Positions 1-64,000 of a stretch of DNA of 64,000 nucleotides are shown piece by piece. The notes under the pieces are model-generated. The model was not told where the DNA came from and did no database searches. It was given only the letters and a program-made list of their open reading frames with translations. The position numbers and the translations under genes are program-made. The number at the start of each line of letters is the position of its first letter. Positions within the stretch are counted from its first letter, which is position 1. The stretch covers positions 1,697 through 65,696 of the forward strand of contig JAVYRZ010000006.1 of the NCBI GenBank assembly GCA_038729465.1, given 5' to 3'. Source of the DNA: Thermoplasmata archaeon. GTDB lineage: Archaea > Thermoplasmatota > Thermoplasmata > Thermoplasmatales > ARK-15.

Positions 1-786
1 TTTTTGCAAGTATTGGACCCAGAGTCATGGCGATATTTTGGAGACAAAAAACTGATTTTTGAAAGATTAGAAAAAGAGTTTGAAAATAACAGACCTAAGT
101 TAATTCTATTTCCTTCCCCCGATAATCCGACGAGTCAGATACCAGATTATGATTTTGTAAAATCTGTTTTTAAAATAGCAAAAGATTATAATGCTTATGT
201 CGCCATAGATACTGCTTACAAATCTCAGTATTTTTCAGAAAACTATCCTACTTATTTTTCTGATGGACCTCTAGATTATGAAAATTTAATACTTATTGAA
301 TCTAATTCTAAGTGGGGTAGAGGGTTGGGAAGAAGGTTGGGATGGGTTATCGCAGATTCAGAGATCATAAATGCCTTAGAACGTGTACAGCAGGCAACAG
401 TACTTTGCCCAGATACGCTCCATCAAATGGCACTTTACAATTATTTAGACCAGAACATTAAGAATGGAAACCTAAACAAGTATCTTCAAAAATCAAGAGA
501 AATGTATAAAAAGGCAGCTACGGTAACAGCAAAGGCTATAGAGCAAGAGATAGGTTACCCATACTTAAAACCTGAGGGTGGACTTTATACAGTGATGAAA
601 GTACCTTATAATGGTGACAAATTTGTAATGGACGTGTTGAAAAATACGGGAGTTCTATTTATTCCGGGTGCTGGTTTTGGTAAAAGCCTTGAAAATGGAG
701 TAAGAATTTCTTATGGGCCACTTGTGCTAAATACTTCTCTCATCGAAGAGGGAATGGAAAAAGTAGGTGCATATCTAAAAAAATGA
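1..786 (+). CDS. Class I/II PLP-dependent aminotransferase, C-terminal part (5' end outside the window)
   Basis: The ORF is open from the window edge. SNSKWGRGLGRRLGW matches the SxSK...GxRxG PLP-lysine region, and the C-terminal RISYG block is typical of the fold. Confidence 0.8.
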   Translation, partial: FLQVLDPESWRYFGDKKLIFERLEKEFENNRPKLILFPSPDNPTSQIPDYDFVKSVFKIAKDYNAYVAIDTAYKSQYFSENYPTYFSDGPLDYENLILIESNSKWGRGLGRRLGWVIADSEIINALERVQQATVLCPDTLHQMALYNYLDQNIKNGNLNKYLQKSREMYKKAATVTAKAIEQEIGYPYLKPEGGLYTVMKVPYNGDKFVMDVLKNTGVLFIPGAGFGKSLENGVRISYGPLVLNTSLIEEGMEKVGAYLKK

Positions 787-1136
787 AAGTTGTACTAGAT
801 ACAAATATTTTATTACTTCCATTTACCACGAAAATTAATCTTGACACAGAGCTGAACAGGCTAAATTTTACAGAAATTTATGTACCAACTTGTGTGGTTG
901 AAGAACTAAAGAAACTTGCAATAAAGAATAACAATGCTAAATCTGCATTGAACCTTATTCATAAATATAATAACGTCATAACCACTAAAAAAGGAGATTT
1001 AGGTGTTATAGAGGCATCAGAAAAGCTAAATGCTGCAGTAGCTACCAATGATAAAGAATTAAGAAGAATTTTAAAGGAGAAAAGTATTATAAGAGTCATA
1101 CCAAGACAAAAATCATATCTGATGGTGGAAAAATGA
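783..1136 (+). CDS. PIN-domain protein (Fcf1/Utp24-like, COG1412-type)
   Basis: N-terminal VLDTNILL acidic motif and a later ATNDKELRR motif fit a PIN domain. It overlaps the upstream gene by 4 nt (ATGA). Confidence 0.7.
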   Translation: MKVVLDTNILLLPFTTKINLDTELNRLNFTEIYVPTCVVEELKKLAIKNNNAKSALNLIHKYNNVITTKKGDLGVIEASEKLNAAVATNDKELRRILKEKSIIRVIPRQKSYLMVEK

Positions 1137-1789
1137 CATTTAAGGAATTGGATATATTAAAATATCTGGCTTTGAAAGGAGCAGATAAACAATTTATTAC
1201 CATTACAACGAATGCCTGCGCAAAAGAAATGAATATAAGCCAGCAATCGTTTTCTAGAAAAATTCTGATATTAGACAAATATAAATATATCAGCAGGTCA
1301 ATGGGCGTAAAATCACAAAAAATTAAAATTACTGAAGAAGGCTTAACAGTGCTTAAAAAAGAGATGATTGATTATATGAAAATATTTGAAATGAATAACA
1401 ATATAGAACTTGAGGGAAAAGTAGTTTCTGGGCTTGGAGAAGGGTACTACTATATGAAAGAGAGGAATTATAGGGACCAGATCATTAAAAAACTTAATAT
1501 AAAACCTTTTTTGGGCACTCTTAACGTTAAGGTAAACAGTGAGTATTTACCTAAACTAGAATTGATTAGAGCTGCCCAAGGCATAGTAATAGAAGGATTT
1601 AAAACTGAAGATAGATCATTCGGAGACGTAATAGCTTATCATGCTAAAATTGAAGAGATTAACGCGGCATTAATTATACCAGACAGAACTCATTATACGG
1701 ATACAATCGAGATAATTTCCGCAATAAAATTAAGAGATTTTTTCAAACTGAAAGATGGGGATCAGATAAAAATAATAATAAATATATAA
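1133..1789 (+). CDS. rbkR: HTH domain fused to archaeal CTP-dependent riboflavin kinase (RbkR-type)
   Basis: N-terminal wHTH-like region. C-terminal GKVVSGLGEGYYYM...FLGTLNVKV matches the archaeal RibK (MJ0056-type) core. ATGA overlap with the PIN gene. Confidence 0.7.
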   Translation: MTFKELDILKYLALKGADKQFITITTNACAKEMNISQQSFSRKILILDKYKYISRSMGVKSQKIKITEEGLTVLKKEMIDYMKIFEMNNNIELEGKVVSGLGEGYYYMKERNYRDQIIKKLNIKPFLGTLNVKVNSEYLPKLELIRAAQGIVIEGFKTEDRSFGDVIAYHAKIEEINAALIIPDRTHYTDTIEIISAIKLRDFFKLKDGDQIKIIINI

Positions 1790-1794
1790 AGAAA

Positions 1795-2171
1795 AGTTAG
1801 TATTAGTAATCCTCCGATATTTAGATAGGAAATACGCGGACTGTTTTTGATAGATGCTTATATATAAGAAATAATTAAAACTTCCAAAGCAAAGCTTTAT
1901 CATCACAAAAAAGTATTGAAAAACATTTTGGTGATTGCAGGTTTGTTTGCAACTATTTTTATCAGAACATATCATTGTGAAAACTGTGAATAGGGTTAGA
2001 TAGAGATCTGAACACATCGCTAAACATGGCGAAGATAGAAACGTTAAAAGCAGGTTAGCGCAATCTGAATTTACGTTTGTGGAGATTGCAACATTCTGCT
2101 AGCATGAAATATATCCGTACACTCTTGGGCATAGGGGCAAGGAAACTCCGATACTTTAGCTGAGGAGTAGC
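1795..2171 (+). repeat. Repeat family F1, copy 1 (~377 bp, MITE-like or ncRNA-bearing element)
   Basis: Alignable end to end with 3674-4044. The left ~250 nt are about 90 percent identical by eye; the right ~130 nt are much more diverged. Ends carry TAATCCTC / GAGGAGTA inverted termini and a direct ~20-nt motif CTCCGATAyTTTAG..AGGA at 1812-1830 and 2146-2166. The element abuts the pyrI stop codon. Confidence 0.8.
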
Positions 2172-2639
2172 TCAAATTATGTTTTTTAAGATATCTTGTT
2201 GATCCATTTCTCGTTCACAATATTTGCATTTTATCTTAATTGGTTTTGAGGATATTGTTATAAATTCAGGTTCTATTGGTTCATTTTGATTAGTAACACA
2301 GCTTGGATTGGAGCATTTTACAATACCTTTTAGTGATTTCGGTACCTGAACTCTGTATTTCTCTGTTACTTCATAGTTTTTTATAATGTTTACTGTAGCA
2401 GAAGTAGTAATCAAAGATATTTTATTTATTTCTTTTTCGCCAATGTATCTATCTTCTATCTTTACAATATCCTTAAATTTTTTGGACTTACTGCTTACAT
2501 GCATTAAAATACTAATTGTAGATCCAATATCGTCTTCAATTCCCAATATCTTCAATACTTTCAGCGCGAAACCGCTATCTATATGATCTAGCACTATTCC
2601 GTTTTTTATTTTTTGAACTTTTAATGTTTGTTCATCCAT
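2172..2639 (-). CDS. pyrI: Aspartate carbamoyltransferase regulatory chain
   Basis: N-terminal KIKNGIVLDHI block and a C-terminal Zn domain (CSNPSCVTN...CKYCE). Immediately downstream of pyrB. Confidence 0.9.
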   Translation of the reverse strand: MDEQTLKVQKIKNGIVLDHIDSGFALKVLKILGIEDDIGSTISILMHVSSKSKKFKDIVKIEDRYIGEKEINKISLITTSATVNIIKNYEVTEKYRVQVPKSLKGIVKCSNPSCVTNQNEPIEPEFITISSKPIKIKCKYCEREMDQQDILKNII

Positions 2640-2641
2640 AT

Positions 2642-3559
2642 TTATCTAGCTCCCAGTACCATGCTCAAAAGTGCCATTCTTATAGGCACACCATTAGCCG
2701 CTTGCGTGAAATACTTTGCGTTAGGTAAAGCGTCAACGTCTGTACTTATCTCATTTATGCGAGGCAGTGGATGCATCACTATTACATTTTCCTTTGCTTT
2801 TTCTAACAATTTTCTATCTATTATATAAGATCCTGCAACTTTCTGGTACTCGTTTATGTCCCCAAAACGTTCTTTTTGAATTCTAGTAACATAAATTACA
2901 TCTAGATCTTTTATTACTTCTTCAAGATTGTCAGTAACTATATGGTTAACTCTGTCTGATATCTCTCTAATTATGTAATCCGGCATCTGTAAAAGTTTTG
3001 GCGATATAAAATAAAGGTTGGCACCAAACTCTGCCAATGCATGTGTTAATGAATGGACGGTTCTTCCATATTTCAGATCTCCAACAAATCCAATGTTAAT
3101 GTTGTTTAACCTTCCCTTCTCTTTCTTTATGGTATATAAATCCAGAAGAGTCTGCGTTGGGTGCTGGCCAGCACCATCCCCTGCATTAATGACAGGGTGA
3201 TCTGCAAAATGAGCGGCTAGTTTAGCAGCACCTTCATAAGAATGTCTTATTACTATCACATCTGAATACGCGTCGACCATTCGAATAGTATCTGCAAGTG
3301 TTTCTCCCTTTGCAAAAGAAGTGCTTTTGGGATCTGAGAAAGTTATTACATTTCCTCCAAGCTTGAACATACTAGCTTCAAACGACATTTTAGTTCTGGT
3401 GCTAGGCTCAAAAAAAAGTGTAGCAAGAACCTTGCCCTTCAATATATCTAAACTGTTTCCATTAACATAGGGAACCATTGTGTCAGCAACTCTGAAAATC
3501 TCTTCAATATCATCCTTTTTCAGGTCTTTTATAGAGACTATATCTTTTCCTTTAATCAT
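2642..3559 (-). CDS. pyrB: Aspartate carbamoyltransferase catalytic chain
   Basis: FFEPSTRTKMSFE, HPTQ and HPLPR motifs are all present. Confidence 0.95.
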   Translation of the reverse strand: MIKGKDIVSIKDLKKDDIEEIFRVADTMVPYVNGNSLDILKGKVLATLFFEPSTRTKMSFEASMFKLGGNVITFSDPKSTSFAKGETLADTIRMVDAYSDVIVIRHSYEGAAKLAAHFADHPVINAGDGAGQHPTQTLLDLYTIKKEKGRLNNINIGFVGDLKYGRTVHSLTHALAEFGANLYFISPKLLQMPDYIIREISDRVNHIVTDNLEEVIKDLDVIYVTRIQKERFGDINEYQKVAGSYIIDRKLLEKAKENVIVMHPLPRINEISTDVDALPNAKYFTQAANGVPIRMALLSMVLGAR

Positions 3560-3673
3560 TATTAACAGTTAATAAAATACTTTGATTTAATATTTTGCAA
3601 TTTTTATGAATAAAATTCTGGTTGAAAAAATAAAAGCGCGTAAAACACAGAAATAAGTTAGCAAGTAAAATAA

Positions 3674-4044
3674 AGTTAGCAGTAATCCTCCAGTATTTAG
3701 ATAGGGGATATATGGACTGTTTTCAATAGATGATTATATATAAGAAATGATTAAAACTGTCAAAGCAAAGCTTTATCATCACAAAAAAGTATTAGAAAAA
3801 CCTCTTTTTGTTGCAGATTTGTTTGTAACTATTTTTATTAGAAAATATCATTGTGAAAACTGTGAATAGAATTAGACAGAGATCTGAACACATCGCTAAA
3901 CATGGCGAAGATAGAAATGATAAAAGTAGGAGTGGTGCAATTTGAATTACGCCTGTGACGGTTATCCTGCTAATATGAAATATCTCTGTAAAAGCAGATA
4001 TTCGTGATCCTAAAAAGCTCCGATGCTTTAGTTGAGGATTAGCT
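3674..4044 (+). repeat. Repeat family F1, copy 2 (~371 bp)
   Basis: Direct-orientation homologue of 1795-2171. Together the two copies bracket pyrBI. It lies 53 nt from the rpe stop codon. No ORF of 60 aa or more lies within it. Confidence 0.8.
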
Positions 4045-4097
4045 ATTACAAAAATAATTGTTGCACATATTTATTTAGGCTATAGTAACTTTCTTGT

Positions 4098-4742
4098 TTA
4101 AAATATAGAATAAAACTTTTTTATGTTATCTGAAATATTGCCATTAAATATCGCGCTTGCAGCCACTAGATAATCCGCACCAGCCTCAATTATAGCCTTT
4201 GCATTACTTTGATTTACACCACCATCTACCTCGATCTTAATGTTCAAATTATTTTTTAGAATAATTTCTTTAATATTTTTTATTTTATTGAGTGATTCGA
4301 TTATAAATTTTTGACCTGAAAAACCAGGATGAACCGACATAACTAATATGAAATCTATATACTTAAGAAAACCAGAAACCTTGAAAACATCTGTTTCAGG
4401 ATTGATGGCCAAACCAATCATAATATTAGATTTTTTAGCTTGTTTCAATATTTTATCATCTTTAATTGTCTCAACATGAACAGTGATAATATCCGATCCT
4501 GCACTTATAAATTGATCCATATACTTTTCTGGGTGTTCAATCATTAAGTGGCTGTCTAATTTAGCCGATGTTACTCTTCTTATACTTTCTACAACAATAG
4601 GCCCAAAAGATATATTCGGAACAAAATGACCGTCCATTATGTCTAAGTGAAACATACTAATTCCATTAGCTTCGCATTCTTTTATATCTTTTTCTAAATT
4701 AGCAAAGTTAGCAGAAAGTATAGATGGCACTAATATAACCAT
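4098..4742 (-). CDS. rpe: Ribulose-phosphate 3-epimerase
   Basis: HLDIMDGHFVPN, MSVHPGFSGQKF and EVDGGV motifs. Confidence 0.9.
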   Translation of the reverse strand: MVILVPSILSANFANLEKDIKECEANGISMFHLDIMDGHFVPNISFGPIVVESIRRVTSAKLDSHLMIEHPEKYMDQFISAGSDIITVHVETIKDDKILKQAKKSNIMIGLAINPETDVFKVSGFLKYIDFILVMSVHPGFSGQKFIIESLNKIKNIKEIILKNNLNIKIEVDGGVNQSNAKAIIEAGADYLVAASAIFNGNISDNIKKFYSIF

Positions 4743-4810
4743 AAGTAAGTTAATAATCAGGTATTATATTAACTCTTTTTTAATTGGTTTGAATATAGAT
4801 TAAATATGCT

Positions 4811-5812
4811 CTATAATATCTTGAGGTCTGCTACAATATGCCATATATGTGGAGCATATGATTTTACTACGGAAAAATATAGAAGTTTATACTCAAATCC
4901 ATATCTTTTAGAATAATTGTCTAAAACTAAACTCTTATTTTTCAATTCTTCAGTAGTCCATGTATTGTGAAAATGGATTGTTCCTTTTCCATCTGCCAAC
5001 AATGAAAGTGCCTTAGGTATAAATTTTTCAGTATTTATATATCCCATCAAAATACGGTTTGCTTTTGCTTTATCAAAGTTTCTATTATCTCCTAAATATG
5101 GCTCAATATTATCAATATTATTCAACTTAATATTCTCTTTAAGATATTTAAAGGCAACAGGATTTAATTCACATGCATAAATCTTTATTGGCTTTTGATA
5201 TTTTGCTAGAGGTAATGCAAAATAACCGATCCCGGCAAACATGTCTATAATTGTTTCAGAATCAACATTGATCTTGCTCATCCTTATTCTTTCATTCACG
5301 TTTCCAGAAGAAAACATAATTTTAATTGCGTCAAATTTATATTTTATACTATTCTCTATATGTATTGTTTCAGATTCATTCCCATAAATTATATCCATAT
5401 CCGGAACTCTGATTATGTCATGAATCTTACCTTTCTCATTAAGTATGGTTTTGACGTTTAACTCTTTAGCGTAAACAGGTAAAATCTGATTTTTAAAAGG
5501 TTCTAGTATGGGTGGATATTTCAATATTAGCACAGATCCATATTTTTCCCATCTATTGGGAAGATGCTCCTTTAAACTTTCAGAAATATCTAACTTTGCC
5601 TTTATTTTTTCAAAAGGAGAAAGAGTCCCTGATCTCTCAGTACCGTTATATTCTATTACCTGAAGATCAGTATTTTTAATATACTCAGTTATAGGAAGTA
5701 TCAGGTTGTTGTTAACAAGTTCTATTTTCCTAGTATGATCTAACTTTTTAGCTATTTCTAACTTTTTCCGGATTCTCTCTCCATTCTTTTTTTCTACTTT
5801 AACTGCATACAT
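4811..5812 (-). CDS. Met-10+ family tRNA methyltransferase (Trm5/Taw2-like)
   Basis: DMFAGIGYFALPLA SAM-binding motif followed by CELNP. Length is typical of archaeal Trm5/Taw2. Confidence 0.7.
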   Translation of the reverse strand: MYAVKVEKKNGERIRKKLEIAKKLDHTRKIELVNNNLILPITEYIKNTDLQVIEYNGTERSGTLSPFEKIKAKLDISESLKEHLPNRWEKYGSVLILKYPPILEPFKNQILPVYAKELNVKTILNEKGKIHDIIRVPDMDIIYGNESETIHIENSIKYKFDAIKIMFSSGNVNERIRMSKINVDSETIIDMFAGIGYFALPLAKYQKPIKIYACELNPVAFKYLKENIKLNNIDNIEPYLGDNRNFDKAKANRILMGYINTEKFIPKALSLLADGKGTIHFHNTWTTEELKNKSLVLDNYSKRYGFEYKLLYFSVVKSYAPHIWHIVADLKIL

Positions 5813-6085
5813 CTTTTTACTATCTAATAGATTTTGTCAAATCTTCGTTGATAAGATCTGGCCTGTTATCATCTGCTCTGTACATATGTAAATTTTCAGC
5901 TCGGTTTTTTTACATTTATATCACTACCATATATGAACTTTCCTAAAGATCAGATGCCTGACAGGTATCGCAAAAAAAGCCGGCCGTTAAAAAAATTTAC
6001 TATTCAGGCAATGTTATCTCATGAAAAGATTTATATGAATTTTCGTATTAATGCTTTTAGTAGAAAATTTGAGGTGATTTATGAA

Positions 6086-6277
6086 ATGACACAGAAACCA
6101 GTAGTCGATGAACCAACATGCATTGCTTGTGGAATATGCGCATCAGTATGTCCTGCGAATCCAATAGTTTTTGAAATACAAAATGTAAGTAAAGTAATAC
6201 ATCCAGAAGCTTGCATTGATGGATGCACTGAATGTTTAGATAACTGCCCAACTGGCTCTATAACAATTCAAAAATAA
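6086..6277 (+). CDS. Dicluster 4Fe-4S ferredoxin (63 aa; start moved inward from the track's 5933)
   Basis: CIACGICASVCP and CIDGCTECLDNCP cluster motifs. GAGGTGA lies 8 nt upstream of the ATG at 6086. The track's N-terminal extension has no recognisable features. Confidence 0.75.
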   Translation: MTQKPVVDEPTCIACGICASVCPANPIVFEIQNVSKVIHPEACIDGCTECLDNCPTGSITIQK

Positions 6278-6311
6278 ACACTCTCTTTTTTTATTTTAGA
6301 TTTGCTAATTC

Positions 6312-7085
6312 TTATTTGAGAAGAGATAGTATAACATTTTTCAATTTTGGCACAGTATCGAATAACTCTAACTCAGATACTGAGATCCATTTATATTCAG
6401 TATGCTCCCAATCTATCTTAATAGTATCTATGTCTATTTCCCAGAGAAAGGTGTAAATTTTCCACAATGTTTCATGATCTCTCGTATAAATAAAATTTCC
6501 TTGTTTTAGAAGTTTTAAATGCTCTTTTTTCAGGCCTGTTTCTTCTTCTATTTCTATCATGGATCTGGATAATGGTTCATCCTTAGGCTCTATATAACCC
6601 GATACTCCAGCCCATTTATTTTTGTTTGTCTTAACTTTATCGCTTCTTTTAAGTATCAAAATCTTGTCTTTGTATTTTAATATCCCAGTAACTACTTCTA
6701 CAGGTTCAATGTTTATCTCTATTTTATTGTCGTTAATCTTTACATAATCATTATCTGCGAATATATCTATATCGATCATATCTATTGTAGGAATATTGCT
6801 CATTACTGCACCAGTAGCTACAATCTCATCAATTTTTCTGCAAATCATCGCCCTTGGAGCAACATTATAATATTTTAGAGAGTAAATAACATAAGATCCT
6901 ACAGTACTTCCTTTTCCTCGATCAAATACAAAAATAGAATCTTTAATCTCTCTATCTTTGCATAATCCACTATTTATTTTAGATGTTATTGAATCAACAC
7001 CGCCCAAAAATGAAACAGATTCATCACATTTTATAACAGACCCTTCTGCCTTTCCTTTGTATATAGTTCTGCCTTCAATTATCAT
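6312..7085 (-). CDS. Aconitase X small subunit (DUF126-like) fused to a C-terminal Nudix hydrolase domain
   Basis: N-terminal FLGGVD...GKGSTVGSYV...APRAMI matches the AcnX swivel/small subunit. The C-terminus carries a 23-residue Nudix box, GYIEPKDEPLSRSMIEIEEETGL, which fits GX5EX7REUXEEXGU with E7->D and R15->I. Confidence 0.7.
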   Translation of the reverse strand: MIIEGRTIYKGKAEGSVIKCDESVSFLGGVDSITSKINSGLCKDREIKDSIFVFDRGKGSTVGSYVIYSLKYYNVAPRAMICRKIDEIVATGAVMSNIPTIDMIDIDIFADNDYVKINDNKIEINIEPVEVVTGILKYKDKILILKRSDKVKTNKNKWAGVSGYIEPKDEPLSRSMIEIEEETGLKKEHLKLLKQGNFIYTRDHETLWKIYTFLWEIDIDTIKIDWEHTEYKWISVSELELFDTVPKLKNVILSLLK

Positions 7086-8260
7086 TTACAGACCATCTCC
7101 AAAAGTGTATAAATATCATAAAATACAGTATCCTGGTTAGAGTAGTTTGGTAATCTTAGATAGTAAACTGCCTTCCCTGAGTTTGTTGCAGTAACATTAA
7201 ATTTTAGATTTATAGGTGCAACAACCATACAAGTGTCTGCATAAACTTTACCGCCAAAATCTTCTATCTGAGCCACGTAATTGTAAGCTTTCTGTTTTGT
7301 AGATCGCGACGTAAATAACCACAATTCTACATTATCTTTTTTCTTCTTGTTTTTTAAGTATAATGCAATTTCTTTTAATTCTAAATAGGATAAATGAGGA
7401 CATCCTAAAGCCACGAGTTCCGGATCTTTATGGCTATTAAATTTCTCTCGATATTCTTTTATATCATTTTCCTCAATCGTTATTTTTTCTAATCCTTGGT
7501 CCGACATTTTCCATTCTGGTGTGATCATCTCAGCATGAAACATTGGTATTGCACCGGTTGCGTTCATAGCTGCACCTAGGCTTTTTAATGCACTTTCTGT
7601 ATAGTCTCTGATACCTGTAATATAAGGTATCCCATTCTTAACTTTTTCTCCTATCAATAACCCAATTACAGCAAAGTCAGCCATTGAGGGTGTAAACTTC
7701 AAAACTATTTTTACAGTTGCCTTTCTATTTTCGGAAATGTGCAATCCGTATAATGGAGTTTTTCCCAACAATGCTGCAGCCATCGCAGATACCCCGCTTT
7801 CTCTATTGGTTCTGGCTCCAAGTATTGAATTTGCGTAAATTACAGCTGAAGATTCTGCCCAAGCTATATCATCACCAAACGATGGAATATTCTCAAAATA
7901 ATAGGGGGTGCAAGTGTAAGTAGCGAGTACTCCCATTGATTTATAAAGATTTAAAATTTTGATCTGCTTTGCAATAAAGTCCGAAGATAAATTTAAATAG
8001 TGTGGGTACTCCATATCAAATCCAATGGGATTTAATGTAGTTTTTACCTTCACTTTCTCTCCTTTAAAATGTTGTAGAAAATCTATCCCACCATCCCCAA
8101 TATTTTTATATGACACTCCAGAAATCTGCGCAGATTTTATTTCAATTAATTTTTCTGCACCAAAAATTGCACCTAAAGAATTTAACAACTCCATTGCTTT
8201 TTGCAGTGCAGTTCCTTTTTCTCCTTGTAATATTTGCTCTTCATCATTGCTTAAATACAT
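7082..8260 (-). CDS. Aconitase X large subunit (DUF521; phosphomevalonate dehydratase / hydroxyproline dehydratase family)
   Basis: About 390 aa with the N-terminal LSNDEEQILQGEKG...AMELL pattern typical of DUF521. 4-nt overlap with the small-subunit gene. Confidence 0.7.
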   Translation of the reverse strand: MYLSNDEEQILQGEKGTALQKAMELLNSLGAIFGAEKLIEIKSAQISGVSYKNIGDGGIDFLQHFKGEKVKVKTTLNPIGFDMEYPHYLNLSSDFIAKQIKILNLYKSMGVLATYTCTPYYFENIPSFGDDIAWAESSAVIYANSILGARTNRESGVSAMAAALLGKTPLYGLHISENRKATVKIVLKFTPSMADFAVIGLLIGEKVKNGIPYITGIRDYTESALKSLGAAMNATGAIPMFHAEMITPEWKMSDQGLEKITIEENDIKEYREKFNSHKDPELVALGCPHLSYLELKEIALYLKNKKKKDNVELWLFTSRSTKQKAYNYVAQIEDFGGKVYADTCMVVAPINLKFNVTATNSGKAVYYLRLPNYSNQDTVFYDIYTLLEMVCK

Positions 8261-8307
8261 ATTTTATCAATATGCCTATAAAATATTAAAAATCTTGCAT
8301 GTGTTTT

Positions 8308-9081
8308 TTAAATTGTATAACTTTTCTCAATGATTTTTTCTTCTTTTCCAATTTCAGCTACTACCTCAATGTATTCTTTTATGCCTGACGTGTTAATCTT
8401 GTTTTTTAGAAGTTCGTCAATCTGAAATATTCCTGCAGAATTACGCATTTTAATCTTTATAGATATAGGCACATTTGCACCTTCTCCTATTTCTATACTT
8501 TCTATAGCCATTGCAGACACAGAGTAAATATTTACCTTGCCGGCGTTAAATGGTATTCTGGCTCTGCCCTTTGCCATGTCTAGAGCATCAGCAATCTTAA
8601 CTACACCTGCTTCTATTGTTAAAGGAGTTATATCTGAACGATGAGAATAGATGCAATGCAATATTTCTACTTTCATTATCTCTTTTTTCTCTTTATCATA
8701 GACATCTTTCAGTAAATTTTCTAATATATCTATCGCTAAAAAAGTACTTAATAGTTCGTGATCTACGCGATGTATGGAATGCCCGATATCATGTAAAATT
8801 GAGCCTAAAAAAACCACAACTTCTGCATCTTCATTTGAATATGCATAATTTTTAACAATTGTTGGAGTTATACCCTTTTTAATTAATATTCTTAACAGCT
8901 TTAATGCTATGTTAGTAACTATCCTTATATGGACAGGGCCATGATCACTAAAACCTAAGCGATCTATTGCAGTTATGTTTGATGCTTTCCATAGAGTATT
9001 TAGTTCAATACTTTCATTAACTTCTTTCAGTAATATTTCAAGTGTTTTATTATTACGAATTGGTAAATTAATATCGATCAT
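8308..9081 (-). CDS. HD-domain phosphohydrolase
   Basis: GPVH...HDIGH metal-binding HD motif. Same strand as, and upstream of, the AcnX pair. Confidence 0.7.
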   Translation of the reverse strand: MIDINLPIRNNKTLEILLKEVNESIELNTLWKASNITAIDRLGFSDHGPVHIRIVTNIALKLLRILIKKGITPTIVKNYAYSNEDAEVVVFLGSILHDIGHSIHRVDHELLSTFLAIDILENLLKDVYDKEKKEIMKVEILHCIYSHRSDITPLTIEAGVVKIADALDMAKGRARIPFNAGKVNIYSVSAMAIESIEIGEGANVPISIKIKMRNSAGIFQIDELLKNKINTSGIKEYIEVVAEIGKEEKIIEKSYTI

Positions 9082-9245
9082 AAAAGATGAATAGCATAAT
9101 CTATTATTTTATAATTTCTAATGATCGGATGGTACAAATTTACAACTGAATTTTAGATATATAGTAACAAATAACTTAAACATCCATTTCTGACATAGAA
9201 ACCTTAGATAGTTTAATTAATAACTATATCATATAGAGATATTAG

Positions 9246-9698
9246 ATGGAAATAAAAGATCTTTATGCCCTAGTAGACGACCTTATAACTTACGATAAAT
9301 TTTTAAACGAAATAGAAAAGAGAAGGGAAAAATATGGTGGATTACTTACAGATATTGCCATTGCTTATATTATAGTTGATGAGTACGGTAAAAATCCAGG
9401 TAATACGTATAAAATAAAATTTTTAATTGATGGAATAAATGCTACTGTAAGAGGTGAAGTGGTAGAGATCTCTGAAAAAGAAAATGTAAAATCTAAAGAC
9501 AAGGTTCTTACAGTAAAAAAAGTAAAAATTAAAGATGATACAGGAACATGCATAGTTACATTCTGGAATGGAGATATTCCTAAACTTGAAAACGTAAAAA
9601 TAGGGAGTAAAATAAAAATAGTAAACGGATACGTAAAAGAAAATGGTTATGGCCTCACCCTTTCTTTAGGCAAGTGGGGCGTTCTAATTATCGAATAA
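9246..9698 (+). CDS. OB-fold nucleic-acid-binding protein (RPA/SSB-related)
   Basis: The C-terminal ~90 aa alternate beta-strand-like segments (VRGEVVEIS...TGTCIVTFWN...IKIVNGYV) as in an OB fold. This call is inferential. Confidence 0.45.
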   Translation: MEIKDLYALVDDLITYDKFLNEIEKRREKYGGLLTDIAIAYIIVDEYGKNPGNTYKIKFLIDGINATVRGEVVEISEKENVKSKDKVLTVKKVKIKDDTGTCIVTFWNGDIPKLENVKIGSKIKIVNGYVKENGYGLTLSLGKWGVLIIE

Positions 9699-9699
9699 A

Positions 9700-9936
9700 T
9701 TAAAAGTTTTCAATATTGTCTATACTAATTTCCCGTTCTGGTTTTTTAGTGTGCTTTACTATCCAGTATCTTGTAGCATATCCTGCAACTAAGTTTCTAA
9801 TTCTTTTAGTTGGTACATTTGTATATAGATTAACTTTCTGTTTGTTGTTTTCAAAATCTCCATTAAATTCCTCAGGATATTTTTCCAATAGCTCTTTCGC
9901 AACATTTTTTATTATTAAAGGTCTAATGCTTCCCAT
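9700..9936 (-). CDS. rps17e: 30S ribosomal protein S17e
   Basis: MGSIRPLIIKNVAKELLEKYPEEF is the characteristic S17e N-terminus. Confidence 0.85.
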   Translation of the reverse strand: MGSIRPLIIKNVAKELLEKYPEEFNGDFENNKQKVNLYTNVPTKRIRNLVAGYATRYWIVKHTKKPEREISIDNIENF

Positions 9937-10190
9937 ATTATATCACAGTGTGAAGAGGTAAGGGCTTCTTATTTATATATTTTTTGAATCTTTGGATTTG
10001 TCAATTATCCGTTGAAAAATATTGAAAAGATTATCAATTAACACAGCTCATATCTTTCACAAAACAAATTAAATGATCAAAATAAAAGCAATGAGCACAA
10101 ACAAAATGAAATAATATTTACATATCAATGAAAAATTGACAACATCCATATTTCGAAAGATTTTTAAACACTTCAAATATTATTATAGAT

Positions 10191-11213
10191 ATGAGTTATG
10201 GATTTGTTTTAGAAAACGGCATAGGCAAACTTGCTGGTTGGCATGATCCAGATTATATGAGGGAATGGTTTCGAGATAATAAAACCAGAGATTATACAAA
10301 CAAGTTTATGTCTTTGTCCGACGCAGTTAGAAATTTTGTAAAAGATCAGGATTATATTGTTTTTGGAGGTTTTGGCCATGTGCGTACACCTATGGCGGCA
10401 ATATATGAAATAATCAGACAGAAAAAAAGAAATTTGACCATGGGTGCAAAAACTGCTGTGCACGATGTTGATATTCTAGTAGCTGCAGGGGTTGTAGATA
10501 AAATAGAAGCTACATATACATTTGGCCACGAATTGAGAGGACTATCTCCTGCATCTAGGAGAGCAGTAGAAAATGGTACTGTAAAAGTGATTGCTGAATG
10601 GAGTAATGGTGGATTTGGATTACGATTGAAAGCAGCTGCTATGGGATTACCGTTTTTACCAAACAGAGGTGCTTTAGGCAGTGATACCTTAAAATACAGT
10701 TCTTCGAAAGTAGTAAAAGATCCGTTTAGCTACAAACCGATATCTTTGATTCCTGCATGCTATCCTGACGTAGCGTTTGTTCATGTGAACAGATCAGATA
10801 TGTATGGAAACTCTCAGATTGATGGTATTACGGTTCAAGACATAGATCTTGCAAGAGCTACTAAAAGATTGATCATTACAACAGAAAAGATAGTTAGCAA
10901 TGATCAAATACGTATGCATCCTGAGAGAACTGCAATACCCTATTTTTTAGTTGATGCCGTGATAAAAATACCATATGGTGCCCACCCGACAAATATGCCG
11001 TATTTATATTATTCTGATGAAGAAATTATGGCAGAATGGTTAAAAGTATCAAAAACAAGTTTAGGAGTTGAGAATTATCTTAAAAAATATGTTTATAATG
11101 TTGAAAATTTTAAAGAATACTTAGAATTAGTAGGTGGAATTGCAAAAATGAAAAAACTGAAAAAAATAGAAAAATTAGAGCTTTTACCAGATCTTAAATG
11201 GCTGGAGGCTTGA
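10191..11213 (+). CDS. CoA-transferase subunit A (glutaconate/3-oxoacid CoA-transferase family)
   Basis: Family-I CoA-transferase alpha-like sequence. It is followed directly by the beta-like partner. Confidence 0.7.
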   Translation: MSYGFVLENGIGKLAGWHDPDYMREWFRDNKTRDYTNKFMSLSDAVRNFVKDQDYIVFGGFGHVRTPMAAIYEIIRQKKRNLTMGAKTAVHDVDILVAAGVVDKIEATYTFGHELRGLSPASRRAVENGTVKVIAEWSNGGFGLRLKAAAMGLPFLPNRGALGSDTLKYSSSKVVKDPFSYKPISLIPACYPDVAFVHVNRSDMYGNSQIDGITVQDIDLARATKRLIITTEKIVSNDQIRMHPERTAIPYFLVDAVIKIPYGAHPTNMPYLYYSDEEIMAEWLKVSKTSLGVENYLKKYVYNVENFKEYLELVGGIAKMKKLKKIEKLELLPDLKWLEA

Positions 11214-11218
11214 AAAAA

Positions 11219-11983
11219 ATGAGCTATACATCTGTAGAGATGATGACCGTCGCTGCAGCGAGGGTGTTAGAAGATAAGAAAACTGTATTTGTGGGGACCG
11301 GGTTACCGTTATTATCCGCGATGCTGGCAAAACGTCTGCATGCTCCAAATCTTACATTAATATTTGAATCAGGTTCAATTGGCAGTTTGGTTCCAAGAGT
11401 CCCATTATCTGTAGGTGACTCGTTATCTTTTTACAAAGCATTGTTACTATCAGGAATGGATTACGTAATGTCTGTAGCTCAGGGCGGTTTTGTAGATTAT
11501 GGATTTATTGGAGGTGCTCAGATAGATGCATATGGAAATCTAAACACTACTGTAATAGGATCATGGTATAAGCCAAAGGTTAGATTACCGGGAAGTGGTG
11601 GTAATAACGATGTTGCATCGTTTTGCTGGAAAACTATAATTATTATGAAGCAGGACAAAAGCAAGTTTGTAAAAAAGTTGGATTTTATGACCTCTCCAGG
11701 GTACATAGATAGCAAAGGTAGAGAACCTAGAGGACTACCTAAAGACACTGGGCCATTCAGGTTAATTACACAATTAGGAGTATATGATTTTAATCCGTTG
11801 ACAAAGAGAATAAGATTGATAGAAACATATCCAGGCATAAGTTTACAGGATATACAAAATAACAGCAGTTTTGAAATAGAAGTTTCAGACAACGTAAAAG
11901 TTTCTGATGCACCAAACGACAATGAACTGAAGATTATGAGAGAGCTTGATCCATTAGGTGTGGTAATATCTTTTAAAAAGTGA
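11219..11983 (+). CDS. CoA-transferase subunit B
   Basis: IFESGSIG and GGAQIDAYGNLN motifs; the catalytic-Glu region SGGNND resembles the beta subunit. GGAGG lies 10 nt upstream of the ATG at 11219; the track start 11198 would overlap subunit A. Confidence 0.7.
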   Translation: MSYTSVEMMTVAAARVLEDKKTVFVGTGLPLLSAMLAKRLHAPNLTLIFESGSIGSLVPRVPLSVGDSLSFYKALLLSGMDYVMSVAQGGFVDYGFIGGAQIDAYGNLNTTVIGSWYKPKVRLPGSGGNNDVASFCWKTIIIMKQDKSKFVKKLDFMTSPGYIDSKGREPRGLPKDTGPFRLITQLGVYDFNPLTKRIRLIETYPGISLQDIQNNSSFEIEVSDNVKVSDAPNDNELKIMRELDPLGVVISFKK

Positions 11984-11988
11984 TTTAC

Positions 11989-13110
11989 ATGATAGAATTA
12001 AAAGAAGAACAGAAAATATTGATAAATACAATAGAGGAATTTGCAAAGAAAAAAATAGAGCCTATAGCTAAAAAGATAGATGAGGAAGATGAAATACCTT
12101 CAGTGCTTTACAGAGAGCTTAGAGATATAGGGTTGATGGGAATACTGATCCCACAGAAATATGGTGGTTCAGAGCTGGATATGCTTACATATTCATATAT
12201 TCTAGAGATTGTAGGGAGATATTCAGGTGGTTTAGCTCTTAGCTTAGAAGCACAGAATAGCCTTGGACTCTCACATTTATATATTTATGGTAATGAGAAG
12301 CAGAGAGAGAGATATGTGCCAGAAGTAATAGCTTCGGCAAACCCGATTGCCTGGGCTTTAACAGAACCTCAGTCTGGAAGTGATGCAAAAAATCTTCAGA
12401 CTAAAGCTCTAAAAAAAGATGACAAATATATAATAACAGGATCTAAGATATTTATTACCCATGGAGTGCATTCAGACTATTTGATATTATTTGCTAAGAC
12501 TGAAAAAGGTATATCTGCATTTATAGTAGACGGTCATGCTAAAGGAATTGAAAGAAATGCAATAAAGAATAAATTAGGTGTTAGAGGTACAGAGACCGCA
12601 GAGATATTTTTAAACGATGTGGAAGTTCCGGAAGAAAATCTGTTAGGCAAAGAGGGTGAAGGATACAAACAGGCAATGAACATCTTAGATGCAGGTCGCA
12701 TAGCTATTGGCGCTATGGGCGTTGGTCTAGCACAAGGTGCATTTAATCTTGTTGTCTCATACATGAAAGAAAGGTCTGCTTTCGGTTCAAAATTAGAGAA
12801 TTTTGAAGGTTTACAATTCAGGCTAGCAGAGCTGGGAACTGAGCTAGAAGCGGCAAGATTAATGGTTCAGCAATCAGCGCTCTTAAAAGATCAGGGAAAA
12901 ACATTCAAGAAACAGGCTTCTATGGCAAAATATTTTTCGAGCCAGATCGCCATGAAGATCTCAAACTTTGCAATTCAGGTACATGGTGGGTATGGATATT
13001 TTAGAGATTTTGGAATAGACAGATATCTTCGTGACTCAAAACTTTTGGAGATAGGCGAGGGTACCAACGAAGTGCAGAGATTGATTATATTCAGAGAGCT
13101 CATGCGATAA
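11989..13110 (+). CDS. Acyl-CoA dehydrogenase
   Basis: TEPQSGSD, YITGSKIFITHG and EIGEGTNEVQR motifs. The GTG at 11980 is an alternative start. Confidence 0.9.
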   Translation: MIELKEEQKILINTIEEFAKKKIEPIAKKIDEEDEIPSVLYRELRDIGLMGILIPQKYGGSELDMLTYSYILEIVGRYSGGLALSLEAQNSLGLSHLYIYGNEKQRERYVPEVIASANPIAWALTEPQSGSDAKNLQTKALKKDDKYIITGSKIFITHGVHSDYLILFAKTEKGISAFIVDGHAKGIERNAIKNKLGVRGTETAEIFLNDVEVPEENLLGKEGEGYKQAMNILDAGRIAIGAMGVGLAQGAFNLVVSYMKERSAFGSKLENFEGLQFRLAELGTELEAARLMVQQSALLKDQGKTFKKQASMAKYFSSQIAMKISNFAIQVHGGYGYFRDFGIDRYLRDSKLLEIGEGTNEVQRLIIFRELMR

Positions 13111-13228
13111 AATATTAAAAAAGCTCATTTAAAAATCAAGAGTATGGTTTAAGTCCTTGGGGCACTAAGCGTAACGCTAGCATATGAAATTCTTGGTTGC
13201 AATAGATGATGTAGTTACATAAAGATGC

Positions 13229-14368
13229 TCACTTACTAACATGTCTTGATATTACCATCCTCATTGCCTCTGAGGTACCAAGGCTCAAAGTCAGATTATG
13301 AACATCTCTTGCCAATCTTTCGATTACAGTGCCTCTTGTATATCCATAACCGCCCCATATTTCAACAGCATTAGATATGTGCCTAATTGCTGCTTCTGAA
13401 ACAAAGAGTTTAGTCATAGCAGCTTCTTTGCTGAAATCTTTATTTTGATCTATTAACATTGCAGTATTATAAACCATCAATCTTGCAGATTCAAGATCTG
13501 TGGCCATGTCTGCAATATACTTCTGAATAAACTGGTTTGAGATAATTGCATTACCTCCACTGTTCCTGGTTTTAGAAAATGATAAAGATTCTTCAAAAGC
13601 CCTTTGTAACATTCCTAGTCCTAATGCAGAGAGATTTACTCTACCACGATCAAAAGTAGATAATGCAACTTTAATCCCTTCATTTTCATTGCCTATTAAA
13701 TTTTCTTTTGGTACAGGAGTATTTTTATAATATAATCCCGCAATGGCAGAGCCTCTAAATCCAGTCATTTTTATTGGATCTCCAACTCTAAAATTTTTAA
13801 ATGATTTTTCCACAAGAAAAGCAGAGATCCCCTTTCCTTTTAATTCAGGCTTCGTTTTTGCAAAGATTATAAAGTAATCAGCAACGCTGGCATTGGTTAT
13901 AAAATATTTAGACCCATTCAAAAGATAGAGATTTGTGTTTGGGTCATAGGTTGCTGTACTATTTATTCCCGAAACATCGGTACCTCCCGTGGGTTCGGTC
14001 ATAGCAAAAGTTCCTATTTTTTTGCCTGTTACAATCTCTTTTAATATCTGTTTCTGAGATTCTGAACCATATAATAATAGTGTCTGGTTAAACAAACTTT
14101 CTACTTCTAGAATAAAAGCTGTATTAGGATCTACCCTCGCTACTTCTTCAATTATAATATCTAATTTCAACCTGCTCTCTCCAATCCCACCGTAAAGTTC
14201 AGGTATACCATACTTTAGTATTCCATAGTCCGCCATTGCTTTTAATGAATCTAATGGGAAAGTTTCCATTTCATCCCATTTTGACGCATTTTTTTCAAGT
14301 TTCTCTTCGCAAAAACCTCTAATTTTAGTTTTGAATTCTTCTAATTCTGGAGTTAAGAAAGAGATCAT
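13229..14368 (-). CDS. Acyl-CoA dehydrogenase (second paralogue, convergent with the first)
   Basis: TEPTGGTD, GSKYFITNA and GGYGY motifs. Confidence 0.9.
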   Translation of the reverse strand: MISFLTPELEEFKTKIRGFCEEKLEKNASKWDEMETFPLDSLKAMADYGILKYGIPELYGGIGESRLKLDIIIEEVARVDPNTAFILEVESLFNQTLLLYGSESQKQILKEIVTGKKIGTFAMTEPTGGTDVSGINSTATYDPNTNLYLLNGSKYFITNASVADYFIIFAKTKPELKGKGISAFLVEKSFKNFRVGDPIKMTGFRGSAIAGLYYKNTPVPKENLIGNENEGIKVALSTFDRGRVNLSALGLGMLQRAFEESLSFSKTRNSGGNAIISNQFIQKYIADMATDLESARLMVYNTAMLIDQNKDFSKEAAMTKLFVSEAAIRHISNAVEIWGGYGYTRGTVIERLARDVHNLTLSLGTSEAMRMVISRHVSK

Positions 14369-14531
14369 TATTATTCACCATTGGTTCTATATTCATACTT
14401 CATTATTAATTTTTTTCTAATCTGTAAATTCAATTAAAAATATAATAAATTATCTTAATTATTTAGAAAAATATATATACTATTAAAAGTTATGTATATT
14501 TGTCTGACAATTAAGGATAAAGGTGTATACT

Positions 14532-14894
14532 ATGTCTGATCTAGATAAAGAATCTGTTAGGATTACTATAAGGATCTCTGGAGAAGCTTATGAAAAATTA
14601 GATGAACTTATAAAAAATGGTTCGTATAGAAATATTTCAGATGTCATTCGTTCTGCAATTTTGGAATTTATATCTAACAAATTTCCTCCCCAGAATATAG
14701 GGAAAGTAACTGTAGATATTCCAAAAAATACAATGGAACAACTATCTCAGCTTGTTGAAGCAGGAGATGCAGTTTCTAAAGAAGAAGAGATTAGAACTGC
14801 TATAAGAGAGTATTTAAATCGTAAGTTTAGAGAACTGGCCCGTGCTAGGTTAGATAAAGAATTTTTTAAAGGTGCAGAAGGTAATGAATCTTGA
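14532..14894 (+). CDS. Tandem ribbon-helix-helix (CopG-like) protein, CdrS-like by position upstream of ftsZ
   Basis: Two RHH modules in one chain: VRITIRISGEAYEKLDELI... and VTVDIPKNTMEQLSQLV.... The gene overlaps the ftsZ start. AAGGTG lies upstream of the ATG at 14532. Confidence 0.65.
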   Translation: MSDLDKESVRITIRISGEAYEKLDELIKNGSYRNISDVIRSAILEFISNKFPPQNIGKVTVDIPKNTMEQLSQLVEAGDAVSKEEEIRTAIREYLNRKFRELARARLDKEFFKGAEGNES

Positions 14895-15903
14895 GTATTA
14901 CAAAAATAAATTTGACGATAATAAAATAAAAATTAAAGAGGGTTTTAGGATATGTGCGGTTGGTGTAGGAGGAGCTGGTTCTAATACAATTAACAGAATA
15001 AGCAGATTCGGATTAAAAGACATATACACAATAGCTATAAACACAGATCCTATTCATCTAAGCACCATAAATGCCGATAAAAAAGTGCATTTGTCAAGTA
15101 GCCTTTTGCATGGGTGGGGAACTGGAGGAGACATTGAATTAGGTGAAAGGGCTATTATAGCTGCCATGGATTCCTTAAAGACCTTATTTAATGATTTTGA
15201 TATTGTATTTATTATTGCTGGATTTGGCGGCGGAACCGGAACCGGTGCGACTCCTTTAATTGCAGATCTAGCAAAAAAGTCAGGTGCATTAGTTGTTAGT
15301 ATTGTTTCAATCCCCTTTTCTATAGAGCGGGCAAGGGTTACAAAAGCTAAACAGGGAGTAGCAACACTTATAAATTTTTCGCAGACCATTATAATGCTTG
15401 AAAATGACAAACTTATGCAGCTTCTTCCTAATTTTCCCTTAGACAAAGCTTTTTTTGTAATGGATCAGCTCATAAGTGAGATAATATTAGCATTTTATAA
15501 TATGCTAGTACAGCACAATGGCATAAATATTAATTTTTCTGAAATTAAAAAGATTTTTTCTAGTGGTAAATTATCTACTATATTATTCAGTGAAGGAGAG
15601 ATTAATAACCTAAAAGATCTGGTAGATGATACTTTAAATCATCCGTTAATAGAATTAGACTATAGCAAGTCTTCTGATGCTTTAATTTATATAAACTCTG
15701 GAGAAGAGCTGACGCTCAGTGAAGTTATGTCAATCATTGATTCCATAGGATCGAAGATGAACAAAAGAGAGAGTATAATCTGGGGCACTAACATTGATCC
15801 AGCACTGAAGAACAAGATTAAGCTACTATGCATTTTAACAAATATACAATTACCATTCTTAGAAGTAAAAGACGATGATTCATTAAACAACATTTTATTT
15901 TAA
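14884..15903 (+). CDS. ftsZ: FtsZ-family tubulin-like GTPase (FtsZ2-like by synteny)
   Basis: GVGGAGSNTINR and GFGGGTGTGATPLIA are the tubulin signature, followed by SIVSIPFSIE. The GTG at 14872 is an alternative start. Confidence 0.85.
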   Translation: MNLEYYKNKFDDNKIKIKEGFRICAVGVGGAGSNTINRISRFGLKDIYTIAINTDPIHLSTINADKKVHLSSSLLHGWGTGGDIELGERAIIAAMDSLKTLFNDFDIVFIIAGFGGGTGTGATPLIADLAKKSGALVVSIVSIPFSIERARVTKAKQGVATLINFSQTIIMLENDKLMQLLPNFPLDKAFFVMDQLISEIILAFYNMLVQHNGININFSEIKKIFSSGKLSTILFSEGEINNLKDLVDDTLNHPLIELDYSKSSDALIYINSGEELTLSEVMSIIDSIGSKMNKRESIIWGTNIDPALKNKIKLLCILTNIQLPFLEVKDDDSLNNILF

Positions 15904-15918
15904 AAAAAATTAAAGGAG

Positions 15919-16518
15919 TTATAAGGTATCAAAACCACCTATATCTTCATCTTTCTTTCTTCTTTTAAACTCGTTGTGCCGTTGCTTAACTGCTTTTTTA
16001 ATGAGTGGATGAATCTTCGGTTTTTCTATAGTTTCTTCAACCAAATTATTATCTATTGGTTCAGGATGCTTTTGCCATTCTTTTATCTTTTTGTTTTCAC
16101 TGTTAACGCTTTCATTCTGTATATGAAGGCTCATTACACCTCCAATGTATGCAAATATTGCCAGTATTAATAAATTTGGTGGAATATAATGTAAAAAGCT
16201 ATTAAAGTTAGATATGTAATTGCTTAATGCATTTAATGGGACATATACGAACAAAAATACATTTTTTAAATATTCTGCATGTAAGGTATAAACTATTTGG
16301 AAGTTAGATAACATGTAAATAAATATAATCACAATAGAAGCAGGAATCAATACTGCAACTAATCCTTTTACCGGACTTCCTGATTTCCTCCCAGCAACAT
16401 AACCAGAAATCATAGGCCCAAAAATAGGTATCCACCATAATAAAGCGTATATTACTACCGCGTAGAACATGCCTTTTAAAATGCCATAAGTTTTTTTAAT
16501 GTTGATCATTTTTATCAT
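15919..16518 (-). CDS. Membrane protein with a basic/acidic C-terminal tail, function unknown
   Basis: Four or five hydrophobic segments by eye. No recognisable motif. Confidence 0.5.
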   Translation of the reverse strand: MIKMINIKKTYGILKGMFYAVVIYALLWWIPIFGPMISGYVAGRKSGSPVKGLVAVLIPASIVIIFIYMLSNFQIVYTLHAEYLKNVFLFVYVPLNALSNYISNFNSFLHYIPPNLLILAIFAYIGGVMSLHIQNESVNSENKKIKEWQKHPEPIDNNLVEETIEKPKIHPLIKKAVKQRHNEFKRRKKDEDIGGFDTL

Positions 16519-16793
16519 CTTTTTGTCTTATTTATGTCTGACAATAATACATTATATAATACTATTATATAAACTTTTTTATTATGAACGTCAGACTTAT
16601 CTCAGACAATAAAAAATTCAGAGGGTTAATAATAGATAATTTTTTATCTAAACACTGTATTTAGCGGTTTATTTATAAAATAATCAATATAGAATTTAAC
16701 CTATGAATCAGAAACGTTGTGTAATGTGGAGAGGCAAGGTAACCCTGCTAATCTTTATTTATCAATTATTACAACAGAAAAGACGCTCTTTTA

Positions 16794-16967
16794 TTACTTG
16801 TTTTTCAGCGCTTTTACAAACTCTTCATAGTCTTTTTCGTCTATTTCCAAAATTAATGACCCGATATAACCACAGTCATTGCATTTATAAATCTCTCCCA
16901 TCATCATGCCGCCTTCATAATAGATATTTGTCGATCCACATTTCGGGCATATTTTAAATCTGGTCAT
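16794..16967 (-). CDS. Small Zn-ribbon protein (57 aa, absent from the ORF track)
   Basis: Hand translation gives MTRFKICPKCGSTNIYYEGGMMMGEIYKCNDCGYIGSLILEIDEKDYEEFVKALKNK. It has CPKC...CNDC knuckles. Its ATG overlaps the TGA of the upstream SCP2 gene (ATGA). Confidence 0.6.
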   Translation of the reverse strand: MTRFKICPKCGSTNIYYEGGMMMGEIYKCNDCGYIGSLILEIDEKDYEEFVKALKNK

Positions 16968-17311
16968 TTCAAAAGATCCGTCAACAACAGCTTATCGCTT
17001 AAAGATGCTTTTACTACTAGCTTTTTTGTAATATATGCAGAAAGTGCATCTAGCTCTTTATTCAATATCATATTAAAATTTTCAGTGGTAATTTGAACTC
17101 GGATATCTGGTTTTTCAATGGTGCCTTCAAGTACCTCTGACAAGTGCATGTTCTTTAAGTAAAGATAATAAGAACCATTATCTGTAAACTCAATCTGGAT
17201 ACTTCTTTCTAATCCAGCAATGCTTTTCTTCAATTTATCATTTTTATCTGCACGTTCATTGAATCTATTAGCTAATTTATCTAAGATTTCTTTCATATTT
17301 TCACAATCCAT
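16964..17311 (-). CDS. SCP2 (sterol-carrier-like) domain protein
   Basis: Its size and the C-terminal LDALSAYITKKLVVKASLSDKLLL pattern resemble SCP2 domains. Confidence 0.55.
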   Translation of the reverse strand: MDCENMKEILDKLANRFNERADKNDKLKKSIAGLERSIQIEFTDNGSYYLYLKNMHLSEVLEGTIEKPDIRVQITTENFNMILNKELDALSAYITKKLVVKASLSDKLLLTDLLK

Positions 17312-17930
17312 ATAGATCCAGAGTATTTAAATTTGTAATGCTTTTCCAAGACATCCTAACATATCTCGGATATGATCCATGCTCTTTAAAGTAATTTTTT
17401 AAAAATGTGATTGTTTTAGGATCAGAAGGGTATCCTGACCCAAAATCACCAATGATCTTTTTCAATTTTTCGATCTCTCGATCTCTTGTAACCTTAGCAA
17501 TTATAGAAGCCGCTGATACGATTGGGTACGTACTGTCTGCTTTGTGTTCTGATATAATCTTATATTTATTGTTGGTTAGCTTCATAATATTGTTCCCAAA
17601 CCTTACTTCATTAACGTCTACCGCATCGACGTAAATTGTGGTACAATGCATCTGATTAATAATTTCTGCAAATGCATTTAGTTCTATGGCGTTAAGTGTC
17701 ATGCTCTTCCTTAAATTATCTATCTCACATGCATCTATCTTTTTTATTATAATTTGATCTGCTATATTCTCTAATTTCTCAAATAATATTGTTCTAGCTC
17801 TTGGAAGCAAAGTTTTGGAGTCTCTAACTTTTATATCTTTTAACTTATCCAGTTCACAAGAAAATCCAGCAACTATCAAAGGACCGATTACAGGGCCTCT
17901 CCCAGCTTCATCTAATCCTGCAATAATCAT
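17301..17930 (-). CDS. rnhB: Ribonuclease HII
   Basis: GLDEAGRGPVIGPLIVAG catalytic motif and DSK...ASIIAK. Confidence 0.9.
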   Translation of the reverse strand: MIIAGLDEAGRGPVIGPLIVAGFSCELDKLKDIKVRDSKTLLPRARTILFEKLENIADQIIIKKIDACEIDNLRKSMTLNAIELNAFAEIINQMHCTTIYVDAVDVNEVRFGNNIMKLTNNKYKIISEHKADSTYPIVSAASIIAKVTRDREIEKLKKIIGDFGSGYPSDPKTITFLKNYFKEHGSYPRYVRMSWKSITNLNTLDLYGL

Positions 17931-17933
17931 AGT

Positions 17934-18293
17934 TTATTTATTATCTAAATAATCTTGGAGCTCTTCATATATATATCCCATCACAATATCTCCACGGGGA
18001 AATAATTCTTCGTCTTCTAATGAATCAGAATAATATTTTTTTATGGTATTTACTATTGCCTCAGCAATGGATTCATCTTCATCTTTTATCTCTAATCCAT
18101 TAAGTTCTTTTTTAATATCCTTTAAGAATTTATCTGATACATCAAATTCCTCATCTTTCTCTACAAATATTCCTTTCTTCTTCATGTCTATTATCAATGC
18201 AATCAATAATTCTTCTATTTCTTCTTCAAGTGTCTGTAAATACTCATTTTCTGGTAACTCTTCATCTTTTTTATTTTGTTCTTTTTTAGCCAT
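17934..18293 (-). CDS. Highly acidic hypothetical protein
   Basis: ORF heading the rnhB operon and rich in E/D. No recognisable domain. Confidence 0.5.
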   Translation of the reverse strand: MAKKEQNKKDEELPENEYLQTLEEEIEELLIALIIDMKKKGIFVEKDEEFDVSDKFLKDIKKELNGLEIKDEDESIAEAIVNTIKKYYSDSLEDEELFPRGDIVMGYIYEELQDYLDNK

Positions 18294-18470
18294 AAAAAAC
18301 CATATTTATAGGTAGTATTTAACATTTGTGAGCTGGATTTTTCCCTTATCAGATTGAAGGTAAAAGCGAGCTAAAAATTTATACTTATGATAATATAGAT
18401 TTTATAATAAAAAATTATATCTAAAAATATTGTACAGTACAAATAAAAAAATTATTTTATACCGTTTTGC

Positions 18471-21400
18471 ATGAGTCTATGTAAAATGATATCTAATGAA
18501 ATGAAAAATTATTTTGAAAATTTAGAAAAAAAAGTGGAAGAATGTTATAAACTGGCAGATAAAGCTAGGGCTCTGGGAAAAGATCCTGAATTGAAGGTAG
18601 AAATACCTCTGGCAGAAGACATGGCCAGCAGGGTAGAGCAGATCATTGAAATTTCTATTTCCAAATATATTAGAGAGTTACTGTCCCAAAAAATAGATAG
18701 AGAAACAGTTGCAATAATGGTTGCTAAAAAAGTAGCAGAACAATACAAAAATAACAGAGAGTATGCTATTAACAAAGCCGTGAGAACCGGATTAGCGATT
18801 TTGACAGAGGGAATTTTAGTAGCACCACTGGAGGGGATCACAGACATAAAAATAGGGCGTAATGAAGATAATTCAGAATATTTATCTATTTATTTTTCAG
18901 GGCCAATAAGAAGTGCTGGTGGTACGGCCCAGGCAATGAGTGTATTAATAGCAGATATTGTCAGAAAAGAGTTTGGTATAAGTGCATATAATGCAACTTT
19001 AGAAGAGATCGAACGATATAAAGAAGAGATTCAGTTATATTCTCATGAAGAACATTTACAGTATGTACCAACTTCAGAAGAAATTGAAACGGTTGTAAAA
19101 AATTGTAAAGTGTGCATTGATGGAGAAGGTACCATTGAGAGAGAGATAAGCGGATACCGAAATCTGCCAAGAGTTCAGACAAATAGAATAAGAGGGGGTA
19201 TGTGTTTAGTGCTGGCAGAGGGAATAGTGTTAAAATCTAGAAAAATTAAAGGAATAGTAGATAAGCTAAAGATTGACGGTTGGGATTTTCTGGAAAAAAT
19301 AATTAAAAAGGGAGATGATAAAGTCAACGTTGAACCATCTGAAAAGTTCATAGAAGATGTAGTTGGTGGGAGACCTGTGTTTTCACACCCCAGTGCTGTG
19401 GGTGGGTTCAGGCTAAGATATGGTAGGAGTAGAACTGGAGGGTTGGCTACAATAGAAATTAATCCTGCAACTATGGTTGTTCTAGATGACTTTATAGCAA
19501 TAGGTACACAACTTAAACTAGAAAGACCAGGGAAAGCGGGCGGAGTGACAATTTGCGATTCTATTGAGGGACCGATCGTGCTTTTGAAAAATGGGGACCT
19601 GATTCAGATCAATACTGTATCAGATGCTAAAAAGTACAAAGATCAAATTGCGAGAATAATTGATGTGGGAGAGATATTGATAGGGGTGGGCGAATTTTTA
19701 GAAAATAATCATCCGATTATTCCATCGAGCTTTAATGAAGACTGGTGGAAGGAAGAGATTATTAACAAGGGTATATCATATACTAATAATATAGACTTTG
19801 ATTATATATGGGAATTAGCTGTTAAAGAACAGGTACCTTTACATCCCAAATATACATTATTCTGGCACGATGTACAGGTTTCAGACATATCATTCTTAAG
19901 AGATTATCTCATTGAAAACTCAACGTTTAAGAATAATACACTATTTATAAAAAAAGACGATAAAATAAAGAATATATTAATAGAACTATGCGCACTGCAT
20001 AAAGAAACAGATCATTATGAGATTTCAGAATTAGGGAAAGCACTTATATACAGTTTAGGATTAGAGATAAGAAACTCTAAAATATATAAAGTAAGAGATA
20101 GTGTAGCTAAGGACTCTATGAGCTATATAAATGAACTTGCTTCAGTAAAAATATATCCACGAGCTTTATCAAGAATTGGTGCTAGAATGGGCAGGCCTGA
20201 AAAAGCTGCAGAACGTAAGATGGACCCACCAGTTCATGCACTTTTTCCAATAGGGGATACACCTCATCATAAAAGGTCCATAAAAAATGCTGCTGAAAGC
20301 AATGAAAATAACGGAGAAGTTGAGATCAAGATCGGGATTAGAAAATGCCCGAAATGTAATAATTATACCACTTCAGCAGTTTGTCAGAAATGCATGGTGT
20401 TAACTGAATTTATTAGGCCAGAAACTAAAAAATTGCAAATTGACGAAATATGGGAAAATGCTAAAAATAATCTGGGCTTAGATGAGACACCAGAAGTAAA
20501 AGGTGTAAAAGGGCTGATCTCTAAAGAGTTTTTATCAGAAAATTTAGAAAAGGGAATATTGAGAGCGATTCATAATGTTTTTGTATATAAGGATGGAACA
20601 ATCAGATTTGATATGAGCGATCTCGCCATGACTCACTTTAAGCCGGTGGAAATAGGGCTAACGTTATCTAAAGCATATGAACTCGGTTATTCAAAAGATT
20701 ACACTGGAAAGGATCTGGTAAATGAGAATCAAATATGCAATTTAAAGGTGCAAGATCTGGTAATATCCAGATCTGGCGGAGAATATATCAAAAAAGTAGG
20801 AGATTTTATAGATGACCTTTTAGTTAAATATTACAGGCTACCTGCGTTTTATAATTTTAAAGATTTAAATGATGTGATTGGGACACTTGTAATGGGGTTA
20901 TCTCCACATACTTCTGGAGCTGTGCTGGCCAGGATTATAGGATTTACAGATGCACATGTTTGTTTTGCACATCCTTTTTTTCATGCTGCCAAGAGAAGAA
21001 ACTGCGATGGAGACGAAGATTCTATTCTATTACTTTTGGATGGACTGATAAATTTTTCCAGGCATTTTTTACCATCAACACGCGGGGCTTTGATGGATGC
21101 ACCATTATTGCTTTCTACAAGAATCGATCCCACAGAGATTGATAAAGAAGCTTTAAATGTAGAGATCATGGATCATTATCCTTTGGAATTTTATCATGCA
21201 TCTTTGGAATATAAGAATCCAAAAGAGATCTCTAAATATATAAAGACCATAAAATCTATTATTGATAATGATCCTTTTGATGGATATATGTTCAGCAATG
21301 CCACAGAAAACATAAATAATGGAGTTATAGACAGTGCATATAAGACACTCGCGAACATGCAAGAAAAAACTGATGCACAGCTGAATTTAGCAGTAAAGAT

Positions 21401-21770
21401 CCGAGCTGTAGACGCTCAAGATGTAGCTTCAAGGGTCATAAATAGTCACTTTATCCCCGATATTATGGGAAATCTCAGAAAGTTTGGAACTCAGACATTC
21501 AGATGCAGCAAATGTAATACTATATACAGAAGAATCCCGTTAAATGGAAAATGCAAGAAATGTGGTGGAAACGTTATACTTACCACCTATAAGGGTGGCA
21601 TTGAAAAGTATTTAAAAACCACAAAGAACATAGCTGAGAATTTTGGTGTACCGCTTTACACAAAGCAGAGAATCGATTTACTTGAATCATCTATCAACTC
21701 TATCTTCTCAGAAACTGAGGAATTAAAGACAGTTAATAAAAATATAAAAAAATTGGAGGATTTTTTATGA
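18471..21770 (+). CDS. polC: DNA polymerase II (PolD) large subunit DP2
   Basis: About 1100 aa with internal and C-terminal Zn fingers (CPKCNN...CQKC; CSKCN...CKKCGG) and HPFFHAAKRRNCDGDED, the catalytic double-psi barrel region. No intein is evident. Confidence 0.9.
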   Translation: MSLCKMISNEMKNYFENLEKKVEECYKLADKARALGKDPELKVEIPLAEDMASRVEQIIEISISKYIRELLSQKIDRETVAIMVAKKVAEQYKNNREYAINKAVRTGLAILTEGILVAPLEGITDIKIGRNEDNSEYLSIYFSGPIRSAGGTAQAMSVLIADIVRKEFGISAYNATLEEIERYKEEIQLYSHEEHLQYVPTSEEIETVVKNCKVCIDGEGTIEREISGYRNLPRVQTNRIRGGMCLVLAEGIVLKSRKIKGIVDKLKIDGWDFLEKIIKKGDDKVNVEPSEKFIEDVVGGRPVFSHPSAVGGFRLRYGRSRTGGLATIEINPATMVVLDDFIAIGTQLKLERPGKAGGVTICDSIEGPIVLLKNGDLIQINTVSDAKKYKDQIARIIDVGEILIGVGEFLENNHPIIPSSFNEDWWKEEIINKGISYTNNIDFDYIWELAVKEQVPLHPKYTLFWHDVQVSDISFLRDYLIENSTFKNNTLFIKKDDKIKNILIELCALHKETDHYEISELGKALIYSLGLEIRNSKIYKVRDSVAKDSMSYINELASVKIYPRALSRIGARMGRPEKAAERKMDPPVHALFPIGDTPHHKRSIKNAAESNENNGEVEIKIGIRKCPKCNNYTTSAVCQKCMVLTEFIRPETKKLQIDEIWENAKNNLGLDETPEVKGVKGLISKEFLSENLEKGILRAIHNVFVYKDGTIRFDMSDLAMTHFKPVEIGLTLSKAYELGYSKDYTGKDLVNENQICNLKVQDLVISRSGGEYIKKVGDFIDDLLVKYYRLPAFYNFKDLNDVIGTLVMGLSPHTSGAVLARIIGFTDAHVCFAHPFFHAAKRRNCDGDEDSILLLLDGLINFSRHFLPSTRGALMDAPLLLSTRIDPTEIDKEALNVEIMDHYPLEFYHASLEYKNPKEISKYIKTIKSIIDNDPFDGYMFSNATENINNGVIDSAYKTLANMQEKTDAQLNLAVKIRAVDAQDVASRVINSHFIPDIMGNLRKFGTQTFRCSKCNTIYRRIPLNGKCKKCGGNVILTTYKGGIEKYLKTTKNIAENFGVPLYTKQRIDLLESSINSIFSETEELKTVNKNIKKLEDFL

Positions 21771-22534
21771 TTGCAAATCTATTTGTAGTGGGACCTGCAG
21801 GATCTGGAAAAACCACCTTAACAGGTGCCTTTAGAGACTGGATGCGAGATCAAAATTACGAAGCGATAATAATCAATCTAGATCCGGGTGTTGAGACGTT
21901 GCCATATACACCTGATGTGGATATTAGAGAATGGATCTCATTAGATTCCATCATGGCAGAATATAACCTTGGCCCGAACGGTGCGCAGGTTTTAGCAGCA
22001 GATTTCATAGTGAATAACCTCGATAATATAAACAACGAGATATACAATTTTGATACTGATTACGCGATTTTCGACACGCCTGGGCAACTGGAACTGTTTG
22101 CATTCAGAACTTCCAGTGAATATACTTTTAATACACTAAGCGAGAACAAAGGAATGCTGGCATTTATGATAGATCCGATATTAGCGTCTACTCCTTCAGG
22201 TTTGATATCACAGCTTTTGCTGGCTAATACTGTATTTTTCAGATTTCAATCTCCGTATATGAACATCCTTACCAAATCTGATTTAATAAGCAATGAAACG
22301 CTCGATCAAATTATAAAATGGAGCGAAAATTCTGACGAGCTTTATGAAGCATTGATGAATGAAAAAGTAAAATTTAACTCTATGCTGAACCTTGAAATTT
22401 TTAAGGCTTTGGAGAGCTTGAAAGTATTCAGAAACATAACTGTTACATCATCAAAAGATAGTACTGGTTTCGAAGAAATATATAATCAGATCCAGCAAAT
22501 TTATTATGGCGGCGAAGATATCGAAAAGCGTTAA
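21767..22534 (+). CDS. GPN-loop GTPase
   Basis: GPAGSGKTT P-loop, LGPNGA GPN motif and DTPGQLE. ATGA overlap with polC. Confidence 0.85.
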   Translation: MIANLFVVGPAGSGKTTLTGAFRDWMRDQNYEAIIINLDPGVETLPYTPDVDIREWISLDSIMAEYNLGPNGAQVLAADFIVNNLDNINNEIYNFDTDYAIFDTPGQLELFAFRTSSEYTFNTLSENKGMLAFMIDPILASTPSGLISQLLLANTVFFRFQSPYMNILTKSDLISNETLDQIIKWSENSDELYEALMNEKVKFNSMLNLEIFKALESLKVFRNITVTSSKDSTGFEEIYNQIQQIYYGGEDIEKR

Positions 22535-23181
22535 TCTTCACTAAACAATTTAACAAAGATCTCTTTTCCTAGTTCTATGACTGCGTATTTTCTATCTTTT
22601 GCAGCGCCGGGGTTAACTATTACAGTATTACCATGTTTTAAAACACCTTGATTTTCGTGCAGATGTCCGGCAAGTATCAATTTGGGCGGAATTTTATCTA
22701 TTGCAGCCCTAATACCCTTATTGCCAACATGTCTTGAACGATCTTTAAAGAGCGTGTCTAAAAAGCCATATGGTGGCTGGTGCAATAACAGTACCGAATC
22801 TTGTGTAAGATTATTTAACAGGTAATCATATGCTTCCAGATCTGTGAACTCAATGCCCATGTTTATTGTCGAAATATCTGCACCACCAAATCCTACAAAT
22901 CTATATTCATTTACAAAAAATACATTCTTATGCATGTTTATGACATTGTAACAATTCATCATTTCCAGTATTTTTGGTGGATCGCAGTTTCCAGGGATCG
23001 TTAGCATGGTAGTATAATTCAACTTGAAAATGTCTGAAGCAGCTTCACTTGGTCCAAAATCTGTAATATCCCCCAAAATTGCTATCAAATCTGGATTATG
23101 TTTAGTTATCAACTCTTCTATATAAAAATAAGACACTTTGGAATGCAAATCTGCAAGTGCTAATATTTTCATCAATTTCAT
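22531..23181 (-). CDS. Calcineurin-like metallophosphoesterase
   Basis: ADLH, GDITDFG, GNCD and AGHLHE motifs. Confidence 0.8.
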   Translation of the reverse strand: MKLMKILALADLHSKVSYFYIEELITKHNPDLIAILGDITDFGPSEAASDIFKLNYTTMLTIPGNCDPPKILEMMNCYNVINMHKNVFFVNEYRFVGFGGADISTINMGIEFTDLEAYDYLLNNLTQDSVLLLHQPPYGFLDTLFKDRSRHVGNKGIRAAIDKIPPKLILAGHLHENQGVLKHGNTVIVNPGAAKDRKYAVIELGKEIFVKLFSED

Positions 23182-23205
23182 CCAATTTGAGAAATAAAAA
23201 ATAAG

Positions 23206-24420
23206 TTATGTTCCCGTTTCCCAATCTTCGTAATATCTTTTTTGCTCATCATTTAACTTATCTAAAGAGATATTAAAGTTTCTTAATGCCGCTTCAGCTA
23301 CATATTCATCTATCTCTTCAGGAACTGAATATACCTTGTTCTTTAAAGTATCACGCTTTTTAACCACATATTCGGCAGTCAACGCTTGCAGAGAAAAGCT
23401 CAGGTCCATAATCTCAACAGGATGTCCCTGGCCGGCAGCAAGATTTACGAGTCTGCCTTCACTTAGAAGATATATTTTTCTATTATCCTGAAACTCGTAC
23501 AAATCCACGCTTTTTCTAACATTGCTTTTAGAAATAGCCATCTTTTCGAGATCTCGTTTTGATATCTCTACATCAAAATGCCCGGCATTGGCAAGTATGC
23601 ATCCGTTCTTTGCAACCTTTAAATGCTCGGCCCTAACTACATCTTTCATTCCCGTAGCCGTGATAACAAAGTCTGCATTTTTAATAGCCTCTATCATGGT
23701 GGTAACATTAAAGCCATCCATATGAGCTTCCACAGCCTTGACAGAATCTATTTCAGTTACAGTGATCTTTGCTCCTAATCCTCTTAACCTGTTTGCAATG
23801 CCTCTTCCACACCATCCATAACCGGCAACAACTATATTTTTTCCTGCCAATGAGAGGTTTGTAGCGGTCATTAAGCCATCAATAGTGCTTTGTCCAGTTC
23901 CATACCTGTTATCAAACAGATGTTTCATCTTTGCATCATTTACATCAAAAATCGGAAACTTTAAAACACCTTTTTTTTCCAATGCTTTTAGTCTTACAAC
24001 ACCAGTTGTAGTTTCTTCATTTCCGCCAATCACTTTAAAGTCCTTACTTTTATGTATTAAATATGTTAAATCTCCACCATCATCAATTATTATGTCAGGC
24101 TCAAAGTCTAATACTTTATTCAGATTTTCATAATACTCTTCGTCAGATTCTCCCTTGCGAGCATAAACATCAATATTCTCTTTCAGGGCATTAACAACAA
24201 GATCATCGGAGCTGAGAGGATTGCAAGATGCTAATTTTACTTTTGCTCCTCCGTTCTTTAACGTTAGCGCAAGCACTCCAGTCTTTGCTTCTACATGTAA
24301 AGCCATACCAATCTTCAAATTTGCAAAAGGTTTCTCCTTTCTAAACCTATTTTCTATCTCGTTCAGTATGAACATATGAGATTTTGCCCAATTTAATCTT
24401 AACACACCTTCGTTTGTCAT
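23206..24420 (-). CDS. ahcY: Adenosylhomocysteinase
   Basis: DDGGD, EETTTGV and GYGWCGRGIA (NAD site) motifs. The start is set at the ATG at 24420; the track's TTG at 24480 adds 20 aa. Confidence 0.9.
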   Translation of the reverse strand: MTNEGVLRLNWAKSHMFILNEIENRFRKEKPFANLKIGMALHVEAKTGVLALTLKNGGAKVKLASCNPLSSDDLVVNALKENIDVYARKGESDEEYYENLNKVLDFEPDIIIDDGGDLTYLIHKSKDFKVIGGNEETTTGVVRLKALEKKGVLKFPIFDVNDAKMKHLFDNRYGTGQSTIDGLMTATNLSLAGKNIVVAGYGWCGRGIANRLRGLGAKITVTEIDSVKAVEAHMDGFNVTTMIEAIKNADFVITATGMKDVVRAEHLKVAKNGCILANAGHFDVEISKRDLEKMAISKSNVRKSVDLYEFQDNRKIYLLSEGRLVNLAAGQGHPVEIMDLSFSLQALTAEYVVKKRDTLKNKVYSVPEEIDEYVAEAALRNFNISLDKLNDEQKRYYEDWETGT

Positions 24421-24785
24421 AAATAATGATAATATTTCCCGCTTAATTATTTTTTCCGATTTTTTAACAGTTACGAGCAAAAACTCAATATTGTGTGTTT
24501 GATATTATATTATTGTTATCTGGCAAAAGAGTTCACCTTTAACCCTAACTTTACAAAAATTGTGTGTATGCTGGTTTTTTTACTGTATCCAATAACATGA
24601 ACGTTTATTTATGAGCTTTTTAGGTATATATATGACCAATTTTTAAGGTATTGGAAAGCTGTATATCAAAAATTCTTTTATTTTAGTGGTTCAATAATAC
24701 GTTTTATCTATATTTTTTCAATAACTTTATCCATCGCGGTCATAAGTAATCATTGCAATCAGATAGGTTTAAACTTTTAGATAAG

Positions 24786-24870
24786 CGCCGAGGGGGAGAT
24801 TTGAACTCCCGGGCCCTTACGGGCAATAGATCTCGAATCTATCGCCTTAGCCGGACTAGGCTACCTCGGC
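24786..24870 (-). tRNA. tRNA-Ser (anticodon CGA), type II with a long variable arm, no encoded CCA
   Basis: Folded by hand. Acceptor GCCGAGG/CCTCGGC. D-arm GCC..GGC. Anticodon stem ATAGA/TCTAT with loop TTCGAGA. Variable arm GCCC-GTAA-GGGC. T-arm GGGAG-TTCAAAT-CTCCC. Confidence 0.9.
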
Positions 24871-24935
24871 ATATTAGGTACGATATATCTCTGGATATAT
24901 TATATTTTTTAGTATTATAAGAAACAATATTCAAA

Positions 24936-25919
24936 TCATAATAGCATATCTATGAAACTTTCAAGCCTAATCTTAGTTCTTTCATCGAGATTTATAGGCT
25001 GATTTCCTTCAATTGTTAAGATTGGAACATCTATATTTTCTTTGAGCACCATATCAGTAATCTGACGGTGGCAGAAACTCTGCACGTAGTGGATCAACCC
25101 ATCGATTTTTCTTGTTTTTATTTCTTTTTTAATATCTCTAATCCGGTCAAAGATTGAATATGGATAGGTATATGATAGATATCGATCCATCCAATTTAAA
25201 GTAGGATATGGCATAGAAAATTGCCTTTGAACCTCGTTGAATACTACATAAGCACCATTTTTCTCTAAAAAATTGTATATATCCAGGAAAATTGGGGGAA
25301 CCCCGACATACCCCAGTCTGATACTGTGTTTTATGGGATCTCTCGCTTCACTAATCTCTATTATATTTTTAGCATTTTTAATGTAAAGGTCAAGATTGCT
25401 ATTAAAATCACTCGTTGATATCAGATAACTATGATTTTCTTCACTATGTATCTTATTTTCTCGATATGTTAATTCATCTATTTTCCATGCAAGGTTTCTT
25501 GCTTCCTCTATTTTAGGTAATACTGCATCGATATCAGAATAGGATACATTCAGAAATCTCATAAGCCTTTCAATTTCTATTTTTAATGCCTTCTCATCTT
25601 TAGGGTATGGATAAGAAAAGGGATAAGTCCTTATTTTTTTACTTTCAAGAGTTTCTAATAATGAATCAGTATTGCTGCAATCACCACGGATCACTCCTAC
25701 CACCAGATCCATCTTTTTTTCGATTGCCACCGAATAAAGGCCTTTGATCCAGCTACAAACTGTGGCAGGATATCCAGACTCTTCTGCAAACTCTATATAT
25801 TTTACAGGATTATTAGAAGAAATAAATACATTATTTAAATCATATGGCACGTTTCCCGAAGCAAACAAAGGTTCTATCGGCACTGTTGTTGTTATTCCAA
25901 TATTCATCAAAAAAGACAT
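24936..25919 (-). CDS. 2-hydroxyacyl-CoA dehydratase family (HgdB/BcrC-like) protein
   Basis: Overall resemblance to the HGD-D family, with conserved Cys in CSWIKG and SFCHRQ. No activator or partner subunit is nearby. Confidence 0.45.
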   Translation of the reverse strand: MSFLMNIGITTTVPIEPLFASGNVPYDLNNVFISSNNPVKYIEFAEESGYPATVCSWIKGLYSVAIEKKMDLVVGVIRGDCSNTDSLLETLESKKIRTYPFSYPYPKDEKALKIEIERLMRFLNVSYSDIDAVLPKIEEARNLAWKIDELTYRENKIHSEENHSYLISTSDFNSNLDLYIKNAKNIIEISEARDPIKHSIRLGYVGVPPIFLDIYNFLEKNGAYVVFNEVQRQFSMPYPTLNWMDRYLSYTYPYSIFDRIRDIKKEIKTRKIDGLIHYVQSFCHRQITDMVLKENIDVPILTIEGNQPINLDERTKIRLESFIDMLL

Positions 25920-25985
25920 AATTTATGATATTATATATAGTTTTATCACGCAAAGTTAATATTTTATAAAATAATATTAATAGTG

Positions 25986-27212
25986 ATGAACAACAAAAAA
26001 ACCATGTATGGATTTATAAATATAACCCCTATAGATGAAGCATTAAAAATAATTTATAGCTTTTCAGATCTTGTTAAACCTAGCAGCTTTGAAATTGTAA
26101 ATATTAAAGATGCTATAGAGCGCATCAATTTCGAAACTATTTTAGCAGATAAAGATTTACCGGAATTTAACAGGTCTGTAGTGGACGGCTTTGCATTGAA
26201 TTATGAATATACACTTAGTGCCAGTGCTTCAAATCCTCTCGAATTTAACCTGAATTCCAGGATAGAACAAGATAATGATGCGATTGAGATTTATACTGGA
26301 AATGAAGTTCCTGTAAATACTAATGCAGTTGTAATGGCAGAAGATGTGGAGATTGATGATAAAAAAATCAAAGTATTAAAACCGTTGCGTAAATTTGAAA
26401 ATATATCTCTTAAAGGAGAGGATTTCAAAAAAGGGGATGTAATACTGAATGCAAATAAAATAATAAAGCCCTATCATATTGCAGCATTGGCAGCGATTGG
26501 TATTCAATCTTTAAAGGTATATTCGAAACTTAAGGTGGGAGTGCTAGTAACAGGCACTGAATTAACTGGCAAAGAACCTAAAGTTCGAAACTCTACCGGA
26601 CCATTTATTTTAAGTTTATTATACAAACAATATATAGAATGTTTAGATTTAGGAATAGTAGAAGATGATCTGGAATTAATAAAAAACAGGATCTGGGAAT
26701 CATTAGGAACAGTGGATATTTTGATTACTACGGGGGGCACAAGTTTAGGCAGAAAAGATTTTGTGCCTGAAGCTCTGGATTCTTTAGGGAAAGTATATTT
26801 TAACGGCGTTAATTCGAGGCCTGGCAAAACTGCAGGTTTTGCAGTAGTAGCTGATAAACCTGTGTTTTTAGTTTCTGGTTTTCCGGTCGCTGCAATGGTA
26901 TCTTTTGATGTTTTTATCTGGCCGTTCATAAAGAAAGTACTTAGAATAGATGACTATACTCCATCTATTATTAACGGCTACATGACAAGAAAAGTAGCCA
27001 ATCCCTCAGGTGTTAGATCCTATCTGAGAGTGTATGTATATTTAAAAGATGGTACGTACAGAGTAGAGCCAATGCGCATAACAGGATCTGGAATTCTGTC
27101 ATCTCTGACAAAAGCCAATGGCATGGTTATCATACCAGAAAAAAAAGAGGGAATTGAAGAAAATGAGCTCGTAGCGGTTCAGATGTTTGATAAAGTAGGT
27201 GAAAAAATATGA
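25986..27212 (+). CDS. moeA: Molybdopterin molybdenumtransferase MoeA
   Basis: RSVVDGFA, IYTGNEVP and TTGGTSLGRKDF motifs. Confidence 0.85.
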   Translation: MNNKKTMYGFINITPIDEALKIIYSFSDLVKPSSFEIVNIKDAIERINFETILADKDLPEFNRSVVDGFALNYEYTLSASASNPLEFNLNSRIEQDNDAIEIYTGNEVPVNTNAVVMAEDVEIDDKKIKVLKPLRKFENISLKGEDFKKGDVILNANKIIKPYHIAALAAIGIQSLKVYSKLKVGVLVTGTELTGKEPKVRNSTGPFILSLLYKQYIECLDLGIVEDDLELIKNRIWESLGTVDILITTGGTSLGRKDFVPEALDSLGKVYFNGVNSRPGKTAGFAVVADKPVFLVSGFPVAAMVSFDVFIWPFIKKVLRIDDYTPSIINGYMTRKVANPSGVRSYLRVYVYLKDGTYRVEPMRITGSGILSSLTKANGMVIIPEKKEGIEENELVAVQMFDKVGEKI

Positions 27213-29158
27213 GCTTGGTATTTCATGACATGGTTTCGATAGAAGAAGCAAAGATGAAAATATTAAAATTTGCGGATATTAGGTTAGGTTCAGAGACTGT
27301 AAACATTGATGATTCTATACATCGTATACTGGCGCAGGATATAGAAAGCAACATTGACTCCCCACCATTTGATAGAGCTGAAGTGGATGGTTATGCGGTT
27401 AATTCTCAAGATGTGGAATATGCCGAAGAAGATCATCCGGTTCTTCTAAATATTGAAGGCATGGCAAAGATAGGAGAAAAAGCTTTATTGCTACATGGCA
27501 ACGGAAATTGTATAGAAATTGCCACTGGCGCTTTAGTTCCTTCTGGTGCAGACAGCATTGTAATGGTAGAATACACAAAAAAAGTTGAAGATAAAGTTGA
27601 AATATACAGGGCTACTGTTCCCGGAGAAAATATTAGTCAGGCAGGATCAGATATAATGCGAGGAGATATAGTGTTGAGGAAAAATAGTGTGATAACAGCT
27701 AGAGAGCTTGGCATCTTAGCTTCTGTAGGGCTCAGAACTATAAATGTAAAAAGACAGTTAAACATTGCAATATTATCTACTGGCAACGAGCTTGTAAAAC
27801 AGGGAACAGAGTTACAAGAAGGTGAGATTTACGACACTAACGGGTTGTTGATTAAAGCTGTTTTAGAAGAGATCCCAGGGGTTAAAGTAGATTATCTAGG
27901 AATACTTAAAGATAATTTTGATATTATCAAAGATTATATTTTGAAAGCATTAGAAAAATACGATGTTATTTTAACCTCTGGAAGCACGTCTGCCGGAGAA
28001 GGGGATGTGTTGTACAAAATATTATACGAATTTGATGATCCCGGTACGATCTTTCATGGAGTGAAGGTAAAGCCTGGAAAGCCTACTTTGTGCGCTATCC
28101 ATAAAGGTAAAATATTGATGGGTTTGCCCGGATTTCCAGTATCTGCACTGATGATTGTACACTCTATATTGATACCTACAATTTATGATATCTTAGAGAT
28201 AAGTCATGAAAGCAAAAAAACTATTAATGCAGAGCTGCCATATAAACTTAAAACCGCATTAGGGAAAACTAACTTAGTGCCTGTAAACATAATTAAATCT
28301 TCACGATACACAGCATATCCAGTCGTTGGAGACAGCGGCTCTATTTATAAGCTAAACTATGCAGATGGATATATAGAAACTCCTGATAACCGGGAATTTT
28401 TAGAAAAGGGAGAATCAGTGAAAGTAACTTTGTTTTCCCAAAATTTAGAGCCCAGTAATCTGATATTAATAGGCAGTCATGACCCAGGGGTAGATCTCTT
28501 GATTAGCTTGATACCCAGAAAACTCTCTGTCAAAATCATCAATATAGGGTCTATGGGCGGAGTAATTGCAATATCTCGTGGAGAATCGCATATATCTGGG
28601 GTGCATTTACTAGACAAAAACAGTTTAAAATATAATGAGTATTTATTAGAGAAGTACGGTTTAAGCAACTGTAATCTAATCTCTGGCTATAAAAGAATGC
28701 AAGGTATTGTGTTCAAAAAACAAAATCCTTTTAATATAAAATCTATTAAAGATCTCGTTGATCAAAGTTTAATATTTATTAACAGAAATCAAGGTTCAGG
28801 TACTAGAACTCTTATAGATTATTATCTAGAACAGATTTATGGCTCAGAATTTAAAAACATTACAAAAAACATTAGAGGATACAAAAATGAGGCAAAAACT
28901 CATTCAGCAGTAGGAGCTGCTATAGCGCAGGGCAGGGCAGATATAGGTATAGCAATAGAACATACTGCGCATCAATATGATCTAGGTTTTATTCCATTAA
29001 CGGAAGAACATTACGATTTTCTAATTTTAAAAGAGAACATAGAAAATGAATATGTTCAATTGTTTCTAGAGTCTTTAAGAAGTGAGCAGTTTAAGAAATT
29101 GCTGGAATCAAACTTTAAAGGATATAGAATAACTGATGCAGGAAAGATCATAAAATAA
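27209..29158 (+). CDS. moeA: MoeA fused to a C-terminal periplasmic-binding-protein-like (oxyanion-binding type) domain
   Basis: The N-terminal 400 aa are MoeA (RAEVDGYA, TSGSTSAGEGD). The C-terminal ~230 aa contain NRNQGSGTR and resemble a PBP-type domain. ATGA overlap with the first moeA. Confidence 0.8.
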   Translation: MSLVFHDMVSIEEAKMKILKFADIRLGSETVNIDDSIHRILAQDIESNIDSPPFDRAEVDGYAVNSQDVEYAEEDHPVLLNIEGMAKIGEKALLLHGNGNCIEIATGALVPSGADSIVMVEYTKKVEDKVEIYRATVPGENISQAGSDIMRGDIVLRKNSVITARELGILASVGLRTINVKRQLNIAILSTGNELVKQGTELQEGEIYDTNGLLIKAVLEEIPGVKVDYLGILKDNFDIIKDYILKALEKYDVILTSGSTSAGEGDVLYKILYEFDDPGTIFHGVKVKPGKPTLCAIHKGKILMGLPGFPVSALMIVHSILIPTIYDILEISHESKKTINAELPYKLKTALGKTNLVPVNIIKSSRYTAYPVVGDSGSIYKLNYADGYIETPDNREFLEKGESVKVTLFSQNLEPSNLILIGSHDPGVDLLISLIPRKLSVKIINIGSMGGVIAISRGESHISGVHLLDKNSLKYNEYLLEKYGLSNCNLISGYKRMQGIVFKKQNPFNIKSIKDLVDQSLIFINRNQGSGTRTLIDYYLEQIYGSEFKNITKNIRGYKNEAKTHSAVGAAIAQGRADIGIAIEHTAHQYDLGFIPLTEEHYDFLILKENIENEYVQLFLESLRSEQFKKLLESNFKGYRITDAGKIIK

Positions 29159-30002
29159 TGAAAATAATATATCCTATTAAAAATCCGCATAAAGCGCCAG
29201 TGTTTAAAAATGGGAGCCCAGCCTGAGGCTTTCCTTTTGTTGCCTGAAATAATAAAAATATCAAGCCAACAATACTTCCGAACAGAGCTGTTAATCCGAC
29301 AAAAATGTTTAGATATTCCATAGAAGAGATCATGAGTACTGCCGGAATTATCGCATCTCCATATCCCAGATAGAAAGCTCCTCTTTCTGTATTTTCGGAT
29401 AATTTAACATCACTTCCATATGAAAATTCTGAGTTTTTAGGTATTACAAAAAGAGCAGGTACTTTATTAGATACTACAGTTTCTGCTAGAGACACCATAT
29501 GCTTTGTTTTGTATACCGCCAAAGCATCATATATTGCAAATACTACGAGCAGTAATATGGCCGGTAAAACACCCAACGACATACCTATTATTACAGCTAC
29601 TCCAGCACCGGCTATTACGCCAACAGTATCTACAATGTACCACTCTGGCTTAACTATTACTAAAAATATTATAACTATTGGAATGATAAACGACAGATAC
29701 TCTGAAAAAGGTATATTTAAATAATACAGTATCGGCGGGATAACATATAAAAAAGCAAGGAAAATGACCAGATAGAACATGTATTTGATAATTTTGTCTA
29801 AATGCTTTCTTGCCAAAAACAAAATAAATGCAGTCACGGCGATCAGCGATACTATAAAATAGATAATTAAGAGAGGATTATTTTCCTGTCCTGGAAAAGC
29901 CTGATAACTAACAGGAAATAGAGGTAGAAGTACTATTGCAAATAGCTGAGTAATGATAAATAGTAAACTTACATTGATGAGACTAACCTCTAATTCTTTC
30001 AT
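29148..30002 (-). CDS. Presenilin/signal-peptide-peptidase-like intramembrane aspartyl protease (A22 family)
   Basis: Polytopic membrane protein with a YD motif (FAIYDALAVY), a GxGD motif (LGYGDAIIP) and a C-terminal PAL-like LPFL. Confidence 0.6.
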   Translation of the reverse strand: MKELEVSLINVSLLFIITQLFAIVLLPLFPVSYQAFPGQENNPLLIIYFIVSLIAVTAFILFLARKHLDKIIKYMFYLVIFLAFLYVIPPILYYLNIPFSEYLSFIIPIVIIFLVIVKPEWYIVDTVGVIAGAGVAVIIGMSLGVLPAILLLVVFAIYDALAVYKTKHMVSLAETVVSNKVPALFVIPKNSEFSYGSDVKLSENTERGAFYLGYGDAIIPAVLMISSMEYLNIFVGLTALFGSIVGLIFLLFQATKGKPQAGLPFLNTGALCGFLIGYIIFIIL

Positions 30003-30094
30003 TAATTACTCTAAACTAGTACAATATCTATAAATCTTTTGGTTCCGGCAATCTAAATATATATATACTAAAGATGCAATTCGCCTTACCTGTT

Positions 30095-32377
30095 ATGAAA
30101 ATTCTAATAATAGCCGAAAAGTTCAACGTTGCGCAAAAAATTGCATATTATTTGTCAGATGGCAAATCCAAAACTGTTAGAGATGGAGCTCAAATATATT
30201 TTCATTTTGAAAATAATAACAATGAATATTTTGTAATTGGATTAAAAGGGCATGTTATAGAATTAGACTATGAAAAAGATCTGAGCCACTGGAATATAGA
30301 AACCATTAAAAAATTGCCAAAAAGCAAACCTATAAAAATTATAAAAAATAAAGGCATAATTAACACTCTTAAAAAATTAGTAAAAAATATAGATCAGATC
30401 ATAGTGGCTACAGATTACGATCGTGAGGGCGAGCTTATAGGCGTAGAGGTTCTTGATGCACTGGATGCAAAAAATTTTAAGAGAGCAAAATTTAGCACTA
30501 TAACCAAGAACGAGATAAAAGATTCGTTTGAGAATTTGATTGACGTTAATTTTAAGCTGTCAGACTCTGCAGAATCAAGGCAGTTTGTAGACCTTGCATG
30601 GGGCGCAGCACTGACCAGATTTCTGTCTATCATTGCAGAGCATAAAGGCAAGAGTTTCTTGTCTGTAGGAAGAGTGCAAAGCCCTACTTTGGCACTGATC
30701 GTAGATCGGGAAAGGCAAATTTTAGAGTTTATACCTGTTCCTTACTGGAACATTTTTGCGGATTTTAAACATTCTGTTAATTTTACTGGCTCGCACATAA
30801 AAAATCCGTTTGAAAAAGATCCTGCAGATATATTTAATAGCATTAAGGATGAAAAAAAAGGAACTGTTAAAACCTTTGAAAAAGAGACTCGAAAAATATA
30901 TCCTCCAATTCCATTTAATACAACTGACTTTTTGAGAGAATCTACAAAACTAGGCATTTCAGTGTCAAATAGCATGAAAATTGCTGAGGATCTGTACATG
31001 TCAGGATATATTTCATATCCTAGAACTGACAATACTGTTTACCCTAAAGCATTGAATCTTACGATAGCACTGAAGAATATTATGGGATCTGAATTTGACA
31101 GAGAAATCAGTGAGATTCTATCTCAGGATAAAATAATACCTTCCAGAGGAAAAGTTTCTACGACCGATCATCCTCCTATATATCCCGTAAAACCTGCCAA
31201 AAAGAAAAGCTTGAAAAAAGCATACTGGGATGTTTACGAGCTTATAGTGCGCAGATTTCTGGCAACATTAGCGCCGTCGGCAGTGACAAGTAATGCAAAT
31301 GCAATGATTGAAATAAAAACCGAAGATTTTTCAGCTAAAGGCTTAAAAATTATTAGTCCTGGTTGGTCCAAGTATTATCCATATATAAGAATAGTAGAAC
31401 AAGAGTTACCAGATCTAACTCCGGGAGAGCTGATACCAGTTTCTGATATAAGAAAAGAAGAAAAAATGACCTTGCCGCCACCTAGATATAATCAGTCCAG
31501 TTTATTAAAAGAAATGGAGCGATTGAAGCTTGGCACTAAAAGTACCAGGCCTGAAATCATAGAAAAATTGTTTACCAGAGGTTATATTGAAGGAAATCCT
31601 ATCAGACCTACAAATCTTGGATTTGCGTTAGTTGAAGCATTGGAAAAGAACAAAGTTGATGCAGTAAAGCCTCAAATGACCGAAAAATTAGAAATAGATA
31701 TGGACCAGATAGTTGAAGGGACTGTAAACAAAGAAAAAGTTATAGATGACTCTAATAATATGCTAGCACATGTTATTTCAGAACTGGAGTCCAAGCAGGA
31801 TCAGATCAGATCAGAACTTAAAGAAGCAATACGCTCCGACACCATATTTGGTAAATGTCCAAAATGTGGAAGTGACTTAATTCTCGTTAAGTTCAAGGGA
31901 GGAAAGTTTCTAAAATGCTCATCTCCCACATGCGATTTTAGAACTTCATTGCCAAAGACAGGAAAAATCGAGATCACCGATCAGAAATGTGAAATTTGTG
32001 GATCTCCGCTGATTAAAATAATCAGGAAGGGACAGAGTGTAGAACTTAGATGTATAAACGATAAATGTGAATTTAATAAGAAAAAAGATTATTTAGGTAA
32101 GTGCCCAAATTGCGGAAAAGATCTGGTAGTTAGACAATCTAAAAATGGTAAGCGATTCGTGGGTTGCACTGGCTATCCAACCTGTACAGTTACTTATCCT
32201 CTTCCACAAAAAGGCAAAATCACATTCACTGGAGAAAACTGTCCAGTATGTAAAGCTCCATTGATAATTTTAGATTTTGGAAAAAGTAAGCGTAAAGTCT
32301 GTGTAGACTATAAATGCGCGTATAACAAAAAGAGCTCTGATAGATCAGAGACAATAAAAAATAAGCATGAAAATTAA
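30095..32377 (+). CDS. topA: DNA topoisomerase I (type IA) with multiple C-terminal Zn ribbons
   Basis: Toprim domain (LIIAEK...ATDYDREGE), active-site region YISYPRTDN, and four CxxC...CxxC ribbons. The start is set at MKILIIAEK; the track start is 30074. Confidence 0.9.
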   Translation: MKILIIAEKFNVAQKIAYYLSDGKSKTVRDGAQIYFHFENNNNEYFVIGLKGHVIELDYEKDLSHWNIETIKKLPKSKPIKIIKNKGIINTLKKLVKNIDQIIVATDYDREGELIGVEVLDALDAKNFKRAKFSTITKNEIKDSFENLIDVNFKLSDSAESRQFVDLAWGAALTRFLSIIAEHKGKSFLSVGRVQSPTLALIVDRERQILEFIPVPYWNIFADFKHSVNFTGSHIKNPFEKDPADIFNSIKDEKKGTVKTFEKETRKIYPPIPFNTTDFLRESTKLGISVSNSMKIAEDLYMSGYISYPRTDNTVYPKALNLTIALKNIMGSEFDREISEILSQDKIIPSRGKVSTTDHPPIYPVKPAKKKSLKKAYWDVYELIVRRFLATLAPSAVTSNANAMIEIKTEDFSAKGLKIISPGWSKYYPYIRIVEQELPDLTPGELIPVSDIRKEEKMTLPPPRYNQSSLLKEMERLKLGTKSTRPEIIEKLFTRGYIEGNPIRPTNLGFALVEALEKNKVDAVKPQMTEKLEIDMDQIVEGTVNKEKVIDDSNNMLAHVISELESKQDQIRSELKEAIRSDTIFGKCPKCGSDLILVKFKGGKFLKCSSPTCDFRTSLPKTGKIEITDQKCEICGSPLIKIIRKGQSVELRCINDKCEFNKKKDYLGKCPNCGKDLVVRQSKNGKRFVGCTGYPTCTVTYPLPQKGKITFTGENCPVCKAPLIILDFGKSKRKVCVDYKCAYNKKSSDRSETIKNKHEN

Positions 32378-32445
32378 AAAAATATAGCATATATGTGTTT
32401 GTATTGAAAGAGTTTTTATAAAACTAGGTAATTTACCTTTTTGCA

Positions 32446-32712
32446 ATGTCTAATATTAAAAATCAAAATGATATAGTAATGATCCCAAAAGAGCTATTAC
32501 CTATATGGAAGATGAGATTAAAAGATAAATTTGATTTAATTGTGTCTGATTCAATTTTAAAAATCTTAATTATAGCACATTACAGCAAAGGCAGCTGGAA
32601 ATGGCATAGAGCATATGAAGAGATTGTAAAGCAGTATAAAGAAGAAGGATATAACGTGAAATCGGCTCAAGAAAAAGCGAATATATTGATCAAAGCATTT
32701 TCTGGACTATGA
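32446..32712 (+). CDS. Hypothetical protein (88 aa)
   Basis: ORF with a 4-nt overlap to the next gene. No motif recognised. Confidence 0.45.
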   Translation: MSNIKNQNDIVMIPKELLPIWKMRLKDKFDLIVSDSILKILIIAHYSKGSWKWHRAYEEIVKQYKEEGYNVKSAQEKANILIKAFSGL

Positions 32713-33311
32713 GAAAAAAAGATATTGAATTACTGTTGCAGAACCTAGACTTTTTAGAAGATTCAAACAATTTACTGGAGCAATATCGAACCCCTGCATC
32801 TATAGCGGCAGATCTATTGCACATTGCATATATGCAGGGAGATATATCGAATAAAGTTGTGGCAGATCTTGGTTGTGGTAATGGAATTTTTGCAATAGGT
32901 GCTGCAATTTTGGGAGCTAAGAAAGTGTATGCTTTAGATATAGATCCAAGGCAGTTAAAAATTGCGGAAAAAAATGCAAGAAATTTAAATTTAGGCATAG
33001 AGTATATAAATAAAGATGTTAAGGACTTTGATATAGAATCAGATACCATACTTGAAAATCCACCATTTGGATCGCAGACTAGAAACGCGAACATACCTTT
33101 TTTAGAAAAAATTAAGTATGGAAAAATATCTTATATTTTATACCATAAAAAGAGCATTGAATTTGTTTATGCAAAGATTAAAGAACTAGGTTATTTTATA
33201 GACTTCCAGAAAAGTTATAGTTTTGAACTTCCATATCAATTTAGCTTTCATAAAAAAGCAAAAAAATATATTGAGGTAATATTATTAAGGGTAAAAGGTG
33301 AATTTACTTGA
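32709..33311 (+). CDS. METTL5-like N6-adenine RNA methyltransferase (COG2263 type)
   Basis: ADLGCGNGIFAIGAA SAM motif and ENPPFG catalytic motif. Confidence 0.75.
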   Translation: MRKKDIELLLQNLDFLEDSNNLLEQYRTPASIAADLLHIAYMQGDISNKVVADLGCGNGIFAIGAAILGAKKVYALDIDPRQLKIAEKNARNLNLGIEYINKDVKDFDIESDTILENPPFGSQTRNANIPFLEKIKYGKISYILYHKKSIEFVYAKIKELGYFIDFQKSYSFELPYQFSFHKKAKKYIEVILLRVKGEFT

Positions 33312-33874
33312 AAAAAATTGTATTGCCAGGAGAAAAAATAGGTGCTGCAGAAGAGTATTTGCCAGGCTATGGTACAAAAGAAGAGAATGGTATGATATAT
33401 GCTACCGTTGTGGGGGAAGTATTAACAGATTCGAAAAACATGATAATATCTGTAGTTCCAGCAAACCCGATAGGTGAGTTAAAAGTTGGAGATTTAGTGT
33501 ATGGAGTGATAACAGACCTGATGAAAGATTTTGTTATTGTACAGGTGATAGTAAATGGAGATTTTGAATCTATAGCTGGTGGTGTACAAACAGGTACCGT
33601 TCACATATCTAAAATATCAAAAGTATATGTGGACAAAAGCGACGAAGAATTCAAAGTGGGGGATATAGTGAGAGCCAAAGTGATCAAGGTAAAGCCTTCT
33701 TTGCAGTTAGCGACAAATGAGGATGATTTAGGAGTGATAAAAGCATATTGTGGTCGCTGCAAAAAAGCTTTAATAAGAGAGAATGATTTACTTGTTTGTA
33801 CAAGATGTAAAAGGAAAGAGAAGCGTAAGATAGCAAAAGATTATGGACTTGTAGAATTTAAATATAAAAATTGA
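33308..33874 (+). CDS. csl4: Exosome complex RNA-binding protein Csl4
   Basis: N-terminal PGE..G motif, a central S1-like domain and a C-terminal Zn ribbon (CGRCKKAL...CTRCK). TTG start overlaps the upstream stop. Confidence 0.75.
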   Translation: MKKIVLPGEKIGAAEEYLPGYGTKEENGMIYATVVGEVLTDSKNMIISVVPANPIGELKVGDLVYGVITDLMKDFVIVQVIVNGDFESIAGGVQTGTVHISKISKVYVDKSDEEFKVGDIVRAKVIKVKPSLQLATNEDDLGVIKAYCGRCKKALIRENDLLVCTRCKRKEKRKIAKDYGLVEFKYKN

Positions 33875-33888
33875 TGGGAGGATTAAAA

Positions 33889-34044
33889 ATGAAAAATAAA
33901 AATAATAAAAATAGCTTAGACAAAGAGGTAAAAGATCTAAAAAAAGAAGTGCAAGAAATGAAAACTGCATTAAGAGACCTTATTCAGTTTGTGTTTAAAG
34001 ATGATGATGAAGAGGATGAATTCGGACCTTTTTCTAATAATTAG
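33889..34044 (+). CDS. Small coiled-coil/acidic-tail protein (51 aa, absent from the ORF track)
   Basis: Hand translation gives MKNKNNKNSLDKEVKDLKKEVQEMKTALRDLIQFVFKDDDEEDEFGPFSNN. GGGAGGA lies 8 nt upstream of the ATG. Confidence 0.5.
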   Translation: MKNKNNKNSLDKEVKDLKKEVQEMKTALRDLIQFVFKDDDEEDEFGPFSNN

Positions 34045-34076
34045 AACGTGAAAAAATAAAGTAGGTGAAAAATAGT

Positions 34077-34292
34077 ATGGCTATGCCTTTGAAAGTGATG
34101 GAAGAGTTTTTGAATAAAAGAGTATCGATGCTATTGAAAGATAATAGAATATTAGAAGGTAAACTTGTAGGTTATGACGAATATATGAACATGATCCTAG
34201 AAGATACTGAAGAAACTGCCGCCGAAACTGTGAGAAAGTTAGGAGTTGTAGTTGTAAGAGGTAACAATGTAGTGAGAATTTCAGCAAAATAG
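34077..34292 (+). CDS. Sm-like (LSm) archaeal protein
   Basis: Sm1/Sm2 motifs: LKDNRILEGKLVGYDEYMNMILED ... VVVRGNNVVRIS. AGGTGA lies upstream of the ATG at 34077. Confidence 0.9.
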   Translation: MAMPLKVMEEFLNKRVSMLLKDNRILEGKLVGYDEYMNMILEDTEETAAETVRKLGVVVVRGNNVVRISAK

Positions 34293-34301
34293 TTGGTGAA
34301 C

Positions 34302-36398
34302 ATGGTAAAATGCATTAAATGTGGTGGGGAAATAGATAAAGATACACATACATGCAAGAGCTGTGGTTATGTTTATTCTTCCGAAGAAATGGAAAAACTA
34401 CTAATGAGCGATAACGTAAAGCAATGGTTATCTGATAATGTAAGCGCAGATCAAGTGGAAGAAAAAGACGTTTTGCAGAAATGGTTATTAGGAGATGATC
34501 AATCTCTTGAGAAGCTAATTTCGGAGATTGACAGTGGTTTGAGAGAGCTTACTGAGGAAGAGATCAAATCTATAGATACGAATATCTCTTCCAGATTAAA
34601 AGAGCTAGCTTTTAAACAGAAAGAATTTGAAGAAAGAGAGCATAAGATCATTGAGCTGGAGAAACAGTTACAGAACCTTTTAGATAAATTTAAAAAAGAA
34701 AATGCTAGCATCAATGACATATATAATGAAAATATAGCCCTTTTAAAAGAAAACAATGAGCTAAAATATTTACTTTCAAAACAAAATAAAAAGATCTATG
34801 ATTATGATAGTTTTATGAGCGAAATTGGAAAACTGCTGGATGTTGATCCCTCTAAAGTCGGCGGTGTTTACATATTCAAAAAGAGGATAAAGGATATAAT
34901 TTATCAAAAAGAGAGTTTGGTATATACACTAAACAGCAAAGAAAATGAGCTGGAATTGATAAAAGGGCAGTTAGAAAATGCTTTAAATACATTGCCGAAG
35001 GACTTAAAAGCTTTAGAAAAGAAAGAGCTGGAGTTAAATCAGCTAAAAATATCTTTAGATAATTTAAAAAATGAGTTAACTCTTCGAGAACAGCAGTTAA
35101 AGCAAGAAAGTTTTTTAATGAAAGAAAATGAAGAAATTGGGAATATTGAAGATTTAAAAGCAGAGTTAGAAAAAAAGAATGCAGAAATAGACAGATACAG
35201 ATCAGAGCTTAAATTCAGGGATGAGCTTTTGTCTTCTTCTTCAAAGAAGATTGATATTACATATCTTTCAGAAAAGATGGGTGAGGAGATACAAAAATAT
35301 AGGTTAGAGATTGAAGATTTAAAAACTGCGCTAGCTTTAAAAGAAAAAGAATCTGAAAAGCTTTCTGAGAGGCTAAAATATAAAGATGAAGAAATTAGCA
35401 GAAGAGAGACGGATCTAAATTATAGGGAGAAAAAGTTGCAGGAACAGTTAAAACAGTATGAGATGGATAAGATAGAAATCTCTAATTTTAGAGAACTGCA
35501 AAAGCAACACAATCTGGAAAACCTAAATGAAGCAATAAAATTAAAAGAAGAAGAGTTGAGGACTAAGACAAAATATTTAGAAGCAAAAGAGCGCGAGATA
35601 GAATTGAAAGAGAAAGGGTTGATACAAAAGGAGATTGATAATTCTAAAGAAGAAGTGGCATTGGAAATAAAGCAAGAAAAAGTAAAGACTGGGACTCGAA
35701 GACTTGATGATCTTTTATTTGGTGGTTTTCCGATTGGGTCAAACGTCATAGTTTACGGTCCTGCTTATTCTGGTAAAGAAGTATTGATTTATTCATTCAT
35801 AGCGGAAGGATTGAAGAAAGGAGTTATCTCCATCATTTTGCTATTAGACAAAACTTTAGAAGAAGTTATGCAAGACATGAAATTTGTGTTACCGGAAATT
35901 GAAGAATACAGGACTAAAGGATTATTATATATCATCGATGCGTATTCTAGAAGCATTGGAGATAAAACAGTAGTGGAAGGGGTTGAATATATAAGTTCGC
36001 AGACAGACGTAAATTCAATTATGAACAGCATCGATGAGATCGTACAAAAAAATAAAAGTTCTGAAAAATATTACAGGCTAGCAGTTTTAAGTTTGTCAAC
36101 TCTGCTTACATTTATGGATAACCAGCAATTATTGAAGTTTTTACAGCCATTTACTACTAAGAGAAAAAGGGATAAAGGAGTGTCTATGTACATGATGGAG
36201 AAGGGAATACACAGCGAAAATGAGGTACAGATGATATCGTATCTTATGGATGGAATAATTGAATTTAAAACTGAAGGCTCTAAAACATTATTGATGGTAA
36301 AAGGCGTTTCTGAAGTTCAGAGCAGATCCTGGATAGAAGTTACACCTTCTAAGACTGGATTAATAATGGGCTCTTTTACTCTCGGGCACATAAAGTGA
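34302..36398 (+). CDS. Zn-ribbon / long coiled-coil / KaiC-RecA-like domain protein with a degenerate P-loop
   Basis: N-terminal CIKCGG...CKSCG. About 400 aa of E/K/L-rich heptad-like sequence. The C-terminal RRLDDLLFGGFPIGSNVIVYGPAYSGKEVL is KaiC/ArlH-like but its Walker A ends GKE rather than GK[ST]. GGTGA lies upstream of the ATG at 34302. Confidence 0.7.
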   Translation: MVKCIKCGGEIDKDTHTCKSCGYVYSSEEMEKLLMSDNVKQWLSDNVSADQVEEKDVLQKWLLGDDQSLEKLISEIDSGLRELTEEEIKSIDTNISSRLKELAFKQKEFEEREHKIIELEKQLQNLLDKFKKENASINDIYNENIALLKENNELKYLLSKQNKKIYDYDSFMSEIGKLLDVDPSKVGGVYIFKKRIKDIIYQKESLVYTLNSKENELELIKGQLENALNTLPKDLKALEKKELELNQLKISLDNLKNELTLREQQLKQESFLMKENEEIGNIEDLKAELEKKNAEIDRYRSELKFRDELLSSSSKKIDITYLSEKMGEEIQKYRLEIEDLKTALALKEKESEKLSERLKYKDEEISRRETDLNYREKKLQEQLKQYEMDKIEISNFRELQKQHNLENLNEAIKLKEEELRTKTKYLEAKEREIELKEKGLIQKEIDNSKEEVALEIKQEKVKTGTRRLDDLLFGGFPIGSNVIVYGPAYSGKEVLIYSFIAEGLKKGVISIILLLDKTLEEVMQDMKFVLPEIEEYRTKGLLYIIDAYSRSIGDKTVVEGVEYISSQTDVNSIMNSIDEIVQKNKSSEKYYRLAVLSLSTLLTFMDNQQLLKFLQPFTTKRKRDKGVSMYMMEKGIHSENEVQMISYLMDGIIEFKTEGSKTLLMVKGVSEVQSRSWIEVTPSKTGLIMGSFTLGHIK

Positions 36399-36402
36399 GT
36401 AA

Positions 36403-36819
36403 ATGTATTTTCTAATCAGCATAAGACACAGTTACTTGAAATCTCAGGTATTGACAAAAATTTTAAATTTTTGTGTATCAAAAGAAATAGAGTTACTGTA
36501 TGAACAGTATAACGGAAAGATATTGCTTAATACTGTTGATATAAAATATTTTTTAGATACACTGGAAGAGTTGTCTACAGTTCAGGAAGTATATAAGATA
36601 AATGGTTTCACAGATCTGAAAGCTATTTTCATGGACAAAAAATACAATACTTTCGCAGTACGCACAAATACAGATAACTCTGCGAAGTACAACCAGCAAG
36701 TAGGAACCATAATTTCAGAATCGTTTCCAGATCTAAAAGTGGATTTAAAGAATCCGGATATTACTGTGCATTTAGAATATTTAGGAAAGGCATGGTACTA
36801 TTTTGTAAAAGTTATCTAA
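36403..36819 (+). CDS. THUMP-like domain protein
   Basis: The FAVRTN...DLKNPDITVHLEY pattern resembles THUMP/ThiI N-terminal domains. Weak call. Confidence 0.4.
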   Translation: MYFLISIRHSYLKSQVLTKILNFCVSKEIELLYEQYNGKILLNTVDIKYFLDTLEELSTVQEVYKINGFTDLKAIFMDKKYNTFAVRTNTDNSAKYNQQVGTIISESFPDLKVDLKNPDITVHLEYLGKAWYYFVKVI

Positions 36820-36920
36820 AATATTATCATATCATTGCTTTAAAAATTAATTCTATATTTTATGATAAAATCAAGAAAGTTTTAAATAGTAAGGTTGATA
36901 TAAAATTAGATGGTGAAAAG

Positions 36921-38306
36921 ATGAGAATTTTGTTTGTATCTCCTCCTACAAGTTCTGTAGTAAAAGAGATATTGAATACTACGACACCTCCTTTAGGCCT
37001 TGCGTATTTAGCTTCAGTTGCACGTCAGAAAGGAAATGAAGTAAGGATTATAGACTCTTTAGTGATGAATATGAGTTTTGATAATCTAGAAAAAGAGATC
37101 AAAAACTATAATCCTGATATCGTTGCGATTACCTCTACAACTTCGATGATATATGATGCTTATAAAGTTTCAGAGATATCTAAGAACATTAATAATAAAA
37201 TTAAAGTTGTGCTAGGTGGTCCGCATGTCACCTTTACACCTGATATCACATTTAGTGAAAATCCAAATGTTGATTTTATAGTTCGTGGCGAGGGAGAAAC
37301 TGTATTTTCAAATCTATTAGATTTTCTGGATGGAAATTATAATATAAGAGATATCAGAGGTTTAAGCTATAAGAAAGATGATAAAGTTATAAACAATCCT
37401 CCAGAATTATTGATAAAAGATATAGATACAATACCATTTCCTGCATTAGATCTATTGCCTATGGATAGATATATGATGGACAATAGACCTTTTGGAACAA
37501 TAATGACTTCTAGAGGCTGTCCTTACAACTGCTCATTTTGCTCATCGTCATTGCAATTTGGAAAACAGTGGAGAGGTCATTCAAGTGAAAGGGTAATAGA
37601 AGAATTAAAAATATTATCGGAAAAATATCGGAAAAAAGAGATAGAATTTCTGGATGATACGTTCACGTTGAACATGAAAAGAGCATTGGAACTCACTGAA
37701 AAGATGAGAAAAGAGAAGCTGGACATTACCTGGTCGGCGTCTTCAAGGGTTAATTTATTTACTGATGAATTAGCAAGATCCATGAAAAATGCCGGGCTAC
37801 ACACAATATATTTTGGAATAGAATCTGGTAGCCAAAAAACGTTGGATTTTATAGGGAAAGGAATAAATTTAGATCTGGCTATCCAGGCAGTGAAAAAAGC
37901 TAACAATGCAGGGCTGCATTCTCTTGGTTCATTTATAATAGGATTCCCTGATGAAACAATTGAAGATGTAAAAAATACAATTAATTTTTCCAAAAAATTA
38001 AAAGTGACGGTAGCTCAGTTTACCATTGCCACTCCCTATCCAGGTACCAAACTTTGGGATTATGTGACGGAAAAGAAGTTGTTGCTGTCAAGAGACTGGA
38101 GAATGTTCACGACTTTAAGCCCGATAATCAAGCTGAAAAATTTTACATCTAAGCAAATACAAACATGGCTTACGAAAGCATATATCAACTTTTATTTCAG
38201 GCCCGTGTACTTAATAAAAGATATTGTAAAAGAAAACGGATTTGCATTTCGTAGAATATTACATTTCCCAATACATTCAATCAAGTCACTCACTTCTAAA
38301 AGTTGA
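36921..38306 (+). CDS. B12-binding-domain radical SAM protein (461 aa), paralogue of 57384-58769
   Basis: N-terminal MRILFVSPP...PPLGLAYLAS...DIVAITS is a cobalamin-binding Rossmann-like domain. SRGCPYNCSFCSS is the CxxxCxxC radical SAM cluster motif. GGTGA lies 5 nt upstream of the ATG at 36921; the track start 36792 overlaps the previous gene. Confidence 0.85.
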   Translation: MRILFVSPPTSSVVKEILNTTTPPLGLAYLASVARQKGNEVRIIDSLVMNMSFDNLEKEIKNYNPDIVAITSTTSMIYDAYKVSEISKNINNKIKVVLGGPHVTFTPDITFSENPNVDFIVRGEGETVFSNLLDFLDGNYNIRDIRGLSYKKDDKVINNPPELLIKDIDTIPFPALDLLPMDRYMMDNRPFGTIMTSRGCPYNCSFCSSSLQFGKQWRGHSSERVIEELKILSEKYRKKEIEFLDDTFTLNMKRALELTEKMRKEKLDITWSASSRVNLFTDELARSMKNAGLHTIYFGIESGSQKTLDFIGKGINLDLAIQAVKKANNAGLHSLGSFIIGFPDETIEDVKNTINFSKKLKVTVAQFTIATPYPGTKLWDYVTEKKLLLSRDWRMFTTLSPIIKLKNFTSKQIQTWLTKAYINFYFRPVYLIKDIVKENGFAFRRILHFPIHSIKSLTSKS

Positions 38307-38596
38307 TTTTCATTGTTTTTACGAAATAAAAAGAAAAGTTTTATTTATAATGTGTTTGGAAAAGCTGTAAAAGTTCGATTCTTTAGCGAGAAGGTACAAG
38401 GGCTTCTAACAATAGAAAAGTTCATATAAATTAAGGTAATAAGAGATTTGCTCAGAGAACTAGTCAGCAAGCAGGAAAGAGAAATTCTGAAATCACACGT
38501 ATGGAGAGTGCAATGCCAGTATTATCTACTACTCTTTGAGCCAGAAACACGATCCTTTGGTGTGAAGATATCTACTATTTAGTTAAGGGTAGAGAA

Positions 38597-38669
38597 GCCG
38601 TGGTAGCTCAGTAGGGAGAGCGCAAGACTGAAGATCTTGAGGCCGCTGGTTCAATCCCGGCCCACGGCA
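38597..38669 (+). tRNA. tRNA-Phe (anticodon GAA), no encoded CCA
   Basis: Folded by hand. Acceptor GCCGTGG/CCACGGC. D-arm GCTC-AGTAGGGA-GAGC. Anticodon stem CAAGA/TCTTG with loop CTGAAGA. T-arm GCTGG-TTCAATC-CCGGC. Confidence 0.9.
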
Positions 38670-38932
38670 CTTTTATATAAATTCAAAGGCATAACTATTT
38701 TTAATATCCATATACTAAAATCTATTATATTTTGATAGATAGGCATTGTATATCTTTTAAAGAGAAGTTATGGATTTTGGAGAAACCGCTTACTCTGAAG
38801 ATCTTTTATATTTAAAAACAGCCCAAAGATTTAGAGAAGATTGCATCAATTCAGAGTTTAACGAAGCCTGGCAATGTCATAAAACAAACTATATAAAATT
38901 TAAATAATAAGAGGTATTAAAGAAAATTGAGA

Positions 38933-40069
38933 ATGTTAGATATTGTTTTGTGCATAGATCGTGACGATGATATAGGTAGAAAAACCGGCCTTCATGGGCC
39001 ATTTATTGGCCGTGATATTAATCTGAAAGTTGCTAATGCGCTGGGATTGGCAGATCCTGAAGACTCTGATACGAATGCAATATATGGGGCAATATCTACA
39101 TATGATGCTTTGAAAAACGAAGGTAACGATGTAGAGGTTGTGACAATATGCGGGGATGTATCAGTGGGAATAAAATCTGACAATATCATATCTGCGCAGC
39201 TAGATTCTGTATTTTCACAGCTTAAACCATCTGGAGTTATTTTGGTTAGCGACGGCGTTGAAGACGAATTTATTATGCCACTTATAACATCAAGAGTTAC
39301 AGTAAAACACTTGAAAAGAATAATTGTAAGGCAGAGCAAGAACCTGGAATCTTCTTATTATATTCTCGTTAAAGCGCTACAGGATGAAAAAATATCAAGA
39401 AAAATAATGATACCTCTAGCATTGATACTTCTTGGATTCAGTGCCGCAATAATATTTATACTTACCTATGCTATAATATATCCAACTGCGAGATTGCCAG
39501 ATCCAGCTACTTTTGCACTGTCCGTTATTACATTGGTGTTAGGAGCTTATCTACTGGCAAAAGGGTTTAAGTTAGGAACAGGCATTAGAAATGGGATACA
39601 TAAAATCAGGCAAAATTTTGTAGAAGCAAAGTTTTCATTTGTAGCTAATGTCATAGCTATATTATTAATAATTGAAGGAATTATATATTCATTTCAGCAG
39701 ACTGCGGTAACAACACAGTTTATTTACAAAGCTTTGATATTTTTGAAGATTTTCGTGCTGTGGAGCTTTGCAGCCGTATTGGTCAGAGAAGGCGGGGCAA
39801 CTTTTGATACATGGTTTCATGATCATAAAGTACCAACTGGATTCTGGGTCGCTACGATAACTGCGGTTGGAGTTACGTTAGCAATCTACGGTTCGCTCTA
39901 TTTCTTTACAGTACAGTTGGGATTTGCATCTGTACAGAACAGTCTCCCGGCAATAATAATCATAGTTATAGGAATAGTACTGGTACTATTTGCAGGTTTA
40001 ATGCATCGAATGTTCAGGTACTATCATTCTCTCAAAGGTGAAGAGGCAGAAATTAATGAACTACACTGA
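38933..40069 (+). CDS. DUF373-family integral membrane protein
   Basis: The N-terminal soluble domain LCIDRDDDIGRKTG...LADPEDSDTNAIYGA matches my memory of DUF373. The C-terminal half has multiple TM helices. Confidence 0.6.
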   Translation: MLDIVLCIDRDDDIGRKTGLHGPFIGRDINLKVANALGLADPEDSDTNAIYGAISTYDALKNEGNDVEVVTICGDVSVGIKSDNIISAQLDSVFSQLKPSGVILVSDGVEDEFIMPLITSRVTVKHLKRIIVRQSKNLESSYYILVKALQDEKISRKIMIPLALILLGFSAAIIFILTYAIIYPTARLPDPATFALSVITLVLGAYLLAKGFKLGTGIRNGIHKIRQNFVEAKFSFVANVIAILLIIEGIIYSFQQTAVTTQFIYKALIFLKIFVLWSFAAVLVREGGATFDTWFHDHKVPTGFWVATITAVGVTLAIYGSLYFFTVQLGFASVQNSLPAIIIIVIGIVLVLFAGLMHRMFRYYHSLKGEEAEINELH

Positions 40070-40715
40070 CTGGAAAAATTATTATTATTTAATACTGAAA
40101 GAGTTTAGGTTTGATGCTCAAAATGATATTAATTCTTCAAAAACATTGAGTGGCATATTAAAAAGTAATTATTTAAAATATGATGACTTGGAGGCCATAC
40201 TTAAAAATAGGGATGTTTTGGTAATTGGTGCATCAAAGACAATGAACATATCTACATCTTTTATAAATAATAAAGTGTTGATATGTGCTGATTCAGCGAT
40301 CTCTAACCTACTTGATAGAAACATTATTCCAGACATCGTGGTTACAGATCTCGATGGCCCAATAAATGATCTAATATATGCTAGTAAAAATGGAGCTATT
40401 ATGGGGGTTCATGCGCACGGAGATAACATAGGCAGACTGGAATTAGTTAGGCATTTTAATATATTATACGGAACTACTCAGGCCGAGCCACTGTCTAATA
40501 TATACAACTTTGGCGGCTTTACTGATGGGGATAGAAGCGTGTTTCTCGCTCATGAATTTAAAAGTAAAAAGATATGGCTTACCGGTTTTGATTTTGACAA
40601 TGTTTCATTTAAAGAGAATTTAAACTTAAATCAAAAAAAGAAAAAGTTAAGGTTTGCACAGTTTCTTATAATGGAACTGAAATATAAATATAAAGCAAAC
40701 ATTTCTTTTTACTGA
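40056..40715 (+). CDS. MptE-like (DUF115) protein, putative 6-hydroxymethylpterin diphosphokinase family
   Basis: The CADSAISNLLDRNIIPDIVVTDLDG motif region is typical of DUF115/MptE. Confidence 0.5.
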   Translation: MNYTDWKNYYYLILKEFRFDAQNDINSSKTLSGILKSNYLKYDDLEAILKNRDVLVIGASKTMNISTSFINNKVLICADSAISNLLDRNIIPDIVVTDLDGPINDLIYASKNGAIMGVHAHGDNIGRLELVRHFNILYGTTQAEPLSNIYNFGGFTDGDRSVFLAHEFKSKKIWLTGFDFDNVSFKENLNLNQKKKKLRFAQFLIMELKYKYKANISFY

Positions 40716-41527
40716 GAAATCATATTATGGAGCGTTCCTATCTTTTCAATAGACAGATCTAATATATCTCCGTTCTTTAGATATACTGGTGGTTTTCTAG
40801 TAAATCCTACGCCCTCAGGTGTACCTGTAAAAATCACATCTCCAGGCTCTAAAGTCAGAACATTGCTTATAAAGTGTATTATATCAGAGATCTTAAAGAT
40901 CATATTTTTGGTGTTAGAACTCTGCATAATTTTTCCATTCAGTTTTGTTTCCAAGTTCAAATTTTGAGGATCACCAATTTCAAATTTATCTACGATCCAA
41001 GGGCCTATAGGCGCAAACGTATCAAAACTCTTGCCTATAAACCACTGATTGTTATACTTAAACTGATGGTCTCTAGCGCTTATATCATTAAATATTGTAT
41101 AGCCTGCAATGTAGTTGTCCACTTCGTCTTTTTCAATGTATTTGCCTTTTTTACCTATTATCGCAGCCAGTTCTATTTCATAGTCAAGCATCGTTACGAT
41201 CTTTGGGGCTATTACAGGATTGCCATGGCCGATCACTGCAGTACTTGCTTTCTGAAAAATGATGGGTGCTTCCGGTGGCTTTTCACCCTGCTCTTTAGCA
41301 TGGCTCTGATAGTTTATACCAACTCCCAGCAGTTTCGATACTTTTAGTGGTGGATCTAGTATCTCCGGTATTGCTTCATATAGATCTCTGCTGTTTTTAA
41401 CCAACGCTTCAAGATCTTTTACATATTCTTCATCAAGTAGTTTGTTAATGCTCACATTTTTTGGCAATGGTACAAAATTGTTTTTAGTAACTGCATATTG
41501 TTTTTTCTTAAAATATGCTAATTTCAT
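40709..41527 (-). CDS. Fumarylacetoacetate hydrolase family protein
   Basis: DYEIELAAIIGK, FNDISARD, KSFDTFAPIGPW and PGDVIFTGTPEGVG motifs. Confidence 0.9.
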   Translation of the reverse strand: MKLAYFKKKQYAVTKNNFVPLPKNVSINKLLDEEYVKDLEALVKNSRDLYEAIPEILDPPLKVSKLLGVGINYQSHAKEQGEKPPEAPIIFQKASTAVIGHGNPVIAPKIVTMLDYEIELAAIIGKKGKYIEKDEVDNYIAGYTIFNDISARDHQFKYNNQWFIGKSFDTFAPIGPWIVDKFEIGDPQNLNLETKLNGKIMQSSNTKNMIFKISDIIHFISNVLTLEPGDVIFTGTPEGVGFTRKPPVYLKNGDILDLSIEKIGTLHNMISQ

Positions 41528-41786
41528 AAGATTGATTAATACAATTATCTATTTGAACTTATAGACATTGCCAAAGTCTATATTGATCTATAAATTTAAT
41601 TTAGAACCTTATTTGCAAATCCTTCCGATCAGTTTTCCGGCAATAACAGCAACATAAAAAATATCCCTTTTTTTAGATACAGATCAACATAGGTAGTTAT
41701 AAATGCTGGATATAAAACACATATAATAAAACTATAGAAATAAAACATGATAAATGCCATAAGATTAGTAGAGAAAGAACGCTATG

Positions 41787-41968
41787 CTGGAAATAAACAG
41801 TTAGATCTCATATATATAATTATAGATAAAAAATCTCAGAAAATGGCCGATTTCTGAGATATTAAAATATAGAAAATACATACTTTAAAAGAATATTTAT
41901 TACAAATGCTTTGTAATATGGAATGAATCTAATGTTAAACAATAATTGATTTAAAGGTTTATTTCTGC
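41787..41968 (-). repeat. Repeat family F2, copy A (core ~182 bp; weaker similarity extends to ~41737)
   Basis: Its reverse complement aligns with 52109-52288 at roughly four-fifths identity by eye. Termini are GCAGAAATAAACC ... GTTTATTTCC (inverted). Internal palindromes are ATTACAAAGCATTTGTAAT and CTCAGAAA-N8-TTTCTGAG. Confidence 0.75.
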
Positions 41969-42016
41969 TATCAAAAGCACAATAAAGCTTATATATTAAA
42001 ATTGAATTGTAAAAAT

Positions 42017-42571
42017 ATGGCAATTTTAGATGAACAAAAAACAAATATTTGGAATATAGACCCTGCGCACACAAACATTGAGTTTTCTGTAAAACATATG
42101 ATGATCTCTTCAGTAAGGGGGAGATTTGAATCATTTCAAGGCAAGCTTTTTGGAAACGTAGACGAAATAGAGAATGGAAATATTGAGATTTTTATAGATT
42201 CAGCCTCAATCTCAACGAAAGAAAAAGATAGAGATAACCATCTTAGATCTCCAGATTTTTTCTATACCGAAAAATATCCAAAAATCAAGTTTATTAGCAG
42301 TAAAATAAAAAAGATTGATAATGATACCTATGATGTTACTGGTGATCTGACAATCAGAGAAATTACAAAACCAGTAACTGTAAGAGCAAAAATAGAAGGA
42401 AAAATTACGGATCCATATGGAAATGAAAGAATCGGAGTTAGTGTAAGTGGCTCTATAAATCGTACAGAATGGAACCTTAAATGGAATTCTATCGTTGAGG
42501 CTGGCGGATTAATGGTTGGAGAGATCGTAAAAATCAATGTAGAGCTTGAAGCTATAAAAACTAAAAAATAA
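42017..42571 (+). CDS. YceI-like (polyisoprenoid-binding) domain protein
   Basis: WNIDPAHTNIEFSVKHMMISSVRGRF and DRDNHLRSPDFF are YceI hallmarks. Start set at the ATG at 42017. Confidence 0.8.
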   Translation: MAILDEQKTNIWNIDPAHTNIEFSVKHMMISSVRGRFESFQGKLFGNVDEIENGNIEIFIDSASISTKEKDRDNHLRSPDFFYTEKYPKIKFISSKIKKIDNDTYDVTGDLTIREITKPVTVRAKIEGKITDPYGNERIGVSVSGSINRTEWNLKWNSIVEAGGLMVGEIVKINVELEAIKTKK

Positions 42572-42592
42572 CAATTTTTATGTAAATAGTTA

Positions 42593-45589
42593 CTATGAAA
42601 TGTTATCTATCGACTGCGCTTCTGGTACTAATAAAATAGGGAATCCAAGTTTTCTTTCCAGTTCTTTATATTGAATTTCATCTATCATTAAACGCCCATA
42701 TTTTTTGCAAAGATCAAGGTTTATCTGCATTACTTTGATCTTTGCTTTGTTCAATTTTATAGAATTCTGCTCTGCAATAATACCATATGATTCCAAAACA
42801 TCTTTCATGCTTTTCACAGTTAATTCTGGAAAAAATGTAGACAGGTATTTAGATATCCTTGTCACGCTTGTGTCTTTTATATCATATAATTTATTTGCAA
42901 TTAAAAATAAGTCTGAGCATATCGATAGAACATCATTTTTAATTTTGAAATCTTTGAGTTTTTCAAACAGACTGGTATTTAATTCAAATATATATGCATC
43001 TTCATTTTTATTATTTAAGCCTAAGTTTTCTGAAAAGTTATTTATAGCATACACTGGTGTATAATCTCTGTATTTTTCAATATCATTTATATTATCGTGA
43101 ACGATCACCAGCGGCTGTTTGCTTATACCCTCACTTTTGAGGTCATTTGGATTGCAAATTAAGCTTTGATTCTCTGAAAATGGCAGAGAACAGATAAAAC
43201 CCTGCTGTGTAAAATATCTGTAAATTTTTAGATTCACATCTCTGTCTCCATGAATCATGCTCATAAACTTTTTTAAGCCAGATTCAGTAAACGTGTAAAA
43301 TAAGCGGTTGTCCTTATTTATAAGCTTGTTCTTTAAACAGTCTTCGACAAGATCATAAAAGTCTTTTTGGTCAATATACTCTCCCTTAATTTTCTGTGCT
43401 CTAGTATTCGATACCCAATATAAACTATGGAAATCTGTATTCTTATTCAAAACTTCCAAATCTAAAAAACTCTGAAATAGCTCAAAATATTCAGCCTCTA
43501 AATTTAAAAATATGGAAGGTAAAGAATCATCTTCAGTGACAAAGACAGAGTTGTAATCTATAATTTTTTTAAAATTCAGGTTATTGCCACCACCTAGTAA
43601 ATCAATATTCACAAGATCATACTGTTCGTCAGTTTTGATATATGCGACAAGCTTAGTTAATTTAGTGAGATCCAGATCTTTGGAGATCATTCCGAATTTC
43701 TCAGAGTCTTCGGCACTTAATTTAAAAAGTGCCAGATTTTTAACATTTGATAGAATACTGCTGAGTAATGTATTACTTATTAAATTTGTGTTGGTAGTTG
43801 ATAAAAATATACTAAGATTCTCTTTTCTACCAGTTACCAGAATGTCTGAAAATGAGAGATTTGAGTATTCGTGAAACTCATCAGCAAACAATATAATCTT
43901 ATCTTTTTCTTTTCTAAACTGGGTATATATCCAAATTTTTGTTAAATAAGCAGATAACAAGAAAGAAGACGCACTAGCACCCACTTTACCGCGTTCTCCA
44001 TTTATCAAGATTATCTTTTTTTTGTTAATACTATCTTCCAAAGAGAATTTAGGAGTTCTAGTACAGACCATACGCCTCAAAACGTTATCTGTTTTTACAT
44101 AGTTCACTATCCTCCTAGTTGAGTTTAAATCTAATGGAGTATAGTTACTGTAATCTTCTATAAAATCCAGTGCGTGAATATTTTTGGTAAGTTTCTTAAA
44201 TATTAATCTAGAATGTTCTCTATTTAGTATGTATGAAATATCTATAAATGTTGATCTGGGAATATCTGTTAATCCGATTATGGTATGCTTTAATATATCT
44301 TCAATCTTTGTGCCTATCAATCCGTTTTCAATGCCTGATTTTGCCTCTGTAACTGATTTCAATGTTAATATTATATCGTCAGTAAGCCTCGAAACAGCAA
44401 TGTCTTTTTCTGAATTTGAATAAACATCCATCAGATTGATTCCGATCGGAGATTCAGTTGGAGCTATGTATACTATATTGCTGAGATATACAGGATCTAT
44501 CTTTGAAATAATATCTTTAACACTGTTTCCCACAGGATCCAAAAATATTAGTGTTGCATCCTTATCCAGCGATTGAAGAAAGGTGTTAATTAAAAACGTA
44601 CTTTTTCCATACCCAGTCTCTCCAAATACTGCAGTATGCTCTCCTTCATTCAAGCTCATATGGATTTTTGAATATTCAAAATTTTTAAACAAACTTTTGC
44701 CAACTATTATATCAAACTTGTTTTTAGACGCAACATATTGTTTGGAAATAGAAAAATAAGAATATGCAAGCCCTGCTTTTTCTAGCATAGAAGTAGGAAA
44801 AATAGTAAACTGGCCAAGTTCTCTGGGAATCATTATCTGCCTTTTAATGATTGACCGTTCAAATTTATGGTTTATAACATTGTTAAAATCTGCATTTTTT
44901 ACAAGGAACCTGTTACCGCCCTTTTCAAAAGCGGTTTTTAAAGATTCTAAAATTGCTGATTCAAGCATATGATATTTCTCCGCTTCTACGGTTACGGTAA
45001 TCTGAACCCTGTATGCTACGTCTGCACACTTTATTTTATATTCATACTGATCTATGAGCTTATTTTGCTCTTTGGTTACAAAATCCTTAACAGGTTCGTA
45101 TTTTTTAGCTCTATTGCTCAGAAAAGGGAACTTAAAATATGTGCTCTGCAACAAAATCTGTATGCATACCTCACTATCACGATCTGATTTTAACAATAAT
45201 CTTACAATATGCTCAAAAACTGAATCTTTACGTTCCATTACTAGAAACGGTTCAAACTCAGATCCTCCTATTTTTAGCTTTTTACATAAATAATGCTTTT
45301 CAGGTGAAAAATAAGGTGCTTCTGAATAGATAAACTGATAATTAAACGATGGATAAAGTATTGTTAATAAATTGAAAAAATGGTTAAATTCTGATGAATC
45401 TTCAAGCCATATATAAAAATTTAATTTGTTTTGTGAAAGATAGAGTTCAAAGCTGAATTTAGATAATACAACATTGTGAAGCGCAGTAAAAAAATGCTCT
45501 GCGTTTTTGAAAAAATCTTGAATATATTCTATATTATCTATTGGAATAATTAACCTGAAATATTTTCCCAACCTATCTGTTTTACGCAT
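42593..45589 (-). CDS. Large (998 aa) FtsK/HerA-superfamily-like P-loop ATPase with unknown N-terminal domain and wHTH-like C-terminal region
   Basis: Walker A is FGETGYGKSTF and Walker B is IILFADEFHEY. About 300 aa of N-terminal and about 350 aa of C-terminal sequence have no motif I recognise. It lies 26 nt downstream of the GGGPS gene on the same strand. Confidence 0.65.
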   Translation of the reverse strand: MRKTDRLGKYFRLIIPIDNIEYIQDFFKNAEHFFTALHNVVLSKFSFELYLSQNKLNFYIWLEDSSEFNHFFNLLTILYPSFNYQFIYSEAPYFSPEKHYLCKKLKIGGSEFEPFLVMERKDSVFEHIVRLLLKSDRDSEVCIQILLQSTYFKFPFLSNRAKKYEPVKDFVTKEQNKLIDQYEYKIKCADVAYRVQITVTVEAEKYHMLESAILESLKTAFEKGGNRFLVKNADFNNVINHKFERSIIKRQIMIPRELGQFTIFPTSMLEKAGLAYSYFSISKQYVASKNKFDIIVGKSLFKNFEYSKIHMSLNEGEHTAVFGETGYGKSTFLINTFLQSLDKDATLIFLDPVGNSVKDIISKIDPVYLSNIVYIAPTESPIGINLMDVYSNSEKDIAVSRLTDDIILTLKSVTEAKSGIENGLIGTKIEDILKHTIIGLTDIPRSTFIDISYILNREHSRLIFKKLTKNIHALDFIEDYSNYTPLDLNSTRRIVNYVKTDNVLRRMVCTRTPKFSLEDSINKKKIILINGERGKVGASASSFLLSAYLTKIWIYTQFRKEKDKIILFADEFHEYSNLSFSDILVTGRKENLSIFLSTTNTNLISNTLLSSILSNVKNLALFKLSAEDSEKFGMISKDLDLTKLTKLVAYIKTDEQYDLVNIDLLGGGNNLNFKKIIDYNSVFVTEDDSLPSIFLNLEAEYFELFQSFLDLEVLNKNTDFHSLYWVSNTRAQKIKGEYIDQKDFYDLVEDCLKNKLINKDNRLFYTFTESGLKKFMSMIHGDRDVNLKIYRYFTQQGFICSLPFSENQSLICNPNDLKSEGISKQPLVIVHDNINDIEKYRDYTPVYAINNFSENLGLNNKNEDAYIFELNTSLFEKLKDFKIKNDVLSICSDLFLIANKLYDIKDTSVTRISKYLSTFFPELTVKSMKDVLESYGIIAEQNSIKLNKAKIKVMQINLDLCKKYGRLMIDEIQYKELERKLGFPILLVPEAQSIDNIS

Positions 45590-45614
45590 TTGCTATCCTC
45601 CCCCAGATATTTAG

Positions 45615-46352
45615 CTATTTTTTAATCTCTTCTATTATCTCCCTCAATAGTGCTTCTACTCCCTTTACCTCTTCGAGGATTGTTCCGGTAACTATTATAT
45701 CTGCTCCAGAAATACAGATCTCTCTGGCAGTAACTGCATTTCTGATCCCACCTCCAACTATAAGAGGAATGGTTATATTCTCTTTTACTGATTTTATCAT
45801 TTGTGGCGAAGCAGACATTGCTGCTCCAGAGCCAGCCTCGATATAAAATAGTTTCATGCCCAGATACTCTGCTGCAATTGCATATTTTACAGCAGTTTCA
45901 ACATCCTCCCTCTTTATAAGCTCTGCCTCGCCAATCCTTCCAACAGTCATGCCAGGCTCGATCACAAGGTAGCCCATAGAGATAGGCTCTATCCCATAAT
46001 CTTTTATTATTTTAGCACCAGCTACCTGTTGCCTGATTACATATTTCAAATTTTTAGAGTTTAGCATACTCATAAAATATATTGCGTCTGCGTATCTGGA
46101 TATTGCTTTCACGCCATTTGGAAATAGAATGATCGGTGTGCTATAGCTCTTTTTTATCTTTAAGATCAAATTGTCAATAGTTTCAGATGTTATGTCTGTA
46201 GAACCGCCAATCATAATTGCGTCTGTGCCTGCGGCTATGCTTTTTTCTGCAAGCTCAAGACTTTTATCTATATTTTGTTTTGCGGGATCTATAAGGACCA
46301 TGTGTAATTTTTCAGATCTCAGTTTATTTTTTATATACTCATAAACTTTCAT
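45615..46352 (-). CDS. Geranylgeranylglyceryl phosphate synthase (PcrB/GGGPS family)
   Basis: TIM-barrel PcrB-like sequence with GGS and VGGGIR phosphate-binding motifs. Overlaps the UbiA-family gene. Confidence 0.8.
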   Translation of the reverse strand: MKVYEYIKNKLRSEKLHMVLIDPAKQNIDKSLELAEKSIAAGTDAIMIGGSTDITSETIDNLILKIKKSYSTPIILFPNGVKAISRYADAIYFMSMLNSKNLKYVIRQQVAGAKIIKDYGIEPISMGYLVIEPGMTVGRIGEAELIKREDVETAVKYAIAAEYLGMKLFYIEAGSGAAMSASPQMIKSVKENITIPLIVGGGIRNAVTAREICISGADIIVTGTILEEVKGVEALLREIIEEIKK

Positions 46353-47164
46353 AAAATGCCACCGATTACATATGATAGCAGGCCAATGATCATCGCATAC
46401 TTTGCAAATGTTTGGCCAGCTCTTGGACTTCTAAACTGTATAATCGCCGCATATAAAAAAATTATGTCTGCAATAATCACAATAATCAAATAATATATTT
46501 TCAAGAGTCCTAATGTGTATGGGATGGGGCTTATGGATATAGCTACAATTAACAATCCTACAGCGATAATGTTTGAGTTCCTTATCCCTATTTTTTTAGG
46601 TAGCGTTTTTCTGTTTATGTCCCCCTTAACATCTTCCACATCTTTTATTATCTCTCGCCCAAGATTAGAAAAAAAGGCCATCAACGCAAAAAAAGTGATA
46701 ATGTATACTTTATCAAACAGAACACCTGCAAAAATGAATAGAGACATTACCAATAGACTGATCACTACATTTCCAGATATTCCTGCATTTTTTAATCTAT
46801 ACTCATAAGAATACAATAAAAGTATTGCGATAACTGTAATAATAATTGCCAGGTAATTTGTAAAAATAGATATTATCAATGCGGCTATAAATACATATAT
46901 TGCCAAGTTCCTGGCGGTAGATCTTTTGATAAGCCCTGAAGGAATAGGTCTTTTTGGATGGTTTATTTTATCCAGATCTGCGTCATAATAATCATTTATG
47001 ATATTTCCTCCAGCAGTGACTAAAAACGTTATTGCAAATCCTATTATGATCAATTGAAAATGTATGTAAAATTCTAATCCATATAATATTATGGCCACAA
47101 CTAAAATAGATACCCCTGACATCAAACAGTTAATAGGTCGAATGATCTTTAAATATGGATTCAT
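46349..47164 (-). CDS. UbiA-family prenyltransferase, digeranylgeranylglyceryl phosphate synthase-like
   Basis: NDYYDADLDKINHPKRPIPSG is the first Asp-rich motif. There are 8-9 TM segments. It is adjacent to GGGPS. Confidence 0.8.
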   Translation of the reverse strand: MNPYLKIIRPINCLMSGVSILVVAIILYGLEFYIHFQLIIIGFAITFLVTAGGNIINDYYDADLDKINHPKRPIPSGLIKRSTARNLAIYVFIAALIISIFTNYLAIIITVIAILLLYSYEYRLKNAGISGNVVISLLVMSLFIFAGVLFDKVYIITFFALMAFFSNLGREIIKDVEDVKGDINRKTLPKKIGIRNSNIIAVGLLIVAISISPIPYTLGLLKIYYLIIVIIADIIFLYAAIIQFRSPRAGQTFAKYAMIIGLLSYVIGGIL

Positions 47165-47253
47165 CTTACGCTCTTAAAAACTTGTAAATATAATAATTTT
47201 GCTATCCTTTAAAATATTATTAATCTCTAAAAATATAAAAATGGATAAACATG

Positions 47254-47817
47254 TTACTTATTAGCATGTTCAAAATAGTACTTGATCTTGGATACACTTT
47301 CAACGATAGTAATCCACTTGAATGCCTCCATTAAATTACTGCCATGTGCAAATGTACCATGACCTTTTACAACAGCAGCCGGATATTCTTGCATAACCTC
47401 TCCTAACCGTTCAGCCAGCTCTACTGAACCCACCGCATCTTTTACTTCAATGACTGGAATCTTATCAAGGTAAAGTTTCCCTTCAATATCTACCGGTATT
47501 ATCTCCTTCTCGATCAAAGATTCAACGATCGCAAATGTAGTATGCGCATGTATTACAGCCATGGAATCTGTATTTAAATATATGGCTCTGTGCCCTTTTG
47601 ACTCTACTGATGCATATTTATATCCTGGGTCTTCTAGATTGTTCAGATCTACTTTTACAATGTCCTCTTCAGTAAGTGCCCCTAACATAGCACCCGTCTT
47701 TTTAATGTACATACTGCCATCAATTCTTACGCTTAGGTTTCCACTGTGACTTGAAGCAACTAGCCCTCGGTCTTCTAACATCTTTCCAATCTTTTTCATT
47801 TCTAAATAATAATTCAT
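47254..47817 (-). CDS. Class II aldolase/adducin N-terminal domain protein
   Basis: GNLSVR, AVIHAHT and KGHGTFAHG motifs. Confidence 0.8.
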   Translation of the reverse strand: MNYYLEMKKIGKMLEDRGLVASSHSGNLSVRIDGSMYIKKTGAMLGALTEEDIVKVDLNNLEDPGYKYASVESKGHRAIYLNTDSMAVIHAHTTFAIVESLIEKEIIPVDIEGKLYLDKIPVIEVKDAVGSVELAERLGEVMQEYPAAVVKGHGTFAHGSNLMEAFKWITIVESVSKIKYYFEHANK

Positions 47818-47830
47818 ACACTACACCTCT

Positions 47831-49312
47831 TTAATGTTTAAAAACTCTGTATCCTGTAAAAACTAAAGATATTTTATTTTCATTTGCAGCCTCAATTATT
47901 TCGCTGTCTCTTATAGATCCTCCAGGCTGTATAATAGCACTGATCTTATAATGTGCTGCTTCATCTATATTGTCTCGAAATGGAAAATATGCATCTGAGG
48001 CTAACACTGCATTTTCTGCCTTAGTACCAGCTTTTTTTAATGCAATTTTCATGGCTTCAATCCTGCTAGTCTGACCGCCACATACTCCTATAACCTGCCC
48101 TTTCTTGGCTACTACTATGGCATTGCTCCTGACATATCTTACCACTTTCCATGCAAATTTTAAATCTTCAATCTCTTCATTAGTTGGTTTGCTTTCAGTT
48201 ACGATCTTGAACGTATCTAAGATCTTTGTGTCTGCATCTTGATATAGATATCCTCCATTTACTTTTTTTAAGTCTTTGTCACGTAACGGAATGCTTTTTA
48301 TTCTGATAATTCTTGTATTTTTCTTAGATTTCTTAAGCAACTCTAATGATTCAACACTGAACGACGGAGCTATGATTATTTCAGTGAATAGTTTTTTTAG
48401 TTCCAGCGCAGTTTCAAGGTCTAAGTTCCGGTTTAAGCATATTACAGAGCCATAAGCAGATTCTGGATCAGATTCGTAAGCTCTTACGTAAGCGTTTTTG
48501 ATGGTATCTCCAATAGCTACGCCACAGGGGACAGTATGCTTTATTATGCTCACCGTTGGCTCTTTAAATTCAAAGGTTAGGTTTACTGCATTGTCCATAT
48601 CTAATATATTGTTAAAAGATAGCTCTTTTCCATGCAGTTGCTCGAACCAAGGTTTTTCTGTTACATAATAAACTGCTTTTTGATGTGGATTCTCTCCGTA
48701 CCTTAATTCTTGCTGTTTTTCAGCCCATATAAGCAGAGTGTCTGGAAAATCTGTGTTTTTGAAAAGCCTCCAGAAACGATTATATATTATAGAATCATAT
48801 TTAGAAGTGTAAGCGAACGCTTTCAGCGCTAGCTCTTTTCTTAGATCTTCAGGAATGAGCTGATCGTTCTTTAATGTTTTAATAATCTTAGCATAGTCAT
48901 CAATATCCACTACTGCCGTAACTCTTTCAAAATTCTTGGCAGCTGCCCTGATCAATGAAACACCACCTATATCTATGTTTTCAACAAGTTTATCATCATC
49001 TATAACCTGCCAGAATGGATAAAGATTGCAAACTATCATATCCAGCTTCTCTATGTTTAACTTTTTTAGTTCATCTATCTGATCTGTTTTCGCCAGGATA
49101 CCTCCAAAAATAACAGGATTTAATGTTTTTACTCTTCCATCTAAGATCTCAGGATATTTTGTCCATTCTTCTATTTTTATAGCTTCTATGCCGGCCTCAT
49201 TCAAAAACTTATGCGTGTTTGAAGTTGCAATAATGTTATGTCCCATCTTTCTTAAGGCTAAAGCAAAATCTGCTAAATTGGTTTTGTCATAGACTGATAT
49301 TAATATATTCAT
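47831..49312 (-). CDS. purH: Bifunctional AICAR transformylase / IMP cyclohydrolase
   Basis: MGS-like N-terminal domain, NLYPF and DIGGVSLIRAAAKN motifs, and an AICARFT C-terminal domain. Confidence 0.9.
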   Translation of the reverse strand: MNILISVYDKTNLADFALALRKMGHNIIATSNTHKFLNEAGIEAIKIEEWTKYPEILDGRVKTLNPVIFGGILAKTDQIDELKKLNIEKLDMIVCNLYPFWQVIDDDKLVENIDIGGVSLIRAAAKNFERVTAVVDIDDYAKIIKTLKNDQLIPEDLRKELALKAFAYTSKYDSIIYNRFWRLFKNTDFPDTLLIWAEKQQELRYGENPHQKAVYYVTEKPWFEQLHGKELSFNNILDMDNAVNLTFEFKEPTVSIIKHTVPCGVAIGDTIKNAYVRAYESDPESAYGSVICLNRNLDLETALELKKLFTEIIIAPSFSVESLELLKKSKKNTRIIRIKSIPLRDKDLKKVNGGYLYQDADTKILDTFKIVTESKPTNEEIEDLKFAWKVVRYVRSNAIVVAKKGQVIGVCGGQTSRIEAMKIALKKAGTKAENAVLASDAYFPFRDNIDEAAHYKISAIIQPGGSIRDSEIIEAANENKISLVFTGYRVFKH

Positions 49313-49392
49313 AGAGAAAGTAATACATATCTTAAAAATAAAATTTTTTATATTTTTATAAGAACGAAGTAAATAAGATTTCTGTTAGCATG

Positions 49393-50991
49393 TTACACGA
49401 TCTTTGACTCAAATCCGATAGTTGGATTTGCTATTTCGAATTTTTCAAGAATGTGTGGATGAAACTCTCCAAAGAATCCAATTTTTTCATTATTATGCAA
49501 TATAGAAGCTGCTCGACCATCTATGAAAAAAGGTAAAGTTGTGGGTTCTATATTAATTTCTATTCCAATCTGGTTAAATAAAGACTCTACATACGATTTT
49601 ATGTCCGTAAAACCAGCTTTAGAATAGACGGCAAGGCCTGCTACATGCGTTTCTTGGGATTGATTGTATATCACATCCCCAATTTCAAAAATTTTCTGTG
49701 GTAGTGGATTATGACGATTTTTGTTCAAAATATTAAATAATGACGGTATCAGCATGTTGCGTATTAAAGTTTGATCTTCAGTTACAGGGTTAAGTAACGA
49801 AATATCTTCCGTTGAACTAAATTCGTTGATAGATGGAATTAGAGTAAGAGTAGTGACTTCTATAAACTGAAATCCTGTCATTACGGATCTGTACCTGTTT
49901 TTTAAATCTTCAAGAGCAGAACTGAAACCAACAGTATATATTTCTGGAAGCGTCAAGACAAAGTTTTCAAATCCAAAGCCTTTTGCTATATCTTCTATTA
50001 TATCATTTTCATGCATAATATCCATCCGGTAAGGAGGCGATTTTACCCGCAAAGAATTACTGTAAACGTGTGCCTCATACCCCATCTTTTTTAGTGATGA
50101 TAATAGTACTTCGTCACTAAAGTCCATCCCGAGCAATCTTTTTATATGCTCTTTTTTAATTGTATAAGACTGATACTTAAGATCTGGTAAAATCAGATCT
50201 CCAAAAGGATAGTGTATTTTTACTTTGTATAATTCAGCCTTTCGATCTGCAAATGCAGTTGCCAGTATATTCAAAGTGAAAATCAATGTTTTTAGATCTG
50301 TTCCTGTACAATCGATCAATACATTTTTCGTATTTGATGTTATCTCTGTAAGTGACCCATTTATTATGGGTGGAAATGATAAAATATTATTGTTAGAATC
50401 TTTTATAACTGGATATTTTTCAAAGTTTTTTAAAATATCGCCATACTCTTTCCCTTTTGCATGCTCTCTTAATATCTCTTTTAAATTAAGTACCTTTTCC
50501 ATACCTAAAGGTTTAAAGGTAGTTTTTATAGGATCTGCCGCAAAGTAGTAAAATGGAGCTTTCACTTTATCAAAATCATGTAATCCGATCGCAACCTTTT
50601 CCCTTTTTCTGCCAACTGTTAAATGCAGTTTTTCTTGAGTTTCCATCATATCCTTGATAACCTGATCATTGACTTTTAAGTTTTTAATCAATGCAGAAAC
50701 AATGTATGGTCTAATTCCAATAAGATCAGAATCTACAAAAAAATCTATCTTTGAGCTCCTTGCTTTGTACTCTTTTAAGTTATCAGAAATGAGTATATTA
50801 TTGATGGCTCGGGCCAGACCTTCTATGGGTATTAAATCCGGGCGATCAGGATAAAGTTCGATATCTATCGAATCCTCATCCTCTCTCTTTATTTCAATTC
50901 CTATTTTTTCTATTACTGGCTCAATATCTTTTATGGATTTAATATCTGTAAGTTCAAACAGCTCGGATTTCTGAAATTTTACGACTACCAT
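49393..50991 (-). CDS. pheT: Phenylalanine--tRNA ligase beta subunit (archaeal type)
   Basis: Length and the B3/4-B5 domain pattern fit. Start set at MVVVKFQKSEL; the track start is 51015. Confidence 0.8.
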   Translation of the reverse strand: MVVVKFQKSELFELTDIKSIKDIEPVIEKIGIEIKREDEDSIDIELYPDRPDLIPIEGLARAINNILISDNLKEYKARSSKIDFFVDSDLIGIRPYIVSALIKNLKVNDQVIKDMMETQEKLHLTVGRKREKVAIGLHDFDKVKAPFYYFAADPIKTTFKPLGMEKVLNLKEILREHAKGKEYGDILKNFEKYPVIKDSNNNILSFPPIINGSLTEITSNTKNVLIDCTGTDLKTLIFTLNILATAFADRKAELYKVKIHYPFGDLILPDLKYQSYTIKKEHIKRLLGMDFSDEVLLSSLKKMGYEAHVYSNSLRVKSPPYRMDIMHENDIIEDIAKGFGFENFVLTLPEIYTVGFSSALEDLKNRYRSVMTGFQFIEVTTLTLIPSINEFSSTEDISLLNPVTEDQTLIRNMLIPSLFNILNKNRHNPLPQKIFEIGDVIYNQSQETHVAGLAVYSKAGFTDIKSYVESLFNQIGIEINIEPTTLPFFIDGRAASILHNNEKIGFFGEFHPHILEKFEIANPTIGFESKIV

Positions 50992-51063
50992 CCTGAATAG
51001 TAATTGAATCATCATAAATATAACTTTTCATATTTTGACAGTAAAGAACTTGAGCTTTAGAAG

Positions 51064-51723
51064 TTATATTGCTTTTTTACATAAATCATTTAAAGGGCAA
51101 TGTTCACAGTCTGGTACTTTTTTACAATATAGCTTGCCAAGTAAAACAAGTAATGCATGATACTCTTTAAATTGGGAAACATCGTCTCTCAATGATCCGT
51201 AAAACAATTTTTGAGCTTTTGTATAATCTTTCTTGTTTTCTTTGATGTCATAACCTAGCCTTTTTAGGATTCTGAGAGTGTATAGGTCTATTACAAATAC
51301 CGGTTTGTCTGCAGCATATAATATAATAGAGTCGGCCGTTTCTCTGCCTATCCCGTTAATTTTAATTAACTTTTCATAAAGATCTTCCTGTGATAAAAAA
51401 AGCTCAAGGTTTCCATTAAAATCGCGTATTATAATTTCTACAAAATTTTTAATTCTTCTTGCTTTTTGTCTATAAAAACCAGATGCTCTTATCTGTTCAG
51501 CCAAGTATTTATCACTGATTTTGAAAAGATTTTCAAGAGTCATCAAGTTTTTAGTTTTCAGATTTTTTATTACCTTCTCTACATTTTTCCACGAAGTATT
51601 CTGAGTTAGTATAGCACCTAATATCATCTCTAATTTAGAATCAGCTGGCCACCAATGTTGCTCTCCAAAATAGCTATAAAGTTTTTTATATATTATACTT
51701 AAATCTAGGCTTTCAGAGATCAT
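51064..51723 (-). CDS. Endonuclease III-related HhH-GPD DNA glycosylase with a C-terminal Fe-S cluster loop
   Basis: GIGRETADSIILYA helix-hairpin-helix and C-terminal CKKVPDCEHCPLNDLC. Confidence 0.7.
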   Translation of the reverse strand: MISESLDLSIIYKKLYSYFGEQHWWPADSKLEMILGAILTQNTSWKNVEKVIKNLKTKNLMTLENLFKISDKYLAEQIRASGFYRQKARRIKNFVEIIIRDFNGNLELFLSQEDLYEKLIKINGIGRETADSIILYAADKPVFVIDLYTLRILKRLGYDIKENKKDYTKAQKLFYGSLRDDVSQFKEYHALLVLLGKLYCKKVPDCEHCPLNDLCKKAI

Positions 51724-52040
51724 TGTATTTTCAAGGATATTTTGTTAGCGATTTCATCTAAATTTGAGTTTTGTGGCATTATCGATATAAGAAAATGGCG
51801 ATCTTTGTATGGTAACAACATCAAGAATCCTGATTCGGTATCTATAATTATCTTTTTTAAATTTTTATATTTTAGCTCATTGTTTGCGGTTATCGCCGCA
51901 CCATAAATAGTAGCGCACATAATAGAGAAAGTATCTTTATTTAACTGCTCTGAGAGTACGGAATCTTCCATTGTACCATCCCTTCTAATAATAGCAACAC
52001 CCGTCAAGTGCAATTCTTTCTTTAGATTCTCTAAATCCAT
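51720..52040 (-). CDS. Roadblock/LC7 domain protein
   Basis: About 106 aa with the GVAIIRRDG...SGFLMLL pattern typical of Roadblock/LC7 (MglB-like). ATGA overlap with the downstream gene. Confidence 0.6.
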   Translation of the reverse strand: MDLENLKKELHLTGVAIIRRDGTMEDSVLSEQLNKDTFSIMCATIYGAAITANNELKYKNLKKIIIDTESGFLMLLPYKDRHFLISIMPQNSNLDEIANKISLKIQ

Positions 52041-52108
52041 ACTGCATCAGCTTCCCTATATTCAATGATATAGATATTAGGTTTATAATATTTTCTGTTA
52101 TTTCGATG

Positions 52109-52288
52109 GCAGAAATAAACGTTAAATCAATTGTTATTTAACATTAAATTCATACGTATTACAATGCATTTGTAATAGATTTTCTTTAAAAGTACGTATC
52201 TTCTACATTTTAATATCTTAGAAATCAGCCATTTTCAGGAACTTTTTACCTGTAACTATATAAACGTGATCTAATGGTTTATTTCTAC
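52109..52288 (+). repeat. Repeat family F2, copy B (core ~180 bp; weaker similarity extends to ~52366)
   Basis: See copy A. Termini are GCAGAAATAAAC ... GGTTTATTTCTAC (inverted). The palindrome ATTACAATGCATTTGTAAT lies at 52158-52176. Confidence 0.75.
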
Positions 52289-52456
52289 CCATAATGTTAT
52301 TTATCTGTTAACAAGTGAAAATTTAAAATTACAAATGCCATTCATTACAAAACATTTTTTATTTTCAATATTTTATTTTTTTCTGAATATTAACAGTTGT
52401 GTTTTGACCTTTTTTATGCATAGATCACCATTATTAGAAAATATTATATCTATAAA

Positions 52457-53785
52457 ATGCATTTCCCCTTTATGATAACTCCAAAAAACGTTCCGGATAT
52501 TTTAGGCAAAAGAATATTACTAGATGGCTATGATTTGGTCCTTGACTTAGAGAAAAGCAAGGGTGTATGGCTTTATGATTCTGCGCATAGCAAGAACATC
52601 TTAGATTTCTTTGGTTTTTTTGCAACTTCCCCACTAGGTATGAATCACCCGAAAATGTTTGAGCCAGAATTCTTAAAAGAGTTGAACCGAGCTGCATTAA
52701 ACAAAATTGTAAATAGTGATATATATACTGTCGAAATGGCAGAATTTGTAGACGCACTCTCTAAAACTGCACCAGATTACATGAAATATTTCTTCTTTGT
52801 AGAAGGCGGTGCTTTAGCTGTCGAAAACGCACTAAAAACCTCTTTTGATTGGAAAGTAAGAAAGAATTTTGAAAAAGGATATAAAAAAGAGGTCGGTCAA
52901 AAAATTATGCATTTAAAGGAAGCTTTCCATGGTAGAACTGGATATACTATGTCTTTAACTAATACTTTTGATCCCAAAAAAACACAATATTTCCCAAAGT
53001 TTTCTTGGCCACGCGTTACTAATCCAAAAATTAAGTTTCCATTAAATGAAAAGAATTTGAGAGAAGTAATAGAGTTAGAGAAAAAGAGCTTGGATGAGAT
53101 GCAACATGAAATAGATGCAAATAAAGATGATATCGCAGCATTTATTATGGAACCTATTCAGGGCGAGGGCGGAGATAACCATTTTAGAAAAGAATATTTT
53201 GAAGCGGTCAGGAAAATAACCTCTGATAACGATATACTATTCATAGTTGATGAAGTTCAAAGCGGGTTGGGTATTACTGGAAAATGGTGGGCACATGAAC
53301 ATTTTAATGTTAAGCCAGATATCATTGCATTTGGTAAAAAAACACAAGTTTGTGGTATAATGGTCGGGCCTAAAGTAGACGAGGTAAAAGATAACGTATT
53401 TCATGTGTCAAGCAGAATAAACTCTACATGGGGCGGTAATATTGTTGATATGGTTCGTGCAAGAAGATATATCGAGATTATGATTGAAGATAATATATTG
53501 AAAAACGTTGAAAAAGTAGGTGCATATTTCATAAAATCTTTGCAGGATTTGCAGGACAAGTATCCACAGTATTTGAGCAATACAAGAGGCAGAGGCTTGA
53601 TGGTTTCTGTAGACCTTAAAGACTCGAAAACCAGAGATAGCTACTCTAAAATTCTATTTAAAAATAACTTATTAACACTCATCAGCGGTGAAAAAGGTAT
53701 TAGATTTAGACCTCCGTTAATTCTTGAACCAGATCATGTTAATAAGGCGATTGAAATTTTGGAAAAATCTCTCAAAGAGCTTTAA
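52457..53785 (+). CDS. Class III PLP aminotransferase, L-lysine 6-transaminase-like
   Basis: N-terminal DLEKSKGVWLYD...DFFGFFATSPLGMNHP resembles the LAT family. DEVQSG and the AFGKKTQ PLP-lysine region are present. Confidence 0.7.
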   Translation: MHFPFMITPKNVPDILGKRILLDGYDLVLDLEKSKGVWLYDSAHSKNILDFFGFFATSPLGMNHPKMFEPEFLKELNRAALNKIVNSDIYTVEMAEFVDALSKTAPDYMKYFFFVEGGALAVENALKTSFDWKVRKNFEKGYKKEVGQKIMHLKEAFHGRTGYTMSLTNTFDPKKTQYFPKFSWPRVTNPKIKFPLNEKNLREVIELEKKSLDEMQHEIDANKDDIAAFIMEPIQGEGGDNHFRKEYFEAVRKITSDNDILFIVDEVQSGLGITGKWWAHEHFNVKPDIIAFGKKTQVCGIMVGPKVDEVKDNVFHVSSRINSTWGGNIVDMVRARRYIEIMIEDNILKNVEKVGAYFIKSLQDLQDKYPQYLSNTRGRGLMVSVDLKDSKTRDSYSKILFKNNLLTLISGEKGIRFRPPLILEPDHVNKAIEILEKSLKEL

Positions 53786-54251
53786 CCCTTTTTAATCTCT
53801 CTTTTTTTCTTTGTAATGCTTCTTCAAATCTTTTATTTTCAGCATCATTTTTTAATATTAACCTAGGCACTGGTGTTGGTCTTCCGTGCTCATCAATCGC
53901 AACATATGTTAAATATGCAGTGCAAGCAATAGCTTTAGTTCCATCTGCTCTTTTTTCCGTAAATACATCAACCTGTATTTCCATAGAAGTAGTGCCTACA
54001 TAGTTTATCCAGGCTTTCATTATAACACTATCTCCAAGCGTTATAGGTTCAATAAAACTAAGATTGTCGATATTGGCTGTTACTACATTTTTGCGGCAAT
54101 GTCTTATTGCAACAAGGCCTGCCAACTTATCGATCCATTCTACAAGTCTGCCTCCAAAAAGATTTCCATAAATATTAGTATCTGCTGGTAATACTGAATA
54201 AACAGATTCTGCTCGGGAATCATCAACATATTTTCCATTATCTGATGTCAT
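53772..54251 (-). CDS. Acyl-CoA thioesterase (hotdog fold)
   Basis: GNLFGGRLVEWIDKLAG...VTANIDNLSFIEP pattern. 14-nt convergent overlap with the aminotransferase gene. Confidence 0.8.
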   Translation of the reverse strand: MTSDNGKYVDDSRAESVYSVLPADTNIYGNLFGGRLVEWIDKLAGLVAIRHCRKNVVTANIDNLSFIEPITLGDSVIMKAWINYVGTTSMEIQVDVFTEKRADGTKAIACTAYLTYVAIDEHGRPTPVPRLILKNDAENKRFEEALQRKKERLKRVKAL

Positions 54252-54842
54252 GGATTTATAATAATAAGCAATACTACTAAAAGTTTTCTTATATGATTAT
54301 GAGGGCTCGTTGTTTCATGATCCATATATTGAGACTTGAGAACTCTAAAAAACTTGGCATTAAATTTACAGAGCTAATTAAGTGAGCTTTTTAGTGTTAA
54401 TGAAAAACAGATCTAAAATTTCGATGAGTACTAAGCACTTTAACTGGAATAATGGATATTCTGATAAGTTATCCGAATAAATACACATTCATGGCTGTTC
54501 TGAGTCACCTAATAAGTATAATATCTTGGATCCAATAGTAATTATTACTCTTGATAATTATGACTTTTTGCCGGTAAAGAAGTAAAAGCCAGATGTTTTA
54601 ACGAGAATTAGACGTTTAGCAATTTAAAAAAATTAAAATAGAAGTGTTTGATAATAAAGCCACTATACAAGTATCCAGTGTAAAGTACCAAAGACGAAAT
54701 ATTGGCTAAGAGCACTTGAATACACAAAGAACTGACTGTAAAAGATGGACACGCAATCCTTAAGAGAGGATAGAAGGTCAGATTTATGCGTTGTTAGAAA
54801 ATAGTCAGAATAAAATACTTATGTTTTTAAAGTGAATAGAGG

Positions 54843-55037
54843 TTAGACCCATCCAACACGGTCTATTTCTCTTTCTTTTTTTGTTTTTTTCTTGTATTCT
54901 TTATAATGTTCTTTGCATAAGTGTGCTCTTTTTTCTCCTTCTTTCAAATTGAATATTTTCATTGCTTTATCTTTTCCTACTGTTTTGTAAGATTCTTCAT
55001 TGCATCCGGAAACACTACATGTTTTTGTTTCTGCCAT
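54843..55037 (-). CDS. Small basic Zn-finger protein (64 aa)
   Basis: CSVSGC...HLCKEH putative metal ligands and a K/R-rich C-terminus. It is preceded by the F1-related leader. Confidence 0.6.
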   Translation of the reverse strand: MAETKTCSVSGCNEESYKTVGKDKAMKIFNLKEGEKRAHLCKEHYKEYKKKTKKEREIDRVGWV

Positions 55038-55080
55038 AATATTTACCTCAACAAAGTTACATTATGTTGTAATATGTGAA

Positions 55081-55225
55081 CTACCCCTCAGCTAAAGCAT
55101 CGGAGCTTCCTGCTTCAACGACCGCTCTCTGCTAGTACGGATATGTTCCCTACTTGCAGGATGTCGCGATCTCTGCAGGCGTGAATTCGGATTACATTCA
55201 CCCTACTGTGCTGGTTATTTTTATC
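55081..55225 (-). ncRNA. Diverged GC-rich copy of the F1 right-hand module; candidate structured RNA or 5' leader of 54843-55037
   Basis: Its reverse complement aligns with 2040-2171 and 3915-4044. It shares the blocks GATAAAAG, CATATCCGTAC and GCTCCGATGCTTTAGCTGAGG. Two hairpins are conserved in all three copies. TTTATAAA and TTATATAA boxes lie just upstream at 55228-55255. It ends 43 nt before the ATG of the Zn-finger gene. Confidence 0.5.
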
Positions 55226-55721
55226 AGCAATGTTATATAACACGCAGATGTTTATAAACATTTTTATTGATTGCTATGCCGGTAATATAAGTTAGATTTT
55301 TAACAATTATTTCTAAAATGTAGCAAAAATTATCTAAAAAATAAGCAATGAGCATATAAAAGAGCAAAATATTCTCGCACTCAATTTCCGGCATGGTATT
55401 GAGGAAAATCAGTGCATCTTCTTTCTGAAGATCAGAGAATTACTGCTTCTCTCAAATTTCTAACAGCATTTAACTTTTTTATCCTCTTTCTTTGCAAAAA
55501 TTGACCTTGAATTTCTGCAATACCTATTTATCTTTTATAAAAATGAAGATTACTGGGTTCATGTATAAATAAAGTACTAACATCTTTTCCAATCTGTCAA
55601 ATAGGGCTTTTTGCTAAAAATTTAAAAAATACAAAATATAATTTTAACAATTTTTGTAATAAATATTTATATATTTGTTAATAATTATCATAATTATAAT
55701 AATTAGAATAATGTGAAAAGC

Positions 55722-55883
55722 ATGACTAATAAAGAAGTATCTGGAACTTATCACAACTGTCCGGAAGACTTTTTACAGGCAGTGGAGCTAGAAAATATGA
55801 TTCTAGATATCTTTATAAACGGCCCAGAAAGATCTATGTTGGGCAGACAATCAATGATTATTGAACAGAACAATGTTATATAA
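55722..55883 (+). CDS. Small ORF (53 aa, absent from the ORF track) directly upstream of the radical SAM/SPASM gene; candidate precursor peptide or gene remnant
   Basis: Hand translation gives MTNKEVSGTYHNCPEDFLQAVELENMILDIFINGPERSMLGRQSMIIEQNNVI. It stops 13 nt before the ATG at 55897. Coding status is unproven. Confidence 0.3.
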   Translation: MTNKEVSGTYHNCPEDFLQAVELENMILDIFINGPERSMLGRQSMIIEQNNVI

Positions 55884-55896
55884 GAAGGTGACAAAA

Positions 55897-57387
55897 ATGG
55901 TTGAAAAAGTTGATGAAAATGTGGTCTTGCAGGAAGGCGGTAAAATAGATACAACGAAGCTTGTATCACAGTTTCAGAAGATTGTTGACAACAGATTTGC
56001 AAAATTCATTATGAAAAGAATGACCACGCCAAAAAAATTCGAGCATACTCTAGCTGTATTTGCAGGTGTTGAAAAACCTAATTCTGTAGGAGAAAAAATG
56101 GAAGTTAAAACCATAGAGGCAGCCTTGGGAAGAGCGTTAAAGACATTTGGCATAAATGATATGGCAGCGGTGAAAAATGCATTGAATGAACCTTTTGTCA
56201 GGAAGGGTGTTGCGTTAACGCTCAGGTCAGTAGCAAAGTACGGGCTGACGAGGCCACAGGTTTTCGAAGCACCTTTGCTCATAGTCTGGAACATTACTAA
56301 GCAATGTAATTTAAAATGTTTGCACTGCTATGCAAACGCTGGTCCTTACAAACATAAGGATGAATTGTCTTTAGAGGAAAAATTGAATGTGATAGACCAA
56401 CTTGATGAAGCGGGAGTGACGATGATATCATTCTCTGGAGGAGAACCCTTGATCAGCCCAGATTTTTGGAAAGTAGCAGAGTATGCGTCAAAAAAAGGTA
56501 TGTACACAACGATTGCTACAAATGGAACACTGCTGACAAAAGAGAATGTTGAAAGATTGAAAAACATTGGAATAAGATATGTGGAAGTAAGCCTTGATGC
56601 CCCGGAACCAAAGACGCACGATATGTTCAGAGGTGTGGAAGGAGCTTGGCAGAGAACAGTAGACGGTATAAAGAATGTAGTTCAATCAGGGGCATTCGAT
56701 ACTGCTATTGCAACCACGGCCACAAAATACAATATTGGTGAAATTCCTCAGATGATAGACATTGCAATAGAGCTAGGCGTGAAAAAGTTTATAGTGTTTA
56801 ATTTTGTTCCCACAGGCAGAGGAAAGGATATAATTGCCGAGGATTTATCCCCCAAAGAGCGGTCTGATCTGTTGAATTATCTCTATGACAGATGGCAAGA
56901 AAAGAAAATTGACATATTTTCAACGAGTCCAACATATTCGCAAGTAGGTATTGAAAGGGTTCTTGCAGGAACTGGAAAAACGTATTCACCCACTCACTTT
57001 GCATCTGCAGATTATGGTGAAACAGGAGTTGGATTAGCAGAATTTATAGGTGGTTGCGGTGCAGGAAGGCTCTATGCGTCCATAGAAGACAATGGAGATA
57101 TAGGTCCATGCGTATTTCTTCCGATAAAGGTTGGAAACATAAGGGAAAAGAGTTTTAAAGAGATATGGGAAAATTCTAAAGATCTTCAGCAATTAAGAAA
57201 TAGGGATCTTTACGAAGAAAACTGCAAATCATGTGTGTTTAGAAATCCTTGCGGTGGATGTAGAGCAAGGGCATACGGCTACTTTGGCAATTATCTTGCA
57301 CCGGATCCAGGCTGCACTTACAATCAAAAAATGTATGATGGGATAATGAAAGAAGTGTACGTTACTGCTGTTGGAGGAAAGAAATGA
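55897..57387 (+). CDS. Radical SAM enzyme with a C-terminal SPASM-type auxiliary-cluster domain and a ~130-aa N-terminal extension
   Basis: WNITKQCNLKCLHCY is the CxxxCxxC motif, followed by FSGGEPL. The C-terminus reads GGCGAG...GPCVF...CKSCVFRNPCGGCRARAY (SPASM-like). GGTGA lies 7 nt upstream of the ATG at 55897; the track uses a TTG at 55861. Confidence 0.85.
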   Translation: MVEKVDENVVLQEGGKIDTTKLVSQFQKIVDNRFAKFIMKRMTTPKKFEHTLAVFAGVEKPNSVGEKMEVKTIEAALGRALKTFGINDMAAVKNALNEPFVRKGVALTLRSVAKYGLTRPQVFEAPLLIVWNITKQCNLKCLHCYANAGPYKHKDELSLEEKLNVIDQLDEAGVTMISFSGGEPLISPDFWKVAEYASKKGMYTTIATNGTLLTKENVERLKNIGIRYVEVSLDAPEPKTHDMFRGVEGAWQRTVDGIKNVVQSGAFDTAIATTATKYNIGEIPQMIDIAIELGVKKFIVFNFVPTGRGKDIIAEDLSPKERSDLLNYLYDRWQEKKIDIFSTSPTYSQVGIERVLAGTGKTYSPTHFASADYGETGVGLAEFIGGCGAGRLYASIEDNGDIGPCVFLPIKVGNIREKSFKEIWENSKDLQQLRNRDLYEENCKSCVFRNPCGGCRARAYGYFGNYLAPDPGCTYNQKMYDGIMKEVYVTAVGGKK

Positions 57388-58769
57388 AAATACTTTTTGT
57401 TTCACCTCCAACGGATTCTGCAATAAAGAGTGTTATTGGCACTACAGGTCCGCCACTTGGGTTAGCATACCTTGCATCTGTGGCAAGATCAAAGAGTCAT
57501 GATGCAAAAATTGTAGATTCGCTTGTGGAAAACCTTACTTTTGAAGAGCTCAGAAAAATTATGGAACAATATTCCCCAGATGTGATAGCCATTACATCTA
57601 CAACTTCAATGATTCCGGATGCTTATGAAGTGGCAAAGATTGCAAAGGATATTTTCCATGGTACTGTAACAGTGATAGGCGGTCCGCATGTCACTTTTGT
57701 ACCTGAACAGACATTGCAGGAAAGCCCTAACATTGATTATGTGGTTAAGGGTGAAGGGGAAATAGCTTTTTCAGGCATACTTGATATACTTGAAAAAAAG
57801 AAGGATCCTAAAGAGATAAGAGGTATTGCCTACAGGAAGGGAAATGGCATAATGAATAATCCACCGGAGACTCTTATAAGTGATGTAGACTCAATACCAG
57901 AACCTTCATGGGATTTACTGCCAATGGATAAATACGAGATAGACAATACCCAATTTGGAACAATAATGACTTCTAGAGGGTGCCCATATAACTGTATATT
58001 TTGCTCATCGTCATTGCAATTTGGAAAACAGTGGAGAGGGCATTCAGTTGAACGTGTAATTGACGAACTGAAAACTTTAAGATACAAATACAATAAAAAG
58101 GATATTGAGTTTCTTGACGATACGTTCACACTTAATATGAAGAGAGCTATTGAATTAACAGATAGGATTTACAAAGAGGGCATTGATATAAGGTGGTCTG
58201 CATCAGCGAGAGTGAACCTTTTCAATGAGGATATTGCAAAAAACATGAAAAAAGCGGGAGCGCATACAGTATACTTTGGAATTGAATCAGGATCTCAGAA
58301 AATTCTGGATTTCATTGGCAAAGGCATTACACTAGACCTTGCAAAATCGTCTGTAAGAAAGGCAAACAATGCTGAATTATATACGTTAGGATCTTTCATC
58401 ATAGGTTTTCCGGATGATACCGTAAAAGACATAAAAACGACAATTAAGTTCTCGAAGGGCATTGGCGTAACCGTTGCGCAATTCACTATTGCCACACCAT
58501 ATCCAGGCACAAGGCTCTGGGATTATGTCATGGAGAATAAACTTCTACTAAGTATGAACTGGAGAAAATTTACAACATTATCGCCTGTGATGAAACTTCG
58601 GAATTTCACACCGGATCAGATACTCAAATGGCTATCTTGGGCATATCTATCATTTTATGTTCGTCCTCTTTATCTGATGAGGGATATAGCAAAAACGCAT
58701 GGTTTTGTTTTTAAAAGGCTAATACCCTATGCAAAGAAGGCAATGAACCTTGATATTATGGGTGAGTAA
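57384..58769 (+). CDS. B12-binding-domain radical SAM protein (461 aa), paralogue of 36921-38306
   Basis: MKILFVSPP...GPPLGLAYLAS...DVIAITS plus SRGCPYNCIFCSS. About two-thirds aa identity to the paralogue by eye and identical length. ATGA overlap with the SPASM gene. Confidence 0.85.
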   Translation: MKILFVSPPTDSAIKSVIGTTGPPLGLAYLASVARSKSHDAKIVDSLVENLTFEELRKIMEQYSPDVIAITSTTSMIPDAYEVAKIAKDIFHGTVTVIGGPHVTFVPEQTLQESPNIDYVVKGEGEIAFSGILDILEKKKDPKEIRGIAYRKGNGIMNNPPETLISDVDSIPEPSWDLLPMDKYEIDNTQFGTIMTSRGCPYNCIFCSSSLQFGKQWRGHSVERVIDELKTLRYKYNKKDIEFLDDTFTLNMKRAIELTDRIYKEGIDIRWSASARVNLFNEDIAKNMKKAGAHTVYFGIESGSQKILDFIGKGITLDLAKSSVRKANNAELYTLGSFIIGFPDDTVKDIKTTIKFSKGIGVTVAQFTIATPYPGTRLWDYVMENKLLLSMNWRKFTTLSPVMKLRNFTPDQILKWLSWAYLSFYVRPLYLMRDIAKTHGFVFKRLIPYAKKAMNLDIMGE

Positions 58770-58771
58770 CT

Positions 58772-59191
58772 ATGGAAAACAATGGAATTTTTGCTATAAT
58801 GAAAAAATTAATGCAAGAGATGTGCCTAAGTGAGGCACCATGCACGATTTATTCTGTTCTAGCAATCTCAGAGAAGTCCATGAGCATAATGGAAATATCT
58901 GAGAAAACTGGTTATTCTCTACCAATGATCTATTCTTCTATTAGAGAATTGATCGAGAATAACCTTGTGGAGAAAATAAAGAATGGAAAGAACACTGAAT
59001 ATATTGCTAACATTAACTTTATAGAGGTATTCGAAAAACGAAGAAAAAAAATCATGGAAAAATTTATTGAGCCTCTTGCAAACATGGATTTGAAAAATTA
59101 CCCACAGAATGTTAGAATAAGAGAAATAAAAGAATATGCAAATACTCTCTATGAATATTTCATAAAAATAAATAAGCTGAATAATAAGTGA
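58772..59191 (+). CDS. Winged-helix (TrmB/MarR-like) transcriptional regulator
   Basis: The CTIYSVLAISEKSMSIMEISEKTGYSLPMIYSSIRELIENNLVEK pattern is HTH plus wing. It starts 2 nt after the radical SAM gene. Confidence 0.55.
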   Translation: MENNGIFAIMKKLMQEMCLSEAPCTIYSVLAISEKSMSIMEISEKTGYSLPMIYSSIRELIENNLVEKIKNGKNTEYIANINFIEVFEKRRKKIMEKFIEPLANMDLKNYPQNVRIREIKEYANTLYEYFIKINKLNNK

Positions 59192-59440
59192 TTCATTTTA
59201 GAAAAAATAGATAAAGCTTATAATCACTAAGTTTTGAGCATCAGATAGATGTTAATATATAAACGTGGATGTTAACATAAATATAACATTAAATAATTAT
59301 TTCTTAGTATAAAGATCACGATTAAATTGAATCTGGTCAATGAAATTTGACAATATCAAACATGAGAAAATTTAATAATGGTTTTAGACATTGTCTTAAA
59401 TACTCATATTTGAATATCTCATCAGTAATAGGGTGAAAAA

Positions 59441-60442
59441 ATGAAAACATATTCTGAAGCCGGAGTTAACATAGATAATAAGTCCATTTTTTTAGATTTG
59501 ATGTTATCACAGATAAAATTTCACAGAGAGCAAAATATAATCCTTAAAGGACATTATACTGGGCTAGTTGATTTTGGAGAACATTATCTAGCTTTAAATA
59601 CAGATGGAGTAGGCACTAAGATGATCGTTGCTGAAGAGGTAAAAAAGTTTGATACTGTAGGAATAGACTGTGTTGCAATGAACGTTAATGATACTATATG
59701 TGTAGGTGCTGAACCTTTAGCAATGGTTGATTACTTGATTATAAATAGATATGATAGCTGGATTGCAGAACAAATTGGTAAGGGCTTAAATAAAGGGTTA
59801 GAGCTTGCAAATATAGAGTTGGTTGGTGGAGAAACTGCAGTAATGCCAGATCTTGTAAACAATATAGATCTTTCAGGTACAGCTCTGGGAATCGTAAAAA
59901 AAGACAAACTGATATCTGGATCTGCGATCTCAGACGGAGATCTTATAATAGGCATAGAGAGTTCAGGCTTGCATTCTAATGGTTTTACGTTAGTAAGGAA
60001 ACTTATAAAAGAGCATAATATATCTTACAACGAGAAAATTGGGGAAGCGAAACTTGACAGTCTGCTTTTAGAGCCAACCAGGATCTATGTAAAAGAGATA
60101 TTAGAACTATTAAAAATCAGTGAAATACATGGGCTAGCAAATATTACTGGCGGAGGATTAAGAAATCTGATACGTTTAAAGAAAAAAAAGTTTATACTTG
60201 ATAATTTAATTGAGCCTGCACCAATATTCCAGTTTATACAGAAAACTGGAGACATCTCCGATTTTGAGATGTACCAGACTTTTAATATGGGAATGGGTTT
60301 TGCTATAATCGTTCCAGAGCGAGACGCTGATACAGTTCTACAATACTTAAAACATAAGATTGATGCACAAATCGTTGGTTTCGTAGCTCCTGGTGAGCAG
60401 GTTTTTGTTCCTGAGCTTAAAATCAGCTATGAAAAATACTAA
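59441..60442 (+). CDS. purM: Phosphoribosylformylglycinamidine cyclo-ligase (AIR synthetase)
   Basis: YSEAGVNID, TDGVGTK, DCVAMNVNDTICVGAEPL and SSGLHSNGFTL motifs. Confidence 0.9.
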   Translation: MKTYSEAGVNIDNKSIFLDLMLSQIKFHREQNIILKGHYTGLVDFGEHYLALNTDGVGTKMIVAEEVKKFDTVGIDCVAMNVNDTICVGAEPLAMVDYLIINRYDSWIAEQIGKGLNKGLELANIELVGGETAVMPDLVNNIDLSGTALGIVKKDKLISGSAISDGDLIIGIESSGLHSNGFTLVRKLIKEHNISYNEKIGEAKLDSLLLEPTRIYVKEILELLKISEIHGLANITGGGLRNLIRLKKKKFILDNLIEPAPIFQFIQKTGDISDFEMYQTFNMGMGFAIIVPERDADTVLQYLKHKIDAQIVGFVAPGEQVFVPELKISYEKY

Positions 60443-61205
60443 TATCTTCAACGGTATATAGCACTTTATCAAATCCTTTAGATATATCTTCCAGATCATC
60501 AATAACGTATTTTAAAAGATCTCTCGATACGAATATAATTGTGTTCAATCCCTTATGCGCAGCCTCTATAGCAGATCTCGTAGTGCCAAACTCAAAATCG
60601 ATATTTATCCCATATTTTTTTAATGTTACTAATGGAACTATTCCATACACACCTATTTTATCATGCTTGTACTTTAATACCGCATCGATAGATTTTTTAT
60701 CGATTTTTTTAGTGCCTCCCTCATAAGAGTTTGGCAATGTGAAAATTTTGATAGCCCCCATCGATAATGATAATATACCTGATAGTGATCCTATAGAGAG
60801 ATCTTCACCTTTTTTAGCGCTGTTTAATGCGGTTCCGGTGGATGAAGAGTCTTTGAGATAAGCATATATGTATCCTTTTTTCATGAACAACCCCACATGG
60901 CTATTTTTTTCAATATCTTCACCTGCAATAGCCTCGGTAATATTTATTATTTTTACCTCGTTTAGAAGCAGAGATATGTAATCTCTTAATTCTTCTGTTT
61001 TCTCTGAAATAAATAGAAATCCCTCTTTCTTTATTTTTAGCTCACTGTCTATATATCCCTCATTTTTTAGCTGTTTTAAATAGTCTGATACGCCCTGTAT
61101 AGTTATGCCTATTGTATCTGCAAGATCTTTAATTTTCTTTTTTCCGTGAAGTATTTCTATCAGTATAAGCATTTTTGTGAGCTCTTTTTTCTCTCTTAAT
61201 ATCAT
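60423..61205 (-). CDS. wHTH-domain transcriptional regulator with an uncharacterised C-terminal domain
   Basis: The N-terminal LILIEILHGKKKIKDLADTIGITIQGVSDYLKQLKNEGYI is a wHTH. 20-nt convergent overlap with purM. Confidence 0.55.
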   Translation of the reverse strand: MILREKKELTKMLILIEILHGKKKIKDLADTIGITIQGVSDYLKQLKNEGYIDSELKIKKEGFLFISEKTEELRDYISLLLNEVKIINITEAIAGEDIEKNSHVGLFMKKGYIYAYLKDSSSTGTALNSAKKGEDLSIGSLSGILSLSMGAIKIFTLPNSYEGGTKKIDKKSIDAVLKYKHDKIGVYGIVPLVTLKKYGINIDFEFGTTRSAIEAAHKGLNTIIFVSRDLLKYVIDDLEDISKGFDKVLYTVEDISIFHS

Positions 61206-61504
61206 GTTCTTTCACGGATATAAATATATTAATTAAATATTTTAAACTTTTTTAAAATTATCCCATTTTTGAATGAAGCCATACTATACTAGAAACTAAC
61301 TGTTGAACTTTTAAACCTTAACTCTCTATTTTTTGCGGAATAGAATGATGAATATTTTTTCATGAATCGTTATGGAACCCTATATATTATAATTCCTGAT
61401 AACATATTGATCACCAAAACATTAATAATATATATTACGTATATATAGAACATATGAATACTTTACCGATTGGGTTGCAAAGCAGAAGAGAAAAGGGATA
61501 GAGA

Positions 61505-62044
61505 TTAGGAATTTTGGCGATCGATACAAATGCATTGTTTCAAGAGATCTAGATCAATGCCATTCAAAATTTTTTCAAACACAGGTGAATCATTTTGATT
61601 AGCAGGAGTAAGCAATGCTCCCATTGGTAGAGTGAAAGGATAAACAATTGCAGATAAATGTAATTTCAATTCTCTTTCATTCGCATTTCGTCTAACATAT
61701 TTGCCAGATTCCTTAATTTTTGTTTTTATAAAGGTTGAATCTATTCCAAGGATGTTTAAAAATTTGCCTTATATATAAAAATTATGAGCCATTAGGTAAG
61801 GGTAGATCAAGGAACAGAATAATTCCACAAAGATCTGATAGGATCTATTTGTATTCAGTTTAGAGAGTTCAGATTTACTAACATTGTTGTTTATAGCAAT
61901 ATCAGATAGATCCAATTTGTTTATTGCTAATAAGATTAGGAAATTTGTGTTGAGGAGATTTTTTTTAGAGTGTTCATCAATCTTTGTCTGCTGTGAAATT
62001 TTTTTCACGAATTTCTCAATAAGTTTTCTAAAAATATTATCCAT
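61505..62044 (-). pseudogene. IS5/IS4-like DDE transposase remnant, interrupted by an in-frame TAA and truncated at the C-terminus
   Basis: The track ORF 61769-62044 ends ...LMAHNFYI*. The same frame continues GKFLNILGIDSTFIKTK...KLHLSAIVYPFTLPMGALLTPANQNDSPVFEKIL...CIDRQNS*. This is the GxDST / KLH...P..........D pattern of IS5-type DDE transposases. It totals about 187 aa, too short for a full transposase. Confidence 0.6.
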
Positions 62045-62172
62045 AGTAAGAATGTTATAAATTAGAGATGTTTAAAATCTGACGAGAGAAAGTGAAATAT
62101 TTAAATATTAGAAACACGATTATAGTTATTTGACATTTTTATAAATAGATTTCGAAAAAAGGGGGATATAAT

Positions 62173-63438
62173 ATGAAAATCTTCAAAAAAATAAAAATGG
62201 AAGAAGCTATTTTGATAGAAAGAGTTGTTATGTTAGTTTTGTCAGCTGTTTCTTTTGCCCCTAATTCTTATGCAAGCAAATCTCTTACTTCTGTGCCAAA
62301 TTATAATATTTCAACGGACATTAGCTCTAATTCAAATGTAAGTAATATATACAATAATTTTAACACTTCTCTTAACAATAATATAAACGCAACTATAAAT
62401 ATAGCAAAGCAGCATAATCTACCTTTTTATGTAGGAAATCTTACAACAAAGATTAAATCATCATTCAATGCGTTTTTGGCTATTGAGAATATATTAGGTA
62501 ATACCAGTCTATATAACGATTTTTCGTGGGGAATAGAGCATATTTTTACTGATAATATAACTTTTGCAGAGTTCAGTATTACTTTCATCAATGGAAAAAA
62601 TGAAACTATGTATACCTGGCAAGCGAATGAAAGTAAACCGTTTATATTAGAATTAAGCGTAAAGATTCTTCCAGTAAACCCAATAGAAACAACTATGACA
62701 ACATACAATTGGTCTGGTTATGAAGTTTATGACCTTGATAATGAAGTAACTGCGGTATGTAGCCCTATTACTGTGCCAAAGATGCAACTTGCCAATTTAA
62801 GTCAGCAGTGGGGGTCTTGCGGAGGTGATGCTACTGGAGCTTGGGTTGGAATAAGTAATAAAGCAGGAGGATTTGTACAGCTTGCGCAAACTGGTTATAG
62901 CAATGTGGTATATCCATCAAATGACTTTATTCCTTATGCTCTTTTTTATGCCGTAATAGATAATAAGACTGTATTAACAAATTCATATTATCCTAATGTT
63001 CCAAGAGCTGGTATTGGTTACACATTCAGTTTTACTGTAACAAATAACGGGAAATCGTATACTTTTACAGCTCTTAATTTGAGTAATACAGCACAAAGCT
63101 ATACAGTTACATACACTCCTAAGACGATTGATAAAACATATTATAGTGAGTTCATAGTTGAAGCACCGTATAGTCCTACGTTATCATGGTCCTATCCGCA
63201 GCTTCGACTTCCAGAATTTTCTTCACCAATTGATTTCACTTATCCAGAATTATATACCACTACTTGGTATTATGTCGGAAGTTTTTATCCTCAATATTGG
63301 AATGAGTACTTTTTAAACCAAACCAAAAACCCAAATTATCCTTATAACATTGATATTTTTAATTCTTGGAACACAAACACATATGCATATGACATGACTT
63401 GGAACGACTCTTTATTTTCTTTATATTCTCTTTCTTGA
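62173..63438 (+). CDS. Secreted glutamic peptidase (G1/eqolisin, Pfam Peptidase_A4-like) with an N-terminal signal/pro region
   Basis: YNWSGYEVY, GAWVGIS, LAQTG and SEFIVEAP...LPEFSSPIDFT parallel the NWAGA / AWVGIDG / LQTG / EWIVED blocks of scytalidoglutamic peptidase, including the catalytic Gln and Glu positions. Many N-x-S/T sequons. Hydrophobic N-terminus. Confidence 0.6.
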   Translation: MKIFKKIKMEEAILIERVVMLVLSAVSFAPNSYASKSLTSVPNYNISTDISSNSNVSNIYNNFNTSLNNNINATINIAKQHNLPFYVGNLTTKIKSSFNAFLAIENILGNTSLYNDFSWGIEHIFTDNITFAEFSITFINGKNETMYTWQANESKPFILELSVKILPVNPIETTMTTYNWSGYEVYDLDNEVTAVCSPITVPKMQLANLSQQWGSCGGDATGAWVGISNKAGGFVQLAQTGYSNVVYPSNDFIPYALFYAVIDNKTVLTNSYYPNVPRAGIGYTFSFTVTNNGKSYTFTALNLSNTAQSYTVTYTPKTIDKTYYSEFIVEAPYSPTLSWSYPQLRLPEFSSPIDFTYPELYTTTWYYVGSFYPQYWNEYFLNQTKNPNYPYNIDIFNSWNTNTYAYDMTWNDSLFSLYSLS

Positions 63439-63448
63439 GGTGATGAAA

Positions 63449-64000
63449 ATGAAAAAGTTAATGTTAATCTCAATAGTTCTAACGATTGTATTACTATTAA
63501 TGCCTAGTAGTGTAGTTGTTGCAAAATCACCTACTAGCAATCAGATCCCAGCAGGGTATTTTAAAGGTGCTTATGCGGACTATAAAGAATTTCTAAATTT
63601 TTCAATTTTGCCTAATGGTACCTATCCAAATTGGACTTTTCCGATATATTATCAGAATTACACAATAACTTCTATAAACGCAAGCGAATTTTCACTTCAC
63701 TTTATTTTTAGTTATATAAACAATTATAATATCACTCCAATTAAGTACATAACACAAGGTAATGAAACTATATTGTTACCTAGTATGTTGGCAGTGTCTC
63801 TTAATGAAACTTCTACTTTTTCAAATACTTTGGGACCAGTAGTTACTTCTATACCTTCTCCTCCACCATTTTTAAATACTTCAACCTTAACATTGTATAA
63901 TAGGGGATATAATAGTGGAAAAGAACTAAATAATACCACTGTGTATTCAAATCAACAATATACAGGTCCTCTTGGTTCTTTTAAAGTGGATATTGTAAAG
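63449..64000 (+). CDS. Secreted or membrane-anchored sequon-rich protein, 3' end outside the window (absent from the ORF track)
   Basis: Hand translation is open to the window end: MKKLMLISIVLTIVLLLMPSSVVVAKSPTSNQIPAGYFKG.... GAGGTGA lies 5 nt upstream of the ATG. It has a signal-peptide-like N-terminus and multiple N-x-S/T sites. Confidence 0.6.
   Translation, partial: MKKLMLISIVLTIVLLLMPSSVVVAKSPTSNQIPAGYFKGAYADYKEFLNFSILPNGTYPNWTFPIYYQNYTITSINASEFSLHFIFSYINNYNITPIKYITQGNETILLPSMLAVSLNETSTFSNTLGPVVTSIPSPPPFLNTSTLTLYNRGYNSGKELNNTTVYSNQQYTGPLGSFKVDIVK

Follow-up and report, generated by a model that had tools for sequence, protein, structure and literature searches.

Probable PATE-type relics of a tnpB-only IS200/IS605 transposon on both sides of the pyrI-pyrB operon in a Thermoplasmata archaeon

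The pyrI-pyrB operon of the Thermoplasmata archaeon studied here lies between two non-coding repeats which, together with two further copies in the same 64,000 nucleotides of DNA (hereafter the window), are very probably protein-less, internally deleted derivatives of a Thermoplasmata tnpB-only IS200/IS605 (IS1341-type) transposon, belonging to the class termed palindrome-associated transposable elements (PATEs). PATEs derived from IS605/IS1341-type transposons were defined in Haloquadratum walsbyi (Dyall-Smith et al., 2011, PMC3119063), and descriptions of the class cover both archaea and bacteria (PMC3119063; Meers et al., preprint 10.1101/2023.03.14.532601). The family, here called F1, represents a type of mobile-element relic already known from archaea; it is neither a novel RNA nor a novel regulatory system. 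What seemed to be a mysterious non-coding pair can now be annotated as a family of mobile elements from uncultured Thermoplasmata of hot springs; its ends are defined, its omega-RNA is modelled, and 64 kb hold four copies of it. The biology of IS200/IS605 elements is unchanged by this result, and its main value is in avoiding the misannotation of such copies as novel RNAs or regulators.

A first reading made from the letters of the DNA (the sequence-only reading) had described co-oriented plus-strand repeats flanking pyrI-pyrB, and both repeat detection within the window and blastn bear this out: positions 1805-2054 match 3681-3930 without gaps at 87% identity, and 1787-2172 aligns with 3666-4044 at 80% identity over 391 columns (E 3e-95). 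The repeats stand, but the lengths given to them were slightly short. Copy 1 is now placed at 1790-2175 (plus strand, 386 nt) from the repeats, from homology at both ends to the related elements L043 and L033, and from an empty site in the relative L059. Copy 2 lies at about 3662-4047 (plus strand, ~386 nt, left boundary ambiguous by ~5 nt), between the pyrB promoter region and the 3′ end of rpe, and has the same internal deletion as copy 1. The count of two, however, was too low, as blastn and a covariance model located two more copies in the window. Copy 3 (55076-55459, minus strand, 384 nt) has a well conserved left end (LE) and omega-RNA/right end (RE) around a divergent, AT-rich interior, and its terminus is found 38 nt upstream of a 64-aa ORF (55037-54843). 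Copy 4 (38353-38575, plus strand, 223 nt) is a short and divergent family member recognized by a covariance-model match and by its LE, which can be aligned with the LEs of L033 and L016; its terminus is 21 nt upstream of tRNA-Phe (38597-38670).

The origin of the family is disclosed by its full-length relatives. A mobile element lacking its transposase had been among the initial proposals, and related full-length insertion sequences with matching termini were indeed found in other Thermoplasmata (L033, L043 and L015), each encoding an intact TnpB flanked by the same two ends, so that any reading without tnpB-containing homologues is contradicted. In L015 the ORF has 392 aa with HTH_OrfB_IS605, OrfB_IS605 and Cas12f1-like_TNB domains, and the NCBIfam model “RNA-guided endonuclease TnpB family protein” scores 296 bits for L033 and 324 bits for L015 (cut-off 100). 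The right part of F1 corresponds to the 3′ ends of the three TnpB ORFs and the DNA downstream of them. Four parts make up a copy: the nested palindrome of the left end, the region upstream of tnpB with its first ~36 codons, the final ~70 codons of the gene, and the right end. Copy 1 retains a remnant from either side of the deleted core, both on the plus strand. The first (1858-1966) comprises the region upstream of tnpB and TnpB codons ~1-36 with the start codon lost (blastn, copy 1 98-200 against L043 189-303); here lies the TATA-like box TTATATATAA (1858-1867, plus strand) pointed out earlier, which proves homologous to the sequence immediately upstream of the tnpB start codon, and 1915-1959 reads IEKHFGDCRFVCNYF, 80% identical to TnpB aa 19-33 (tblastn). 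The second (1967-2175) holds TnpB codons ~341-410, which are at the same time the putative omega-RNA scaffold and RE; within it 1983-2120 matches TnpB aa 350-392 (tblastn), and the remnant as a whole is frameshifted, has in-frame stops and lacks 5 nt of a helix strand. The corresponding stubs of copy 2 were detected by tblastn at 3779-3835 and 3866-3946, giving aa 19-33 and aa ~350-392 for this pair of copies, and copy 3 matches TnpB aa 369-409 at 66% identity with four in-frame stops; every stub carries stops or frameshifts. Copies 1 and 2 have identical deletion breakpoints (L043 coordinates 303 and 1257), and sharing one deletion junction they descend from one already deleted progenitor, which subsequently spread to a second site. 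With 223-386 nt, the copies are too short for a transposase, their residual ORFs are disrupted and none holds a Pfam-bearing ORF. Further deletion derivatives of 230-400 nt were found in other Thermoplasmata genomes (L002, L006, L016, L019 and L037).

The right ~140 nt of the element is predicted to be the scaffold of the TnpB omega-RNA, that is, the guide RNA, and the modelled region in L015, L033 and L043 overlaps the last ~45 tnpB codons and RE. The alignment (A7), which had been fitted to the model, covers 35 distinct sequences: 89.8% of the cells in the helices are paired, shuffled controls give 77% and controls with slid partners 33-43%, 16/25 pairs show double (compensatory) changes and 0/500 shuffles attain the observed values. 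Another covariation test agrees. With the covariance model, intact relatives score 115-168 bits, compared with 111.7 for copy 3 (55220-55078, E 3e-30), 70.7 for copy 1 (2036-2173, with broken pairs), 60.9 for copy 2 (3912-4045) and 15.6 for copy 4 (38456-38570, E 0.007). The scaffold is broken in copies 1 and 2 by deletions in the long-range helix, of 5 nt and 3 nt in the latter, and it is largely intact in copy 3. The omega-RNA scaffold has apparently outlasted the protein gene to differing degrees (112, 71 and 61 bits), and copies 1 and 2 appear to be fossils. A plus-strand transcript running into the flank, which the sequence-only reading had expected to be antisense to the neighboring genes, would be inherent to the omega-RNA design, because the guide of an omega-RNA is the flanking DNA.

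Judged by its near-intact scaffold, copy 3 could supply guide RNA to a TnpB encoded elsewhere. It is a further step to regard at least copy 3 as a domesticated orphan guide RNA under selection, used in trans by TnpB or by a nuclease-dead TnpB relative, with a role in holding the element in place or regulating the adjacent gene. Its score of 111.7 bits approaches those of the full-length L015 (120.6) and L049 (114.6) despite four stops in the ORF, the copy is fixed in the other strain recovered (GCA_038876015.1, 1 mismatch in 3 kb), and trans-acting omega-RNAs of PATEs have been discussed (10.1101/2023.03.14.532601). However, a young insertion would be equally well preserved without selection, and a search of the window for targets of the four putative 16-nt guides gave no second site at ≤2 mismatches. 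Nor was a partner protein found. The 64-kb window contains neither TnpA nor an intact TnpB and no TnpB has been assigned to the species: two candidate clusters for a cognate intact TnpB belong to other assemblies, and other close TnpB matches at NCBI have accessions more than 16,000 away from the PyrI accessions of the species, none being assignable to it. Present-day mobility and the use of a copy 3 omega-RNA are therefore unsupported, and we hold the orphan guide to be improbable. The same doubt attaches to a joint scenario in which copy 3, maybe with copies beyond the window, is a selected orphan guide-RNA gene used in trans, while copies 1 and 2 separately continue to recombine and allow reversible loss or amplification of pyrBI.

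Far less credible is a host-encoded family of structured non-coding RNAs, in which the ~140-nt right domain with a promoter of its own was duplicated around pyrBI and no transposon was involved. It would fit the raised G+C of the right domain (0.43-0.50 against 0.33 for the window), the covarying helices and the lack of an Rfam family (none at the gathering threshold in the window, and nothing relevant even with the limit relaxed to E≤10 for 1700-4200 and to E≤1 for L033 and L034). Yet in L033, L043 and L015 intact TnpB ORFs have this very sequence as their 3′ end, the left part holds the 5′ end of tnpB and the left end of the transposon, the helices are broken in copies 1 and 2, and the copies occupy unrelated sites, with a syntenic relative having an empty one. 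F1 is homologous to the TnpB ORF as well as to the left and the right end of the transposon, which refutes an independent origin as a non-coding RNA.

The ends themselves bear on how a tnpB-derived element of this kind would move. The LE remnant of copy 1 (1790-1853, plus strand) is a degraded nested palindrome, AGAAAAGT...TAATCCTCCGATATTTAGATAGGA...ACTGTTTTT, that aligns with the LEs of L033, L043 and L016, and the LE is homologous among all four copies and L016, L033, L037 and L043. Folded as single-stranded DNA, the LEs of intact relatives form a nested hairpin (z -3.4 and -4.4), against z -0.6 in copy 1; the LE is degraded in copy 2 as well. The palindrome at the right end is conserved in sequence, yet its DNA hairpin is not thermodynamically significant (z about 0). 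The LE motif CTCCGATATTTAGATAGGA resembles the RE motif CTCCGATACTTTAGCTGAGGA on the same strand, with no terminal inverted repeats, and the RE motif is common to L015, L033 and L043. The ~20-nt direct motif earlier reported at both ends is real, its 3′ version CTCCGATNCTTTAGNTGAGG occurring three times in the window against 0.04 expected, and it corresponds to two subterminal palindromes, one at the left end and one at the right. A by-eye reading of CCGAUAU...CUGA as a box C/D or K-turn motif was rejected once the motif was seen to belong to the palindrome of the transposon ends and to the TnpB ORF.

A classical MITE, bounded by terminal inverted repeats and a target-site duplication and mobilized by a DDE enzyme, had been considered from the short, non-coding and multi-copy character of the elements and from 8 nt near the ends that are complementary (TAATCCTC / GAGGAGTA). 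These octamers, described as inverted termini, turn out to be the 5′ arm of the LE palindrome and the 3′ arm of the similar RE palindrome, hence internal arms of two similar palindromes, and the element reaches 17 nt to the left and 7 nt to the right of them. The true termini have no terminal inverted repeats, the flanks of copies 1, 2, 3 and 4, read directly, have no target-site duplication, and the proteins encoded by the full-length relatives are TnpB and, in one case, a Y1 TnpA, but no DDE enzyme, which leaves the MITE with almost no probability. For IS200/IS605 elements a target-site duplication is not expected.

The insertion of copy 1 can be read at nucleotide level. On its left lies ribK (1133-1789, plus strand; CTP-dependent riboflavin kinase by Pfam, with the same C-terminal length as in L059), and on its right the minus-strand operon at 2172-3559 of pyrI (2172-2639; Pfam PyrI/PyrI_C) and pyrB (2642-3559; OTCace_N/OTCace), which are host genes outside the elements. 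Copy 1 accounts for all the DNA that separates the ribK stop (1787-1789) from the final sense codon of pyrI. The contact with the pyrI stop noted from the sequence is correct, but the element overlaps the stop codon (2172-2174) instead of merely abutting it, as its terminal GCTCAA supplies the stop (TCA at 2172-2174). At the other copy, the distance to the rpe stop (4098-4100) is 50 nt and not 53 as first counted. A search for empty sites in relatives, proposed as a check, was successful at copy 1: in the syntenic L059, a distant relative with 68% identity in PyrI, the convergent ribK and pyrI overlap in their stops (TCTAGA), leaving 0 intergenic nt against the 386 nt of copy 1, and the L059 flank ATTATGTTTT matches the window sequence directly after the element. 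As no DNA lies between ribK and pyrI in L059, copy 1 is an insertion. It entered exactly between two overlapping convergent stops, and a transposon terminus now serves as the stop codon of pyrI, a gene of an essential pathway. Within the species no empty sites were seen, copy 1 being present in 7/7 assemblies and copy 2 in 4/4 that span its site. The suggestion that the direct repeats mediate excision or amplification of pyrBI is unsupported, all 7/7 same-species assemblies keeping the arrangement.

A purely local duplication, in which an intergenic regulatory segment (for instance a pyr promoter or terminator module) was copied without any mobility, would suit two co-oriented copies 1.9 kb apart around one operon, but it is contradicted by the dispersed copies (3 and 4 lie 35-53 kb away in unrelated contexts, and homologues sit beside unrelated genes in many other Thermoplasmata genomes), by the syntenic relative without the element and by the full-length transposon relatives, and can hardly be correct. 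The GC skew of the window follows gene orientation only and is uninformative on replication direction relative to element orientation.

For the transposon relics we propose, mobilization would have occurred in trans and as single-stranded DNA, by a Y1 TnpA recognizing the end palindromes. The autonomous relative L034 has a Y1_Tnp domain protein (E 8e-41; NF033573, 141 bits) adjoining tnpB, with the same right-end motif. Insertion would take place 3′ of a short and loosely defined TTAG-like motif, young copies being few: the 5′ flank is GTTAG(G/A) at L033, L043 and copy 3, GTTAAG at L016 and GATAG at L037, with TATAA at copy 1 and TAATG at copy 4, and class-B relatives have TTTAC. The junctions read ..ATATAA / ATTATG.. 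for copy 1, ..GTTAG / ATATTA.. for copy 3 and ..ATAATG / TATTTA.. for copy 4. Copy 1 would have landed directly after the ribK stop codon and separated pyrI from its own stop, and the terminus of its RE (..TCAC) now gives the TGA of pyrI. A scan for bacterial sigma-70 promoters and terminators was set aside as inapplicable to an archaeon.

Compared with the PATEs of H. walsbyi (PMC3119063), F1 shares the lack of terminal inverted repeats and of target duplication, the similar near-terminal palindromes, a length too short for a protein, and the presence of multiple heterogeneous copies formed by core deletion of tnpB-carrying elements; some of the H. walsbyi elements also retain disrupted C-terminal coding sequence (HqIRS71), as is the case here. 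It differs in its hosts, which are thermoacidophilic Thermoplasmata (33% G+C), in having no sequence relationship to halobacterial families, in an LE built as a nested double hairpin whose outer stem measures 10 bp, and in copies 1 and 2 keeping both 5′ and 3′ stubs of tnpB. The omega-RNA/reRNA of tnpB-only IS200/IS605 elements such as ISDra2 and the G. stearothermophilus ISGst (10.1101/2023.03.14.532601) offers the second comparison: there too the scaffold overlaps the tnpB 3′ end and RE, the guide would be flanking DNA, and PATE-like copies would need TnpB in trans; a Y1 TnpA is present in one relative, L034. Unlike ISDra2 and ISGst, F1 is known here from sequence alone, its scaffold is broken in copies 1 and 2, and the TnpB ORF of class-A relatives reads through the entire right end (...ESGSSDALAEG-stop). 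The third comparison is with the sotRNAs of Halobacterium IS1341-type tnpB (Gomes-Filho et al., 2015, PMC4615843), which are likewise non-coding RNAs embedded in the 3′ end of an archaeal tnpB; the sotRNAs are transcripts within intact genes, whereas the evidence for F1 is from sequence and covariation, with the gene gone.

The two copies around pyrBI have diverged unevenly, as first noticed by eye: 1790-2054 is 86% and 2055-2175 only 67% identical between them (Fisher p 3e-5), the latter having an additional 10 gap columns and including the block of lowest identity (2101-2145, 49%). The sequence-only reading had offered either a structured RNA in the right part or homogenization of the left part. 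The former holds insofar as the right part descends from a putative omega-RNA whose helices covary, but structural constraint fails as the cause of the pattern, since divergence is greater in the right part, where deletions have disrupted the helices of both copies. AT mutation bias was also rejected as the sole cause of the faster decay of the right, G+C-richer part, accounting for an estimated ≤ ~1.3-fold against the ~2.4-fold difference in mismatch rate observed. Homogenization fared better, since copy 2 of sister strains contains clustered tracts that resemble conversion. In the mosaic segment at 3794-3877 (plus strand), L022 and L025 carry the copy 1 allele at 13/13 sites that discriminate the copies in 3794-3844, and L023 and L024 carry it at sites 3870, 3871 and 3877, although these tracts come from short-read MAG assemblies, and where repeats are identical over stretches of as many as 40 nt an assembler can build chimeric paths. 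In L022 the tract has, moreover, 6-8 differences absent from both copies, so the donor, if real, would be another copy not seen. These data support gene conversion among copies as the cause of the uneven divergence, and mosaic tracts in one copy among strains suggest concerted evolution between relic copies. Conversion would keep the left ~260 nt similar, and the right part would decay without constraint and accumulate indels, because of which conversion would be blocked there. In L023, an apparent split of pyrB is a 100-N scaffold gap.

The pyrI (2172-2639) and pyrB (2642-3559) genes, both on the minus strand, are flanked by a genuine direct repeat, as the sequence-only reading had proposed. 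Repeat detection matched 1805-2054 to 3681-3930 without gaps at 87% identity, and blastn aligned the two plus-strand copies, c1 (1790-2175) and c2 (about 3662-4047), at 80% identity across 391 columns (E 3e-95). ribK (1133-1789, plus strand) lies to the left of c1 and rpe (4098-4742, minus strand) to the right of c2. The right ~120 nt of the repeat were also found by blastn near 55.1 kb on the minus strand, and reading this region revealed a full third copy, c3 (55459-55076), which has the first ~45 nt and last ~140 nt in common with c1 and c2 around a different, AT-rich interior. In the window, which is AT-rich (G+C 33%) and by its genes belongs to a Thermoplasmata archaeon, the 3′ motif CTCCGATNCTTTAGNTGAGG occurs three times versus 0.04 expected. 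A divergent fourth copy of 223 nt, c4 (38353-38575, plus strand), was found by a covariance model, and its left end is clearly alignable with those of relatives.

This family, F1, very probably represents a Thermoplasmata family of PATE-type (palindrome-associated transposable element) relics of a tnpB-only IS200/IS605 element. A motif scan yielded 13 archaeal loci from genome collections and about 20 from metagenome collections, along with a few bacterial matches judged to be chance; the named archaeal loci all belong to Thermoplasmata/Thermoplasmatales, frequently several in one genome. At one locus (L015) the motif lies 10 nt past a 392-aa ORF with HTH_OrfB_IS605, OrfB_IS605 and Cas12f1-like_TNB domains, and the NCBIfam model “RNA-guided endonuclease TnpB family protein” scored 324 bits for L015 and 296 bits for L033 (cut-off 100). 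In L033 and L043, the relatives most similar to the window type, the TnpB ORF spans the entire motif (C-terminus ...ESGSSDALAEG-stop), so what is conserved on the right side of F1 combines the 3′ end of tnpB with the right end of the transposon. An autonomous relative, L034, has the order Y1 transposase (Pfam Y1_Tnp E 8e-41, NF033573 141 bits), tnpB and the same right-end motif. At E<=1e-30 the TnpB family counts over 6,000 proteins, which their sources call either [quoted passage not shown] or “RNA-guided endonuclease InsQ/TnpB”. Neither TnpA nor an intact TnpB was found in the window, and no close NCBI TnpB match was assignable to the species.

Loci L030, L035, L041, L050, L049 and L051 carry the same 20-nt right-end motif and downstream GTAGTTCAC, while their TnpBs share just ~30% identity with the L033 type. 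Conservation of the end palindrome extends far past that of the protein, which would be expected were it recognised by a shared TnpA. At L012 (12-45), L040 (1143-1190, minus strand) and L052 (120-165), TTTAC|GAAC, i.e., the target motif and the initial 4 nt of the left end of class B, directly precedes the right-end palindrome. These “terminal-only” mini-elements of ~36 nt resemble the 52-bp core-deleted PATEs of Haloquadratum.

Using L033 and L043 TnpB as tblastn queries, remnants of the gene were detected in three window copies. In c1, 1915-1959 (IEKHFGDCRFVCNYF) is 80% identical to TnpB aa 19-33 and 1983-2120 corresponds to aa 350-392; c2 matches the corresponding regions at 3779-3835 and 3866-3946; c3 55206-55084 matches aa 369-409 at 66% identity and is interrupted by four in-frame stops. 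In DNA alignments, both c1 and c2 cover L043 189-303 and 1257-1437, indicating one common internal deletion of ~950 nt that removed codons ~37-340, and therefore that c1 and c2 descend from one deleted progenitor rather than having decayed independently. The TATA-like box of c1 (1858-1867) aligns with sequence directly upstream of the tnpB ATG, which is ATT in c1. A 95-aa minus-strand ORF at 1730-2017, antisense to the tnpB remnants, overlaps both the 3′ end of ribK and most of the left part of c1 and is most likely spurious.

Intact relatives have a nested palindrome at the left end, in which a 10-bp outer stem (TTGAGGGAAG/CTTCCCTCAA) surrounds an inner hairpin looped by TTTA or TTCG, and which folds strongly as ssDNA (z -3.4 and -4.4); in the window copies the sequence is degraded (z -0.6, +0.7, -0.9 and -1.1 for c1 to c4). 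The right-end palindrome, CTCC-GAT-GC-TTTA-GC-TGA-GGAG, is similar to the inner left-end one. This likeness accounts for the ~20-nt direct motif reported at both ends, which is present, whereas the “inverted termini” are only apparent, because a palindrome in two direct copies reads as inverted. No target duplication flanks any of the four copies. Similar end palindromes and no target duplication are the defining end features of IS200/IS605 and also of the Haloquadratum PATEs (PMC3119063). PATEs “often encode omega-RNAs”, the TnpB guide RNAs, needing TnpB in trans (Meers et al., 10.1101/2023.03.14.532601).

An alignment of the right ~145 nt from 11 relatives outside the window gave an RNAalifold consensus, from which a covariance model was built. 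Canonical pairs filled 89.8% of pair cells across 35 distinct family members, against 77% in column shuffles and 33-43% when partners were slid by 1-3 columns; the alignment, having been fitted to the model, is biased towards structure, with a large margin nonetheless. Compensatory double changes occurred in 16 of 25 pairs, 0/500 shuffles reached the observed values, and all five pairs of the first hairpin change (GGGCU/AGCCC, CCUUC/GAAGG, GGGAG/CUCCC). Covariation beyond these controls indicates that the F1 right part is a genuine structured RNA, placed and arranged like a TnpB omega-RNA scaffold. Such predicted scaffolds persist in F1 in varying states of decay: intact relatives score 115-168 bits, c3 111.7, c1 70.7, c2 60.9 and c4 15.6. 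At the RNA level, the c3 scaffold is thus near intact though its ORF is dead. In c1 a 5-nt deletion removed one strand of the long-range helix, and in c2 both strands are hit, by 5-nt and 3-nt deletions, which together with the low scores marks both as decaying relics. No trans target of any of the four putative guides was found in the window, allowing up to two mismatches in 16 nt.

The divergence of c1 and c2 is indeed non-uniform: 86% identity in the left part (1790-2054) versus 67% with 10 gap columns in the right (2055-2175; Fisher p 3e-5), with a minimum of 49% at 2101-2145. The sequence-only reading offered homogenisation of the left part or a structure-constrained right part, and the former is supported by six further same-species assemblies, which differ from the window by 0-0.5% where they align within its first 6 kb. 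All six contain c1, nearly invariant, and every one reaching the c2 site contains c2, within which most differences are concentrated. L022 and L025 carry the c1 allele at 13/13 distinguishing sites in 3794-3844, plus 6-8 changes absent from both copies; L023 and L024 carry it at 3870, 3871 and 3877, and L024 additionally at 3794-3795 and 3984. The multi-site tracts are confined to the left part. This c2 mosaic bears the signature of gene conversion between paralogous copies, and the donor of the L022 tract is probably another copy elsewhere in the genome. Indels and the greater number of mismatches in the right part would block heteroduplex extension. Chimerism could mimic the mosaic, since the assemblies are short-read MAGs and chimeric paths may run through identical stretches of up to 40 nt. 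A Logan contig (L063) that starts with an Illumina adapter (1-23, CCCTACACGACGCTCTTCCGATCT) and breaks inside c3 illustrates how these repeats fragment or confuse short-read assemblies. The structure-constrained alternative is historically apt given the RNA ancestry, but does not explain the divergence pattern, as the structure is no longer maintained in c1 and c2. Of pyrBI excision or amplification via the repeats we found no sign. The apparent pyrB split in L023 (3534-3633, GCA_038878395.1) is an assembly artefact rather than a pseudogene: a scaffold gap of 100 N with a duplicated 128-nt stretch on its flanks.

In L059 (GCA_027056155.1; PyrI 68% identical), the nearest syntenic relative beyond the species, the c1 site is empty; no empty site for c1, c2 or c3 was found among same-species assemblies. 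L059 has the same pyrB-pyrI / ribK-PIN-eIF2beta order with convergent overlapping stops (TCTAGA) and zero intergenic DNA. Given this junction, the equal RibK C-terminal length and the match of the window right flank (ATTATGTTTT..) to L059 immediately past the ribK stop, c1 (386 nt) was inserted directly 3′ of the ribK stop. The insertion would have separated pyrI from its original stop. Today's TGA (TCA at 2172-2174) lies within the right-end terminus GCTCA(A), where the family consensus GCTCAC would encode ...I-M-stop; a C-to-A change may then have restored ...I-I-stop. PyrI, at 155 aa, is unchanged in length (153-155 aa in relatives).

The end of c4 lies 21 nt upstream of tRNA-Phe (38597-38670), so the tRNA promoter region must be within or at the edge of its right end. 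c3 sits between a 64-aa ORF (54843-55037, minus strand), which starts 38 nt past the right end of c3, and its former upstream neighbour; the ORF (MAETKTCSVSGCNEES...CKEHYKEYKKK...) has no Pfam match and is annotated as a gene in sister assemblies. A second repeat pair, unrelated to F1, is inverted (41770-41993, plus; 52306-52084, minus), ~225 nt long and 80% identical, with a hairpin TCTCAGAAA...TTTCTGAGA. Each copy lies just 5′ of a gene, YceI-like (42002-42571) or Roadblock/LC7 (51720-52040), and the pair may be another mobile-element family or a common promoter/5′ UTR module. Two plus-strand B12-binding radical SAM paralogues (36792-38306 and 57384-58769) are 67% identical at the nucleotide level across ~1.17 kb; another radical SAM/SPASM gene (55861-57387) precedes the second.

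Follow-up and report, generated by a model that had tools for sequence, protein, structure and literature searches.

What is the GC-rich, apparently structured segment that lies just upstream of a small zinc-finger gene near 55 kb of the window (the whole 64-kb stretch of DNA analyzed here), and why does a related segment form the right-hand part of two repeats, called F1, elsewhere in it? An earlier note on this DNA had proposed that the three segments are related copies of a structured RNA module, either a small RNA or a cis-regulatory leader, that also travels on F1. The relationship among the copies was borne out. When the window was scanned for the 20-mer CTCCGATGCTTTAGCTGAGG with up to 3 mismatches allowed, matches with at most 1 mismatch were found at 2146-2165(+), 4018-4037(+), and 55086-55105(-), against 0 matches in 100 dinucleotide-preserving shuffles. 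In a MAFFT alignment, the reverse complement of 55060-55270 aligned with 1990-2200 and 3860-4070, the right-hand half being clearly conserved. A covariance model built from non-window homologues only (CM R1) also recognized all of them, with 114.1 bits (E 8e-26) for copy 3 at 55076-55206(-), 64.6 bits for copy 1 at 2049-2175(+), and 46.2 bits for copy 2 at 3926-4047(+).

The window is AT-rich (GC ~32%), and the third copy was correctly described as the GC-richer one, with a GC content of 0.52 in its conserved segment versus 0.44 and 0.39 in copies 1 and 2, respectively. It had a minimum free energy of -51.7 kcal/mol (z = -3.8 versus shuffles), while copies 1 and 2 did not fold much better than their shuffles (z = -1.7 and -1.1). 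Copy 3 was 78% identical to the nearest homologue found, copies 1 and 2 were 66% identical to theirs, and copy 3 and copy 1 were 65% identical to each other; copy 3 therefore belongs to a separate lineage and is no F1 derivative.

The identity of the module became apparent from its homologues, referred to here by L numbers. A search of one genome per species with the 20-mer, written with R/Y at two variable positions, found 15 loci; Thermoplasmata MAGs account for 13, often with several per genome. A metagenome scan added 22 further loci. Upstream of the homologous modules, and in frame, lies the TnpB C-terminal motif (…CxxC…DRDLNAAINI…). In L010, a 392-aa ORF with the domains HTH_OrfB_IS605, OrfB_IS605, and Cas12f1-like_TNB ended within the module, and 409- to 424-aa ORFs of L028, L037, and L030/L035/L041 traversed the whole module and stopped 6 nt before the point at which the copies diverge (…AGTAGCTCAC). 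The tails of these read-through ORFs, ...SSDALAE(E/G)*, are encoded by the near-invariant 20-mer. The L037 protein, which is 100% identical to a database protein, carried all three Pfam domains, and its relatives in a protein search, which yielded at least 6,000 TnpB loci, are named "RNA-guided endonuclease InsQ/TnpB family protein" by NCBI in Thermoplasmata, Thermoplasma sp., and Aciduliprofundum. At least 10 copies diverged after ...CTCAC, which sets the right-end boundary.

In IS200/IS605 elements, a structured RNA of this layout, overlapping tnpB at its 3′ end and extending as far as the transposon right end, is known as the omega RNA, reRNA, or sotRNA (PMC8612924, PMC10097598, PMC4615843). 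Because the homologues overlap the 3′ end of intact tnpB genes and stop at the transposon right end, as seen in L010, L028, L037, and L030/L035/L041, we identify the module, by homology, as the omega-RNA scaffold at the right end of Thermoplasmata IS200/IS605-family, tnpB-only insertion sequences. In the intact elements, the scaffold overlaps the last ~40 codons of tnpB, and the 16 to 20 nt of flank that follow the right end would be the guide. The idea of a structured RNA carried on F1 was right, but that of a new small RNA or cis-regulatory leader was not, the homologues being located at the 3′ end of intact tnpB genes. Ordinary transposon biology accounts for both the GC-rich module and the F1 repeats, which averts a false claim of a new riboregulator. 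A C/D-box or H/ACA small RNA, fragments of RNase P or SRP RNA, and an integrase att or tRNA-like duplication had also been considered, and were dropped on account of the TnpB motif DRDLNAAINI upstream of the homologues.

We derived a consensus fold with RNAalifold from a MAFFT alignment of nine non-window homologues. It consists of a 5′ hairpin with covariation at all five pairs, a long-range CCUG/CAGG stem, an inner GAUCG…/…CGGUC stem that runs into a variable apical hairpin, and a 3′ hairpin GCUCC-GAU-GC-UUUA-GC-UGA-GGAGU. Compensatory changes were found at 10 of the 25 pairs in the MAFFT alignment. In alignments based on the covariance model, 90.6% of cells were paired across 31 distinct sequences and 89.2% across 23, levels reached by 0 of 500 shuffles; such alignments are biased toward the model structure, and the MAFFT result is the more independent one. 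Slid controls had 30 to 43% of cells paired. The module thus has a covariation-supported secondary structure, as an omega RNA should, and copy 3 forms 23 of the 25 consensus pairs.

The two hairpins that the earlier note had regarded as conserved in all copies are not those of the family. Only 55.8% of their cells pair across 23 family members, a level that 234 of 500 shuffles reach, and the compensatory changes cited for them fail across the same 23 sequences. The GAUCGC of the former second hairpin pairs instead with a distal GCGGUC, and the true 5′ hairpin lies a few bases upstream of the former first one.

Between the CCUG/CAGG and GAUCG/CGGUC stems, 55109-55168(-) and its homologues have an internal loop whose two strands are UGGA and GUUGAAG. 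Given its analogy to RAGATH-18 (PMC11061315, PMC8191799), this loop would fit a k-turn composed of a C-helix, a 3-nt bulge, and tandem G·A/A·G pairs. On inspection, such a k-turn-like loop is a possible L7Ae site in archaea, and a pseudoknot might form between the 3′-terminal NUCAN and the CUGAG within the 3′ hairpin. In L028, L037, L030/L035/L041, and L012, the most conserved 20-mer is constrained twice, as the code for ...SSDALAE* and as the 3′ hairpin.

Copy 3 is more than a scaffold. It consists of the following parts, listed in the direction of the forward strand.

55076 to 55206, minus strand: scaffold of copy 3, near intact, ending at the transposon right end (...GGGGTAGTTCAC).

55207 to 55397, minus strand: AT-rich middle, with 24% GC at 55207-55370, two TATA-like boxes, and T5/T6 runs.

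55398 to 55469, minus strand: left end (LE), ATGCTGTTAGAAATTTGAGAGAAGCAGTAATTCTC...TTTTCCTCAAT, matched by the nhmmer LE profile and aligning with the F1 left ends.

The module had been placed at 55081-55225. The scaffold itself was confirmed, but it ends at 55076 and starts at about 55206, with 55207-55255 being AT-rich filler, and so the distance from its end to the ATG of the zinc-finger gene is 38 nt rather than 43. Both of the TATA-like boxes that had been pointed out in the filler exist; such octamers occur about 3 times per kb in the window, and the boxes carry no weight alone. Copy 3 had also been thought to be a right-hand module only, lacking the left 250 nt. An LE profile built from two intact elements, L028 and L037, had instead its best window match at 55465-55398(-) (E 5.8e-8), followed by 38354-38425, 3678-3726, and 1805-1842. 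Having its own left end, copy 3 is a complete 394-bp non-autonomous element at 55076-55469, about the size of F1, with a diverged middle.

A tblastn search with five TnpBs found no significant similarity in the middle of copy 3 (55207-55397). Translated in the former TnpB frame, the scaffold gives VG*M*SEFTPAEIATSCK*GTYPY*QRAVVEAGSSDALAEG, a sequence that shares 66% identity with the TnpB tail (aa 369-409) and has four in-frame stops. Copy 3 has by these signs lost its coding function and kept its RNA and DNA features.

The F1 repeats have the same layout with more of the gene left, and the window holds one further candidate.

1790 to 2175, plus strand: F1 copy 1, with a left end, an N-terminal TnpB piece at 1900-1965, a C-terminal piece at 1996-2055 (both by tblastn), and a decayed scaffold at 2049-2175.

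3670 to 4047, plus strand: F1 copy 2, of the same architecture, with TnpB pieces at 3779-3835 and 3872-3931 (tblastn) and a more decayed scaffold at 3926-4047.

38354 to 38572, plus strand: probable fourth copy, short and strongly decayed, with a left end at 38354-38425 (nhmmer E 2.5e-4) and a scaffold remnant at 38471-38572 (covariance model, 19 bits, E 0.005).

The two F1 copies are 85% identical. Their left ends were found at 1805-1842 (a weak match, E 0.82, at the expected position) and 3678-3726 (E 0.076). In a tblastn comparison of TnpB with the window, TnpB residues 15-36 and 345-364 were found in both F1 copies, so F1 is an internally deleted tnpB element that holds the left end, the first ~36 codons, the zinc-ribbon/RuvC-III end, and the scaffold, approximately aa 37-335 being gone. 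No intact tnpB was found by tblastn in the 64-kb window, and no tnpA was seen in it either. The fourth, decayed element is probable; it ends 24 nt before a tRNA-Phe gene (38597-38669). The F1 copies have the same orientation and flank the minus-strand ORFs 2172-2639(-) and 2642-3559(-), which we take to be pyrI and pyrB. The left end of copy 1 and the right end of copy 2 could in principle bound a composite mobile unit.

Copy 3 is located at a conserved gene, with the following features around it.

54843 to 55037, minus strand: zinc-finger gene of 64 aa downstream of the insertion, an ORF with a conserved GAGGT ribosome-binding site.

55056 to 55075, minus strand: right flank ATATTACAACATAATGTAAC, the guide predicted by position and also the old promoter-to-start spacer of the zinc-finger gene.

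55470 to 55474, minus strand: GTTAA, the TAM-like target motif and left half of a split TATA box.

The zinc-finger protein has 117 homologues across archaea. The two closest loci are L018 (86% aa identity) and L021 (81%), which keep the synteny, with thioesterase and aminotransferase genes downstream and an AIRS gene upstream; L016 and L017, where the protein is identical, are the same strain (99.8 to 100% identity) and thus uninformative. CM R1 found no match at the orthologous loci L018 and L021 or at the more distant L022. Being absent from these sites, upstream of the orthologous genes of even the closest relatives, the module is no conserved 5′ leader of the zinc-finger gene. The intergenic regions of L018, L021, and L022 align with the window outside the element only. 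When the window flanks are joined as ...AAAAAAGTTAA/ATATTACAACATAATGTAAC..., they are colinear with L018 (GTTAAATAGAGG) and L021 (TTTAAATATGTG); the longer join …ATAAAAAAGTTAA/ATATTACAACATAATGTAACTTTGTTGAGGTAAATATTATG is likewise colinear with …ATAAAAAGTTAAATAGAGGCAAGACAATGTAACATTATTGAGGT…ATG in L018 and …TTTAAATATGTGCATATGATGTAAC…GAGGT…ATG in L021. In silico excision of copy 3 restores the TATA box of the relatives (GTTAA/ATAT) and its spacing.

The colinearity with the uninterrupted sites of L018 and L021 shows that copy 3 was inserted after GTTAA and split the TTAAATA box of the conserved zinc-finger gene. This box, ~27 nt upstream of the conserved GAGGT region, lies where an archaeal TATA box would be expected. 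Among ten elements of the family, whose left flanks are only loosely alike, the last letters of the flank are TTTAA, GTTAA, or TTTAT, which suggests a TTTAA-like TAM, the exact left boundary being uncertain by 1 to 2 nt. An A/T-rich target motif of this kind may bias such elements toward promoters. The locus provides a clean case of a gene-less derivative of a TnpB element within an archaeal TATA box.

The surroundings of the insertion differ among relatives in other ways as well. The gap between the zinc-finger and AIRS genes is 163 to 545 bp in L018 and L021, and in the window three plus-strand ORFs lie between them (55861-59191). The first two correspond to L016 genes with Radical_SAM/SPASM and B12-binding/Radical_SAM domains, and the third encodes 139 aa. 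These ORFs are a lineage-specific gain or loss beside the insertion site. At 2194-2808 of L018, a superoxide dismutase gene lies between the zinc-finger and thioesterase genes, and the window is without it.

We compared the module with known RNA families and elements. At gathering thresholds, Rfam recognized only two tRNAs in the window, and permissive scans of the F1 region gave only DdR10 and PreQ1 at chance level. The comparison of copy 3 with Rfam, which had been proposed earlier, did point weakly to a described family, with RAGATH-18 (RF03064) as the best match in a 451-nt search, but its 25.8 bits (E 0.011) are below the gathering score of 44.9. RAGATH-18 was likewise the best Rfam match of L025 (27.0 bits) and L040 (23.3 bits), at the same position as in copy 3. 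This family is the core of the IS607 TnpB guide RNA (PMC11061315). The likeness extends to an outer stem CCUGN/NCAGG around a conserved GGAG...UGAA k-turn-like internal loop and to an inner stem. On the other hand, the present elements are tnpB-only, with IS200/IS605-type domains, and their TAM appears TTTAA-like, not AGGAG. The IS607 reRNA is said to lie downstream of its TnpB gene and apart from the coding sequence, whereas the scaffold here overlaps the TnpB frame. With the score also short of 44.9 bits, we read the likeness as a distant relationship of kind and not membership. What is documented here is a Thermoplasmata omega-RNA family outside Rfam, with a covariation-supported fold and a k-turn-like core common to it and RAGATH-18.

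Like the module, the omega RNAs of IS200/IS605 (IS1341-type) elements lie at the 3′ end of tnpB, overlap the end of the ORF, and stop at the right end. They also have a structured scaffold of ~130 nt with covariation, several copies per genome, and a short A/T-rich motif adjoining the insertion. The present family differs in that it is below the Rfam threshold, that some homologous TnpB ORFs read through the scaffold to 6 nt from the right end, and that the window copies have lost tnpB. A further family, HgcC RNA (RF00062), belongs to the GC-rich RNAs of AT-rich archaea that were later linked to IS1341-type ends (PMC4615843). The module resembles it as a GC-rich island in an AT-rich archaeal genome that derives from a transposon right end, but it had no HgcC match in Rfam scans even at E<=10.

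The window copies themselves resemble PATEs, gene-less IS200/IS605 derivatives of archaea in which LE and RE are fused and which are transcribed (PMC4615843). PATEs "often encode omega RNAs," and TnpB from other IS elements would be needed to act on them in trans (PMC10055086). As in the PATE/MITE-like elements of Haloquadratum, Halobacterium (VNG_R0052), and Geobacillus (PMC4615843, PMC10055086), LE and RE are kept while the protein gene is deleted, and the elements are short (~230 to 390 bp) and multi-copy, with a right part that still encodes the omega-RNA scaffold. Both copy 3 and F1 have the two transposon ends with no functional transposase or TnpB gene between them, and copy 3 is inserted precisely beside its target motif, without a target duplication, where L018 and L021 have an empty site. 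In contrast to PATEs, F1 retains recognizable N- and C-terminal TnpB codons and copy 3 has 190 bp of AT-rich filler; the host clade is Thermoplasmata. We conclude that the kind is a known one, the TnpB omega-RNA scaffold on PATE/MITE-like derivatives, and that the sequence family is new within it.

These comparisons suggest how the elements may work. The window copies, i.e., the two F1 repeats, the probable short fourth relic, and copy 3, are non-autonomous derivatives of the PATE/MITE type. If copy 3 is transcribed, its scaffold together with the flank ATATTACAAC… could form an omega RNA usable in trans by a TnpB encoded elsewhere in the genome, the right flank being inferred to be its guide portion. 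In the window, a search with a 16-mer of this predicted guide found no second match better than 3 mismatches, which is chance level. Such an omega RNA with TnpB would cleave the empty site, i.e., a TTAA-type TAM followed by ATATTACAAC..., and cleavage of the empty site is the normal mechanism by which TnpB retains its transposon (PMC10055086). With TTAAAT preserved at the left junction of copy 3 and TTCACATA at the right one, the zinc-finger gene may be transcribed by way of the scaffold, from the host TATA box that the element has displaced or from the element's own AT-rich boxes. That would make the scaffold a 5′ leader by accident, and the location of the element, between the gene's old TATA box and its start, would allow for such co-transcription as a by-product. 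The T5 and T6 runs inside copy 3 might terminate such read-through transcripts. We consider it highly probable that this account as a whole, with the omega-RNA scaffold, the gene-less window copies, the insertion of copy 3 in the zinc-finger TATA box, and the possible roles as trans guide and leader, is the right one.

The alternative that survives best is that every copy in the window, even copy 3, is inert transposon debris in decay, with neither an RNA product nor a present function. We think this somewhat unlikely, although the window has no tnpB, degradation is plain in copies 1 and 2 and in the 38.4-kb relic, and copy 3 has an unrecognizable middle besides the four stops in its former coding frame. 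What argues against it is that copy 3, with nearly all of its consensus pairs kept, scores like scaffolds beside intact tnpB genes (L040, 111.7 bits; L010, 104.6 bits); scaffolds adjoining intact tnpB have 105 to 153 bits in CM R1, all of them being in its training set. The retention of both ends with a diverged middle is the pattern expected under selection on the ends or the RNA, and expression of PATE RNAs is known from other archaea (PMC4615843). That the copy 3 scaffold is so well preserved could nevertheless be due to a recent insertion and not to function.

Copy 3 might also have been domesticated as a cis-regulatory 5′ leader. Translation or stability of the zinc-finger gene would then be under the control of the structured RNA, perhaps through a k-turn to which L7Ae or a TnpB-like protein binds. 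Its position between the ancestral TATA box and the start, in sense orientation and close to the ATG, would suit this role, as would the TTAAAT at the left junction, by which transcription from the host promoter could run into copy 3. Preservation of the scaffold far exceeds that of the middle of the element or of the F1 scaffolds, and the UGGA/GUUGAAG loop, by analogy, fits the k-turn rules. We find this improbable, since the gene works without the module in its two closest relatives and one more distant one, many genomes carry this scaffold at unrelated sites, and the T5 and T6 runs upstream of the scaffold resemble archaeal termination signals. We would give similarly little credence to copy 3 being an exapted orphan guide-RNA gene. 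In this reading, selection would have preserved the scaffold during the decay of the other parts, transcription would start at the captured host TATA box, and the RNA would serve either as a trans guide for TnpB or for a nuclease-dead TnpB-like protein from elsewhere in the genome, or as a leader with a k-turn by which expression of the zinc-finger gene is tied to this protein or L7Ae. The feature still worth attention is an orphan scaffold, close to intact, in the promoter of a small conserved gene.

A reading in which F1 had simply taken up a separate, new family of small-RNA genes would agree with the lack of an Rfam family at the gathering score and with a GC-rich segment in an AT-rich genome, but it is very hard to reconcile with a module that in intact homologues is part of the tnpB frame and abuts the right end, that has in every window copy a matching left end at the expected distance, and whose closest Rfam likeness is the core of a TnpB guide RNA.

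The interpretation of the window copies as gene-less derivatives of TnpB elements extends to other genomes. Elements of ~145 to 450 bp that consist of an LE and a scaffold without a gene were seen in L011 (6641-6903), L044 (985-1251), L031 (2474-2736), L032 (11313-11455), and L014 (3267-3712). With many Thermoplasmata MAG contigs carrying such elements, PATE-like derivatives of this TnpB family appear to be common in Thermoplasmata.

What the first reader, a model, noticed from the sequence alone, without database searches (positions are those of the whole stretch)
55722..59191. GC-shifted cassette: small ORF, N-extended radical SAM/SPASM, B12-binding radical SAM and wHTH - candidate archaeal peptide-maturation or lipid-tailoring system
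Seen in sequence: four same-strand, tightly packed genes. Gaps are 13 nt, a 4-nt overlap and 2 nt. The first is a 53-aa ORF that the track missed. The second carries one CxxxCxxC radical SAM motif and a Cys-rich SPASM-type C-terminus. It also has ~130 extra N-terminal residues, about the size and position of a RiPP recognition element. The third is a cobalamin-binding-domain radical SAM enzyme and the fourth a winged-helix protein. I hand-counted two pairs of homologous 60-nt lines from the two B12 radical SAM paralogues. The cassette copy (57384-58769) gave 28/60 and 29/60 G+C; the copy at 36921-38306 gave 23/60 and 21/60. The cassette is also preceded by about 1.1 kb of non-coding DNA split by one small gene, which is unusual for this genome. 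Established knowledge: SPASM radical SAM enzymes are mostly peptide maturases (PqqE, AlbA, MftC and similar). B12 radical SAM enzymes methylate or cyclise unactivated carbons, both in RiPPs and in archaeal lipids; the GDGT ring synthases GrsA/GrsB are radical SAM proteins of this kind. Inference: this is either a RiPP-like locus, which would be rare and largely undescribed in archaea, or a horizontally acquired lipid-tailoring module.
Basis: partly seen in the sequence, partly recalled or inferred. Interest (0 to 1): 0.7.

Follow-up and report, generated by a model that had tools for sequence, protein, structure and literature searches.

The report
Archaeal GMGT lipid cross-linking and methylation operon
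This is not a peptide-maturation locus but a copy of a recently characterised archaeal membrane-lipid operon: a GMGT synthase (Gms), which cross-links the two tails of tetraether lipids, a cobalamin-dependent lipid-tail methylase (Gmm family) and a small regulator, so it is an ordinary new member of a known system.

Summary
The RiPP reading fails and the lipid-tailoring reading holds, but the families are Gms and Gmm, not GrsA/GrsB.

- **55897-57387** is an AhbD-like radical SAM/SPASM enzyme with a conserved ~127-residue N-terminal domain. The model shows six helices and no strand. This is the published architecture of GMGT synthase (Gms). It is 66% identical to the protein of Thermoplasma strain Kam2015, which Garcia et al. 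list as Gms-bearing. It is 54% identical to a Palaeococcus Gms homologue.
- **57384-58769** is a B12-binding radical SAM protein. It is 61% identical to the gene that follows gms in a Palaeococcus gms/B12-rSAM/Grs-like cluster. Homologues sit beside gms in many archaeal phyla, which is the Gmm (GMGT methylase) pattern.
- **58772-59191** is a TrmB/MarR-like regulator, kept only in close relatives.
- **The 53-aa ORF** exists only in same-species genomes. It stops after 20 codons in a relative whose Gms is 95% identical, and is absent in one at 86%.
- **The GC excess** is modest. It recurs in every relative examined and comes with ordinary codon usage, so it is not evidence of recent transfer.
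- **36921-38306** is a lineage-specific duplicate of gmm.

Novelty and interest are low.

The parts
55640..55721 (+). Conserved AT-rich promoter-like block (TATA-like TTTATATA) upstream of the operon
   Evidence: Best-conserved non-coding stretch between the window, L010 and L011, and partly L001. Its role as the archaeal promoter is inferred, not mapped.
55722..55883 (+). 53-aa ORF inside a ~175-nt leader; most likely non-coding or species-specific, not a precursor peptide
   Evidence: No Pfam or NCBIfam hit. In L010 (Gms 95% identical) the same ATG reaches a stop after 20 codons. In L011 the ORF is 39 aa and divergent. In L001 the region is absent. An exhaustive HMMER search found only the identical 53-aa protein plus repeat-driven hits in giant proteins. 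No significant RNA structure (z -1.1).
55884..55891 (+). Shine-Dalgarno-like GAAGGTGA, 5 nt before the gms ATG
   Evidence: GGTG is conserved before the start codon in the window, L010 and L011. This supports 55897 as the start.
55897..57387 (+). gms: GMGT synthase homologue (radical SAM/SPASM, 496 aa) with an N-terminal six-helix lipid-binding-type domain
   Evidence: Literature.
57384..58769 (+). gmm-family B12-binding radical SAM enzyme (461 aa), overlapping gms by 4 nt (consistent with translational coupling)
   Evidence: CX3CX2C at C200/C204/C207. Literature.
58772..59191 (+). TrmB/MarR-like winged-helix protein (139 aa), candidate local regulator
   Evidence: Pfam TrmB above its cut-off. 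Weak match to MJ223 and TcaR. Kept as the third gene in L010, L011/12 and L001-3 at 82%, 66% and 52.5% identity, and in no other locus examined.
36921..38306 (+). Stand-alone gmm paralogue (461 aa) in a housekeeping context
   Evidence: 64.6% identical to the cassette copy. Close orthologues only at 92% and 86%. Its clade is sister to the cassette clade in a neighbour-joining tree. Neighbours are a KaiC-like ATPase, a THUMP protein, tRNA-Phe and DUF373.

Best explanation
The cassette is a gms-gmm membrane-lipid modification operon of a low-GC Thermoplasmata archaeon.

**Gms (55897-57387).** It would take a finished tetraether lipid (GDGT) into a hydrophobic pocket formed with its N-terminal six-helix domain. 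[quoted passage not shown] With its two SPASM auxiliary clusters it would forge a C-C bridge between the two biphytanyl tails, giving an H-shaped GMGT.

**B12-rSAM (57384-58769).** It overlaps gms by 4 nt, which is consistent with translational coupling. It would then add methyl groups to the tail through methylcobalamin and radical chemistry, as Gmm does.

**wHTH protein.** It is the likely local regulator.

**Second gmm copy (36921-38306).** It is a lineage-specific duplicate with possibly different substrate or position preference.

**Shown here:** domain architecture, cluster ligands, fold, homology and synteny.
**Taken from the literature:** the chemistry of Gms and Gmm.
**Inferred:** activity of these particular proteins, operon transcription from the conserved AT-rich block, and regulation by the wHTH protein.
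For: **Gms assignment**
1. The published definition is an AhbD homologue with a ~100-aa N-terminal extension (COG4001) forming a lipid pocket. The domains are a six-helix N-domain, an RS domain, a bridging region of two helices plus a beta-hairpin, and SPASM.
2. The window protein's best NCBIfam match is AhbD, at 294 bits against a 500-bit cut-off.
3. The AF2 model (pLDDT 86.8) has exactly six N-terminal helices (20-115). It has bridging helices at 319-334 and 346-356, a hairpin at 363-371, and then SPASM.
4. It has 10 Cys: CX3CX2C plus 7 SPASM Cys, all invariant.
5. The extension is conserved family-wide. The median distance from the first Met to CX3CX2C is 126 residues over 92 loci.
6. It is 66% identical to the homologue in Thermoplasma sp. 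Kam2015. The Garcia et al. preprint lists that strain as carrying hbs (=gms).
7. It is 54% identical to Palaeococcus sp. WP_456321645.1 and 53% to a Pyrococcus kukulkanii homologue.

**Gmm assignment**
8. A homologous B12-rSAM lies next to the gms homologue in 13 of 80 genome loci. These span Bathyarchaeia, Nitrososphaerota, Thermoprotei, Archaeoglobi, Methanobacteriaceae and Methanomicrobia. This is the gms-gmm clustering and taxon range the paper reports.
9. The Palaeococcus locus L093 reads TBP, gms, B12-rSAM (462 aa), Grs-like rSAM (536 aa). Its gms/B12 genes overlap by the same 4 nt. The window's enzyme is 61% identical to that B12-rSAM.
10. The fold is that of cobalamin-dependent rSAM enzymes such as AprD4, TsrM, MgmA and TokK.
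Against: - No direct comparison was possible with the experimentally tested proteins: Tg-Gms WP_062369926.1, Pf-Gms AAL80771.1, METOK_RS04425 and Tg-Gmm WP_062369928.1. These Thermococcales sequences did not appear in the top 120 hits. Membership therefore rests on proxies.
- Gmm homologues include enzymes with other activities: Cgm and Pgm (GDGT methylases) and Ted (a desaturase). The exact reaction of either window copy is therefore not settled.
- Li et al. argue that gms is restricted to obligate anaerobes. The lifestyle of this organism is unknown.
- No lipid data exist for this lineage.
- No Tes or Grs gene lies in the window.
Confidence: 0.85

Rival explanations
1. Gms is correctly assigned, but the adjacent B12-rSAM (and/or its paralogue) is not a GMGT methylase. 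It could be a GDGT methylase of the Cgm/Pgm type, a Ted-like tetraether desaturase, or an enzyme with an undescribed tail modification.
For: Gmm homologues have diverged in function. Cgm is 34% and Ted 31% identical to Tg-Gmm. One third of gmm-bearing genomes lack gms. The window carries two copies that are 64.6% identical. L001 has an MFS transporter next to the cassette, a neighbour type reported for cgm.
Against: The cassette copy is 61% identical to the gms-adjacent enzyme of Palaeococcus. That is far above the 31-34% separating Gmm from Cgm and Ted. The 4-nt gms/B12 overlap is conserved from Thermoplasmata to Thermococcales. The published searches kept Cgm homologues above 495 aa and Ted homologues of at least 500 aa, whereas this protein is 461 aa.
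Confidence: 0.15
2. RiPP-like cassette: the 53-aa ORF is a precursor peptide. It would be recognised by an RRE in the N-terminal extension of the SPASM enzyme and further methylated by the B12-rSAM.
For: The layout is superficially typical of a RiPP locus. SPASM relatives by sequence and fold include PqqE, SuiB, SkfB and CteB. NCBIfam lists RiPP methylases among weaker hits for the B12 enzyme.
Against: The ORF is truncated to 20 codons in the relative whose Gms is 95% identical. It is divergent at 90% and absent at 86%, and absent in all other lineages that keep the enzyme pair. The only true library match is the identical protein from the same species. The N-domain is six helices with no beta sheet and gives no PqqD hit. 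Homologues of this enzyme have been shown to act on GDGT in vivo and in vitro.
Confidence: 0.02
3. Tetrapyrrole enzymes: an AhbD/NirJ-type haem or haem d1 decarboxylase plus a BchE-like cyclase.
For: The best NCBIfam matches are AhbD (294 bits), NirJ2 (278 bits) and BchE (249 bits). One distant homologue lies next to a TP_methylase gene.
Against: All scores are far below the curated cut-offs of 500, 500 and 481 bits. The family-wide N-terminal extension is what separates Gms from AhbD in the literature. No tetrapyrrole genes adjoin the cassette.
Confidence: 0.03
4. The three-gene module is a horizontally acquired island in this genome.
For: - gms and gmm rank first and third of 56 genes in GC. 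All three genes are in the top 7 for GC3.
- The module sits in different genomic contexts in L001 and L011 than in the window and L010.
- Gmm-type proteins are ~60% identical across Thermoplasmata, ANME-1, Methanoculleaceae and Thermococcales.
- A repeat element lies just upstream.
Against: Codon-usage distance is ordinary. The same GC excess over the flanks occurs in four relatives. It is carried largely by codon positions 1 and 2, which points to amino-acid composition. Synteny with the 95% relative is intact on both sides.
Confidence: 0.15

Closest known systems
GMGT synthase Gms (also called Hbs). Tested examples: Thermococcus guaymasensis WP_062369926.1, Pyrococcus furiosus AAL80771.1, Methanothermococcus okinawensis METOK_RS04425. 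Sources: Garcia et al. PNAS 2024 (PMC11214058) and Li et al. Nat Commun 2024 (PMC11186832).
   Same: AhbD-like radical SAM core. Seven-Cys SPASM domain for two auxiliary clusters. N-terminal extension of 100 residues or more, modelled as six helices. Bridging helices plus a beta-hairpin. Clustering with a B12-rSAM gene.
   Different: Only homology and a model are available here, with no activity data. The host is a low-GC Thermoplasmata lineage. Identity to the tested proteins could not be measured. The nearest named proxies are 66% (Thermoplasma Kam2015) and 54% (Palaeococcus sp.).
GMGT methylase Gmm (also called Hgm; T. guaymasensis WP_062369928.1) and its functional relatives Cgm (Saci_1785), Pgm and Ted
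   Same: B12-binding domain plus a radical SAM domain with CX3CX2C. Position immediately downstream of gms. The taxon range of gms-adjacent homologues matches the published Gmm range.
   Different: This genome has two copies. The substrate (GMGT or GDGT) and even the reaction type are unverified. At 461 aa it is shorter than the length limits used in the published Cgm and Ted homologue searches.
AhbD, haem b synthase (NCBIfam TIGR04545)
   Same: Closest curated sequence model for residues 140-488.
   Different: The score is 294 bits against a 500-bit cut-off. AhbD lacks the N-terminal six-helix domain.
RRE-bearing SPASM peptide maturases (SuiB, CteB, PqqE with PqqD)
   Same: The radical SAM/SPASM fold. 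Foldseek E-values are 1e-16 to 1e-17 with TM-scores (normalised to the query) of 0.50-0.61.
   Different: The N-domain is all-helical, not a PqqD-like winged helix with a beta sheet. No conserved precursor gene is present.

Membership tests
Gms (GMGT synthase) | AhbD-like radical SAM core with a CX3CX2C motif | tested here: met
   Pfam Radical_SAM 8.4e-29. The best NCBIfam alignment is AhbD over residues 140-488. C137/C141/C144 are invariant.
Gms (GMGT synthase) | SPASM domain able to bind two fully ligated auxiliary [4Fe-4S] clusters | tested here: met
   Pfam SPASM 1.2e-12. Seven invariant Cys at 387, 405, 443, 446, 452, 455 and 473.
Gms (GMGT synthase) | N-terminal extension of about 100 aa forming a separate six-helix domain (annotated COG4001 in the literature) | tested here: met
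   The AF2 model has helices at 20-29, 32-41, 45-55, 64-83, 89-95 and 99-115, with block-mean pLDDT 73-96 over residues 21-120. The extension is conserved in 35 homologues and 92 loci. The COG4001 label itself could not be checked because no COG library was available.
Gms (GMGT synthase) | [quoted passage not shown] | tested here: met
   Model elements H319-334, H346-356, E363-366 and E369-371, compared with the description.
Gms (GMGT synthase) | Falls in the Gms clade, apart from AhbD outgroups, with E <= 1e-80 to Tg-Gms | tested here: inconclusive
   Tg-Gms and AhbD sequences were not obtainable. Proxies: 66% identity to the Thermoplasma Kam2015 protein, whose genome the authors list as hbs/gms-bearing. 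54% (548 bits) to Palaeococcus sp. WP_456321645.1. 49% to the Korarchaeum cryptofilum homologue.
Gms (GMGT synthase) | Converts GDGT to GMGT | not testable with these tools
   Requires expression and LC-MS.
Gmm (GMGT methylase) / Gmm-homologue superfamily | B12-binding domain plus radical SAM domain, at least 400 aa | tested here: met
   Pfam B12-binding 1.4e-25 and Radical_SAM 5.7e-23; 461 aa. CX3CX2C at 200-207. The fold matches cobalamin-dependent rSAM enzymes.
Gmm (GMGT methylase) / Gmm-homologue superfamily | Gene clusters with gms | tested here: met
   The 4-nt overlap with gms is seen here and in L001, L004, L010, L011 and Palaeococcus L093. Homologues are adjacent to gms in 13 of 80 genome loci.
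Gmm (GMGT methylase) / Gmm-homologue superfamily | Inside the Gmm clade (E <= 1e-65 to Tg-Gmm; separate from MoeK5, Cgm and Ted) | tested here: inconclusive
   Tg-Gmm was not obtainable. Proxy: 61% identity (584 bits) to the gms-adjacent B12-rSAM of Palaeococcus. Identity to the gms-adjacent homologues of distant lineages found in the genome scan is 35-43%.
Gmm (GMGT methylase) / Gmm-homologue superfamily | Methylates GMGT tails | not testable with these tools
   Requires co-expression with Gms and LC-MS.
GDGT ring synthase GrsA/GrsB | Homology to Grs-type B12-rSAM proteins | tested here: not met
   The 539-aa and 536-aa rSAM proteins beside gms in L013, L093, L014 and L084 are taken as Grs-like. 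This is inferred from the published gms/grs/gmm cluster. They hit the window only at E 0.019 and 0.11 and the cassette enzyme at E 0.001 over 24 residues.
RiPP radical SAM/SPASM maturase with RRE | PqqD-like RiPP recognition element (three-stranded sheet plus helices) | tested here: not met
   Residues 1-127 contain no strand in the model. No PqqD or other Pfam hit in the N-terminus at E <= 0.01.
RiPP radical SAM/SPASM maturase with RRE | Conserved, syntenic precursor peptide gene | tested here: not met
   The 53-aa ORF is broken, divergent or absent in relatives with Gms 95%, 90% and 86% identical, and absent elsewhere.
AhbD (haem b synthase) | Score at or above the TIGR04545 equivalog cut-off | tested here: not met
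   294.3 bits against a 500-bit cut-off.

The most novel reading that the evidence does not exclude
This low-GC Thermoplasmata lineage has duplicated gmm and attached a dedicated TrmB/MarR-type regulator to a gms-gmm operon. The two methylases may have split their roles, for example one acting on GMGT and the other on unbridged or cyclised GDGT, or at different tail positions. The operon may be switched by an environmental signal, possibly through the variable ~175-nt leader. If the organism, like cultured Thermoplasma, is not an obligate anaerobe, it would also contradict the proposal that GMGT synthesis is confined to obligate anaerobes.
Probability: 0.25. Interest if true: 0.4.

Novelty: new member of a known kind. 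Interest (0 to 1): 0.2.

Why it matters
GMGTs and their methylated forms are used as environmental and palaeotemperature biomarkers and are thought to stiffen archaeal membranes. Assigning a gms-gmm operon to another Thermoplasmata lineage adds one likely producer to the source list for these biomarkers. It also gives a compact three-gene module, with a candidate regulator and a second methylase copy, that could be tested by heterologous expression. It does not open a new question. Thermoplasmata Gms (74 sequences) and Gmm (34 sequences) were already counted in the original studies, and a Thermoplasmata gene cluster with a transcription factor was already drawn there.

Tried and rejected
- **Tes (GDGT-MAS).** Considered because of its size and lipid role. 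The PDB match to 7TOL is only 37 bits over the RS core, so it was rejected.
- **AFDB fold search.** Tried in order to reach named orthologues, but the library was unavailable.
- **Reaching Tg-Gms and Pf-Gms.** I searched with the Thermococcus MAG homologue. The tested proteins were not in the top 120 hits. Cluster look-up still showed that this clade holds Palaeococcus, Thermococcus sp. and Pyrococcus kukulkanii proteins.
- **Supplementary tables of the PNAS paper.** Not held.
- **Leader as a structured RNA.** z -1.1 and little covariation, so rejected.
- **Bacterial promoter and terminator scan.** Uninformative for an archaeon.
- **Small ORF's library hits.** The hits to giant proteins are a short 'NCPxx[IF]xQxVEL' motif repeated many times in those proteins. 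I treat them as chance or motif-level resemblance.
- **The 178-aa ORF upstream of gms in Thermoplasma.** It is unrelated to the window's wHTH protein.

Full report
**Observation.** The 53-aa ORF is 55722-55883. After a 13-nt gap comes a 496-aa radical SAM/SPASM gene at 55897-57387. A 461-aa B12-binding radical SAM gene at 57384-58769 overlaps it by 4 nt. After a 2-nt gap comes a 139-aa winged-helix gene at 58772-59191.

Pfam confirms the domains. The window is from a low-GC (about 33%) Thermoplasmata archaeon. The SPASM protein is 100% identical to MEM0160726.1 and other accessions named 'MAG: Thermoplasmata archaeon'.

**What gene 2 is.** All NCBIfam matches fall below their curated cut-offs. 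The best is AhbD, at 294 bits against a 500-bit cut-off, aligned only to residues 140-488. The ~127 N-terminal residues are not an accident of gene calling. They align across 35 homologues at 47-86% identity, from Thermoplasmata, Archaeoglobales, Korarchaeota, Methanophagales and others. In 92 fetched loci the median distance from the first Met to CX3CX2C is 126 residues.

Two 2024 papers describe exactly this protein type as GMGT synthase (Gms). It is an AhbD homologue with a ~100-aa N-terminal extension (COG4001) that forms a hydrophobic lipid pocket. It was shown by heterologous expression and in vitro to cross-link the two tails of GDGT. [quoted passage not shown]

My AlphaFold model (pLDDT 86.8, pTM 0.88) reproduces this. 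It has six helices between residues 20 and 115 and no strand before residue 128. Bridging helices lie at 319-334 and 346-356, a hairpin at 363-371, and then SPASM. The protein has ten cysteines: CX3CX2C plus the seven SPASM cysteines, all invariant. Foldseek finds only generic SPASM enzymes in the PDB, and no Gms structure is solved.

**Link to named Gms proteins.** I could not obtain the experimentally tested sequences. Proxies are strong. The window protein is 66% identical over residues 18-488 to the homologue in Thermoplasma sp. Kam2015. The preprint of Garcia et al. names that strain as carrying hbs (=gms). It is 54% identical (548 bits) to Palaeococcus sp. WP_456321645.1 and 53% to a Pyrococcus kukulkanii homologue. 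Garcia et al. counted 74 Thermoplasmata Gms sequences.

**What gene 3 is.** The gene pair is conserved with the same 4-nt overlap in relatives whose Gms is 95%, 90%, 86% and 66% identical. Among 80 loci from a genome-wide scan, 13 carry a homologue of gene 3 (35-43% identical) beside the gms homologue. These are in Bathyarchaeia, Nitrososphaerota, Thermoprotei, Archaeoglobi, Methanobacteriaceae and Methanomicrobia. That is the clustering and taxon range reported for the GMGT methylase Gmm.

Methanobacteriaceae are informative here. From my own knowledge, they are not known to make ringed GDGTs. Methanothermobacter is reported to make methylated GMGTs. A gms-adjacent B12 enzyme in that family therefore fits a methylase better than a ring synthase.

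A Palaeococcus locus (L093) reads TBP, gms, B12-rSAM (462 aa), rSAM (536 aa). This matches the published T. guaymasensis cluster of gms, grs and gmm. The window's enzyme is 61% identical to the 462-aa protein. It shows no meaningful similarity to the 536/539-aa type (E 0.001 to 0.02). That second type also lacks the strong class-B methylase matches that Gmm's reported similarity to MoeK5 (E 9e-63) implies, so I read it as Grs. I therefore assign gene 3 to the Gmm family.

The fold is that of cobalamin-dependent rSAM enzymes, with a low-confidence helical C-terminus. One caveat applies. Gmm homologues include GDGT methylases (Cgm, Pgm) and a desaturase (Ted) at 31-34% identity. The exact reaction is therefore inferred, not shown.

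**The paralogue.** 36921-38306 is 64.6% identical to gene 3. It has close orthologues only at 92% and 86%. In a neighbour-joining tree its clade is sister to the cassette clade, inside this Thermoplasmata group. It sits among housekeeping genes. It looks like a lineage-specific duplication.

**The small ORF.** It has no family match.
- In L010 (Gms 95% identical) the same ATG is followed by a stop after 20 codons, and the tblastn matches are split into three separate segments.
- In L011 (90%) there is a divergent 39-aa ORF.
- In L001 (86%) the whole ~165-nt segment is missing, and the promoter-like block sits directly before gms.

The coding genes are 87-91% identical to L010 at the DNA level, whereas default blastn found no alignment for this segment. 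An exhaustive HMMER search of 1.84 billion representatives returned the identical protein from the same species, plus three giant repeat proteins that match a short motif. The segment is most simply a variable 5' leader. It has no significant predicted structure.

**The wHTH gene.** It is TrmB/MarR-like. It is kept as the third gene only in the close relatives, at 82%, 66% and 52.5% identity. It therefore diverges faster than the enzymes. A regulatory role is inferred. A transcription factor is also drawn in a published Thermoplasmata grsA-hbs-hgm-grsB cluster.

**GC and transfer.** gms (40.0%, z 2.3) and gmm (38.1%, z 1.65) are first and third of 56 genes. The wHTH gene is below average. GC3 is mildly raised in all three genes (z 1.3-1.7). 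Codon-usage distance is ordinary. The same excess over the flanks appears in L010, L001, L011 and Thermoplasma L004. It is therefore a property of these genes rather than a mark of recent acquisition.

The module does lie in different contexts in L001 and L011. Gmm-type proteins are about 60% identical across several euryarchaeal orders. Older transfer of the module therefore remains possible.

**The long upstream spacer.** Compared with L010, the window has roughly 380 extra bases. These contain a ~120-nt GC-rich element (55072-55193). Other copies lie in the window (2062-2177), in Thermoplasma (two copies) and in L011/L012. The element gives a sub-threshold RAGATH-18 match.

**Verdict.** This is a gms-gmm lipid-modification operon with a local regulator. 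It is a new member of a system described in 2024. The RiPP reading is refuted.

Noticed in passing
window 55072-55193 (also window 2062-2177, partial 4015-4037; L004 763-882 and 9645-9759; L011 5569-5626): A ~120-nt GC-rich element is repeated within the window and conserved (71-91%) in other Thermoplasmata at unrelated positions. One Thermoplasma copy lies next to a 25-aa Cas12f1/TnpB-like fragment. It gives a sub-threshold Rfam RAGATH-18 hit (25.8 bits against a 44.9-bit threshold, E 0.043, minus strand) and only a weak consensus fold. It may be a mobile-element or small-RNA remnant. It accounts for much of the extra spacer relative to L010.
   Followed up: partly
window 45615-46352 (-), 46349-47164 (-), 42002-42571 (+): A PcrB-family gene (GGGP synthase type) and a UbiA-family gene (DGGGP synthase type) overlap by 4 nt about 9 kb upstream of the cassette. 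A YceI-like (polyisoprenoid-binding) gene lies nearby. Core ether-lipid genes thus share the window with gms and gmm, though not as one cluster.
   Followed up: partly
window 54843-55037 (-): A 64-aa lysine-rich ORF with a CX4C...CX2H pattern is divergent from the operon. It is conserved in L010 (92% at the DNA level) and has no family match. It could be a small zinc-binding protein.
   Followed up: no
window 55722-55880 compared with P0315 (3055 aa): Residues 9-46 of the small ORF resemble a motif (NCPxx[IF]xQxVEL...) repeated many times in giant proteins. The library E-value of 8.8e-10 comes from summing repeats, and single alignments reach only 1e-4. It is probably a chance resemblance.
   Followed up: partly
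P0274, P0275, P0297, P0277 and L093 8001-9389: Gmm-type proteins of Thermoplasmata, ANME-1/Methanophagales, Methanoculleaceae and Palaeococcus are about 60% identical to each other. The gms-adjacent copies found in other phyla by the genome scan are only 35-43% identical. This suggests exchange of the gms-gmm module among euryarchaeal orders.
   Followed up: partly
L004 2279-2815: In Thermoplasma sp. Kam2015 a 178-aa ORF with no Pfam match ends exactly where gms starts. It is unrelated to the window's wHTH protein or small ORF.
   Followed up: partly
L001 9303-10454; L011 4875-8209: The gms-gmm-wHTH module lies beside an MFS transporter in one relative and beside TauE, DsrE and sulphur-transport genes in another. 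The three genes appear to move as a unit.
   Followed up: no
L013 4326-5945, L014 7427-9046, L084 1584-3083, L093 9505-11115: A second, very divergent rSAM type of about 540 aa lies next to gms in Thermococcales, a Thermoplasmata MAG and an Archaeoglobus MAG. It gives only a weak Radical_SAM hit and no Pfam B12-binding hit. It is probably the ring synthase Grs.
   Followed up: partly
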